From positions 352,780,001-352,844,000 of the forward strand of contig OZ024741.1 of the NCBI GenBank assembly GCA_964016885.1: a stretch of 64,000 nt of DNA, given 5' to 3'. This DNA is from Eledone cirrhosa (lineage: Eukaryota). A program made the position numbers and the translations under genes. Of the stretch, positions 1-64,000 are shown piece by piece. Each line of letters starts with the position of its first letter. Positions within the stretch are counted from its first letter, which is position 1. The notes beneath the pieces were generated by a model. That model did no database searches. It was not told where the DNA came from and worked only from the letters and a program-made list of their open reading frames with translations.

Positions 1-40
1 TACAATATAGACACAAACACATATATAGTTTACATAATTT

Positions 41-80
41 ACATAAATCTTTCGTTGCACATCTGCAACATCGTCAGTGG
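41..80 (-). ncRNA. Minimal type I hammerhead ribozyme (PLE-type), weak helix I
   Basis: Minus strand reads CCA-CUGACGA-U-GUUGCA(GAUG)UGCAAC-GAAA-GAUU-UA-UGU: conserved core, 6-bp helix II, near-palindromic helix III (AGAUUU). Confidence 0.7.
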
Positions 81-334
81 TGTTATATTTTTTCCTCCTG
101 TTGTGTTGTATGTCTACGCCATTTTTTATTCAGTCTGTCTATATATTTATTTATTTATTTGCTTGTTTGTTTATTTTATTTTGTCTTCTTTGCGCATGCG
201 TTTGCGTGTGTGTACAGTGTTGTGTGTGCTGTGTGACTAGTGTGTATAGTGTTGTGTCTGCTGGGTGACTAGTGTGTGTTTATGTGCTTGTTGTTATTGT
301 GCTTGTGTATGTATTTATTTATCTTATTTTATTT

Positions 335-823
335 AGAAAGGCCCTAAATAAACATAAACTCAATATTAAGATAGTAGAAAGACCAGGTACCTCCGTAAAA
401 ACACTTATTAGCAAGACATACCCTTTTCAAAGACCCTCATGTATAGATAAGAAATGTATAACCTGTAAAATAAGCCCCCATATTAACTGTAAAACTAGAA
501 ACGTAGTGTATAGCATAAGATATACGGAAGGACAATGTAGAGACAAAAATATAGTGTACATAGGTGAGACAGCTCGTAGTGTAGGGGAACGGATAAATGA
601 ACACTGGCGAGACCTTCAAGATAGTAAAGAATCATCTGTACTCTACCAACATGCTAAAATAGAACACAAGGGTAAATTAGAGAACAGAGAAATAAAAATA
701 GAATCTACACACAGAAAAGACCCAATGTTTAGACAAATTACAGAGGCAATAAACATAAAAGAATTACAACCAAAATTAAATAGAAAATATGAGTGGAACA
801 GCAACATCACAACTTACAATTAA
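335..823 (+). pseudogene. GIY-YIG endonuclease C-terminal part of a Penelope-like retroelement ORF (RT missing)
   Basis: Cys-rich linker SCIDKKCITC...CKTR, then NVVYSIRY...VYIGETARSVGERINEH...HAKIEH...RQITEAINIKELQPKLN. The upstream start at 272 lies in the inverted, non-coding segment. Confidence 0.85.
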
Positions 824-1026
824 GGACAAAATGAAAACACACACACACACATAGAACAAACAACCAGCCAGTAACATGTAAATAAACAAATAAATAAATG
901 AACATAAACACACACAGACACCCGGATGTGGCGCATGCGCAGACTGAGCACAAAACACACACACAGAAACAAAATGGCATAGGACAGAACAAAGGAGAGG
1001 CACAGAAACAAAGAAAGGAATTCCCA

Positions 1027-1067
1027 GTCACTGAAGAGGTCGGAGTGTGTGACGAAAGAACTATGAC
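1027..1067 (+). ncRNA. Minimal type I hammerhead ribozyme in PLE 3' pLTR
   Basis: GUCA-CUGAAGA-G-GUC(GGAGUGUGU)GAC-GAAA-GAAC-UA-UGAC. Helix I is GUCA/UGAC and the cleavage triplet is CUA. Confidence 0.75.
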
Positions 1068-1217
1068 AATATATAAACAACTATCTGGTTGTGGAACCAA
1101 CCAACCAACCAGAAATTTATAAATTTATTATAAATTTATTATAATAATAAATTGAAGTGAAAGCAACTGGTGCATGTGTTTCTTATTGGCAACATGACCC
1201 TCCCAAAGTATAACAAT

Positions 1218-4442
<3,225 letters not shown>

Positions 4443-4683
4443 ATGTAAGTATGCATGTATACGTACATACATATATGTATACAGACGTACAGTAGCATGC
4501 ACATATATATATATATATACATATATATATACATATGCATACAGGTACACATACATATATGCACGTATCAGTTTAGCGGCGCTAACGTCGCTTTGTTCGT
4601 TTGTAAACAAACTGAACAGCCTGAATTTATGCCATACGGTGTTAAGGCAACCACGTCACCTTTTTGTTCAACACTGACACAGG

Positions 4684-4728
4684 AACGATGTACTAGTTTC
4701 AAGCTTGTTAGCTATCATCAGCACCGTT
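4684..4728 (-). ncRNA. Minimal type I hammerhead ribozyme, 466-bp unit copy 1
   Basis: Reverse complement of AACGGUG-CUGAUGA-UAGCU(AACA)AGCUU-GAAA-CUAG-UA-CAUCGUU. Confidence 0.9.
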
Positions 4729-5149
4729 TACCCATCTGCCAGATAGTTGAACGTTCGAAAGTATATACTTTCCTTATGAAAATTAACGGCTGAGCAGCCT
4801 AATTTGCATATTGAGTGAGTTAAATCGGTCAGGCATACCGAAAACGATAAATTGAAACAAAATGAAAACGAAATTTCATTTCTCACTCTTAGTATGGCAC
4901 TTACTTAAATGTAAGTATGCATGTATACGTACATACATATATGTATACAGACGTACAGTAGCATGCACATATATATATATATATACATATATATATACAT
5001 ATGCATACAGGTACACATACATATATGCACGTATCAGTTTAGCGGCGCTAACGTCGCTTTGTTCGTTTGTAAACAAACTGAACAGCCTGAATTTATGCCA
5101 TACGGTGTTAAGGCAACCACGTCACCTTTTTGTTCAACACTGACACAGG

Positions 5150-5194
5150 AACGATGTACTAGTTTCAAGCTTGTTAGCTATCATCAGCACCGTT
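5150..5194 (-). ncRNA. Minimal type I hammerhead ribozyme, 466-bp unit copy 2
   Basis: Identical to 4684-4728, offset by 466. Confidence 0.9.
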
Positions 5195-5615
5195 TACCCA
5201 TCTGCCAGATAGTTGAACGTTCGAAAGTATATACTTTCCTTATGAAAATTAACGGCTGAGCAGCCTAATTTGCATATTGAGTGAGTTAAATCGGTCAGGC
5301 ATACCGAAAACGATAAATTGAAACAAAATGAAAACGAAATTTCATTTCTCACTCTTAGTATGGCACTTACTTAAATGTAAGTATGCATGTATACGTACAT
5401 ACATATATGTATACAGACGTACAGTAGCATGCACATATATATATATATATACATATATATATACATATGCATACAGGTACACATACATATATGCACGTAT
5501 CAGTTTAGCGGCGCTAACGTCGCTTTGTTCGTTTGTAAACAAACTGAACAGCCTGAATTTATGCCATACGGTGTTAAGGCAACCACATCACCTTTTTGTT
5601 CAACACTGACACAGG

Positions 5616-5660
5616 AACGATGTACTAGTTTCAAGCTTGTTAGCTATCATCAGCACCGTT
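5616..5660 (-). ncRNA. Minimal type I hammerhead ribozyme, 466-bp unit copy 3
   Basis: Identical to 4684-4728, offset by 932. Confidence 0.9.
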
Positions 5661-5765
5661 TACCCATCTGCCAGATAGTTGAACGTTCGAAAGTATATAT
5701 TTTCCTTATATTTTCCTTATATTTTCCTTATATTTTCGAACGTTCAACTATCTGGCAGATGGGTA

Positions 5766-5810
5766 AACGGTGCTGATGATAGCTAACAAGCTTGAAACTA
5801 GTACATCGTT
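5766..5810 (+). ncRNA. Minimal type I hammerhead ribozyme, inverted copy 1
   Basis: Helix I AACGGUG/CAUCGUU (7 bp, one G-U), core CUGAUGA and GAAA, helix II AGCU/AGCU closed by U-U, palindromic helix III ACUAGU. Predicted cleavage is after GUA at 5803. Confidence 0.9.
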
Positions 5811-6231
5811 CCTGTGTCAGTGTTGAACAAAAAGGTGACGTGGTTGCCTTAACACCGTATGGCATAAATTCAGGCTGTTCAGTTTGTTTACAAACGAACA
5901 AAGCGACGTTAGCGCCGCTAAACTGATACGTGCATATATGTATGTGTACCTGTATGCATATGTATATATATATGTATATATATATATATATGTGCATGCT
6001 ACTGTACGTCTGTATACATATATGTATGTACGTATACATGCATACTTACATTTAAGTAAGTGCCATACTAAGAGTGAGAAATGAAATTTCGTTTTCATTT
6101 TGTTTCAATTTATCGTTTTCGGTATGCCTGACCGATTTAACTCACTCAATATGCAAATTAGGCTGCTCAGCCGTTAATTTTCATAAGGAAAGTATATACT
6201 TTCGAACGTTCAACTATCTGGCAGATGGGTA

Positions 6232-6276
6232 AACGGTGCTGATGATAGCTAACAAGCTTGAAACTAGTACATCGTT
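6232..6276 (+). ncRNA. Minimal type I hammerhead ribozyme, inverted copy 2
   Basis: Identical to 5766-5810, offset by 466. Confidence 0.9.
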
Positions 6277-6576
6277 CCTGTGTCAGTGTTGAACAAAAAG
6301 GTGACGTGGTTGCCTTAACACCGTATGGCATAAATTCAGGCTGTTCAGTTTGTTTACAAACGAACAAAGCGACGTTAGCGCCGCTAAACTGATACGTGCA
6401 TATATGTATGTGTACCTGTATGCATATGTATATATATATGTATATATATATATATATGTGCATGCTACTGTACGTCTGTATACATATATGTATGTACGTA
6501 TACATGCATACTTACATTTAAGTAAGTGCCATACTAAGAGTGAGAAATGAAATTTCGTTTTCATTTTGTTTCAATT

Positions 6577-6668
<92 letters not shown>

Positions 6669-6669
<1 letters not shown>

Positions 6670-6820
6670 CATCATCATCAACGTTTAACGTCCGTGTTCC
6701 ACGCTTGCATGGGTTTGGACGGGGGTAGTCCCACTTGAGGCAAGAGTGATTTTCTTGCTCGCATAGCACTGTCTGGCAGGTTTTCTACAGTTGGATGCCC
6801 TTCCTAACACCAACCACATT
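6669..6820 (-). mobile_element. Short RTE 3'-end fragment with (TGA)n tail
   Basis: Matches the 3' end of the RTE at 41360-41515 (catcatcatc..cgtttaacgtcc..ttccacgcttgcatggg..ggatgcccttcctaacaccaacc). Confidence 0.75.
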
Positions 6821-6859
<39 letters not shown>

Positions 6860-6888
6860 ATATATTTATATATATATATTTATATATA

Positions 6889-6934
<46 letters not shown>

Positions 6935-6991
6935 AATATATATATATAAATATATATATTTATATATATATTTATATATATATATTTATAT

Positions 6992-9494
6992 ATCATCATC
7001 ACCGTTTTACGTCCGTTCTTCCACGCTAGCATGGGTTAGAGGGGTTGTCCTGTTGTGGGCAGTGTCTGGTCGGCTGACCATGCCTTGCTCATACAGGAAC
7101 TGATCTGGCTTGATTTCTACAGCTGGATGCCCTTCCTAACACCAACCTCATTTACAGTGAGTGCTGGGTGCTTTTTCGTGGCGCCTACACGTCCACTTTA
7201 CAGTGTGGGCTGGGTGCTTTTTTGCCGTGGCACCTCCACGACCACCTTACGGTGGGGGGGGGAGGGGCATATTGTTTATATGCTTCAGCATGTACCCATG
7301 GGAGGTCGGGTACCCTGTATTACTGCGTGACGCCAGAAGTCACGGTCGTGTGTCATTGACTGTGAGAGGTGTAGTTGGGTAAGGTCGGCTTTTATCACCT
7401 CATCCCAAGTCATCTTGGGTCTCCCCACTCCGCGGTTTCCATCAACTACTAGTGCTCTGCACCTTTTTATGCAGCTGTTATCCTTCATACGCATCACATG
7501 TCCATACCAGCGTAACCGCCTCTCCTGCACGCAGCATTTGATTCCTCTTATGCTCAGTCTCTCTCTCAATTCCTTTATGCTTTGTCGTTCACGTATATTA
7601 CTGTTACACATCCATCGGAGCATGCAGGCTTCGTTTCTCTCTAATCTACGTAAGTCTTCCACCTTCAGCGCCCAGGTCTCACTACCATGCAACATCGCTG
7701 TTCGGATACACGCATCATACAGTCTGCCTTTCATTCTGAGGGAGAAGCCTTTTGCAGCTAGCAGTGGTAGTAGTTCCCTAAACTTCTTCCATCCCGTTCT
7801 TACCCTAGTTATTGTACTTTCTGAGCACCCACCTCCGTTGCTAATTCGGACACCTAGGTAGCAGAAGCTGTCTACTGTTTCTACAGGGCCCTCCCAGAGA
7901 TTGGTGGTACTTGTTTCCTGTGGTTGTTTGCTTGCTGTTTCAGCACAGCTGCTGCATGTGAATCCTACATTCTTAATTAAGCTTCCTGAGATCCCGCTAC
8001 ATCTCTTGTGTACCCATTGTTTGCATTTGGGGCAGAGAATGGAGTTCCTACCTACACCTTTCCTACATACTGAGCAAGGCCATTTCCCTGAGGGGATCTG
8101 GGTTCTGTTTTCTCGTCTACTTATAAGGACCTTAGTCTTTGTCATGTTGACTTTGAGGCCCTTTCTCTCTAGTCCCTGCTTCCAGGTTTGGAATTTATTC
8201 TCTAGTTCTACCATAGATTCAGCTATGAGTGCGAGGTCATCAGCATACAGGAGTTCCCATGGGCATCCGGTCTTAAACTCCTCCGTTATTGCCTGCAGGA
8301 CTATGATGAACAGGAGAGGGCTAAGAACAGAGCCCTGGTGGACCCCAACCTGTACGCTAAATTCCTCGCTATACTCATTGCCAATCCTAACCTTGCTGAC
8401 TGCTCCCCTATACATGGCTTGTACCGCTTTCACAAGCCATTCATCTACTCCTAGTTTTCTAAGAGCCCACCAGATTACTGCACGTGGAACTCTGTCAAAG
8501 GCTTTCTCAAGGTCGACAAATGCCAAGTAGAGTGGCTTACTTTTAGCTAGGTACTTTTCCTGTAATTGCCTCACAAGGAAGAGGGCATCAGTGGTGCCTT
8601 TCCCTGGTACAAACCCAAATTGCATCTCGTCTATATTCACCCGGTCCCTAATCAGCTGTGCTATAACTCTTTCTGTTACTTTCATGACCTGGTCCATCAA
8701 CTTTATACCTCTATAGTTTCCTCTATCTAGTGCATCGCCTTTACCTTTGTAGCAGTTGACAATGATGCTACTGCACCAATCTTTTGGTATGGCCCCCTCT
8801 AGTATTACCTGGTTAACGATACGTGTGGTTATAGTGTGACCTACAGACCCAGATGCCTTCAGCATCTCGGCAGCTATACCCGATGGACCGGTTGCCTTCC
8901 CTATCTTCATATCTCTGATTGCCTTACTTACTACGCTGCCGCTGACTTGTACTGCTGGTCCCTCTATAGGGTCTACGTGGGGTAGGGTCTCTTCTTCCCA
9001 TGCATTCTCCTCATTTAGTAATCTATCATAATGACTCTTCCATGCATCTTTCTTCTCAGCACTTGTGAGGGCAAGCTCACCTTTATCATTCCGGATACAC
9101 TTCTCTCCAATGACATCACAACTATCTCTGACACACTGCCTCGCAATCTTGAATACCTCCTGTTTCTGGTCCTCACGTTGTAAAACATGCTTGAATTTTC
9201 TATCCTCTGCTTCCCTCGTAGCTAAGTATACTTGTCGCCTAGCTTCCCTCTTGGTCTCTATGTAATGTACCCTGCTCCCCCCGTTCTTCCATTCTTTCCA
9301 TGCCTGTCTCTTGGCCTTGACTGCTTCATCTACCTTATTGTTCCACCACCAAGTCACTCTCCTCCTGCTTGAGGTCTTACTCCAGCCACAAACCTCATCC
9401 GTCGCCTCTAGTAAGTTATTTTTTAGGAACTCCCAGTTCTCTTCTACGTTAAATGTCTCTATCTGTTCTTCTTTACTGTCTGTTCTTCTTTACT
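6992..9494 (-). mobile_element. 5'-truncated RTE-clade LINE, young copy, inserted in (TA)n
   Basis: Uninterrupted RT ORF, 3' UTR and (TGA)n tail at ~6992-7000. The endonuclease domain is missing. Confidence 0.92.
7285..9357 (-). CDS. RTE LINE ORF2 fragment: reverse transcriptase plus C4-H-C3 (PHD-like) finger and RTE C-terminus
   Basis: RT motifs [52 protein letters not shown] and the C-terminal [15 protein letters not shown]. The reading frame has no natural 5' start. Confidence 0.88.
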
Positions 9495-10115
9495 TATATA
9501 TATATTTATATATATATTTATATATATATTTATATATATATTTATATATATATTTATATATATATTTATATATATATTTATATATATATTTATATATATA
9601 TTTATATATATATTTATATATTTATATATATATTTATATATATATTTATATATTTATATATATATTTATATATATATTTATATATATATTTATATATATA
9701 TTTATATATTTATGTATATATTTATGTATATATTTATATATATATTTATATATATATTTATATATATATGTATATATTTATATATATATTTATATATATA
9801 TTTATATATATATTTATATATATATTTTTATATATATATTTATATATTTATATATTTATATATTTATATATTTATATATATATTTATATATATAATATAT
9901 ATATTTATATATATAATATATATTTATATATATAATATATATATTTATATATATATATATATTTATATATTTATATATATATTTATATATTTATATATAT
10001 ATTTATATATATATTTATATATTTATATATATATTTATATATACATTATGAAGAGAGAAGAAACATTTAGATATAATTAGTAATAAAATGTATCATACCT
10101 AAACTGCTCCTAAAT

Positions 10116-10203
10116 TCCTCGACTACGTAGTTTCGTGGCATAAACAAAAACAATATATCAAAGATATAGAGTCCTTGCGAGGTCTGCCGACTTATCAAGA
10201 GGA
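10116..10203 (-). ncRNA. Type I hammerhead, U3-A8 variant with expanded helix II
   Basis: UCCUC-UUGAUAA-GUCGGCA...UGCCAC-GAAA-CUACGUAG-UC-GAGGA. Helix III is the perfect palindrome ACUACGUAGU and the cleavage triplet is GUC. Confidence 0.85.
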
Positions 10204-11109
10204 TACCTCATTTTACTAGTCTCAAGAACGCGTCTACACGACGTGAGAAAGAATCCCAAAAGGCGGAGGGGGAGATAGTCACGCGATATAACGGTCGAGA
10301 AACAGAGCTAAGCCTCTTATAACCCCGAAGAAAATACCACGGAGGCGGAGGGGGTATTTATATCGAGGCCGTAGAAGAGGTGGTGAAGAAGGCGAGAAGT
10401 ATGAGTAATGGAAGCTTTCCAGCTGTCCCCACACTTCAAAGGTTGCTCGACCAGAGGGAGTTATTAACAATATATTTAGAAACACACAGATACATGCGGA
10501 CACACACACATATATACATGAATGCATCCGCACCCAACTGTGAGTTAAGGGTGCCAACTTCACCGATGTTGCTCAATGAATGACTGGGACAGACCAATTC
10601 AGTTGAACTAGACTGAACCAGTATCAGAGTTAAAAATACATTATGAAGAGAGAAGAAACAGATATAATTAGACATTTAGATATAATTAGTAATAAAATGT
10701 ATCATACCTAAACTGCTCCTAAATTCCTCGACTACGTAGTTTCGTGGCATAAACAAAAACAATTTAGGAGCAGTTTAGGTATGATACATTTTATTACTAA
10801 TTATATCTAAATGTTTCTTCTCTCTTCATAATGTATTTTTAACTCTGATACTGGTTCAGTCTAGTTCAACTGAATTGGTCTGTCCCAGTCATTCATTGAG
10901 CAACATCGGTGAAGTTGGCACCCTTAACTCACAGTTGGGTGCGGATGCATTCATGTATATATGTGTGTGTGTCCGCATGTATCTGTGTGTTTCTAAATAT
11001 ATTGTTAATAACTCCCTCTGGTCGAGCAACCTTTGAAGTGTGGGGACAGCTGGAAAGCTTCCATTACTCATACTTCTCGCCTTCTTCACCACCTCTTCTA
11101 CGGCCTCGA

Positions 11110-11117
11110 TATAAATA
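11110..11117 (+). promoter_or_regulatory. Candidate TATA box of the 595-bp unit
   Basis: TATAAATA in a GC-richer context, ~150 bp upstream of the sense HHR. Function is inferred only. Confidence 0.35.
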
Positions 11118-11268
11118 CCCCCTCCGCCTCCGTGGTATTTTCTTCGGGGTTATAAGAGGCTTAGCTCTGTTTCTCGACCGTTATATCGCGTGACTATCTC
11201 CCCCTCCGCCTTTTGGGATTCTTTCTCACGTCGTGTAGACGCGTTCTTGAGACTAGTAAAATGAGGTA

Positions 11269-11356
11269 TCCTCTTGATAAGTCGGCAGACCTCGCAAGGA
11301 CTCTATATCTTTGATATATTGTTTTTGTTTATGCCACGAAACTATGTAGTCGAGGA
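11269..11356 (+). ncRNA. Type I hammerhead, U3-A8 variant with expanded helix II (inverted copy)
   Basis: Same as 10116-10203 except a C>T change in helix III (ACTATGTAGT). Confidence 0.82.
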
Positions 11357-11655
11357 ATTTAGGAGCAGTTTAGGTATGATACATTTTATTACTAATTATA
11401 TCTAAATGTTTCTTCTCTCTTCATAATGTATTTTTAACTCTGATACTGGTTCAGTCTAGTTCAACTGAATTGGTCTGTCCCAGTCATTCATTGAGCAACA
11501 TCGGTGAAGTTGGCACCCTTAACTCACAGTTGGGTGCGGATGCATTCATGTATATATGTGTGTGTGTCCGCATGTATCTGTGTGTTTCTAAATATATTAT
11601 ATTTATATATATATATTTATATTTATATATATTTATATTTATATATATTTATATT

Positions 11656-11712
<57 letters not shown>

Positions 11713-11713
11713 T

Positions 11714-11750
<37 letters not shown>

Positions 11751-11751
11751 T

Positions 11752-11782
<31 letters not shown>

Positions 11783-11825
11783 TTATATATATATTTATAT
11801 ATATTTTTATATATATATTTATATA

Positions 11826-11863
<38 letters not shown>

Positions 11864-12399
11864 TAAATTTCTTTAAGTCGTTTGGAAGCCTCGACAATGC
11901 AAATGGGTAAATCTCCGGGTAACAAGATCCGATGGTGGAGAGAGAGATGTAAGTGGGTGTACGTGGAGATGCGTGGCGTGTTTAAGACGTGTAGAGGAAT
12001 GAAGGAAAGTGCATAAAGGATAAAATAAAAATAACAACACGAGAGAGAGTTACCTTGTCCCTATATATTTCGGATTCACATCCATCAACTGGGGGTTTTG
12101 ATTTATATATATATTTATATATATATATATATTTATATATATTTATATATATATATTTATATATCATCATCATCATCGTTTAACGTCCATATTCCACGCT
12201 TGCATGGGTTTGGATGGGGGTTTTCCCACTTATATCATCATTTCATTTTATGTCCACTTTTTCCCTGCTTGCAAGGGTGGGACGGTAACTGATTCTGGTT
12301 TGATTTCTACAGCTGGATGCCCTTCCTAACACCAACCTCATTTACAGTGAGTGCTGGGTGCATTTTTTGCACCCCCACGACCACTTTGCAGTGGAATGA

Positions 12400-12565
12400 T
12401 AGGGACCCCAGTCCCTATCATCTCATTTTTACAGCTGAGTAAACTGGAGCAATGTGAAATAAAGTGTCTTGCTCAAGGAAACAACACATCACCCAGTCTG
12501 AGAATTGAACTCACAACCTTTCGATTGCAAGGCCAATGCTCTAACCACTAAGCCATGTGCCTCCA
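12400..12565 (-). mobile_element. tRNA-derived CORE-type SINE
   Basis: Minus strand has A-box TGGCTTAGTGG, B-box GTTCAATTC and core CTTGAGCAAGACACTT..CTCAGCTGTAAAAATGAG. Related copies lie at ~15820-16120 (+), ~48350-48450 (+) and ~62840-62985 (+). Confidence 0.7.
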
Positions 12566-12608
12566 ATATTTATATATATTTATATATATATTTATATATA
12601 TATATATT

Positions 12609-12641
<33 letters not shown>

Positions 12642-12746
12642 TTATATATATATATATATATAAAAAATATGGTGTTTCAAAACATACTTACTTGTCATCA
12701 TACTTGCTAAGAATGTAGTTTCTAATTTGAATGGAAGGAGATGGGT

Positions 12747-12817
12747 GATGTGTTGGTATAATGGTAGCACAGTGGTCTGGATAACCAAAGATGTGGGTTC
12801 GACTTCCATGTACGTCA
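12747..12817 (+). pseudogene. tRNA-like cloverleaf (pseudo-tRNA, GGA at anticodon position)
   Basis: Acceptor GATGTGT/GTACGTC (several G-U pairs), A-box TGGTATAATGGT, anticodon arm TGGT-CTGGATA-ACCA, T arm GTGGG-TTCGACT-TCCAT. Confidence 0.55.
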
Positions 12818-12935
12818 ATACTCATCTTTTTCCATTTCTCTGAGGGTTCTAAACCCCACTATCAGGCTAAAATTTCTTTAGTCAAAAAATACGGTGAAAG
12901 CTTCCATTTTCTAATTATATATATATATATGTATT

Positions 12936-12968
<33 letters not shown>

Positions 12969-13685
12969 GAGAGACTCCTTGTCTTTATAAAGACATCTCT
13001 CTAGGAATAGGTCACTCTGATATAAAACCTGCGACTTCATTTGAATCCAAGGATGTAGACCAGTTTTTCTTTTTGGGCAAATGCATTCGATGTTCAGAGA
13101 GTGGGATTGACTCCGTGCAGGACTAAAAAGCCATGTCCGTGATGCTCATGTTTAAGTATCAAGTGATGGCATTAATTGAAATTGAGTTGCAGCCATTATA
13201 TATATATATTGTGTGTGTGTATGTGTGTCTAACCTATGCATATATACACATATGTATGCATGTGATTATTTGGTTTCAAAGGAAATCTTAAACATGCAAG
13301 AGATGTTGGTGGTTTGATAGTTTAGTCAAAGAACCAGATATGAAGTGATCTCATAACAGTTGGCACTGAAGGTGGTTTAGGAAAAGTAAATAAATAAAAA
13401 AAAAATACAGAATCCTAAGTAAAATGCTGCTGGATGCCAGCATGCAACAAGGGTTTTATTTGTGTCAGTTTTATTTTTCCTAAAGGTTGATTTTTCTGAA
13501 ACTGATGAAGAATGGATTAAAGATGAGTGGGAGGTAAGATAGTAATAAGAACTCAATACTTCGTTCTTGTTTGATTGTTTTCCCCCTTTCTTTCTTTGCT
13601 CACATTGGGTAACAGAAATATAATTTCACAAAATAACTGAAATTAAAATTAAGATTTGCTACATGTAAGAGCATTCTATGTTTAA

Positions 13686-13904
13686 CCCTTCAGCATTTAA
13701 ACCGGCTGTATCCGGCCAGAATTTTTTCATCTCTTTCTGTTCAAACCGACTGTAACCGGCCACTCATACTGACGTTAAGGTATTGTTCACAAAGTAAATA
13801 CTGTCAAAATCTCAGATTCAATATTATGTGAAATAATTATGTGTGGTAAAGCCTTTACCATGAAATTATAATAGTAAATATAGAGTAATGTAAATGTTAA
13901 AGGG
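13686..13904. mobile_element. piggyBac-like MITE (TTAA TSD, CCC..GGG termini)
   Basis: TTAA|CCCTTCAGCATTTA ... TAAATGTTAAAGGG|TTAA. Five copies occur in the window. Confidence 0.8.
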
Positions 13905-14294
13905 TTAAAGATAAGATTACCTGAGCTAAGTATATCCACACTGTTTCAATCAGTTTGATCGATCTTTGGTTGACATCAGGTGTCATATTGCTGGATGTAT
14001 GTATACTGATTTTTAAGATTAACAACTTGTAGGGAAAGGAAAGACGATTACATTGACCTATGGCTAAAAGTGATCGAGGTTAAATCTATGATATTAGTGA
14101 GGAAGGATGCAGAGGATAGGGCAAGACAGAGAGGCTTGTCATGGGGTTTCATTTCCTTGCTTGAGCAGGAAAAATGCTTGTGCTGTTGCTGCAGTCTCTG
14201 TTGTGCCTATAAGCAAGGGAAACAATTCTGCTAGTCTTGGTTGTTCGAATCATAATGAGTTTCATGTCTTGCTTGCATGTAATAATGCTTTCTG

Positions 14295-14690
14295 AATTAG
14301 GTACAAAGCCAATAATTTTTGGGGAGGGGAAAGTTGATTGAATCGATCCCAGTGCATTACTAGTATTTTATTTCATTGACCCTATAAGGATGAAATGTAA
14401 AGCTAGCCTCAGTGGGATTTGAACTCAGAACATAAAGGTTCGTAACTATATGCCATATAGCATATTGCTCGACACTCTACCGATAGTACCAATTTACCGG
14501 CCTTGGTTTCTAATTTAGGCTCAGGCCAACAATTTTGGAGGAGGGGAAGGTCAATTAAATTGACCCTATTGCATTACTGGTACTCTATTTTATCAACCTT
14601 GTAAGGATGAAAGGCAAAGCTAACATCAGTGGGATTTGAACTCAGAACTTAAAGGGACATAACTCTATGATGTCCGATGCTCTGCCAATG
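14295..14690 (-). mobile_element. Two tandem tRNA-derived SINEs (core GCCTTTCATCC..GGGTCGATAAAATAAAGTACCAG, Meta-like)
   Basis: Reverse complement of the B-box GAGTTCAAATCCC and the core, seen twice. Further decayed copies lie at 15180-15580. Confidence 0.7.
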
Positions 14691-15674
14691 CATGTAATAA
14701 TCAAGGGTTTAATTGTAGGTTGGGAAATTATCTAGCTATAATGACATTTGCTTCAACAGTGTTATACAAATGTCTACAATATTTACAAGCTGTCATCCCA
14801 CCTCATAGTTTTTGGAAATGTCAACATTTTGATTTAATTAGTTAATTATTCTTTACTTTTTAGCCATAGAGTGAAGGTCAGTGCCCATGAACCTTTTGCA
14901 AATGTTCACAATAGTGTGGACTATATTAAAGGATTACAAGGGCCGGGTGATGGTGGTTTTAAATTTTGATGAAAAATTAAAAATTTATCACCTATGTAGG
15001 CCACTGAGATTTGAACTCAGAACAGAAAGATCTAGAACAAACACTGGAAGCCATGTTTTCAGATGCTTTAAACATGCCACCAGTCTATCCCACTGAGCTG
15101 ATACTTGCAACAGTTGATTTTATATCTGTAATTCCTCTTGGGATCCATTCAACTATAAAAATAATAATAGTAATAGTAATAGAGGCCAGAAATTTGTGGG
15201 AGGGAAGAAAGTTGGTTGAATTGACCCTAGTAATCTACTGCTACTATATTTTATCAACTCCAGAATGATGACAAGCAAATTGAGCACAGTAGAATTTGAA
15301 CTCAGAATGTAAAGAGCCAGACAAATGTCCCAAAGCATTTTGTTTCGCACTCTGATTCTGCCAGTACTCCACCTTATGAAAATAATTTCAAATTTAGGCA
15401 CAAGGCCAGCAATTTTGGGCAGAATGGAAAGTTGGTCATACCAGTACTTAGATTATTTTATCAACCCCAGAAGGATGAGAAGCAAAACTGACCTTGGTAT
15501 GATTGGGGCTCAGAATGGAAAGAGCTGGATCAAATGTCACAAAATATTCTGTCTAGTGCTCTGATTCCTCCAATCCACTACCCTATGAAAATAATGATGC
15601 AACCAGTTGCTAATCAGTCATGCTGAACATAAGTAAATTTGTACACCTTACTTCAGAGGCACGACACATTGACT

Positions 15675-15820
15675 GTAGTAGGAGTAGTAGTAGGATTAGT
15701 AGTAGTAGCAACAGTAGTAGTAGCAGCAGTATCAACAGTAGTAGTAGTAGTAGTAGCAGCAGTAGTAGTAGCAGCAGCAACCGTAGTAGTAGTAGCAACT
15801 GTAGTAGTAATAGCAGTAAG
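15675..15820. repeat. (TAG/CAG)n trinucleotide microsatellite
   Basis: gtagtagcagcagtagt... Confidence 0.9.
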
Positions 15821-16648
15821 TGCATGGCTTAGTGGTTAGAGCATTGGGATTGCAATTGGAAGGTTGTGAGTTCAGTTCTCAGACCAAGACACTTTATTTC
15901 ACTTTGCTCTAGTTCACTCAACTGTAGAAATGAGTTGCGGCGTCACTGGTACCAAGCTGTATCGGTTATAGCCTTTCCCTTGGACATCATTGGTGACGTA
16001 AAAAGGGGAGACTGATATGCATGGGCGACTGCTGGTCTTCCACAAATAACCTTGCCACGACTTGTGCCTCGGAGGGAAACTTTCTAGGTGCAAATCCCAT
16101 GGTCATTTGTGACCGAAGGGGGGGGGGGGGGGCTAAATAGCAGTAGTAGTATCTGATCTGTTGTTCATGTGGTCAGTAGTCCAGAATTATATATATATTT
16201 TTAAACAATAAAATTCCAAAGATATTTTGGAAGAAATAATTTAATAAATTATTCCTGACTCTGTATATTCTATTTCTGTTACCTTGGTGAAACAAATAAA
16301 GTATGAAGGGGAAACAAAAGTCATCTTGTTTTTCTTTCATAGTTGGAATGGTGGGTGTTGTGTGCAGTGTTGCGCCCCCCCCCCCCCCCCCCTGTAGGTT
16401 TCCACTGCTTCTCAAGTTCCATTGTTCTTGTTGTTAATGTTGTTGCTCCACCCTTGTGGCTGATTTATCACATAACCTTGTAGTTAGTTGCTTTCTTGAT
16501 TGTTGTGTTGTCTTGTTTATTTTTTCTTGTTTTTCTTCAAATTTTTGCTATTGTTTTTAATATATGTTGCATACATTGTTTTTTATGTTTTTCTTTTTGG
16601 TTTTTGGCATGGCATGTATTCTTCTTATATATATATATATGTCTGTGC

Positions 16649-16686
<38 letters not shown>

Positions 16687-16712
16687 ATATGTGTGTGTGT
16701 GTATATATATAT

Positions 16713-16798
<86 letters not shown>

Positions 16799-16859
16799 TG
16801 TGTGTGTGTATGTATGTGTGTGTGTGTATATGTGTGTCTGTGTGTGTATATATATAGTA

Positions 16860-16909
<50 letters not shown>

Positions 16910-18746
16910 GTATGTGTGTGTGTGTATATATGTGTATATATATATATGTGTGTGTATATATATGTATATACATATATATATGTGTATATATGTGTGTGTG
17001 TGTATATGTAAATAGATATAAGTATATGCATGTACATATGTATACACACAGACAGACACACACACACACACACACATATATATATTACTACGTTAATATA
17101 GGATGAGATGAACAGTTATAGAAATTGACTTTTACATGAATTTGTTTGTTGTTTTTGACCATATAAGTCCTGCTTGAGCAGCTCTATGATGGAAGATATT
17201 CCTACTGTGACCATTTCACCTTTGTTTTATTCAGTCATTGTGTATCTATGACTACATTATTCAATGTGACCTTAAACAACAGTAAGGTGTGATTTGAGGG
17301 AGGCTTAGTTGCTATTTTCAACAGTCAAATAACTACGTAGAACTTCCCTTGTTGGCTCAGTTGCATTCATTTTTCAACAGGGAAGTGGGTCAAGTCACTC
17401 ATTGTGTCATGCAACTAGATTTAGAATAGATTAGGCTGTTGGCAAAGTTTAGTATGAGTATCCACTTCTTGTTATCTTTTGGCAAAGACCAACAATTTTG
17501 CTTCTGTTTGGTAATAATAACAAAAAAGATTTTGTGGTGGATAGGCATGAGGAAGAGAACATGAGATCAGTTTAATTCAGATGTCGCATGAGAAGAGGAT
17601 CAATGAATGAAAGGAGACAACAGATAGATAATTTGATAGATAGATAGTGAAGGAGTGAGTGAGATGTCCTTCTGCTGAAAGGTCGGCAAGTGATATGAAT
17701 TGGGGCAGTTATAGCTGTAGGGTTCTTATTTTTGATGTTTAGTCAGGGTGGTAAATGCAGGACCTCCAAGACTAGAGTATAGGAGGAAAGAAAGAAAATA
17801 TTCTCAAATTGAAGACCCAGTCAAATTGCTTACAATAGAGTGGACAGTGCTAAAGGCAATCAAGGGCCAGGTGGTGGTAAAACTAAACAGCAGATTAAGT
17901 ATATCACATAAGTAGGCTATAATGGGTTTTGAGCTCATAGTACAAACAGCTAAAACAAATACCACAAAGTATTTCATACAACATTCTAATAATTCCACCA
18001 CCCTGGGGCGATGGACAAAAATGCCTCAGAAGACAGAGACCAGCGTCCAGTCGTCAACAGAGAAACAACATTTCGCTGTTTTAACAGCTGTTCTAGCGAT
18101 GAGCTTTCCTATTTTTATATGTATTCAAATACACTTTCGCTTTGCCTCGATCAGAGACAACATTGTTTTTTCATTTAACTTTATCATAGCTGTGATTAGC
18201 TTTCTATTTAGTACAGACACCACAGCTTGAGGTCCACTAACCCATTATTTTCTTTTCTTTGTTTTCTTTCATCCTTCTATTTGTGCTGTTTGTTTTATCA
18301 CACATACATCATACCAGCAGAAACGTTTATTTTTCTGTTGCACAATCCAGCATTTTAAAATGGTACTCTCAATTAAATCATGAAAAACCATTTTGCTGGT
18401 TTGACAGCTGATGAGGTGAAGATGTGTGAGTGTAAACTTCTCTAGTACATCACCTTTCTTCATTTCCTTCCAGTCACTTCTATTTGCCAACACTTTTCTC
18501 TTTATCCTCCACCTCTTTGAATCTTATCTATATTTCATCTGCCTGTCACCCACCTTGTTAACTATAGGCTGCTGGTCTCTGTCCTCTGAGACATTTTTGC
18601 CCATCGCTGTCTTTGACAGCATTTAGCTGTTTTAATGGCTGTTCTAGAGATGAGTTTTCTCATTTTTATATGTATCAAATACACTCTCACTTCATCTTGA
18701 TCATTCATTTTCATTATATATATATGTATAAATATGTGTGTGTGTG

Positions 18747-18823
<77 letters not shown>

Positions 18824-20049
18824 GTGTGTGTGTATGTGTATATATGTGTGCTACACACGCACACACACACACACACCACACACACCACACACACCACACA
18901 CACCACACACACCACACACACCACACACACCACACACACCACACACACACCTAACATGCATGTAGGTTTTATATGCTTTAATTTTCATAAATTTCTCTCA
19001 TTCAGTTTTTGCTGCTTTTTCTGGCATTTGCATGGGATATGACTTTTATGATTTTTTTTCCTTTTATCTGCGTTTTTTTTTTTAATGATTTTGTGTATAT
19101 ATTTTGACACTATGGTAACTGATAAAATTAAAGGCAGGTATTTATGTTTTATTCACTGCCGGCATGGCCAACTGGCTTGACATACTTCATAGAGTGACCA
19201 CCTAGTCCCACACTGTAAACCTGGTTAGTGTTAGGAAGGACATCCAGCTGTAAAAATCCTATTCAAGATACAGTTCCGTCTGAGCAAGGTATGGTGTGGC
19301 CAACTGGCTAGACTTCTATAATAACATGGACGACCTGTCTAACCCATGCAAGCACAGAAAAATAGAGAGTAAACAATGATGATGTTGATCTGAATAGCAT
19401 TTTGATCAGTGAAGTGACAAAGAAAAACACACAATCTGTTGTAAGTTTACTGCAAGAATTAAGAGAATGCCTTTACCTTTGATGTGTCAGCATAATTTGG
19501 ATTTGTGTATGGCATGCCTCACATTACTCTATAGGTTTCCACCACTTATTTTGAAGATCCTTTCTTGTTGAAATATTGTTTATTCTATGTTATTATTGCT
19601 AGTTATTTTTATTGTTGATCTCACTTTTTTTTTTACTCAATGTTCTCTCAGGTATTGAATACCCCCCCCCCCCCCTCCCCCATTTACCCCCTCCCCCTCC
19701 AAGCTTATTAAATTTTGCTAATATATCTCTGGCGAAATTTTATTGTAAGTGATTTATATTGATACAGCAGCTGGAGAATCTAATAATAATTTTATTTTAC
19801 ATAAAAAAAAACAACATATATGACAAAAAAGAGAACATTACATGAAATCCCATATTTACAAATATACACTATACAATTACCCCCCCCCCCCCCGTTTACC
19901 CCCCTCCCCCTCTCTCCTATTATTTGGGACCCGAGAGTAAATCACTCATATCTTGATTGTTTTTCTTTTATATTTCACTTATTGTACTGTTTAGAAATGT
20001 CTTGGGTCCTTGTGGCCAATAATAAAAATCATTATTATTATTATTATAA

Positions 20050-21345
20050 TTGTTTCTACTTTTGGCACAAGGCCAGCAATTACCCAGTGCATTACTGGTA
20101 CTTTATTCTATCGACCCCGGAAGGATGAAAGGCAAAGTTAACCTCGGCGGGATTTGAACTCATTATTATAATGGCGGTGAATTGGCAGTATCGGTAGAGG
20201 GTTGGACGCCATGCTTTCTAGCATAGTTACGTCCCTTTACAATCTGAGTTCAAATCCCACCGAGGTTAACTTTGCCTTTCATCCTTACGGGGTCGATATA
20301 ATAAAGTACCAGTAATGTACTGGGTAATTGCTGGCCTTGTACCTAAAGTAGAAACAATTATTATTATTATTACGATTTGAAACTTCCTTTGAGTTCTGCT
20401 TCTTTCCAAATCATGCCGAGTGTCAATCTGGCAACTGAGACAAAATTTGATATTATTATTATTAGGTGGATTGAGGGCGGTGGATTGGCAGTATTGGTAG
20501 ATGCTCGAATGCCATGCTTTGCTGCATAGAATTACGGCCCTTTATGATCTGAGTTCAAATCCCGCCGAGGTTAACTTTACCTTTCATCCTTACGGGCTCG
20601 ATAAAATAAAGTACCAGTCATGCACTGGGGTCGATTTAATCGACTTTCCCCTACCCCAAAATTGCTGGCCTTGTGCCAAAAGTAGAAACAATTGTTATTA
20701 GATTGGCAGTAGGAGTAGGACGTCAGACATTATACTTTATAGCATATAATTACGTCCCCTTATGTTCGGAGTTCAAATCCCATCTAGGTTAGCTTTTCCT
20801 TTCATCCTTACAGGGGTCGATAAAATAAAGTACCCGTAATGCACTGGGGTTGGTTTAATCGACTTTCTTCCTCCCTTTCAAATTGCTGGCCTTGTGCCTA
20901 AAGTAGAAACAATTGAGTGGTGGCTTAGTGTCAGACAAATGCCTAACAGTATTTGTTGTGACTCTTTATGTTCCGAGTTCAAATTTTACTGAGGTCAACT
21001 TTGTTTTTCATTCTTCCAGGTTGATTAAATAAAGTACCAGTAAAGTACTAGGACCAATTTAATTAGCTTCCTTCATCCTCCACAAGAAAAAAAAAATTAT
21101 TGGCATTGTGCCTAAAGTAGAAATAATAATAATAATAATAATGGTTTCTAATTTTGACACAAGGCCAACAATTTGGGGAGAAGGGAAAATCGATTAATCA
21201 GACCCCAGTGCATTACTAGTACTTATTTATCTTATCGACCCCGTAAGGATGAAAGACAAAGCTAACCTAGGCAGGATTTGAAATCAGAACATAAAGGGAC
21301 ATAACAATATGCCACAAAGCATATTGTCTGTTGCTCTACCATTAC
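20050..21345. mobile_element. Cluster of about six tRNA-derived SINEs in both orientations
   Basis: Minus 20050-20162, plus ~20172-20360, ~20476-20695, ~20700-20912 and ~20920-21125, minus ~21140-21345. All share the B-box and core motifs and (TAT)n tails. Confidence 0.8.
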
Positions 21346-22069
21346 TGTTGTTATTATTGTTATGCACATTTGGCACTGAACTTTCACACTGTCATCTTTC
21401 TCATTATCTTTATTATCAAGTTAAACTTCATGATTTTTGATTATATGGCATATCACCGCATGAATCCGACTAGAAACAGTTGTGTGTGTGTGTTTAAGGG
21501 ATAGTTGTGCTGTGTAGGTGACCTAATAACAGTGCTGATCAGTACAGTATTCTAAGTGATTTTATCTTGTGTAATCCAGCTAGGCTGTGGTAAAGGTTGT
21601 GGTGGGAGTGTAGGCAATACTTGAATTGGTGGTAGTAGTAAGGAATGAAGCATAGAAGTAGTAGTAGTAGTAGTAGTCTTAGTAGTAGTAAATGTAGTAG
21701 ATACATGGTTGTGGTAGTAGAACTAGTGGGAGTAGTAGAGCTTTGGTTGTAGTAGAAGTGCGGGTTAGAGTAGGTTAAGTACTTGTTGCTATGGTGGTGT
21801 TGCTGTGGACAATGGCAATGATGATTTGATTGTTGTGGTGGTTGTTATTATAGTTACCTTGATGATGAGTATGGTGGTGTTTTGTCATGTTTTTGGATAA
21901 CTATTGTAATTGAGCAGATGGTTCTTCAGTGATTATTTTAACATGCAGTTGACCCTTGCTTGTGTGGTTCTAAATCTTATTTTATGCAGTAAGTTTACAT
22001 TTTGTGTCAAATACTACATGCACTTACATCATAAATTATCATCATCAACTAGCTTTTGGTTATGCAGGA

Positions 22070-22250
22070 CACAATCTCTAAGTAGAGGTGGATCCTGCCT
22101 GACAGTGCTGCTTAGTGTCCCGCTCCATGTGTTTCTGTCTGCCTGTCTCACTTGGGCTAGGCCCATCCTAGCTTGATCCCAACGGACATCCTCCATCCAA
22201 GTTCCTTTTGGTCTTCCTGGGCCTCTACTCCCCCATTGGATTGACATTCA
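22070..22250 (-). mobile_element. RTE-like LINE 3' fragment
   Basis: GSRGPGRPKGTWMEDVRWD..QADRNTW resembles the RTE C-terminus. Confidence 0.55.
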
Positions 22251-22769
22251 TCACTTTGTGGTTAAATGTCTTAAACCACTCATAAAATGTTAAAAATAAC
22301 CATTGCAAATGTTTCTCAGACTCAGAGACTATCAAACACTGGGTCATGCCTCCTACCTGAAAGATTTTTGTAGTTCTAAAATTTTCTTAGAATATACCAT
22401 GTAGTTCTTCTAGATGTTTGTTCTCTTGTTATTGCCCATGTGTTGTTTGTAGATTTGGTTATAATGATGCATTTAGTTATAGGTGTTGTAGCTATGATTA
22501 TGCATCTCCTTAATCAACACTTCTCAAATCATATGTTGTAATAGTAGTATATATTTCAAGGATGACAAGTTAATGTTGATCTAGCTGGATGCAATATTAG
22601 ATATAATAAAGTTGCTGAACTTGACATGAATAGGGACAAATAGCAAAAGCAGATTGGCCAGTGTTGAATGCACAGCAGCTCTTACATTGAGGTCTACTTC
22701 TTATGGAAATAGAATATGATAGTGAGAGCCTTTACCTTTTGAGTCTTTGAAACTTCTAAGAGTCGTTAA

Positions 22770-22980
22770 CCCTTTAGCATTTAAACCGGCCATATCAGGC
22801 CAGAATTTCCTCACCTCTTTCTGTTCAAACTGCCTGTAACCAGCTGCTCATACTTATGTTAAGATATTGTTCTCAGAATAAATAACTTTATCAAAATCTA
22901 GTAGCTTTGATATTATGTGAGATAAAGACTTTACTTCAAAAATACAATAGTAAATATAAAGTAATGTAAATGGTAAAGGG
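22770..22980. mobile_element. piggyBac-like MITE
   Basis: TTAA|CCCTTTAGCATTTA ... TAAATGGTAAAGGG|TTTAA, same family as 13686. Confidence 0.78.
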
Positions 22981-23811
22981 TTTAATTGCACACTTAGGAA
23001 ATTTTACCTGCCTTTTCCTGTTGCTAATATGGAAGAAAATTAAACTAGATAGATAAAAATAGCAAACTTTCTTCTTTTTCTTATTATTTCACCTTCTTGC
23101 TCTTATATTAACCTTCTTTGCCTTTTCTATTTTTTCTTTTTTTTCTTTTCTCTTTCATCTTTGCTTTCTTCTCTCAAAGCATTCATCTGTCTAAGCTTTC
23201 TCTGTTAGAAACCTTAACTTACTTAGGCTTCTTTTATCTTAGCTTTCAAATACCATAGCATAGCCTTCAGCTGTATTTTAATTTTTTCTGTTTTAAGTCT
23301 TCAACTGCCATAGCATAGTCTTCATTTGTTTCGTTTGCTTTAGTTTTCCTATTTTCATCTTTTTCTTCTTATTTGCTTCTTCATTGACCTATTAATCTTA
23401 GTCAATGTTTGTTTGAGTTAGTGAGATAAAACCAATCTCTTGTATGTAGGTACCCTCTCACTTGCCATTGATTATGAATTTATGAAATTTGGTTTTAGCT
23501 TAAGGGAAACATACAGAACATCACTCACTATGACGGGGATGTATGGGATGGAATTTGGCCGGCAGAGGTGATAAACAACCTATTTGACCCATTTTGTAGG
23601 CCAGCCGGAGCTCACCCCTTGGTACCAGTGATAGGATGTGAAGTGGTAAATCTGATGGTTATGTTCAATAGACACATTTATCCAATAAGCAATTTTGATT
23701 TGACTCTTTCCTTGTTGTTGTTGATACATAATTGCTGCTTTACATGTTGTGAAATATATATCTTTGTGCTGTTTGTTGTAAGTCTAAGTGTTTTGTTGAA
23801 AATATTTGCAG

Positions 23812-23932
23812 GACTTTGTTGAGCGGTCAATCAAGATTAGCCAGTCCTTGAAGAGTGAGAAAGGATTTGGATTTCTTCTCCAGGGTGGTGTGGATAACAA
23901 CTCTCCAATTGTTGTACATCGGATTGAGCTAG
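23812..23932 (+). CDS. LMO7: LMO7-like exon (first found): N-terminal half of PDZ domain
   Basis: ttgcag|GAC...G|gtaagt; DFVERSIKISQSLKSEKGFGFLLQGGVDNNSPIVVHRIEL with a GFGF carboxylate-binding loop; phase 0 to 1. Confidence 0.85.
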
Positions 23933-24122
23933 GTAAGTTGATACTTTTGTATTCCTTTTGGTCATTATTGTTGTTTAACCCCAATTGGTTCTATGATCAA
24001 GTGGCCCTTTGATCATAGACATTCCAGCCATGACCATCTCATTTTTAAGGCAATGTGAACTGCAGACTACATTATCTTGTGTGTTCATTTTTATGACACC
24101 AGGGTAAATTTTATGTAGATAT

Positions 24123-25164
24123 AATGCAAACAATGGGTACACAAGAGATGTAGCGGGATCTCAGGAAGCTTAATTAAGAATGTAGGATTCACATGCAGCA
24201 GCTGTGCTGAGACAGCAAGCAGCAAACAGCCACAGGAAACAAGTACCACCAATCTCTGGGAGGGCTCTGTAGAAACAGTAGACAGCTTCTGCTACCTAGG
24301 TGACCGAATTAGCAGCGGAGGTGGGTGTTCAGAAAGTACAATAACTAGGGTAAGAACGGGATGGAAGAAGTTTAGGGAACTACTACCACTGCTAGCTGCA
24401 AAAGGCTTCTCCCTCAAAATGAAAGGCAGACTGTATGATGCGTGTATCCGAACAGCAATGTTGCATGGTAGTGAGACCTGGGCGCTGAAGGTGGAAGACT
24501 TACGTAGATTAGAGAGAAACGAAGCCTGCATGCTCCGATGGATGTGTAATAGTAATATACGTGAACGACAAAGCATAAATGAATTGAGAGAGAGACTGAG
24601 CATAAAAGGAATCAAATGCTGTGTGCAGGAGAGGCGGTTGCGCTGGTATGGACATGTGATGCGTATGAAGGATGACAGCTGCATAAAAAGGTGCAGAGCA
24701 CTAGAAGTCGATGGAAACCGCGGAGTGGGGAGACCCAAGATGACCTGGGATGAGGTGATAAAAGCCGACCTTACCCAATTACACCTCTCAAAGGCGATGA
24801 CACATGACCGTGACCTCTGGTGTCACGCAGTAATACAGAGTACCCGACCTCCCATGGGTACAAGCTGAAGCATATAGACAATATGCCCCCACACCCCCCA
24901 CTGCAAGGTGGTCGTGGAGGTGCCACGGCAAAAAATCACCCAGTCCACACTGTAAAGTGGACGTGTAGGCGCCACGAAAAAGCACCCAGCACTCACTGTA
25001 AATGAGGTTGGTGTTAGGAAGGGCATCCAGCTGTAGAAATCAAGCCAAATCAGTTCCTGTATGAGCAAGGCATGGTCAGCTGACCAGACACTGCCCATAA
25101 CAGGACAACCCGTCTAACCCATGCTAGCGTGGAAGAACGGACGTAAAACGGTGATGATGATGAT
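24123..25164 (+). mobile_element. 5'-truncated RTE LINE copy, near-identical to 6992-9494
   Basis: Encodes the end of the finger and the RTE C-terminus, with 3' UTR and (TGA)n tail. Confidence 0.9.
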
Positions 25165-25670
25165 AACTGTTTTTGAATTAGCCCCTAAAATACCTCTCCA
25201 GACCCTTTGAATTTTGAGAAAAGCTTCCACCTCCACCTAGAGTTCCGTCTTGCAAAATTTCTTTCAGAGACCTTGCACATATGTCGTTGTGAAACCTTTT
25301 CACTAATTATCTGTGTAACCAACCATAATTATAAGCCATGAATTCTTGTATATTATACATTGTTGTTTGTAACTCTTTAGAATTTACAAACACAAACACA
25401 TTTCCTATCTCAGTTATGTTACTATAATAAGTTTGCTTTCCAGTCAAAAGGTTTGGCATTATAACCTTACATTTGTTATGATGAATAATTATTTTTCCAA
25501 AGTTACTCATGCATTCGATCCTGTATGTACATATATGCTGAACATTTATTAAAATATTATTCTTATCTTTAATCACCTCCACATGTCAGTAATCAACATA
25601 AACTATAGGGTTTATCTTATTTAAACCATTAATTTATTAAAACACAAATTTCCCAGTTTGTATGATTGTT

Positions 25671-26316
25671 CATCATCATCATCACTGTTTTACATCCGTT
25701 CTTCCATGCTAGCATGGGTTAGACGGGTTGTCCTGTTGTCAGCAGTAGCCGGTCAGCTGACCATGTCTTGCTCATACGGGAACTGATTCTGGCTTGATTT
25801 CTACAGCTGGATTCCCTTCCTAACACCAACCTCATTTACAATGAGTGCTGGGTGCTTTTTTCCGTGGCGCCTTTACAGTGTGGGCTGGGTGCTTTTTTGC
25901 CGTGGCAACTCCACGACCACTTTTCAGTAGGAAGGGGTGGGCGCATATTGTCTATATGCTTCAGCTTGTACACATGGGGGGATTGGGTCTTCTGTATTAC
26001 TGTGTGAGGCCAGAGGTCACGGTCGTGTATCATCGCCTTTGCGAGGTGTAATTGGGTAAGGTTGGCTTTTATCACCTCATCCCAGGTCTTCTTGGGTCTC
26101 CCCACTCCGCGGCTTCCATCGACTTCTAGTGCTCTGCACCTTTTTATGCAGCTGCCATCCTTCATATGGATCACATATCCATAGCAACGCAACCTCCTCT
26201 CCTGCACACACCATTTGATTCCTCTTATGCTCAGTCTCTCTCTCAACTGTTTATGCTTTGCCATTCGCGTATATTACTATTACACATCCATCGGAGCATG
26301 CAGGCTTCGTTTCTTT
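25671..26316 (-). mobile_element. 5'-truncated, decayed RTE LINE copy
   Basis: Same family; (CAT)n at 25671; ORF fragment 25836-26264. Confidence 0.88.
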
Positions 26317-26377
26317 CTGATGGCAATGAGTCCACTATTAATTAATAAAAATTCAATTTTTCTTTGCCAAACTTTAG

Positions 26378-26542
26378 GAAGTGCAGCAGATATATGTGAA
26401 CTTCGTCCTAGGGATGTGATTGTCAGCATCAATAAAGAAGATATCCAACAGCAAACATTACAGAAGGTTCAGCAAATCATTGATAAATCAATTCAACAGG
26501 GACAGATTGAACTGCGTGTCCGACGGTATCTCAGAGGAGTTG
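26378..26542 (+). CDS. LMO7: LMO7-like exon: C-terminal half of PDZ domain
   Basis: ctttag|GA...G|gtacgt; GSAADICELRPRDVIVSINKEDI...IELRVRR; phase 1 to 1. Confidence 0.85.
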
Positions 26543-27238
26543 GTACGTTTCTCTATATTATGTTTAATAGAACCTATAATATTATCTACACTTTACTTTC
26601 CTTAAGTTTAGAGTACTAAGTTGAATAATTGTCTTACTGGTCTTAACTAGTAACATCTCATTCATGTATGTATATATATATATATATATAAAAATATATA
26701 ACTTCACCATAATTGCTTTATTGTTTAAGATGGAATCTTATGCAATCAGAATCTTTAAGAGACATCCCTTTACCGAGTATGCAATAAAGTAATTATGGTG
26801 AAGTAACCTCGTCTTAACTACTTGTAATTAATAAATGAATACTCCATCACTCCTAATCACCAACTTTTAGCTGAGATAAACTACTGACATGAAGTGCTTT
26901 TGGATTGCTTGAACCAGCTTATCCTTATTAAGTTACAGTGTAACATCCACGTATAAGCACCTTATCTTCTGCAACTATATATATATATATATACATATAC
27001 ATACGCACACGCACACACATACGCACACACGCACACGCACACACGCACACACTCATACTGGAACCCCCCTTCCCCCAAAGAAGTGGTTTTGCAACAAATT
27101 AGGCAGAACATTACTGACATCAATCTCACCCTTTTCAGAGAGCCATTGAAGTCCATGGGCACTGCTCCTTCATCCAAACCTACCAAAAAATCAGATACTG
27201 TAACTTCTCTTTTTTTTCTTTTTCATTTTCTCTAATAG

Positions 27239-27372
27239 TGATGTGCAATGAAGAGGAACAAAATAACATTAATGATAAAAATGTGGTGGCAGCAAAGTAT
27301 CATCTTACATCAAACCGTTCCCATTCAACCCCAGTTACTAAGCCTGGGTTAATAAGAGAATCAAAGACAAAT
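27239..27372 (+). CDS. LMO7: LMO7-like exon (low-complexity linker)
   Basis: Polypyrimidine tract, aatag|TG...AAT|gtatgt; open frame VMCNEEEQNN...ESKTN; phase 1 to 0 fits the neighbouring exons. Confidence 0.7.
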
Positions 27373-27940
27373 GTATGTATTATTTTGTTAGTTTGTCCTT
27401 TTCCCTTTTAAATTTTTTCTTGAGCTGGGGTGGATTTGTGGCTAGATCTACCATGTCCTACATGATTGGCATTTGATTGAAAAGGAAAGTAGATATGTGA
27501 TTCAAGAACTGGGGTGGGAGGTGGAAAATGTTTCATTATATATATAACAAAAATATTTAAGTTAAAGACAAGTGTTGAGAGCAGAAGGTAAACTCCCTGC
27601 AAAGAGAAAAACATCATAATGCCTGAATGATGGAAATGCTTACATCATCATAACTCTCATGACAGTGGCATGGATAAATTGGTACAGAATGGACCATACA
27701 ACTAGGACATTACCTGGTAACAGCAATTCTACGTTGTACTGCTTGAGAGAGAGATACTGTCAGAAGGTGCTGAGATCTCCAGTTGAAAGCTGATGGATGG
27801 ATTGTCCTACAGTGCAAACTGTATGTGATATATGCAGCAAAATATATAATGAAATATTCAACTAGATATTGTGATCAATTTGATAATGATGTAATTTCAA
27901 ATGATATGAATTTACAAACTATTACACTTTTACCATTTAA

Positions 27941-28406
27941 CCCTTTCATGACCATATTTTAAATTAAATACATAGTATTTCACTTAGTTAGTATAGAATT
28001 TAGAGGGATTAAGTAAAATAATTGATTATTTCATTGCTAAGATAGTATTTGTAAGATAACTTAACCCTTTAGCATTTACATTATTCTATATATACTATTA
28101 TATTTTAATGGTAAAGGCTTTACCTCACATAATTATCACACATAATATTGAATCAATGAGATTTTGGTATTATTTATTTTGAGAACAATACCTTAACATC
28201 AGTATAAGTAGCTGGTTACAGCCATTTCGAACAGAAAGATGTGAGAGAATTCTGGCTGGATATGGCTGGTTTAAATGCTAAAAGGTTAACAAAAGGTTTT
28301 CATATGAAATTATGTTGGAAGATTTTAATTTAAGAAGAAACTCTTTAAAATGGGTGGTTTTGTTTTATAGAACTAGAGGTTTTTAAGCTGGTTGGTAGTG
28401 AAAGAG
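27941..28406. mobile_element. piggyBac-like MITE (family 2) with a family-1 MITE nested at 28065-28285
   Basis: Outer element TTAA|CCCTTTCA...TGAAAGAG|TTAA; inner element flanked by TTAA at 28061-28064 and 28286-28289. Confidence 0.72.
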
Positions 28407-29540
28407 TTAAACAAATAAAACAAACAGTAAAATCAAAAGTTTTAATTAAAAAATAAGAATAAATGAAGTTAATGATGAAGAAAAGTGAAAAATGGAAACT
28501 TTTTCTGTGCAATATTTTTAACAAAGAGCATTTAAAAAATTTTTAAAACAGAAAACTTTCATTTAAATAGAGGTAATTTTACAGGAGCTGGATGGATGAA
28601 GGGGTGTCAGTAGAAGTTTAAACAATGCAAAGTACTGTTATTGTTGTTTAGCTCAGCTCAAGTCTGATTGAGTAGACTTATGATGAAAGGTGCTCCAGCC
28701 ATGACCATCTCATCTTTTTCACAAACGTTGCCTATTTAGGACTTCATTAACTAATGTGTCCAACCCTTTTCACCATGATAGATGTAAAATTATGCATATT
28801 TGGTTACTACTTCAAGCAGTTCAAGTGACCAAAACTGACAAGTATTTTAGTAGTTTGCAGCACTAAATTCAAATACTTTTGTCAGAGGAAAATTATATTC
28901 CTTGTAACTATGGTTAGAGTGGTGTTGCATCATGTGTATGTGTGTATGTAGTGACCAGTGGTGAAAGGGTGTCATACCCCATCCTGTTAGTTTGCTTTGC
29001 CTCTCTGACATACAGAACCTCAGGCATGTATTGCCTCATGGTCCCAACAGACAGAATAAAGAAAGCATTACCCTGGAGGATAGCAAGAGAGTTGTGTTGA
29101 AACAGTCATTTCAACTCATGGTACTCACTCCTGCAAGTGGTCAACTCACTCCTGATAGCGTCTATAGAGATGGTTTGCTGACCTAGAACACCAGAGTCTC
29201 CACCGCTATAGGCTCAATGACAAACCTATTTGTCAGACAATGAAACCTTGGTCTGTTGCTAATTTACCAGGTTTCTACTATAGAAAGTGTTGCTGCATGT
29301 TGTATCTCAGATGAAGGGTTTACCATCGTGGAATGTGAATATTGTGTATAGCATGGAGAGGACTCAGTTCTATCAAGTTCACTTTACCCTAGATAAGTGG
29401 TCCCCAAACTTATTTTGTTGAGGAATCCTACAATTTTCTTAAAATCTTTAAGTGGTAACAATATGGATTATGGGTGTTGAATGGAAATAATTAAAATAAA
29501 TGTATATTCAGAAAAAATATAAACTGTTCTCAATCTCCAG

Positions 29541-29676
29541 GTTAACAACACAGAGCCAACAAAAATAGGAATTTACAAAACCCAGTTTTCTCCAGAAAAC
29601 ATAGAAGAGGCACATGTTGAGATTAAGACATCTCCCTCAAAATATTCTCCAAACCGAAGCATGCAAGTGGAAGCAG
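29541..29676 (+). CDS. LMO7: LMO7-like exon
   Basis: ctccag|GTT...G|gtttgt; VNNTEPTKIG...SMQVEA; phase 0 to 1. Confidence 0.68.
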
Positions 29677-30019
29677 GTTTGTAAATACATTGGTCATTAT
29701 GTAATAAATGAGTAATAAGTATTTCAGAAAGCTGGTACAATACGGTAAAAATATATAAAGGGCAAAGGATGACAAAACAAAACAGAGTAATGTTTTCCTT
29801 ACCCAATATGTTTTAACATAATATTTGAGACTTCTTTTCAAATGCAAAACAAAAAAAAAAAGAAAACAAAAACAAATGATGCAAAACAAAGCAAACAATG
29901 TGTTCTTCCTCAACTGGTCTAAGTATGCATTTTGTTTTGCATCCTTTTTGTTTTATTTTGTATTTGAAAAGAGGGTATTAACCCTGAAATATGTTGAACT
30001 ATACTGGGTAAGAAAACAT

Positions 30020-30760
30020 TACTCTGTCAAGTTGTTGGTAATAGGTGTCATAGATTATGCTTGTGTTCAGTGGGAGCAGCTCGTAGTGGATGACACCTTT
30101 CCAGTCTCATCAGATTATCAGCAGGGCCTTGTAAGGGTGGAAGCCAGGCTTTGCTTGCCATTGTGGCACACTCTCTTTATCAAGCCACAAATGCTTGCAC
30201 TTCACATTGATGAAGAGACATCATTTTTCATCATCAGGGACAATGGAATGTAACCAGTTGGTTGTGTGATAGTAGCAGAGCAGAGAAGTTGCAGCTGCCA
30301 CTTGGCATTCATGATTATGGTCAGTCAGATTGTGAGGCATCCATTGGTCCAGCTTGAACACCTTCTCTATTGCATACAAGTGATTGAGGGTGGTTGTTTT
30401 CAATGCTTTAAGCACTTCTGAGAGGTGACATGATGTCTGGCATGGGTTGGCTTCCACCAGCTCACACGACTGCTCATCATTGAAATCAGATGGATGTCCT
30501 ACATGAGATTGATCTTCAAGGCTGTAATCACTGGGATGGAAGCATGCAAACCAGTCCCAGGCACTTTGTTTAGACATGGTGTGTGACTCAAATGTTAATG
30601 TGATAACTCGATGCTGATGCACATAAGCCAGGTTTGAAGTCATAAAGTAAACAGCTACGAATAAACAGTTTGGATAGATCCATGCCCTTTGACAGCATAA
30701 CAGAAAATGAGAAAAGTACATAGTGCATATCTCACTATCATGGCATACAAACCTATTCAT
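30020..30760 (-). mobile_element. Degenerate mariner transposase relic
   Basis: WMPHNLT (cf. WVPHEL) and IVPDDEK (cf. IVTGDEKW), with a decayed HTH region. Confidence 0.7.
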
Positions 30761-31158
30761 ATTTGCAAATTCTGCTTGCTCCTAATTTGTTTGGCTAAAA
30801 AAGTAAACGGGTTCCATTAACCAAGCTAGTGTAGAATTGATATATTTGACAATTAGTAAATGAAATTGTAGTAGTATAAGAGATAGTTGCTGTTGTTTTT
30901 TAGCTCCAGATCAACTTTATGATGAAAAACATTCTATTTGCTGCCATCCTGTCTTTTCAGGGGTATGTAGTACTACTATCTAATGTGTTCTTTCTTTAAG
31001 GTTGTGACTTGAGGAAGATTTGGTTGCTATTTCTAACATGTTTACTAATCACATAGTTACTTCCTTTCTGGCTAAATTAGTAGTAAGAGTAGCTGTAATT
31101 TTCTGGGAATACACACTCTCGCTCTCTTTCAGTAAAATTATTTGTTTCTTTTTCTCAG

Positions 31159-31661
31159 ATATATACAACGACAATATGAATTCAACCAGAGAACCTAAAC
31201 CAACAGTTACCCAGACTCCTCCATTGATTAACCTGAAAATACCCCAGATGGAGACATCAAACTTCACAAACGTAACCCACCAACCCCATCAAACAAGTGC
31301 TAGTTTAGATTCCACGCCAGCATTTTCTTCATTACCTTTATCATCATCCTCATCGACAACATCAATCCAACCTCCTGCTCTCCTGAGACGCTGGCAGAAG
31401 TCAAGAGGGACCGAACGATCCTCATGTTCTGACATGCCTCTTTCTCCTAAGAATGATGACACCTTTGGGACTGAGACAACCCTGAATTCCACATTTCCTC
31501 CTCGACATTCTCTCAGTCTGGAGAAAGTACCCGTGACAGACACAATGAAAAAATCAGATAGCTGTGACCATTTGTTGTTCCAAGTGAGAGATATCCGCAG
31601 CTATGCACAAGAAAACAACAACAACAGAACACCAACGTTTTTGCCAATATTAGATAACAAA
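31159..31661 (+). CDS. LMO7: LMO7-like exon (Ser/Pro-rich)
   Basis: tctcag|AT...AAA|gtatga; DIYNDNM...PPALLRRWQKSRG...ILDNK; phase 1 to 0. Confidence 0.78.
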
Positions 31662-31875
31662 GTATGAAATTCTTTTTGTTCTTGTTAATGTTGTTGTTAG
31701 TTTCAGCTATCCAACAAAAGGGCTATATAACCTTGAAATGTTGATATAGTGAACCAGGGTAAACTTATTTGCACAAGAAAAATCAAACTAAAAATCAAAA
31801 AAATAAACTAATTATGATGGAACATTCTAAGAAAGTACCTGTGGCCAGATGCTAACCTTTTTAGTCACCTTTTAA

Positions 31876-32092
31876 CCATTTAGCATTTACATTATTCTAT
31901 ATTTACTATTGTATATTCATGGTCAAGCTTTACCTCACATAATTATCTCACATAATCATGAGTCTACGAGATTTTGATGATATTATTTATTTATTTTAAG
32001 AACAGTATCTTAATGTCAGTGTGAGCTGCTGGTTACAGTTGGTTTCAAGAAGATGAAAGAATTCAGATACAGCTGGTGTAAATGCTAACGCG
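31876..32092. mobile_element. piggyBac-like MITE (decayed)
   Basis: TTAA|CCATTTAGCATTTAC...GTAAATGCTAACGCG|TTAA. Confidence 0.7.
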
Positions 32093-33017
32093 TTAAAGCA
32101 TGCAGGGATACAATCTACCTATTCAACAAACTAATATACACACAGAATCATCAGCATTGTCATTTATATGGGTTAGACAGGTTGTCACGTTGTGAGGCCA
32201 GACAGGTCAAGTGGCTGCACCTCACTCATGTGTTCCATTTTTGGCTTGAGTTCTTGGCTGGATATCTTTCCTAGCACCAATGTGTACTGGTGTGTACTGG
32301 GTGTGTTTTATCAGAGTACTGCCACTACCACCTTTCAGAGTGGACTGAGTGCTTTTTATCATGGCATCAACATTACCACTTTACAGAGTAGGATGCATGC
32401 ATTTTATTGTGGAACCAGCACTACTACTTTTCAACACTAGGGTGTTTCTTGTGTCCTGGCTGAGGAGGCAGTGATAGTATGCTACATACACAGGTTATAA
32501 TTTATGCTGATGTCCCACCCAATTTATCTGACACTGAAATAAACTGTGATCATAAATAGAAAAATTCATTATCAATATTATCATCATTATTATCTTGTAA
32601 CTTGTGATATTTTTGTCTATTAGTCTACAAAATGGATCTAACTTTCTAAAAAACATTTCATTTGCCTCGACATCACTGATGATCACAATATGAGACAAAT
32701 AATGTGAGAGTTGTGTGAGACCTAGACCTACCTCTGGTGTACATACACTCATATACACACACACACACTTACTTTAAATAGTATATGGTGATATTTTGTT
32801 TTAATTTTTATTGCTGCTTTGTCAGAAGAAGGGTGGCCCCTATGATTTTTTTCAAGGCTTTTCGGATATATTACGAGATTGGGATGTGAGTAGTGGTGTT
32901 AAAACCAGGTAATGGATTAACTTCAAAAGCTCTTCATTAAATATTTATTGCTGTTAATATCTCATTGAAAGTTTGCTATTTATCAACTTAAACTGTTTCA
33001 TTGAATTTAAATTGTAG

Positions 33018-33211
33018 GTGCAAAGGCAAACAAGCCCCACCAAAGACCAGCCAGTCACAGAGCAAGCAATTGAGAAAGTTGAGAAGACCACCAATAATTT
33101 TTCATCGCCTTTAAATATCCAGATTCCTTCACAGACATCAGTTTCGACTTCCTTATTACAAATTGACCCTAAAAACCAAGCACCACAGGCAACAACATAT
33201 AATAATGAAGG
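33018..33211 (+). CDS. LMO7: LMO7-like exon
   Basis: ttgtag|GTG...GG|gtaaga; VQRQTSPTKD...YNNE; phase 0 to 2. Confidence 0.75.
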
Positions 33212-33318
33212 GTAAGATATAAATAATGACTGCATTTCTAGTTTTGCCTCTACTTCCTCTCTGTTTTTTGTTGTTGTTGTGGTTATTGTTGTTGGTGTCC
33301 TTGTTTTTTTGCTGTTGC

Positions 33319-33371
<53 letters not shown>

Positions 33372-33765
33372 GAAACCACAAAGAAACTGGTGTGTAAAAA
33401 TACGTTGCAGATATATTATCGTCATCTTTTAACATTCATTTATACCCACACATGTATATATATACATTATAAAATACACTCACGCACACACACACACACA
33501 CACACGCACACACCTTTGCATGCATGCACACACACACAGAAATAGATAAGAATAGATGAATTAATAGTAATTGGTTCAGCGTGAGCAAGACATGGTCATC
33601 TGCTTTAGCTTGGCTCACACTGGACGACTTGTCTAACCCATGCTAGCATTAAAAATGGACGTTAAATGGTGATGACGATGGTGGGGGAAATGATGGTGTA
33701 TGAATGATAATCTATTTTTCTTTTTTAAGTTAATGTTACCTAAACTATTTATTTTCTTGCGATAG

Positions 33766-33848
33766 TGGAAACAGTCTCCCAGAATATACTTTCAATGTAG
33801 GGCTGATGCATGGTGAGAAAGTTGCTGACAAAAGTACAGATGGTGAAG
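33766..33848 (+). CDS. LMO7: LMO7-like small exon
   Basis: gatag|T GGA...G|gtaaga; GNSLPEYTFNVGLMHGEKVADKSTDGE; phase 2 to 1 bridges the flanking exons exactly. Confidence 0.72.
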
Positions 33849-34103
33849 GTAAGAGCTAGTTCGACAGTCTTTCTTAATAGATGTAATACTGAACATTTTA
33901 GAAGTTAACTTCATATTTTTCTTAAAATGAAAAATTTCTAACGTGGGCACAAACTTGCCATGTATTTCTATTTTAACATAATTGCTTCTCCAATAATTAA
34001 TTGCCTGACTAGGAAGATGGCATAGGTAGCATCTTTACTTGGCACCGATCTGAACTATATCTCCATCTATTTTAATTCTGCTTTTTAAAGCAATATTTAG
34101 TTA

Positions 34104-34275
34104 CTGTATTTCCCGGCACCGAAGACGCTTCGTCCTCGAGGACGCACCCTAATTTTGACAACCAAAAATTTGAAAAAAAAAAAATAAGGAACAACCTTCG
34201 GCCTTCAGGAAGCATGGTAGATTTTTGAGACTTATTTTAGGAAAAAAGTAGCGTCTTCGACGCCTGGAAATACGG
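34104..34275. mobile_element. Tc1/mariner (pogo-like) MITE
   Basis: TIRs CTGTATTTCCCGGCACCGAAGACGCT / AGCGTCTTCGACGCCTGGAAATACGG flanked by TA. Confidence 0.75.
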
Positions 34276-36287
34276 TATATCTCATTGCTATCAACACCTT
34301 ACAATTAAAAACAAATTGTTCCCGCTGTACAATAAAAGAGAAAATAACTCTAAAACGACTTCTTAAGACCTTAGTAGAGTTATTTCCCTTTAGTTATTGT
34401 ATGGATGGAACAATTTATTTCATGACGTTATTGTTGATGATGAAGGCGGCGAATTGGGAGAGACGTTAGAACATCGGATGGCATGCTTTGCTGTATTCAT
34501 TTCGGCACTCTGCTCCCAGAGTTCAAATCCCGCCGATGTCAACTTCACCTTTCATTCTTTCGGGGTCGATAAAAAAGCACTAGTCCAGTACTGGGGTCAA
34601 TTCTTCTTCTATATCTCTTTCTCCTTCCCCTCTCTCACTCTATCCTTCACTGGAAGAAATCTGTTGTATTCAGACCTAGAGAGGAGATGGTTTCCATCAG
34701 ATTTAAAAATGCCCTAGAAACGCTGTATGTCAATATTGCGCCCATATGACTTTTTAGGAGTTATGGGAAGATGCATCCTTTGTTGGTGGTGGTGCTGACA
34801 TTCTAACCATGGTCATCTCATAGGTTTCTCCTTACGAACCAGAGCGGTTCTCACACATGGCTATGTGAGTTGCCCCACTACTGTGCACTTAGCGTGACTC
34901 ATATTTTGCAATTTTCATATTTGGCAGGGTTTTTCTGGCTGAATGCCCTGCCTATTCCCAACCAATTTACAGCATGGGCTAGGTGCATTCTTCATGCTAC
35001 CAGTACTAGAAAGGTTGTCTGACTGGACTGTATCCGTTTTTATTCAGAGTGACTGCTCTGCTAGACGAGTTGGCTCCACAGTGGCTTGCAGAGCTGATGT
35101 CTAACCTGTGTAGTCTTATTTATTCAGAATGACTGCTCTGTTAGGCAAGCTGCATTTTTGAGGCTTACAGAAACTGTTCCTGCCCAGTACATACACAGAA
35201 TGGTGGCACCAGCCACAGAGTTCAAGAGGATGAGAGAAAAATAGATAGACAAATAGGAAAGTGGTTGAAATGAGGTGAGAGTGTGGGCTATAGCAGCAAT
35301 CTCACAGGTCACCAAGCATGATATAGTTCAGGCATGTCAAACTAAGAGCCCCCCCCCCCCCCCCCCCGAGGATCACATGGGTCACGTGTTGTCTGAGGGC
35401 CACACACAACAACTAATTGTGCACATTACAACTAATTTTACGAAGATAGACCATGCTAATGTAAAAACCTGTGTGTGGGCCACAGGTGTGTTTGTAAAGG
35501 GCCGCATGTTTGACATGCCTGAGATAGCTCATGAAAAGTTTTGGATATAATAGGAATCATCATCATTAGCACTGTTTAACGCCCATTTTTCCATGCTAGC
35601 ATTAGACGAGTTGTCCCGTTGTAAAATACATCAGATCAGGTGACTGTGTCTTGCTCATACAGAACTGGTTCTGGCATGGTTTTTGTGGATGGATGCCCTT
35701 CCTAATGCAAACCACATTTACAGTGTGTACTGGGCGCTTTTTGTTGTGACACCTACACAACCACTTTACAGCATGGATTGGGCGCCTTTTGCTGTGATGC
35801 CCAATTGAGTGAGAAAGATTATTAGAAATAATAGTGAAAATAAAACCAAAAGGAAATACAAAAAGCAACAAAAATATTAGCTGTAGTTTTCATCAACAAC
35901 AGATCCTCTTATTGACTGCAAGAAGTTTTGGTTGAGTTTGTAGTGAAAGAAGAAAGGACCATTGATAGAGAGACTTTAAGAGAGGAGGAGGAGGAGGCTG
36001 CTAGTTAGACAGATAGATAGATGGCAGGTCACCAAAGATGCAGAATCATCTGCAACAATACCTAGGTCACAGGTCATCTCCGAATGAAATATTTTTTCTA
36101 TATTTTCTCTGTTTGTATATGCTGTAATTCCTTTATTGATTAACTAATTATGCAATCTTGATGATGTCACTTGATGATGTCACCAGGACATCACGTAACC
36201 AGACCATTGAAATATATATAGTGTTTTTGCAATAATAAATCTTTAAATGAACATCACCATTCCAGCTTCCTGTTGTTTTAATCAAAC

Positions 36288-36329
<42 letters not shown>

Positions 36330-36431
36330 GCACACACACACACACACACACGCACACACGCACACACACACACACACACACACCTGTGTGACAAGTAAAT
36401 TGATGTTGTATATCTGATATTGTTTCTGAAG

Positions 36432-36727
36432 GTAAACTTAACCCCCTTGGACATTTGATGAACAACAACAGCAGCCAACTCTTGACTACTGTGCCCAAAC
36501 ATGAGGAGGAGGAAGACGATGACGACGACGAAGATGAAGAAGTGGCAAAGGAGCGGAGGCGGCTGGAAGAGGAGGAACGCATACTTGCAGAGCAGCGCAT
36601 GATTGCACAGGAACGTAGACTTATTGAGGAGGAGAAAGGGAAGCGACTGGAGGTGAAACGACTGCGTGAGGAAGCCGAGGAGAAGAAACGACTACAGCAA
36701 AAGAAGCTGATGTTGCAGCAAGAGAAG
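36432..36727 (+). CDS. LMO7: LMO7-like exon: acidic tract and E/R-rich coiled coil
   Basis: tgaag|GT...AAG|gtaagg; EEEEDDDDDEDEEVAKERRRLEEEERILAEQ...; phase 1 to 0. Confidence 0.8.
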
Positions 36728-36759
36728 GTAAGGCATTACAGTACATCTACTAACCCCCA

Positions 36760-37290
36760 CACACATCACCACCACTAAAACCATGATCACCAAAAACATC
36801 ATCACTACAACCACGACCACCACCACCTCAACAGCTCAACCACAACCACAACAATCATCACTAACACAACCATGGCCACTATCACCACCAGCACTACAAC
36901 CAGGATCACCATTAGCACAACCACTACAATCACCACCACCACCACCTCAACAGTACCACCACAACCACAATCATCACTACCCCAACCATGGCCACCATCA
37001 CTACATCCACCACCAAAATCATCACTACTACAATCACCACCACTACCCCCTCAATAGCACCACCACCTCAACAGCATTACCACCACCACCTCAACAGCAC
37101 CACCACAACCATGACCACTACAATCACGACCACTACCACCACCTCAACAGCATTACCACCACCACTACCTCAACAGCACTACCACAACCACAACAGTACC
37201 ATCACTACCACAACCACAACAGCAGTATCATCACTACCACAACCATGGCCACCATCATCGCCAACACTACCAACTCGACTACCACAAGTT
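36760..37290. repeat. (CAC/CAA)-rich low-complexity tandem repeat (intronic)
   Basis: Degenerate accaccacaacc units that give His/Thr/Pro ORFs in all frames. Confidence 0.85.
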
Positions 37291-37399
37291 AAAGGTGATA
37301 GATTGGTTGAATTTTCAGAGCTTCACACTAGATGCTTTAAATATTGTTTGTTCCAGATTTTTGCCTTTTAAGGTTGTGGGCATTAGACTTTACTTCCCC

Positions 37400-37815
37400 C
37401 CTTCATTCCATAAATTGTGGTGGCCCTCCTTCTTCTCCTCTACCTTCTTCAAACACTCCTTCCAGCGAGCCCTGTCAGAAGCAACTGTCTCCAACTGATC
37501 TGGCTGCATCCCCAAGTGAGACCAGCCAACCTCAAGGATGTTATCCAACCATCTTGTTCAGGGTCTACTCCTGGGTCTCTTGCCAGTTGGTTTTGTCCTT
37601 AAAATCTTCCCAGCAATCCTTTTCCTAGACATTCTAACCACATGCCCAAAGTATCGGAACTGTAATCTCTCAATTCAAAGAAGTAGCAGTTCTACATGGA
37701 CTGTCTGATCTCCAAGCTACGCACTCTATTGAGCAACGTTACTCCAAAGACACTTTGAAGGAATCCCATTTCGGCCGCTTGTATCCGGGATTGTATTGTT
37801 TTGGTCATTACCCAG
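37400..37815 (-). mobile_element. RTE/Expander-like LINE 3' fragment
   Basis: Homologous to 63060-63450. Confidence 0.65.
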
Positions 37816-38281
37816 GGAGTCAGTAAGATAAAAACTAGTTGTGTACTGGGGACAATATAATCATTTTTCTGTAATTATTGAGCTTATGGCTATTTTAGAA
37901 AACCTTATCCCCCCCCCCCCCCCCCCCCCCCACTTCCACTCTCCTTATGGAGAAATGGAAATAGTCACCTTGGCACTATATGTATTCAGGTAGTAAACAT
38001 ACTTCACTCTGTACACCTCGATTCAGCAAATTGGAAGGAATGTAACTTGTGAGATTTCTCTATCCATCCCATACTAGAAAACAGCAACTAAGCAGTAACC
38101 TGTAGGAGTCTTTGTAAATTCTCTCACTCTCTCTTGCTCTCTCTCACACATACACATTTACCTTCAGTGACCTCTAGTGGTGAACATGAGAACTAAAGAG
38201 GTGATATTTTGGCAGGGTAACTTTCTGAGCATATAACTGTTTGTTTGTGTGCATGTGTTTCTCTACATATAGCTGTGTAAA

Positions 38282-38329
<48 letters not shown>

Positions 38330-38330
<1 letters not shown>

Positions 38331-39244
38331 TAGCATTAAAGCCCGGCATTGCTCGGGATCAGTAAGTTACCAAAGTTAGGTTGCACCACCCATTTTATAG
38401 CAGCACTTTTTTGTCTGCCAGGCACTGGGTGAATGAATTGCAGACCTGGACTTCCGAAGCAGGAGCTGCGCCAGCAGTGACAATTGTAGTTTCGCCTATG
38501 GATATTATCTCTGTGCAAAGAAGTGTTGAAATTTATTGTTTCACAGTACTTGCGCAACACGCGCGTAGACGATGCCAGCCGAACAACAGAGCTGTGATGG
38601 AGTTGTTCTGCATGGTTGTCTAATGTGTGTTTTCTAAATTTAAGACAGTAGGGAGGGGTGTGATATGGGGGAGAGTTAGCTGCTGTTTCTAGCAGGTTTA
38701 GTGACCTCATAGAGGATATTATTGTGTATAGTAAATGAACTGATACTTCTTTCTTCCACGTTCCTTGATAGATGTTTTAAAAAAGATTTATCGCTATTTT
38801 TTTTGTTGTTGAATAAATTTATCTGTTGCTTTTGAATAATTGTTGTTTCATATGAAATGTAATAAGTTCTCTTTGTCATTGAAGTAACAAAAACAAACGT
38901 TCTCTCTCTCTCTCCCTCTCACTCTCTCTCTCTCTCTCTCACTCTCTTAAAGTTTGTAAGTTTAATTGCAGCATGTATGTAGTTTTATCGAATTTTGAGG
39001 GGAGTAGAGAGAGGATTCTGATTGTATTAGAGGGGTAAAGTGTCATGTATTTAGTTTTATCGATTATTTCCGTAATTGTGGGTGAGTTTGAATGAAATAA
39101 ATAGTCGGTGACCTAAGTTAGACCATTTACAACATTCTTACAGATGTTGAGTCGAATCGGTTTGAAATTGTGCAAATGTATAAACATGGAACATGCACAC
39201 ACACACGCGCACAACAACAATAATCTGCCTTTTATAGATAATGA
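38330..39244 (-). mobile_element. Non-autonomous Helitron
   Basis: Minus strand starts TC (after A) and ends with a subterminal hairpin CCCG-AGCAATGC-CGGG then CTAG|T. No TSD. Confidence 0.7.
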
Positions 39245-39349
39245 TATATACACATACATACACACACAAACACACAAGTTTATCCTGGGTTCAATCGGGG
39301 GTAACCACAGTAAGTAAGGTACTCAATACATAGCAGAGTATAAATATTT

Positions 39350-39481
39350 AATATAGAAATGGCTTCTACAGGACTAGAACTGTTTCATTTGGGAGAAATC
39401 GGAGGAGGGGGGGGGGGGGGGGGTCCTGATGATTTCTCCTGAATGAAACAGTTCTAGTTCTGTAGAAGCCATTTCTATATT
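39350..39481 (+). mobile_element. Small fold-back element with decayed hammerhead (39424-39468)
   Basis: Inverted arms 39350-39400 and 39431-39481. UC-CUGAUGA-UUUC(UCCU)GAAU-GAAA-CAG(UUCUAGUU)CUG-UA-GAAG; helix I is only 2 bp. Confidence 0.6.
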
Positions 39482-40802
39482 CCAAATATATATGTGTGTG
39501 TGTGTATATATAAAGTTGTAGTTCCTGTCTGTTTGTTTGTTTGTTTGTTCACAAACTCCTCCTATGGTTTTGGAGATAGACCCCTATAACCATATATATT
39601 CTGAAACTACATTGCCCAGGGTACTTGGATAAGTATATTTCATTTTAATCAAAGGGTTCCCCGGGGGTACAAACCGCTGCTGAAAAATTTTTCCCTTTGA
39701 TTTATATGAAATTTAAACCATAGGTAAATGACAAGATATGATGCCTATTCACAAAATTTCAGCAAATTTCAATAATATTAAGACCCTAATGGGGGTTAAA
39801 CCCCTATAGTGAAAATTTTAGAAGCCCATAACCTCTATTATCACGGGGTTTTTCCATGTGTGTGTGTGTGTATATATATATGTGTGTTTTTGTGTGTGTG
39901 TATATATATATATATATTAAGACAGGGGCGAAGAAAAAATGGCTTCACTTGTGCTTTCAACAAATTTATTTTCTTCACAAAATCCAAAAAGAATTTTTTT
40001 CCGGATTAGAAAAAATTTTTTTTTCTTAAAAAAAATTTATTTTATAAATTAAGTTGTTGGTTGTTGGTTAGGTCTTAGGAGTTCTTGGTTAACGTAGGAG
40101 GTATTGTTTCGTTTTTAGAACGACCTTTCACGCTGAGGTGCGCTTGGCAAACTGATGTGTATGTGGTGTGTTGTTCTATATATAGGGATTTAACATGTCT
40201 GTGGTGTGGTGGGGGTTTCTTTTCTCCCCCTTTAATAAGTGTATGGGTGTAGGTGTGTTGAAAAAGTGTTAATAGCAGTAATGAGTTGAGACGGTGAGTA
40301 GGGTTGGGTGGGGAGAAATGTAGCAAGTGCGGCCTGCCCCGGTCATTCTCGAAAAATTGTTTTATTCAGGGGAAAAAGCTTTTAGTATTCCTTTTGTGTT
40401 GAGAATGGTCACAGGCAAATCGCACCTGTCAAGTTTGTGAATAATTATTTTCTTTTTTTTTTTTTTTTTTTTTCTTTTTTTCTGAAGAATTTTTCTACGT
40501 CCATCCCAAAGTTAGTCCCTTGTTCAACACACACATATGTGCGTATATACGTACATACACACACGGGCATATGTAGGAATATATAGGCACACACCATCAA
40601 TCACACACCCATGTACATACACAAAAACATATAGAGACACATATAAAAACACACATACACATACGTACACACACGAATATGTACTCATACCTCCACATGG
40701 GTATATATATATATATACATACACATACATACATATATATATACATATATATATATATATACACATACATATACACACACATACACACACACATATATAT
40801 AT

Positions 40803-40861
<59 letters not shown>

Positions 40862-40969
40862 CATATACATACATACACATACATACATATACACACAAAG
40901 ATACATAACTAAATATACATATATACACATACACGCACACATACACACACACACACACACACGCACGTG

Positions 40970-41007
<38 letters not shown>

Positions 41008-41100
41008 TATGTCCGTATATATACCTCCGTTCACACATACATGCATACACACACACATACGCACATACATCTATATATATACACATATAGAGAGAGGCAT

Positions 41101-41155
<55 letters not shown>

Positions 41156-41359
41156 CATACATATACATATATGTACACATAAACACATACAGACACATAC
41201 AAACATATACACATACATATACACATACATATATATCTATATATATATATATATACACATACATATACATATATATATATATATACACATACATACACAT
41301 ACATACATACATACACACATACATACATACACATACATGTACATACATACATATATATA

Positions 41360-44256
41360 TCATCATCATCATCATCGTTTAACGTCCCTGTTCCACGCTT
41401 GCATGGGTTTGGACGGGGGTTTTCCCACTTGAGGCAAGAGTGGTTGTCTTGCTCGCATAGGACTGTCTGGCGGGTTTTCTACAGCTGGATGCCCTTCCTA
41501 ACACCAACCACATTTACAGTGTGGGGCTTGGAGGTTTTTACCGTGTTGCCTACACGGCCACATTACAGCGTGGACTGTCTGGCGTGTTTTCTACAGCTGG
41601 ATGCCCTTCCTAACACCAACCACATTTCCAGTGTGGGACTGGGAGGTTTTTACCGTGTTGCCTACACGGTCACATTACAGCGTGGACTGTGTGTTTTTTT
41701 GTCGTGACACCTACACAATCTCGTTTGTTTCGGCCTGGATGTTGTGGCACCAACATAACTTTGCATTGAAGGGGGCGGTGTGGATGGGGTGGGACGGGGG
41801 TGTATTTTGTTAGAGATGCCTACTGACTAGTAGGTTTTACTTTGTATTTAGGTGAGGCGGGTCTTCTGTTACTGAGTACCGCCAAAGGTCTCGGTCCAGT
41901 GACATTGTCTTGGAGAGGTGTAAGTGTGTGAGGTTGGAATTTATCAGCTCGTCCCAGGTTTTCCTGGGTCTGCCTACTCCGTGGCTACCATCTATCTTTA
42001 TTGCCCTGCACTTTGTTATACAGCTGTCGTCTTTCATGCGCATCACGTGACCTTACCAACGTAGCCTTCTCTCAAGTAAACAACATCTGATCCCTCTTAT
42101 TTCTAATTTTTTCCTTAGTTCGTTTATGCTTTGCCGTTCACGTATATTACTATTACACATCCAGCGGAGTATGCAAGCTTCGTTCCTCTCTAGTCTGCGT
42201 ATATCCTCTGCACACAATGCCCAGGTCTCACTGCCATGCAACATTGCTGTTCGTATGCAGGCATCATACAACCTGCCTTTCATTTTTAGGGAGAACCCTT
42301 TAGCGGCTAATAGTGGTACAAGCTCTCTGAACTTTTTCCATCCAGTTCTGACTCTAGCTACTGTACTTTCAGAGCACCCTCCCCCACTGCTGATTTTGTC
42401 ACCCAGGTAACGGAAGCTGTCCACTATTTCTATAGAACCCTCTGCGCAATTGAAAGAGTTAGTATTTTGTGGGCACTTGCTGCTACTTATTACACCAGAG
42501 CACCGGCCACATGTAAAATCTGTGTTCTTAGTTAGCTTACCTGTGATCCCACTACATCTTTTATGCACCCATACTTTGCATTTGGGACATAAAATGGAGT
42601 TTCTACCTACGCCTTTCCTACACACTGAGCATGGCCATTTCCCGGAGGGGACCGGCGCCTTATTTTCTTTCTTACAAACTAGAACTTTAGTCTTAGCCAG
42701 GTTAATTTTAAGGCCTTTTGATTCTAGGCCGTGCTTCCATGTTTGGAATTTCTTCTCTAGCTCGGCCATTGATTCAGCTATGAGCGTTAGATCATCTGCG
42801 TATAAGAGTTCCCATGGGCAGCCGGTCTTGAACTCCTCTGTTATAGCCTGAAGGGCAATAATAAATAGTAGGGGGCTAAGAACAGAGCCCTGATGGACAC
42901 CAACTTTTATGCTAAACTCTTCACTATATTCGTTGTTAATTCTAACCTTGCTGACTGTTTCTTTATACATGGCTTGTATGGCTCTCACAAGCCATTCGTC
43001 AACACCTAGTTTTCTAAGAGCCCACCAGATAATGGAACGGGGGACTCTGTCGAAGGCTTTCTCCAAGTCGACAAAAGCTAAGTATAGGGGTTTACTTTTA
43101 GCTAGGTACTTCTCCTGTAGTTGTCGTACAATGAAAAGAGCGTCTGTGGTACTTTTGCCTGACACAAACCCGAACTGCATTTCATCTAGATCAATTCTCT
43201 CTCTGATTAGTTGCGCTATTACTTTTTCCGTGACCTTCATGACCTGGTCAAATAATTTAATGCCTCTATAGTTAGGCGTCTCCTTTACCCTTGTAACAGT
43301 TAACGATGATGCTGCTACGCCAGTCCTTCGGAAGAACCCCATTCTGTATGAAGTGGTTTACTATCCGGGTGACCATGGTGTGTCCCACCGTACCGGAGGC
43401 TTTCAGCATCTCAGCAACTATTTCCGAAGGCCCAGCCGCCTTACCCGTCTTCATATCTTTGATTGCCTTACTTATTATACTACCTTCGACTAACACTGCT
43501 GGTCCCTCTATTGGATCGATGTGGGGGAGACTGTCTTTCTCCCATTTATTCTCCTCATTTAGTAGCCTTTCGTAGTGACACTTCCAAGCTACCTTCTTAT
43601 CAGCGTCAGTGATGGCAAGTACGCCATCATCGTTAAGTACACACTTCTCCCCGACAATATCACGGTTTTCCTTGACACATTGCCTAGCAATCCTGAACAC
43701 CTCAGGCTTTTGGTCCTCGCATTGTAGAACATGCTTGAACTTTCTTTCCTCTGCTTCCCTTCTTACGAAGTACACTTGTCTCCTAGCTTCCCTCCTGGCC
43801 ACTTGATAGTCTTCTCTACTTCCCCCATCCCGCCATGCTTTCCAAGCCTGCTTTTTGGCCTTGATTGACCCCTCCACCTTACTGTTCCACCACCATGTTA
43901 CTCTCCTCCTGCCTACAGGCCTGCTCCAGCCACAGACTTCGTCTGCCGCCATCAGCAGGTTTGCTTTCAGGAATTCCCACTGTTCCTCTACCTTGTACGA
44001 CTCTAATTGCTCTTCCTTACTGTCGAAAGCATCAAGTAATATGCTTTGAAATTTATTTCTGGCTGTGGGATCCTTTAGCTTCCATATTTTTCTCCTGAGG
44101 ATAGTCCTCTTCTGCTGTCTAGTACGTCTCGTCCTGACTATGTGGTCGCTAATTATCAGTCTATGTTGGGAGGTGCATTCTTCATGGGGGAGGGATTTAG
44201 GTGTTTACAACAGACACTCTGTCACGTCTTCTGGTAAGGATATAATCTACCTGGCT

Positions 44257-44258
<2 letters not shown>
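41360..44258 (-). mobile_element. RTE LINE, second subfamily, truncated within the endonuclease, with a frameshift and stops
   Basis: ORFs 43272-43952 and 42053-43342 (RT, YADD, PHD-like finger), SQVDYIL at ~44250, (TGA)n tail at 41360, and a duplicated 3' UTR block. Confidence 0.9.
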
Positions 44259-44300
<42 letters not shown>

Positions 44301-44469
44301 TATACACATACACACACATACATACACACATACATATATACACATATATATGCGTACACACGAGCACATAAAGACACATATATACATATATGCACATACA
44401 TACACACACACACATATATATAGGTACATACATATACATACACACACACATAAACATATATATCTATCC

Positions 44470-44502
<33 letters not shown>

Positions 44503-44549
44503 TATATACAAACATACACATACATACATATACACATATATACACACAT

Positions 44550-44595
<46 letters not shown>

Positions 44596-45148
44596 TGGCT
44601 GCCAACTCGTTTTCGAGTACGGCCACTACTTTATATCCATGTAGGAGAACCCCTACCGATGCGCTCAACGAGTGTGACTTTTTAGTCTAGCCAGCGACTT
44701 GAAAACTCTGGTACAAACACTACACTTGTGACAATTATTGACACATACTGCTGGGCCCATGGTACCATGTGACGACAAGTGCAGAGAGATCTCCAGATAT
44801 AAAGCAATGCCTGTGCCGTGAAGCTTTTATAGTGAGCAAAGGCACTGCACAAAGCCAGTCCCACTCTCTTAACCAAGATGATATTTACCAAAAAGAAGAA
44901 CAAGTCAACATCATTGGATACCATCAGGGTTGCAGGTGTTATATCAGAGTTTTCCTTCTCCTAGAATTCTGCCTTGACAAAGGCTAAGGGGTCATCTCTC
45001 CCGGTGATTTTGGATGGCCATTGACTCTTAAGAGCTTCTTTGCTCTTTGACAGGTTTTGTTTTTAGTCCTGCAGGATGTCCAAAGTCACCCTCCTCACCA
45101 AGAAACCTTGGTGGGGTTGCCAGTTTAGTCGCCAACGACCCCACCATG

Positions 45149-45236
45149 TCTGAGTGAACGGTGAGACACACACAAATGTGTGTAGGTATGTATGGATGTA
45201 TGTACGTGTGGGTATATATGTATGTGGGTGTGTGTA

Positions 45237-45272
<36 letters not shown>

Positions 45273-45407
45273 CACACACACATACAAACATACACACATC
45301 CATACATATATATACACACACACACACATACACACACGTACATACATATATACCCACACGTACATACATCCTACACACATATGTGTGTGTCTCACCGTTC
45401 ACTCAGA
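45149..45407. repeat. Long palindrome / fold-back
   Basis: TCTGAGTGAACGGTGAGACACACAC... mirrored by ...GTGTGTGTCTCACCGTTCACTCAGA. Confidence 0.85.
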
Positions 45408-45429
45408 TATTCATGTGTATACATAAGAA

Positions 45430-45742
<313 letters not shown>

Positions 45743-45951
45743 ATGCCTCTCTCTATATGTGTATATATATATAGATGTATGTGTGTATGTGTGTGTGTGT
45801 ATGCATGTATGTATGAACGGAGGTATATATACGGACATATGTGTGTGTGTGTGTGTATACACGTACGTGTGTGTGTGTATGTGTGCGTGTATGTGTATAT
45901 ATGTATATTTAGTTATGTATCTTTATGTGTGTGTATGTATGTATATGTATG

Positions 45952-46012
<61 letters not shown>

Positions 46013-46039
46013 ATATATATGTGTGTACATATATAGCCT

Positions 46040-47525
46040 GATTGATCATGCGTGCAACCAGTTTAGTGTCTACATCCCCTGATGCCTTCAGCATCTCAGC
46101 AACTATCCCTGACGGTCCAGCAGCCTTATCATTTTTCATTTACTTAATTGCCTCTTGGACACTATATTCGTCAATCTCAATATTGGTCCCTCTGTTGGAT
46201 CTACTGAGGGTAATTTCTCTCTCTCCCACTCGTTCTCCACATTCACCAGTCTCTCATAATGACATTTCCAGGCCTCCTTTTTCTGATCATTCATGACACT
46301 AAGTACACCGGCATCATCCCGGACACATTTATCTCCAACAACATCCTGATTTGCATTGACACACTGCCTTGCAATGTGGAACACCGCACACCTCTGATTT
46401 TCCCATCGCAGAACATTGGCAAACCTCCTACTCTCTGCCTCCCTGCGTGCTAAGTACACCTGACGTCTAGCTTCGCTCTTAGCGGCTGTATATCCTTCTC
46501 TACTCCCACACTTTTTCCAAGCCTTCTATGCTAGTCTTTTGTCTCTAATAGCCTTATCTACTGTGCTGTTCCACCACCAGGTCACTCTCTGTCTGGTTGG
46601 AGCTCTGCTCCAGCCACAAGTTTCATCAGTAGCCTGCAGTAAGTTGTCACGTAAGAAATTCCAGTTATTATCTATGTCATGCGTCTCTAAATCGTCTTCT
46701 TTTTCATCATACACATCTTGAAGGGCTTTCCTAAATTTGTATTTTAGTGAAAGATCTTTTAGCTTCCAGACCTTTCTTCTCCACACCTTCCTGTATGTCT
46801 CATTCCATCTCTTGCTTACTGAGATATCAGTAACGACTAACCTATGCTGTGGGGTACATTCTTCCCCAGGGTATGCTTTGGTATTTGACACCATCTGCCC
46901 GTCCTGCTGCCTAACTAGTAAGAAGTCAATCTGGCTCATGTGCTCGCCTGATTTGTAGGTTGGCAGGTTTCTGGAAGTTAGTGTTGCAAATAGTCAGTGT
47001 ACTTGCATCACAAAATTCAAGAAGTCTCACTCCTTCTTCATTTCTTGAGCCGTAACCATGCCCACCATGTACCCCAGTGTAATCATCCTGGAGCTGTCCA
47101 ACATGACCATTGAAGTCCCCTGCTAGCATAACGATATCTCCGTCCTCTGTCATTGCGGTTGTTTGTAAAAGTTGCTCGTAAAAGCAGCCTTTCTCTTCTT
47201 TGCCTAGGCCTGCTTGGGGAGAATAGGCAGAGATGATTGTCAGTAGTCTCCTGCCTACAACTAATCTAAGCTTAATTATTCGATTATTAACTACCTCTAT
47301 TGTCTTATTGATCCATCTCTCAGCCAGGAAAATGTCTACTTCCCCTAACCCATCATCCTTACCTATCCAGAAAAGCTTATATCTAAGATGTTTGCTTGCG
47401 ACTAGTCTCGCAGAGGCACCTCTCCATCTCACCTCTTGCACGCAGCACACATCCACATCTCCACTATTTCACCAGATCTACCTGTGAGAGTGCCAACATT
47501 AAGTGTTGCAACTATGAGATGCGAC
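46040..47525 (-). mobile_element. RTE LINE 5' part (APE endonuclease plus linker), decayed, 3'-truncated
   Basis: ATLNVGTL, DVCCVQEVRW, SAYSPQ, AGDFNGHVG, SQIDF, WWWN, KAAGPSG; several frameshifts. Confidence 0.88.
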
Positions 47526-47662
47526 ATCTTCATATTTTTGTTGTTCCTATATATTTGTTGCTGTGCTTATAATTGTTTTGGTGTTTAATGTTTTTCTCAC
47601 ATGAGAGAAAGTTTCTACATTCCATCCTCACACAGCCCATATATTTGACCAATTGCTTGCAG

Positions 47663-47915
47663 GTAAAACTGGAGAAAGAGAAGCAAAGGATAGTGATGGA
47701 AAAACAAAAAATGGATGAAGAGAGACGGGCACTTCTGGAACAACAACAACGGTTGGAAGAAGAAAAGAAGATACATCAAGCAGCTGTGGCTACTACCATT
47801 GAAAAAACAAGCCATCAACCATCTTTCTCTGCCCAACCTCAACATCCAGATTCTTCCCCTCGTTCTATGATATCCAGTTCAAAATATGCTCCACAACAAT
47901 CTAGAGCATCCCCTG
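47663..47915 (+). CDS. LMO7: LMO7-like exon: coiled coil continuation
   Basis: ttgcag|GTA...G|gtaatt; VKLEKEKQRIVMEKQKMDEERRALLEQQQRLEEEKK; phase 0 to 1. Confidence 0.8.
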
Positions 47916-49373
47916 GTAATTACTTTTTTTTTGTTTTCTGTCTTATAACCATTTTCCTCATATCAGAATGAGCAAGGGTTCTTTCTCCCTCCCCCCCTTT
48001 TTTTTTTGTGCAAATTCGAACAAACAGTTCAACATTAAAGTTGCTTGACTTGATGTTTGCTTCACCATGTCTTTTACCAGATCAACTCAAACCTTTTGGG
48101 TGAAATTGAGTAGATGGAAATTGTTTGGAATCCTGGCAGATGGATTGTACTTCTAAGTCAAAGAGAAAGTTTCCACATTCCATCCTCACACAGCCCATAT
48201 ATTTGACCATTTCTGAATTGTTCTGTGACACACTGTGCTATGCTGAAACTCATTGAGTATTACATTTGGGGTATACATGCTTGTGGAACACTCACCATAA
48301 AAAACCAATGAAAGCCAATTTACATAAGATGTATTTGTACAATGTGAAGGTGTATTGCTTAGTGGATAGTGTTCGGCTCACAATTGTAAGGCCAAGAGTT
48401 CAATTCATGGTGATGTGTTGTGTCCTTGAGAAAGACACTCCAGTCAATTCAGCTAGAAAAATGAATCATACCTGTGTAGAGACATGATGGTACTATTTTA
48501 TTGCTGTGGTGTAATTTGGTCATTCTTGGTCAGTCGCCAGCCCTGTAGGCTTGGTGACGTATGAATACAAATGACCATTTCCATCCAGCAGTAGAATGCA
48601 CCTATTTCAAAACTAGCTAGTAGTTACATTTTGGATGTTGGTAGTGCAACAGCTCTTAACTAGCTTTCCTACTGTTTTGATTTTTCTTTCTAACATTGAG
48701 AGTAGTTCGTTAGATGGCCTTTCAGGGATTTACCATTTATCCATCAACTTTGTTTTACCAAATATTCCAATCCCTTATGGATGTAACATTATTATCCTTC
48801 CTACCACCAACTTTGGAAATTTTACCACTTTGATAGTGACAATAAGTAAGGATAAATTAGTGCCTGTCTTGCTACATTCTTAGCCTACTAAAAAATTAAC
48901 ATTAATTTCACTAACATCTTCAAGGAGAAAACCTTGTTGCATACACATTGTTAACGTGTTCAAACCAATAAAAAAAAAAAATATTTTGGTATAAAAACTA
49001 CGCCTTCTTATATATTTTTGAACCATTGGAACACTTCTTCTACATCTTCATCTTCCTAAAGTGGCAATCTTGTTAAAAAGTGATAATGCCTACTCAACCT
49101 GTAATTCAATGGCCAGCTAGAAAAAAATGAATCATACCTGTAATTCAATGACCATGCTTGTGACACACTGTGCCATGCTGAATCTCCCTGAAAATTCTCT
49201 AATTTGTCCATGTGTTTGTAGAACGTTCAGCCACTTGCACGTTAATTAATTTAGTATGCAGGCTGTTTCATTAATCAAACAATTAGAACACTCATCATCA
49301 AACCCGATGGTGGTCCAACAAAAAAATTATACAATACTTGTGTAAATGAATTGTTATATCTCAATTACTTTAA

Positions 49374-49586
49374 CCCTTTACCATTTGAATTACTCTATAC
49401 TTACTATGGTAAAGGCTTTATCTTACATAATAATTATATCACATAATATCGAAGCAACGAGATTTTGATATTATTTATCTTGATAACAATACCTTATCAT
49501 TGTTATGAGTAGCCAGCTAGGGCTGGTTTGAACAGAAAGAGGTGAGTGAATTCTGGCCGGATATGGTCAGTTTAAATGCTAAAGGG
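49374..49586. mobile_element. piggyBac-like MITE
   Basis: TTAA|CCCTTTACCATTT...AAATGCTAAAGGG|TTAA. Confidence 0.78.
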
Positions 49587-50174
49587 TTAAATATATCAGT
49601 ATTTATTTAGCTCTCTTAAACTATTAAGTCAATGTTATGTTCTAATCTAAACTATGGTTGTATCTAATATTGAAGAATAATGAAGTGTGGTAGTTTATGT
49701 TTGTGTCTGTTCTACTACTTCCAATTTATCTGTATACTGTTGATTGTAAATCATATTATGCAGGTGTCATGACAAAGAGCTTCCAGCTCACACTGTAAAG
49801 TAGCAGTGCTGGTACCATGATAAAATGCACCCAACCCGCTCTGTAAAGTAGAGTGCTAGTGCCACGATAAAAAGCACCCAGTACACCCTGTAAGGTGGTA
49901 GTGCTAAAGTCATGATAAAATACATCCAGTACATGCTATAAAGAGATGGGCATTAAGAACATCATCTGACCATAGAAAATCAAGCCAAAAACAGAGTGTA
50001 TGAATGAGACGTGGTCACTTGATCAATCTGACTTAACTATACAAGCATAGAAAATAGATGTTAATGGTGATGTATATGGTGACCCATGCTAACAAGGAAA
50101 ATGGACGTTAAATGATGATGTTAATATATATATATATATATATCTTTATTAACACTGCTTTGTTTTTCTTATAG

Positions 50175-51215
50175 ATACATCTCCCAAATCAGGCCCTATC
50201 CAAATAAGCCCACTCAAAAAACTGATGTCCAACAAAATAGAGAGTGCCATTTCACGCTTCTCAAAGAGTGAAAATGAGCCAAGAGAGAGTCAGCGACTTA
50301 CTCGAGAAGATTTGCTAGCAATGAATCGTAAAGCTACCCCATTGCAGGAAAAACCAGAATCTAACTCTAATATCTCCCACCATGTTGCACCAGTTAAGCG
50401 TGAGCCACCAAGTAAAAATGAACTTCATTCGCTAAATGCTGTTCCAAAAGCTCGGCATAGAGATCCAAAAGAATGGATAGTTCCAGATAGTTCTGAAGCT
50501 GCGAGAATGCCTGTTGGCAGGTTGCTATCTCGAAAATCTGAGCTCTCTTCATCATCTTCCTCTTTTTCTTCTTCCACATCTCCTTTCACGTCTTCGGCAT
50601 CCAAAGAATACTATCGAGCTTCCCAACCCCGAAGTACCTTTCCTGCGGATAATGTTTTAAAATATACTGATGGTGGACGTCGGCAAGAAGGCCTTCCGAA
50701 AGAGAGCCAATTGGCATCACAACCGCATTGGATGGTTGAAAAGTCTGAGCGACGTCTGTCAGATCATTGGACGGAAGGAAAAGAAGAGCCTTGGAGACGA
50801 GGTCCTAGTGAGAGCAGGACCATAAGGCCTGTAAGTGAAATATCGAACAATCCACGGCGAGATCTCACATCTTCCAGAGGGGGGATAAAACCATATGTTT
50901 ACAACCAAACATCAATGTTTACCCCTCTGGAAAATACACCTGCACTGCGGCCCGCCAGCAATCATCATTCATATTCTTCATATGGGGACTCTTCCAAGTC
51001 ACTCGGCCATGATGTGCCTTCCTCAAATTTGTATGGCTTATACAATAAGAACAATAACTCACTTCAGCCATTTCAAGGCCAAGGAGGTATAGTAGTCCCA
51101 CAGCCAAGAGATAGCTCTACAGCAACCAAGCTACCAACAACTCCTAGCAGTGATAAAACAGAACAGGTGCCAGTAACTGGCATTGAAAAATGCTCCCATT
51201 GTAATGAAAAATTAA
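50175..51215 (+). CDS. LMO7: LMO7-like large exon ending in the first LIM cysteines (CSHC)
   Basis: ttatag|AT...A|gtaagt; 1041 nt open; ends VTGIEKCSHCNEKL; phase 1 to 1. Confidence 0.88.
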
Positions 51216-51409
51216 GTAAGTATTTTTTATACTAAATTTCTACTTGCATACCTTTCACCTCATGTCAGGGTACAATATTCCCCATTCTCTGAACTTAGTG
51301 AGTACTTTAGTGTTAGCCCTCCTCATCTCACATTTAACTCTTTCAATTTTCAGCAGGGTATTAATGTAGTGAATGAATTGCATTCCTCTGTATTGTAATA
51401 TACTCTTAC

Positions 51410-51725
51410 AATATAGTGTAGTGTATAGTATAGTGTGGTGATGTATAGTATAGTGTAGTGTGGTGATGTATAGTATAGTGTAGTGTATAGTGTGGTGATG
51501 TATAGTATAGTGTAGTGTATAGTGTGATGATGTATAGTATAGTACATAGTGTAGTGTATAGTATAGTGAAGTGCATAGTGTGGTGATGTTTAGTATAGTG
51601 TATAGTGTGGTGATGTAGTACATAGTGTGGGTATGTGTAGTATAATGTAAGACTGTTGTGTAGTGTAGTGCAATGACAGTGATATATGATGTAGTGTAGT
51701 ACAGTGAGATATAACAGAGTGTAGC
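51410..51725. repeat. (TAGTG/TAGTA)n pentanucleotide repeat
   Basis: tagtgtagtgtatagtatagtg... Confidence 0.9.
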
Positions 51726-51849
51726 GATACAGGGTTGCTCAGTTCTTTGAGGACATTTGCATGAATTTAGTAAAAGATGCATAAGTCATGAAAAAAGAGT
51801 ATTATTTGAGAAAAGATTGGTATGAATAATCATGAAACTCTTCTCGACA

Positions 51850-52320
51850 CATCTACTTAATGTATCCACTGTTAGCATTGATGACTGCTTTAAAATAATG
51901 TCTAAAACATTGACATCACTGAATCAGATGATCTTTATCTATTTTACACATTGTGTTAATCATGGCAGACTTCAGAGATTTTATAGTGTTATAGGGGTAT
52001 TGATTAACTTCCTTCTCAATTATGCCCCATACATAATAGTCCAACATATTCGGGCCTTGAGAGCTAGGAGGCCAATATGTTTGGGTGACATGATGGTGGA
52101 GATTGTAACTCATTCATTCTTGGGTCATCTTAGCCTTAAGAGATAGCACAGATTTCTTGTTGGTAGATGTACGTTTTTTTTTTTTGCTCACCCTCTCTAT
52201 CCAAGGCCTCACAACCCTCTCAAACACCACATTATAGTCAGCAGCCTTGGCCCTTAAGCGCTGAAGAAAGAAGTGAGGCAGCATGACTTCTCCCTCATAG
52301 TTCATGACTCACAGAACCAT
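51850..52320 (-). mobile_element. Degenerate Tc1/mariner transposase C-terminal relic
   Basis: WPPSSQGPNMLDYYVWGIIEKEV (cf. WPPNSPDLNPLDY.VWG) and EGEVMLPHFF. Confidence 0.72.
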
Positions 52321-53636
52321 AGTATAGTATAGTGTAGTGTTGTAAAGTGAGGTAATATAGTATATTGTAATGAAGTGATTCTAATATTGCCATACTTCAA
52401 GTAGATCTTAGTTGTCATTGTCTAGCCCCAGGCCAGTCCTGGTTGAGCAAACATGGTCAAAGGATTCCCACCATGCTTATTCCACCTTGTTTTCTATCAC
52501 AATGTAATTAGAACCACATTATCCAATCTGTCTTAACTTTTTTAAAACCATTATTTCTCACATTTCATGTGATCATTTGTTTGGGCTCTCTTGTTTGTTC
52601 ACATGGATGAGTTTATACTTCAATGTTGTAATATTTCTATGTTAACTTAACATGCCATTGTGGTATTTGATCTGGCTCTTTCATTCTATGATTAAATTCT
52701 GCCATGGTCAAAATGCCTTTCGTCCATCCAGGGTCAATAAAATAAAGTACCAGTCAAATATTGGGGTTGATTTTAGTCAACTTTGCCCTTTCACCAAATT
52801 TGTTGGCCTTGTACCTAAATCAGAAATCAATATTTCTATGTTAACTCCTTGGTTTTGGGGTCAATAAAATAAAGTACCAGTCAAGTACTGGGGTTGATTT
52901 AATCAACTTTGCCTTTCATAGAAATTATCTTGATTTGCTTACCATTGCTCAATGGAAGGAACCTTTCCACTTTGATAGTGGTGTCATAGCAAGCATATTG
53001 ATTAACCACTCTGCCTATGTAATTTAATTGGTTGAGTGTGTGGCAAGCATTACCTTATCCTACATGTTCTTACCTGGAGCAAACTAGCTGAATTGAAGGC
53101 TGTTTTATGGCAGAGATGGTGAACCTGTAACACTTGTGCCAAATGTGGCATGTGAAAGTATTTCATTGGCTTGGGGGGAAAATATACCAGCAATCTCTAA
53201 CTTTTGATATCCTGTACTACAATGAAACCTTATTAGCAAGATATTCTTGAAAAGTATGATAGCCATCAGTAAAGATACTATAAATATTTGAATTAACAAA
53301 CTAGTTTCAAGACATTTTCTGCTAAAGAATATATTTCTAATGAGATACTCTGCTTATGGTTTTCAAATAATTTTAAAAATAAACAAGAATTTAGAGGGAT
53401 TTAGTAATATAACTAATGTTTTCAAAATTAAGATGGTGTTTGGAATATCATTTAACAAAAAGATATTACATAAAATTGTGATGGAAGGTTTTTAGATAAA
53501 TATCATCACTTTAAAACAAACAGCTTTATATCATAAAATCAAGGGTAGTTTTAGGTGGTTTGGTATTAAAACGGGTTAATTTTTCAATTATAATCTGCAG
53601 TACAACTACATATATCTATCCTTGTCTTTCCCACAG

Positions 53637-53824
53637 TGAACACAGCAGCAATGGCAATCGAGACGCTGGGACTGTACTACCATGTCAAGTGTTTTCGTTG
53701 TAGTGTGTGTCACATACAGTTGGGTAACGGCACTGAGGGTACAGATGTGCGCATCCGCCTTGATAAACTGCACTGTCAGAACTGCTACAGCTACAACGAA
53801 GGTATAACACAGCCAAGACACTGA
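53637..53824 (+). CDS. LMO7: LMO7-like terminal LIM-domain exon
   Basis: ccacag|TG; AAMAIETLGLYYHVKCFRCSVCHIQLG..TDVRIRLDKLHCQNCY, typical of the LMO7/LIMCH1 C-terminal LIM. Stop TGA at 53822-53824; a donor at ~53802 is also possible. Confidence 0.88.
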
Positions 53825-54272
53825 TTGCTTGTTTTCTTCTGTTTTTTTTTAAATGTATGTTTTGTTTTATTATTGTTTTTTTTTTGTTTTGTTATTTTTT
53901 TACTGGTTGGGTGTGGAGTGTAAAGGGAATGAGGAGGGGTTGACCTCTCTATTTCTTTCATCCTCTGTGTTTTTTACTCTTTCCCTCTCTCTCTTTATAT
54001 ATATATATATATTTATATAAAGAAAAGAAGTTAAAAATGCACTTGGAGTCTTTAAAAATAACTCTACCGGTTTCACAATTTCATGGTTTTTAAAAGTTAA
54101 GTGAGATGGACATCGAACTATACTCTGTCTTACTCCAGGCACTTACAGCATAGCTCCACGTTTTTTCATTCCTGAAAGTGCATTTTCAAGTTCTTTTCTT
54201 TATATATATATATATATATATATTTTTATATATATATATTTTTATATATATATATATATATTTATATATATT

Positions 54273-54338
<66 letters not shown>

Positions 54339-57117
54339 CATCCTCATCATCATCATTTTATATGTTTTTTCATGTTAGCATGAGTTGGATGGGTTGTTGT
54401 CGACCGTTACAGTACTTAATCAGAGCTCTGTCCTTCTAGATGGGGTCAGGGGACCACACCTCACTCAGATATGTTTCATTTTGCCATGGTTTTGATGGCT
54501 GGAAGCCCTTCCCAATGTCAACTACTTTGCAGAGTGTACTGTTTATATATATATATATTTATATAGACCCAACCCATACTAGCATAAAAAACATTGAATG
54601 ATGATGATGATGATGATATATATATTGCTCTCCCTTTTTCATCTTTCCATCTGCCTCTTTCCCTGTCAGTCTCTTTCAAGCCTCTCTCATACAGCCTATC
54701 TTTTCCTTTTTCCTATATGCCTGCTTCTCTTTCGCTGTCTTTCCCTCTTTTACTTCTTTTGTCTCTATCAATGTCTTCCACCCTAATCTATCTTATTTTC
54801 ATGTCTACTCCCACTCTTCAGAAATATAATACTTCTATTGTAGTTCAATACAATATCAGATATACACATAAACATACATGTGTAACCATCATGTGTATGT
54901 ATACATACATATACATAACATATGCACAAACCTCTGACAGTAAATGTGAGTATAAGTATGTATGCTTATGAGTGTGTTTATGTGTGTGATATGCCTTCAT
55001 AATCTACATATAGTCTGAAACTTTTCAATGGATGATGATTGGGTGTTATTTTATTTTTATTTATTTATTGTGTCAGTGAAATAATTCTTAAAACATGAAA
55101 TAAGAGATTAGGTCATCTGGATCTAGTGGAAAGATTTCTAGAAGAAATAGCTGTGTTTGAAAGATCCATGCAACTTGATCAATGTTCCCAAACAAAGTGG
55201 ATATTATAATCTGATATTATGTGATAATCAATATAAACCAAACATCTCTGGTGCTGAGTATGATGTGTTGTGCTTTGTTTGGCTATGTTGTGTCAGTGTG
55301 TAGGATTCGATGTGCTATATATATATTATTATTTTTATCGTGATCTGGTGTGGTATAAGAATCAATTTGATTTAGTCCTTTTCTGAAGATTAATTGTGAT
55401 CAGATTCATATGATTCCTAAGCCATTTACAGAATGTCAGTTTTGACATCTGTATGCTGCAGTCATAGGCAAAGACCGACATATGATCTGGTCTTGTACAG
55501 AATTCTTCCAGATCCATTGCACTATGATAGTTAATGTTATCTAATTGGGTATAAAAATCATTATGATTACTGCTTATATTACCAATGCTGATATCATATT
55601 ACAAGTTATATGATCCAGTCTTGTCTGGAAACCTACATGATCCAATGTAAAAATCAATATAATCAATTCTATCTGATGGTCATTAAGATCCAATGTGATT
55701 TGAAGACATGTGATAATTTTAATTAAAAAAATGTTTGCTTATCAAACTGACGGAAAGAATCTATGTCTGTTGAAAGATGACTTTAAGTCTGCTGGATTCT
55801 CTTTTGAATGTTGAAATCTCATTTAATGAGATTTTTAAAATGAAGATTTTGTTTTAGATTTACATCTACAGTGTATTTTTATCTGTCTGATCATCTCCAT
55901 TCATCATCAGGTTTTTATTCCTGGATATATGTACATATAGTTTCAGATTCATATTGAAAGAAGCTTTTATTTCTGAACTATGTACATATCTAGAAATAAG
56001 ATGCTAGATGATGTACAGAGATCAACTGATTGAAATATAGTGTAGATGTAAATATTAAAATTATTTTAATTGATGAAGTAAATAAACCTCCCAAATTATA
56101 TTTTTATCAATTTTCTTTTATTCTTCATAATTCATTTTTATCTAATCTTATATGATCTTGTTTTATCTATTGAATTACTCTGGTTGGAGCGAGTGAGACT
56201 ATTTCTCAACATATTGGTCTTTGCTCTCCATTGATCCTTTTTATTGTGGGTTAATGTGTTGTTGACAGTGTACATAAACAGACATTGTACATATACTGCT
56301 AATTAATACTGCTAACTGACATGGGTTAGTATGTTATTAACTATTTTTACAAGACATGATCAAAAATAGCCAAGATAATGGATAGATACATTGCAACTGA
56401 GCTAAACAATCTTTCAGATGTATCCAAACACCTAAAATAGGGAGTTTTTTTTAATGTTTTAATCATTTCAGTCTTCATCTATCTTGAAATAAATGATTGC
56501 CAAAACTTCAGAGTTTGTTACTGTGTGAGTAATTATCCCAAATTGTTGCCTTATATTGTATATAATTAGTACAGAAATAATTTACTTTTTTGTTTAGAAA
56601 TTTTTCTGCAACTCAGGTTGTGTAATTTTGATTCGTTCAGATTTTAATGTAAGCCTGTTACTATGTGTTGCCAATTATTAAGACTAATTTTCTTGGCTCT
56701 GATTCAAGTGAAGACAAATAAATATTCAGAAACTTTGGACTTCTTTTATTAGTTTTATAAAGTAAAAGGAGTGGATTGTTAGAGTGTTGGTCAAAATGCT
56801 ATGCAGCATTTAATTACAGCCCTTTACATTCCGAGTTTGAATCCTGCTGAGGTCAACTTTGCCTTTCAACCTTCTATGGTCGATAAAATAAAGTACTAGT
56901 CTTGTATTAGGGTTGATTTAATTTACTTTCCCCTCCCCTCAAACTTCTGGCTGTGTGCCTCAATTAAAAACCATTAATTTTTATATATTATTCTGCTATT
57001 GTTTTTTTCTCATTATTTCAAGAAAATAATAATGGTTTAGATATATATATATATATATATCTGTCATTGTTTAATTTCTGTTCTATATTGATGAGTTTAT
57101 ATATGTATATATATATT

Positions 57118-57263
57118 CATTTATTATACCCAACTGATGAGTCTTGTTACTCTCGAGTTTCATCTATGCACTCACAGAATCATCGGACAAGATGTCTGAT
57201 AATCCTGTGAGTGCAGAGGTGAAACTCCTGAGTAACAATGCTCACCACTTAGACATAATAAAT
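57118..57263. mobile_element. Fold-back element with two decayed hammerheads (minus 57142-57192, plus 57193-57237)
   Basis: Minus: UCUUGU-CCGAUGA-UUCU..AGAU-GAAA-CUCGAGAG-UA-ACAAGA. Plus: UGU-CUGAUAA-UCCU..AGGU-GAAA-CUCCUGAG-UA-ACA. AATAAA follows each arm. Confidence 0.65.
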
Positions 57264-57949
57264 ATTAAAACTCTACTTCGGTATTGAGTACTAATTTTCA
57301 GGTCTGTCAATAATGCGCATGTGTGCACGCACACACAGACACACACCCACATGTATGCAAAAAGTAAACAGAAACAACAAAGTAAACAACACTGTACAAT
57401 GAAAAAATACATTAGTTTAATGCTTGATATCTTAGGAAATGAGTTTTGGACACTAGTCCTTCATCAGAATATAGAATGAGGAATAAAAGATGAAATAGAA
57501 AGATACAGAGTGAAAAGAGGAAGGAACAGAAAAAAGATTATGAGAAAAAGCACATGTGTATTCAGTCACCTGGATCTATCACCATTGCACAAAAACAATT
57601 TGATTTAATGTACCTGGAAAGGTCTATCAACTTTCAATAATAAACTATAAATTTCATTTTGAAAGGGCTTTGTACAGAATACATAGAAAATGTGTAGAAC
57701 AGACTAACAACAACAAATACCCAGGGAAAATGCATTTAACTGGGCTGTTAGTAGTTTCTGTTGCACCTGTCGTTAAATGCATAACTACAAATTTATAGTA
57801 ATTGCAGAAGCAAATAAATTTGATGCAGTTTCATCAGGAGGTATTATCCATTTGAAGTTGTATGCCATTGTAAAGCCTGTGTGAAGAGAGAAAGAGAGAA
57901 GGAGAGAGGAGAATACAATAAGTAATCCATTTTTTTTTAATGCAACATA

Positions 57950-58870
57950 TTGCTACCTCTTTCTATCCTTTCTCATCTCCTTTGTGACGTTCAGTTTCCT
58001 GAGATCGGCTTGGAAGTCTTGGCATTTCTTTACACAGTGGTCTGCATCCATTTACATTATGAGTCCATATCAATGCAATCTTCCCTCCAGCACACCAAAT
58101 ATGATTCCTTTTATATCTAGTTTTTCTCTCAATTCATCTGTTTTTTTTTATTCTTCCATATTAACATTATATATCCTGCAAACATGCTCGGTGCATTTCT
58201 TTTAAGCTTTTGCATCTATGAGGCTAATTGCACCAATGTCATTCCAGATACACTTTTCCTCAACAACATCTTGATGTACACTGACACATTGCCTTGCAAT
58301 CCTTAACACCTCATGCCTCTGATCCTCTCATTGTAAAAAACATTGGTAAACCTCTTGCTTTCAGCTCCTTTTCAAGCTATGTAAACCTTTCTTTCTGACT
58401 ACATGATATTATTCTTTGCTGCCCCCTTTCTTCCAGTCTTTCTAGGCTGGTCTTTTATATTTTATGGCTCTATCTACAGTTCCACCAAATCACCTTTCAT
58501 ATGGCTAGTAGCTTATACCACCCCCAGGGGTTGTTAGTGGCCTGCAATCAGTTGTCTTAGAAAAACTTCTAGTTGCCATCTATATCATAGCTATCAATTT
58601 CCATTATGAAAAGCATCTCTCAATTCATATTTCATTTTTAATTGAGAGATCGTCTGGTTTCTATTCTCTCCTTCTCCAGATTGTCCAGAATTTCTCAGTT
58701 CATGTAGATCCTACTTTTATGTCACTACTAATTTATGTTGGGGAGTACAGTATTCTGGAAAGGACTTAGCGTTCACAAACATCTGCCTATCCTGTTTTCT
58801 GATGAGAATGAAGTCAATGTGGCTTGTATGTTTGCCAGATTGCTAAATGGTTAAATGATTTGCATCATTG
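57950..58870 (-). mobile_element. Old, heavily decayed and internally deleted RTE fragment
   Basis: Nucleotide similarity to the RTE copies at 43500-44250 and 46200-46950. Confidence 0.6.
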
Positions 58871-59310
58871 AACTCTATATATGCTTGATTAGGTTTCAGT
58901 TGAAACCTAAACAATATAATCATGTTAAAAACACACAGATACATTCAGAGGTGATTTAAAAAATAGTCAAAGTAAGGCTTGGAGGAATTTAACAGACCTT
59001 GCTGTCAAAATTATCATAGGGGAGTGGATTAGCAGAATCATTAGAGCATCAGACAAAATGCTTTGCAGTATTTGTTCTCGTTCTTTACATTCTGAGATAA
59101 AATCCTGCTGAAGTCAACTCTGACTATTATCCTTCTGAGGTCCGTAAAAGTGCTAGTTAAATCCTTGATGATTTAATCAACTGGCAGTCTGTGCAAACAT
59201 GTATTGTATTACCATGTGATTCTGGGTTTAATACCACTTTACTATAACATTGGGTTGAAATTTAGTAGCTGGAAACTCTTCAGATGTCTGTGAAGGCCCC
59301 CTCCCTCTCT

Positions 59311-59357
<47 letters not shown>

Positions 59358-59362
<5 letters not shown>

Positions 59363-60040
59363 GGGAAAAATCGATAAGCCTGCATGGACCAAGCAGTAAA
59401 CCATGCAATTTGGGTGGCCGGTTCAGTTGATTTTCCACTGCTAGGGGCTACAGTAGGCAGAACAACTAACATTTTATGAGTAAAAAATATTAAACAGAAC
59501 ACAATGCATAATTGGTGTAAATTTGAATAAAATCGACTGCAAACTGTAGAAGTTGACGTCGATTCTTTTTAAAATTTAGTTTTTCTCTCAGAGAGTCTGA
59601 ATGAGATAAAAACTCGAAAAATCGGTTAGTCCAAAATAATGTTTGGTACACGAGGCATTGTTGTTCCAAATTTGAAGGAAATCGGTCGCAAACTGTAGGC
59701 GTTATAACGATGCAGATTTTTTTCATTCGTTTTTTTCTAGTCCAGGGGGTGCACTAAACAAAATGTTATGAGTCCAAAATAAAGTCAAGAACATAATACG
59801 TGTTTGTTCCAAATTTGAAGGAAATTGGATGTAAACTGTAGAAGTTGACAAAAATGATTTTTTTTTGAGTCGGTTTTTCTCCTATAGAGGGCGCAGTAGA
59901 CACAAATTTGAAAATGTAATGAGTTTCTATGAAGTTCAGGAGCATAACACATGTTTGCGCCACATTTGAAGAAAATCGGTTGCAAGTTGTAGAAGTTATG
60001 TGGAAACAGACACACATAGTCTATTTATATATATAGATAG
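59358..60040 (-). mobile_element. Helitron/Helentron-like non-autonomous element with ~4 internal subrepeats
   Basis: Minus start ATCTATATATATAAA..GTCTGT; motif AAATTTGAAGGAAATCGG..CAAACTGTAG repeated at ~59520, 59668, 59811 and 59963. Confidence 0.5.
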
Positions 60041-60563
60041 ATAAATATAATTGTTTCTACATTAGGCACAAGGCCAGCAATTACCCAGTGCATTACTGGT
60101 ACTTTATAGATAGATAAATATAATGGCAAGGAGGCGGAAGAGGAAAAGCTGCTCAAATTCAGTGCTTTAAACTCAAACACTGTGTGGTATTGAGATACAT
60201 CTCTTTATGCCAGGGCTAACTTTGCCATTCGTCCTTTAATCTGAGGCTTCGGTATGTTTTGTGAGACCATTGATGTGAATCTATAAACATCCTCTCCTAA
60301 GCAGGGACTTTTATTATGGAAGACCAACAGTTACCCATGCATGCAAGTCTCCCTTTCTCCCTTCATCCCACTGATATTGTCCAAGGGAAATGCAAAGACT
60401 GATATAGCTTAGCACCAATAACATTGCAAACAAACTCAGAATGCACAAGGCAATATATATATATCCAGGGAGTGTAACTTGGAGTTACTGTAGGTTCACC
60501 CGAGTGAGCACTCGATGTTTAGGTTGACTTCAGTGTCGAGGTGTAGAACTATACAGAGTGTAT

Positions 60564-60807
60564 TATAGTTAAATAAGATAACAAGGATGATTGGTTACTC
60601 ATTCATTACGTTTATTGGTTGGTGATGCGCGTTTCGCCACTGATCAGCTCAAGGTTCTTCCATTAACATTACAAGGGGTCTGACGAGTCGCGGATTACAG
60701 AGTCGGGTCAGATCAAACCTTGAGCTGATCAGTGGCGAAACGCGCATCACCAACCAATAAACGTAATGAAGGAGTAACCAATCGTCCTTGTTATCTTATT
60801 AACTATA
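60564..60807 (+). mobile_element. Fold-back element with long-helix-II hammerhead (60677-60751)
   Basis: Arms 60564-60656 and 60716-60807. GGU-CUGACGA-GUCGCGGAUUA...UGAUCAGUGGC-GAAA-CGCGCA-UC-ACC, then AATAAA. Confidence 0.7.
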
Positions 60808-63059
60808 TATATATATCTCATCATCATCATTTTACATCCGCTTTTCCCTGCTTCCAAGGGTAGGAAAGGTCCTATTCAGCACAGCATCTCTCCATTTGTC
60901 ACAGTCCTTTGTCATCTTCTCCATGAGCTTCAACGATCTGAACTCATATATATATATTTACATATATATACACACACATACACACATATGTATATATTAC
61001 AATGTATCATACTTAACACCTAATAATTCCACCAATGTATCACCCTGGACTGGTACCTTGGTTATCAACTCTGAAGGTATGAAAGACAAAGTTGTCTATT
61101 GCAGAATTTGAACTCAACGAAAGTGCAGAATGCCTGAACAAATACTACAAGACATTTCGTCCAGCACTCTAATGACCTTACAATTCACTGCCTTATTCTA
61201 CATTAATGAGATCAATATAAAATATACCAAAGTTCTGGGATCGATATAATCCGTTAGTCCTCAGAGGTGCTCCCCTCTCACTCTAGAAAAAAAAAAGCTC
61301 CCAAAATACCCCAAAACATTTTGCATGATATGACAGTACTAGGGAAGATAAATTGATTCTATTCTTTCAGATCCTTCTAGAAATTTTGTTTATGTGATAC
61401 TCCTTACTTGCTATTTCCAGGGTTCTGAAAATTACTTAGATGGTTTCTGACTCACCAGATTTCACCACACACTACTTTCTATGAAGTCTTTAAATTCATA
61501 CACATGTTGTCTCAGCATGGCCACAGTCTAGTGACTGAAACTAAGAAAAGAATGAAATACATACATATGTATATATCTACATGTATGCATGCACATTCAA
61601 ACACACACACATTCACATTAAAACACACACACACACATTCACATTAAAACACACACACACACATTCACATTAAAAAGATACACATTAAAAGAAACAAAAA
61701 GAAAGATAAATAATACAAATTTCTGTGGAGACTTCATAGTGAGACTCATAATATCCATTTAAAAGAAAAGGACATGGTTTAAATTTTCTTGCTTGCAATA
61801 AATATATTTGATTTAATAACAAAAAAGAAAAAAGGAAATATATTTTATTTATTCTTTATATTAACTTCTGAGGTCTTTCGTCATAAATCAGATATTTTAG
61901 ATTTAAAAACACTGAAGATAATGAAAATATGTAAAGCAACATTCATATAGCATGCACTGTGTCTTAAAGTGTGCATTTATACACAGTTATCCATTTTTTG
62001 TCTTCCAAAATACAGAGCTTGAGCCTTCTTGCACTACATACACACGCATACATAATGTTGTTTATAAAGAGGAGAAAAAGCACTTAATACAGGATGTAAA
62101 GAATAATCATATTTATTCAGGTGTTGTTTATGAACTACTTGAAATTTCATGATTACTCAATTGGCCAGGTGGACATTGAACTATAATGAAAAATTAAAAT
62201 TATTATTGATTTGAGAATTAGAAAAAAAATTTCATTATAGATGAATAATGTCAGCCTGACCCAATGTATCTAGGACATCATGCAATATATATATATATAT
62301 CATCATCATCGTTTAACGTCTATCTTCCACGTTAGCATGGGTTTAGACGGGGAAATATATATATATGGTAGTGCAAGTGACATAGTAAAATGCACTCAAT
62401 TCACCCCGCAAGGTGGTTGTGCTGGTGTCTCAATAAAATACATCCAGTACATGATGTAAAGTGGTTGGCATTAAAAAGGGCATCCAGCCATAGAAGCCAT
62501 GACAAAATAGAACATATGAGCAAGATGTGGCCATGTGAACTGTCCAGTCTTAGGTGATACTCTGTACAAGCCATGCCAGAATGCAAGACTGGCATAAAAC
62601 AATAATGATGATGATGATATATACCTATATATGTCCATACCAATGAAATCTCTCTTGCACATACTATATATATATATATATATTTTTTTCTTTTACATGC
62701 AGCTGATGATTCATTTCATCAATACCCAGGTTTCTCACCACATGTGTAACTTGCTGTATCACATGTAGTTAATGAGAAATTCTGAGTAGTCATCAGCTTC
62801 ATATTAGTAAACTCTGCTACAAGTATGGAGTGTGAAGGCTTGCCATCTAGTGGTTAGAGTGTTTGGCTCTCAATTGTAAGATTATAGGTTCAATTACCAG
62901 AGATAGCAGTTATGTTGTGTCCCTGAGCAAGCCACTGCATTTCACATTGCCCCAGTCTACTCAGCTGAGAAAAATGAGTATTAAGCAGCAACTCGGGGTT
63001 TAACTTTGTGATGAACTTGTGTTCTGTCTTGAGAATAGTCTTGTACACTTTCTTTCTTC

Positions 63060-63450
63060 TTCGTCCACTTATTCCTGAGAGGGTCGTGGGGGCAGAGTCC
63101 ACAAACACTCTTTCCAGCACGTCCTGTCAGAAGCAACTGATTCAGCAGGATTCCTGAGACCAGCCGAGCTCATGGATGTTGTCCAACCATCTTGCTCAGG
63201 CTCTGCCTCTGGGTCTCCTGCCAGTTGGTTTTGCCCATAAAATCTGTCCAGCAATTCTTTCCTGAGATATTCTAAACACATACCCATAGTATCGGAGCTG
63301 TGATCTCTCAATTCGGACAAGTAGAGGCTCTACCTGGAACAACTCTCTGATCTCTGAGCTATGTATTCTATCAAGTAACGTTACTCCAAAGACCCTTTGG
63401 AGAATTCCCATTTTGGCCACTTGTATTCGCAATCGTATTCTTTGTCATTA
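63060..63450 (-). mobile_element. RTE/Expander-like LINE 3' fragment
   Basis: RIQVAKMGILQRVFGVTLLDRIHSSEIRE..IERSQLRYYGYV..GRRPRGR. Confidence 0.78.
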
Positions 63451-64000
63451 TCCAGATTTCAGCTCTTTGTATACTCTCAGCCGCTTGATAAAGAAAAGTT
63501 CCATCCTGACTAGCATTTAGACTCAAGACAGACATTCTTGAAACATATATTAAATAAAATTTGAAAACGTGAGTGTCCCATATGCAGAAAATAAATGTAA
63601 AAGCAGTCAATCTCTATAGATAATAGTTTAGAAAATCGAGTAAATTACTGTTAGTCAGAAACACTTTTTTCTATCTGTAAGGGTAATTTACCCAATTTTC
63701 TAAACTATTATTTATAGTGATTGACAGTTATTATATTTATTTTCCACGTTTGTAACTCTTATATTTTCAAATTTCAAACACACTCCCAAGATTCCTGTAA
63801 TTCATAAGGTTCATATATTGAGTACTTTTTCTCCTGTTTTATTTTCATTTTTCCTTTAGTGAAAAAAAGCATACACACACACACACGTGCGCATGCATAT
63901 GAATTGTGAATTGTAATTGTAGAATGCAATTACATGAAAATAGCAGCATGAGTTTTCTTTCATTTTACTTTAGAGACAGTTTTCTTTCATTTTACTTTAA

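Follow-up and report, generated by a model that had tools for sequence, protein, structure and literature searches.

The window, the whole stretch of 64,000 nucleotides of Eledone cirrhosa DNA that was analysed, holds at 10041-11598 one head-to-head insertion of a 595-bp unit between two (TA)n-type tracts, and these microsatellites (9494..10040 on the left and 11599..11861 on the right) were presumably the target of the insertion. The left arm lies on the minus strand and consists of a full unit (10041..10635), whose 3′ end (unit position 595) adjoins the left tract 80 nt beyond the predicted cleavage site, and of a 5′-truncated partial unit (10636..10766; unit positions 479-595 with a 14-nt insertion) that retains only the 3′ half of the hammerhead motif described below. 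The right arm, on the plus strand, runs from a second 5′-truncated partial unit (10761..10836; 520-595) through a full unit (10837..11431) into a 167-nt "tail" (11432..11598; unit positions 1-167), which ends at a second fixed 3′ end and adjoins the right tract. The two arms overlap by a few bases at the inversion junction (10761-10766), and their full units differ at a single base. The earlier note on this DNA had described a family of 595-bp units at 10041..11596; both full units are indeed there, but not as a simple tandem, the region being an inverted insertion with partial units in its centre and a 167-nt extension at its right end. It is this retroelement architecture, missed in the first reading, that accounts for the locus.

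Each full unit carries a motif that, judged by its sequence, is a real type I hammerhead with predicted cleavage after a GUC triplet. In the left arm (10116..10203, minus strand), where the motif is intact, helix I pairs 10203-10199 with 10120-10116, the core UUGAUAA occupies 10198-10192, the helix II rod extends over 10191-10135 and is followed by GAA, the palindrome of helix III lies at 10131-10122, and C17 is found at 10121. In the right arm (11269..11356, plus strand), helix I is formed by 11269-11273 and 11352-11356, the core lies at 11274-11280, helix II at 11281-11337, helix III at 11341-11350, and C17 at 11351. Common to both copies are helix I (UCCUC/GAGGA, 5 bp, paired and open-ended), the core UUGAUAA (U3...A8), GAA, helix III, the GUC triplet, and a helix II base (GU-C-GGCA/UGCC-AC) that closes a 44-nt insert. 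The core nucleotides 3-9 and 12-14, A15.1-U16.1, and H17 are all in place in both (UUGAUAA...GAA-A...U-C). Helix II starts with G10.1-C11.1, and its base pairs are kept in 57-60 of 60 units. Helix III, the 10-nt palindrome ACUACGUAGU, would permit a dimer and on its own is predicted to form no monomer hairpin; it is intact in the minus copy and broken in the plus copy by C>U at 11345, with which the predicted energy of the 10-bp homodimer goes from −12.9 to −6.4 kcal/mol.

Most of what the earlier note had said of the motif thus holds for both copies, namely the core with C3>U together with G8>A, helix I, the helix II base, and GUC, while its palindromic helix III holds for the minus copy but not for the plus copy. 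Its statement that U3-A8 preserves the Watson-Crick pair between positions 3 and 8 is likewise supported, the pair being kept as U-A in both copies. Standard searches do miss the motif, as had been predicted: Rfam gave no hammerhead at gathering scores in the whole window or at E ≤ 10 in the region, where the matches were sub-threshold, miRNA-like hairpins only.

Closer inspection of the window revealed several other features. At 4443-6577, a "first" family with a 466-bp unit in tandem is likewise inverted head-to-head in (TA)n; it has a canonical CUGAUGA core (5773 and 6239 on the plus strand; 5653, 5187, and 4721 on the minus strand), an ACUAGU palindrome, and a GUA site, its two ends differ by about 60 nt, and relatives of it occur at loci L173 (90-95%) and L174 (78%). 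Two tRNA-like Rfam matches, at 12747-12817 (plus strand, 37.9 bits) and 12494-12557 (minus strand, 29.9 bits), are probably the heads of tRNA-derived SINEs. A fragment of a longer open frame at about 8830-9480 (minus strand), also present beside locus L034, gives the impression of a decayed LINE.

Copy number and the fixed U3-A8 pair

Copies were counted in the whole 3.0-Gb genome. A 19-mer in which positions 3 and 8 could vary had 6,107 matches and its reversed control none, which excludes a chance origin of the motif, and a pattern extending from the core to helix III had 6,014. A DNA search with the unit returned 1,373 candidates, of which 39 were scored, and the top full-length copies were 98-100% identical. 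Older subfamilies were reached by similarity walks from two old copies. Identity has a median of 98.0% within a set of 30 young units, of 94.6% within a set of 30 older ones, and of 82.8% between the two sets. The longest stop-to-stop frame inside the unit has 97 codons, as expected of a non-coding element. Units that are 100% identical (rounded) to those of the window lie on other contigs (L002/L003 on C17, L004 on C3), and together they suggest, by their sequence, a very recent sub-lineage. The 402-codon frame adjoining the unit in L004 gave a weak zf-CCHC match only and was therefore set aside as host sequence at the insertion site. Short contigs from four of 24 sequencing runs, mostly at depth 2-7, carry no weight for expression, host range, or transfer.

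The U3-A8 state was found in 6,080 of the 6,107 matches of the 19-mer, in all 60 aligned young and older units, and in 57/57 rows of a third subfamily set, whose rows include overlapping loci and a few young copies. A C3-G8 version with the helix II of the family had no match in the genome, a second genome pattern search for C3-G8 or short-helix-II relatives gave none either, and the two similarity walks to older subfamilies met U3-A8 only. A further pattern for relatives had 16 matches (2 in the reversed control), which by eye were deletion derivatives of the family or chance. Since every subfamily row is U3-A8, the pair is a fixed state and not a covariation inside the family, contrary to what had been supposed.

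Outside the family, U3-A8 was found in two other hammerhead families of the genome. A relaxed hammerhead descriptor with positions 3 and 8 free, applied to the window and to 50 loci with GIY-YIG matches, recovered four distinct motifs, three with U3-A8, one with C3-G8, and none mismatched; on three shuffles of 327,842 bases it had no match. Across families, these four motifs give a small hint of 3-8 covariation at the sequence level. A third U3-A8 hammerhead-like motif (UUGAUAA, ACCGGU palindrome) lies downstream of a GIY-YIG match at L141:2205 (plus strand). At L166:93 (minus strand) and L179:6462 (plus strand), near loci of Penelope-like elements (PLEs), there are hammerhead-like motifs with C3-G8 and 8-nt palindromes in which helix II is long (26 and 35 nt); the descriptor above, stricter than the search that detected them, failed to recover them.

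Conservation and predicted folding of the hammerhead

The 34 sites of the core, helix II base, and helix III show no majority difference between the young and the older subfamily, compared to 83 in the other 496 sites of the unit (Fisher p = 0.005); the helix II insert has 8 in 44. The 5′ half of the conserved block is biased toward invariance, the 19-mer having served to pick the young loci as well as the seed of the older set, and for the 20 unbiased 3′ sites zero differences have a probability of about 0.03 (hand calculation). Pair 2 of helix I is U-A in 30/30 young units, and in 30 older units it is C-G (15), U·G (14), or U-A (1); judged from the aligned units, these changes are real compensation. 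Furthermore, three subfamilies agree in every catalytic position, in G10.1-C11.1, and in retaining the NUH triplet and the palindrome. The unit has invariant blocks of 27-28 nt elsewhere too, and its last 34 nt are likewise conserved.

Deviations at the free position 7 were seen in 9 genomic copies, and at positions 3 and 8 together in 27. With position 7 as invariant as 3 and 8, copy-level invariance reflects the youth of the family, and we rejected genome-wide invariance as proof of selection, the position-7 control showing no excess at 3 and 8. The covariation in helix I and a block conserved between subfamilies that are 17% apart nevertheless make selection on the fold plausible. Of the earlier claim that selection has maintained activity, some selection therefore stays plausible, but the invariance of copies is of no use to it.

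Helix II is predicted to be an unbranched rod of 57-59 nt, in which CAAGGAC pairs with GUUUUUG, with a fold energy of −16.6 kcal/mol compared to −6.2 kcal/mol for the branched fold of the earlier note, which is 10 kcal/mol worse. Seven of the eight rod pairs are kept in 56-60 of 59-60 full units via A-U/G·U exchanges, and the outermost one in 29/60. The three CCU/AGG pairs of the branched fold, kept in 37/60, 28/60, and 58/60 full units, have a probability of 0.0 in the predicted fold. The older subfamily, in which helix II reads CAAAAAC/GUUUUUG, folds as the same rod and breaks the branched fold. Hence, the CCU/AGG sub-hairpin falls, whereas the apical UAUAUC/GAUAUA hairpin was right. All subfamilies retain an insert of 44-50 nt, and copies with a deletion are rare and have not spread.

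The RNA of the hammerhead strand is highly self-paired, as is that of retrozymes: it folds better than shuffles both as a linear (z = −7.3) and as a circular molecule (z = −7.4, 40 shuffles), and with z = −1.6 for the antisense strand the bias is strand-specific. The hammerhead itself is not the predicted ground state in its native context. Helix I has a probability of 0 with a long 5′ context, and only a short construct that stops 10 nt beyond the site raises it to about 0.7; in the native context, GAGGA is taken up by a downstream hairpin, so that forcing the hammerhead comes at a cost of 7.3 kcal/mol. A hammerhead outcompeted in this way would need the palindrome dimer, co-transcriptional folding, or help from a protein. 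A stem joining the two 3′ ends has a probability above 0.5 in 23 of 32 loci and of 0.0-0.44 in all 8 older-subfamily loci; being AU-rich and absent from the older subfamily, it was rejected as a conserved feature and kept as a lead only.

Insertion ends and Penelope-like elements of the genome

The ends were read from 56 loci, all but one of which are clusters formed by the first 100 matches, in order of position, on contig 1. These loci contain 57 insertions, of which 30 are inverted. In 28 of the inverted insertions, one arm ends at unit position 595 and the other at about 167; one has 595 twice, and one has an end that could not be classed. The rule of one end of each kind thus applies to 28/29 inverted insertions with two classed ends (p = 1e-7 against 0.5). 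Among the 27 uninverted insertions, 13 end at 595, 13 at 167, and 1 elsewhere. The 5′ ends are scattered, and 80/87 of the 3′ flanks are TA-rich. Tandem arrays of several full units also exist, for example at L010-L012 and L070. Partial tandems, 5′ truncation, an inverted arm, two 3′ ends, and an AT-rich or microsatellite target, as in PLE-type insertions, are all found. The 167-nt tail with its one-of-each end rule is the most notable new feature of the family.

Copies of different families or subfamilies adjoin or nest within one another in common (TA)n tracts at G000:C1:2952343-2954760 (L033, L189, L190) and at L142, L211, and L216. In L044 (G000:C1:19618700-19625200), a whole inverted insertion occurs twice, 2.55 kb apart and with identical junctions, which is either a local duplication or an assembly artefact.

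Candidate machinery for such insertions is present in the same genome, where 10,596 GIY-YIG candidates were counted and 150 scored. Locus L163 (G000:C1:145868300-145876500) holds a 938-codon open frame between 99%-identical repeats; its GIY-YIG match is over the cut-off, and its RVT_1 match (E 2e-6) is just under it. Each repeat contains a U3-A8 hammerhead with the core UUGAAAA, a short helix II, and an ACCGGU palindrome, and the element ends in (TA)n. A CX4CX2C linker before the endonuclease suggests, by comparison with the available parts of PMC8557442, that the element is Neptune-type. Its hammerhead motif has 6,872 genomic matches, with U3-A8 in all 100 among the matches listed. In short copies of this type (5 loci), the two ends differ: one is about 142 nt beyond the cleavage site, and that of the opposite arm is reached earlier, at 67-105 nt. 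The same putatively autonomous element type, with reverse transcriptase and GIY-YIG, was seen at L164, L168, L171, L174, and L131.

The L163 element is a candidate helper for the 595-bp unit, with which it has no significant nucleotide similarity. Indeed, blastn of the unit against the PLE repeats in 50 GIY-YIG loci (from the 150 scored of 10,596) gave no significant match, and the sole match of the unit in these loci was a nested family copy in L142. PLE protein fragments lie near 5 of 150 family loci, and no copy in the 150 was placed as a flanking repeat (pLTR) of a PLE frame. No autonomous partner carrying a unit-like pLTR was thus found in the 50 GIY-YIG and 150 family loci.

A retroelement reading and its rivals

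The family is a variant of a known element kind rather than a new ribozyme, as comparison with the available parts of the published sources indicates. U3-A8 is no novelty: Perreault et al. 2011 (PMC3088659) described several natural examples, in which C3-G8 is replaced and the pair kept as in the family, citing previous studies for activity in vitro, and about 1,300 U3-A8 motifs are related to the Cercyon PLEs of Schistosoma (PMC4209133); the 3-8 pair is described in PMC3884650. In contrast to the "several" examples in the available part of PMC3088659, at least two families, unrelated to each other and each with over 6,000 copies of the motif, have U3-A8 as their fixed state here. The minimal hammerheads associated with PLEs, among them the U3-A8 variant of the Cercyon elements of Schistosoma mansoni, share with the family type I, a 5-bp helix I, a palindromic helix III that implies dimers, G10.1-C11.1, and the U3-A8 core, and PLE hammerheads in the same source also include motifs in opposite orientation 100-700 bp apart and, in Drosophila virilis, a helix II bulge, both like the family. 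As far as this source was available, the family differs in a helix II far longer than 7-8 bp, in having no unpaired base between 9 and 10.1, and in the homogeneity of its copies (98% median in the young subfamily compared to heterogeneous motifs).

Tandem type I non-LTR retrozymes of metazoans (PMC7229834; 10.64898/2026.07.22.740005) resemble the family in their non-coding units, thousands of copies, strongly folded RNA, unit size (reported as 51-972 bp), and co-occurrence with PLEs; they have been tied to PLE pLTRs, and of the nine retrozyme dimers predicted for Xenopus only one showed cleavage in vitro (10.64898/2026.07.22.740005). Compared to what the available parts of these sources report, the family differs in the U3-A8 core, the 57-59-nt helix II rod, and the 10-nt palindromic helix III; its unit exceeds the 170-400-nt invertebrate circles, and no pLTR homologue was found in the loci compared. 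Palindromic, dimeric PLE hammerheads have been reviewed (PMC6765202). EN+ PLEs and their non-autonomous derivatives (PMC8557442, PMC11167929) have in common with the family partial tandems, 5′ truncation, an inverted 5′-truncated arm, an optional tail at one end, and (TA)n targeting, whereas the family is without an ORF and, going by the parts of these papers available, has a tail of 167 nt rather than 30-40 nt (the latter often one-ended; PMC8557442) and a near-strict one-of-each end rule. In an anole PLE, two internal start sites of reverse transcription bound the tail (PMC11167929). In the literature, surveyed mostly in outline and without supplements, we found neither the family nor a 57-59-nt helix II in such elements nor a 167-nt tail.

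In sum, we consider it probable, and hold with good confidence, that the family belongs with the non-LTR retrozymes, as a young, non-autonomous element whose 595-bp unit is mobilised by PLEs and copied into (TA)n tracts; in its tandem, 5′-truncated, and inverted copies and its two fixed 3′ ends, it agrees with non-autonomous elements of the Penelope type. Counting against this reading are the failure to find a partner in the loci compared, the predicted native fold, the invariance of position 7 and of other blocks in the unit, the single cleaving dimer among nine from Xenopus, and the lack of effect of hammerhead mutants on PLE insertion in vitro (PMC11167929). In our model, tandem arrays would be transcribed, and the reverse transcriptase and GIY-YIG endonuclease of a PLE would copy the unit, the protein nicking both strands of a (TA)n tract. 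Reverse transcription would begin at one of two internal sites of the RNA, separated by 167 nt, and would continue through tandem units until the copy is 5′-truncated, and the two arms, primed from opposite strands, would be joined head-to-head. The hammerhead may fold mainly as a dimer via its 10-nt palindrome, possibly with the help of a protein, and its cut after GUC would produce unit-length or circular RNA. U3-A8 would be a tolerated core state inherited by the whole family, and the helix II insert a predicted unbranched rod without an assigned role.

The same retroelement might carry a hammerhead that does not cleave in vivo, the block being kept as a binding or folding element for the PLE protein. 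We think this rather unlikely, and it overlaps with the reading above, since a non-cleaving hammerhead is compatible with the same mobility. The predicted loss of helix I in the native context is in its favour, as are a free position 7 and an ACCUC linker as fixed as the core. Furthermore, the hammerhead of the anole PLE needs protein to cleave, insertion in vitro can do without it, mutants having no effect there, and no reads ended at its cleavage site in the available part of the study (PMC11167929). However, the positions, pair, triplet, and palindrome listed above as kept across three subfamilies include the catalytic ones, the changes in helix I preserve pairing, and U3-A8 hammerheads are reported as active in vitro (PMC3088659, citing earlier work).

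It is improbable that the unit is a satellite or foldback repeat spread as DNA, by a rolling-circle DNA element or by recombination of TA tracts, with a relic hammerhead. Head-to-tail arrays with large inverted repeats would fit such a history, DNA mechanisms could also attain the spread in copy number, and no partner element was found in the loci compared; yet the insertions are polar, with fixed 3′ ends and scattered 5′ truncations, which is what reverse transcription should produce, only the hammerhead strand folds better than shuffles, and an RT-encoding PLE of the same genome has similar paired ends in TA tracts (5 loci). A structurally new hammerhead class, in which a branched helix II provides tertiary contacts and U3-A8 arose by compensation within the family, is very improbable: the long insert (44-50 nt) is kept in all subfamilies and deletion copies have not spread, but the branched fold has a probability of 0.0 and is lost in the older subfamily, the genome searches found no C3-G8 relative, and two other hammerhead families of the genome have U3-A8.

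Returning to the PLE-mobilised retrozyme, two things are worth following, the end rule together with the long tail, and the sharing of a U3-A8 core with a co-abundant, putatively autonomous PLE. In the Eledone cirrhosa genome, about 13,000 hammerhead motifs of two young families would escape CUGANGA descriptors, and since Rfam misses the motif of the window as well, such hammerhead censuses undercount. For PLE inverted insertions with a one-sided tail, the family offers a countable rule (28/29) and an unusually long tail. It is possible, and we put it forward tentatively, that the two start sites of reverse transcription are a coupled pair, an RT/EN dimer priming one nicked strand at the proximal and the other at the distal site, with the sites, 167 nt apart, joined by RNA folding, and that the U3-A8 hammerhead with its long helix II is a protein-assisted dimeric switch common to the co-active autonomous PLE. 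If true, thousands of near-identical insertions would be a natural read-out of the PLE insertion mechanism.
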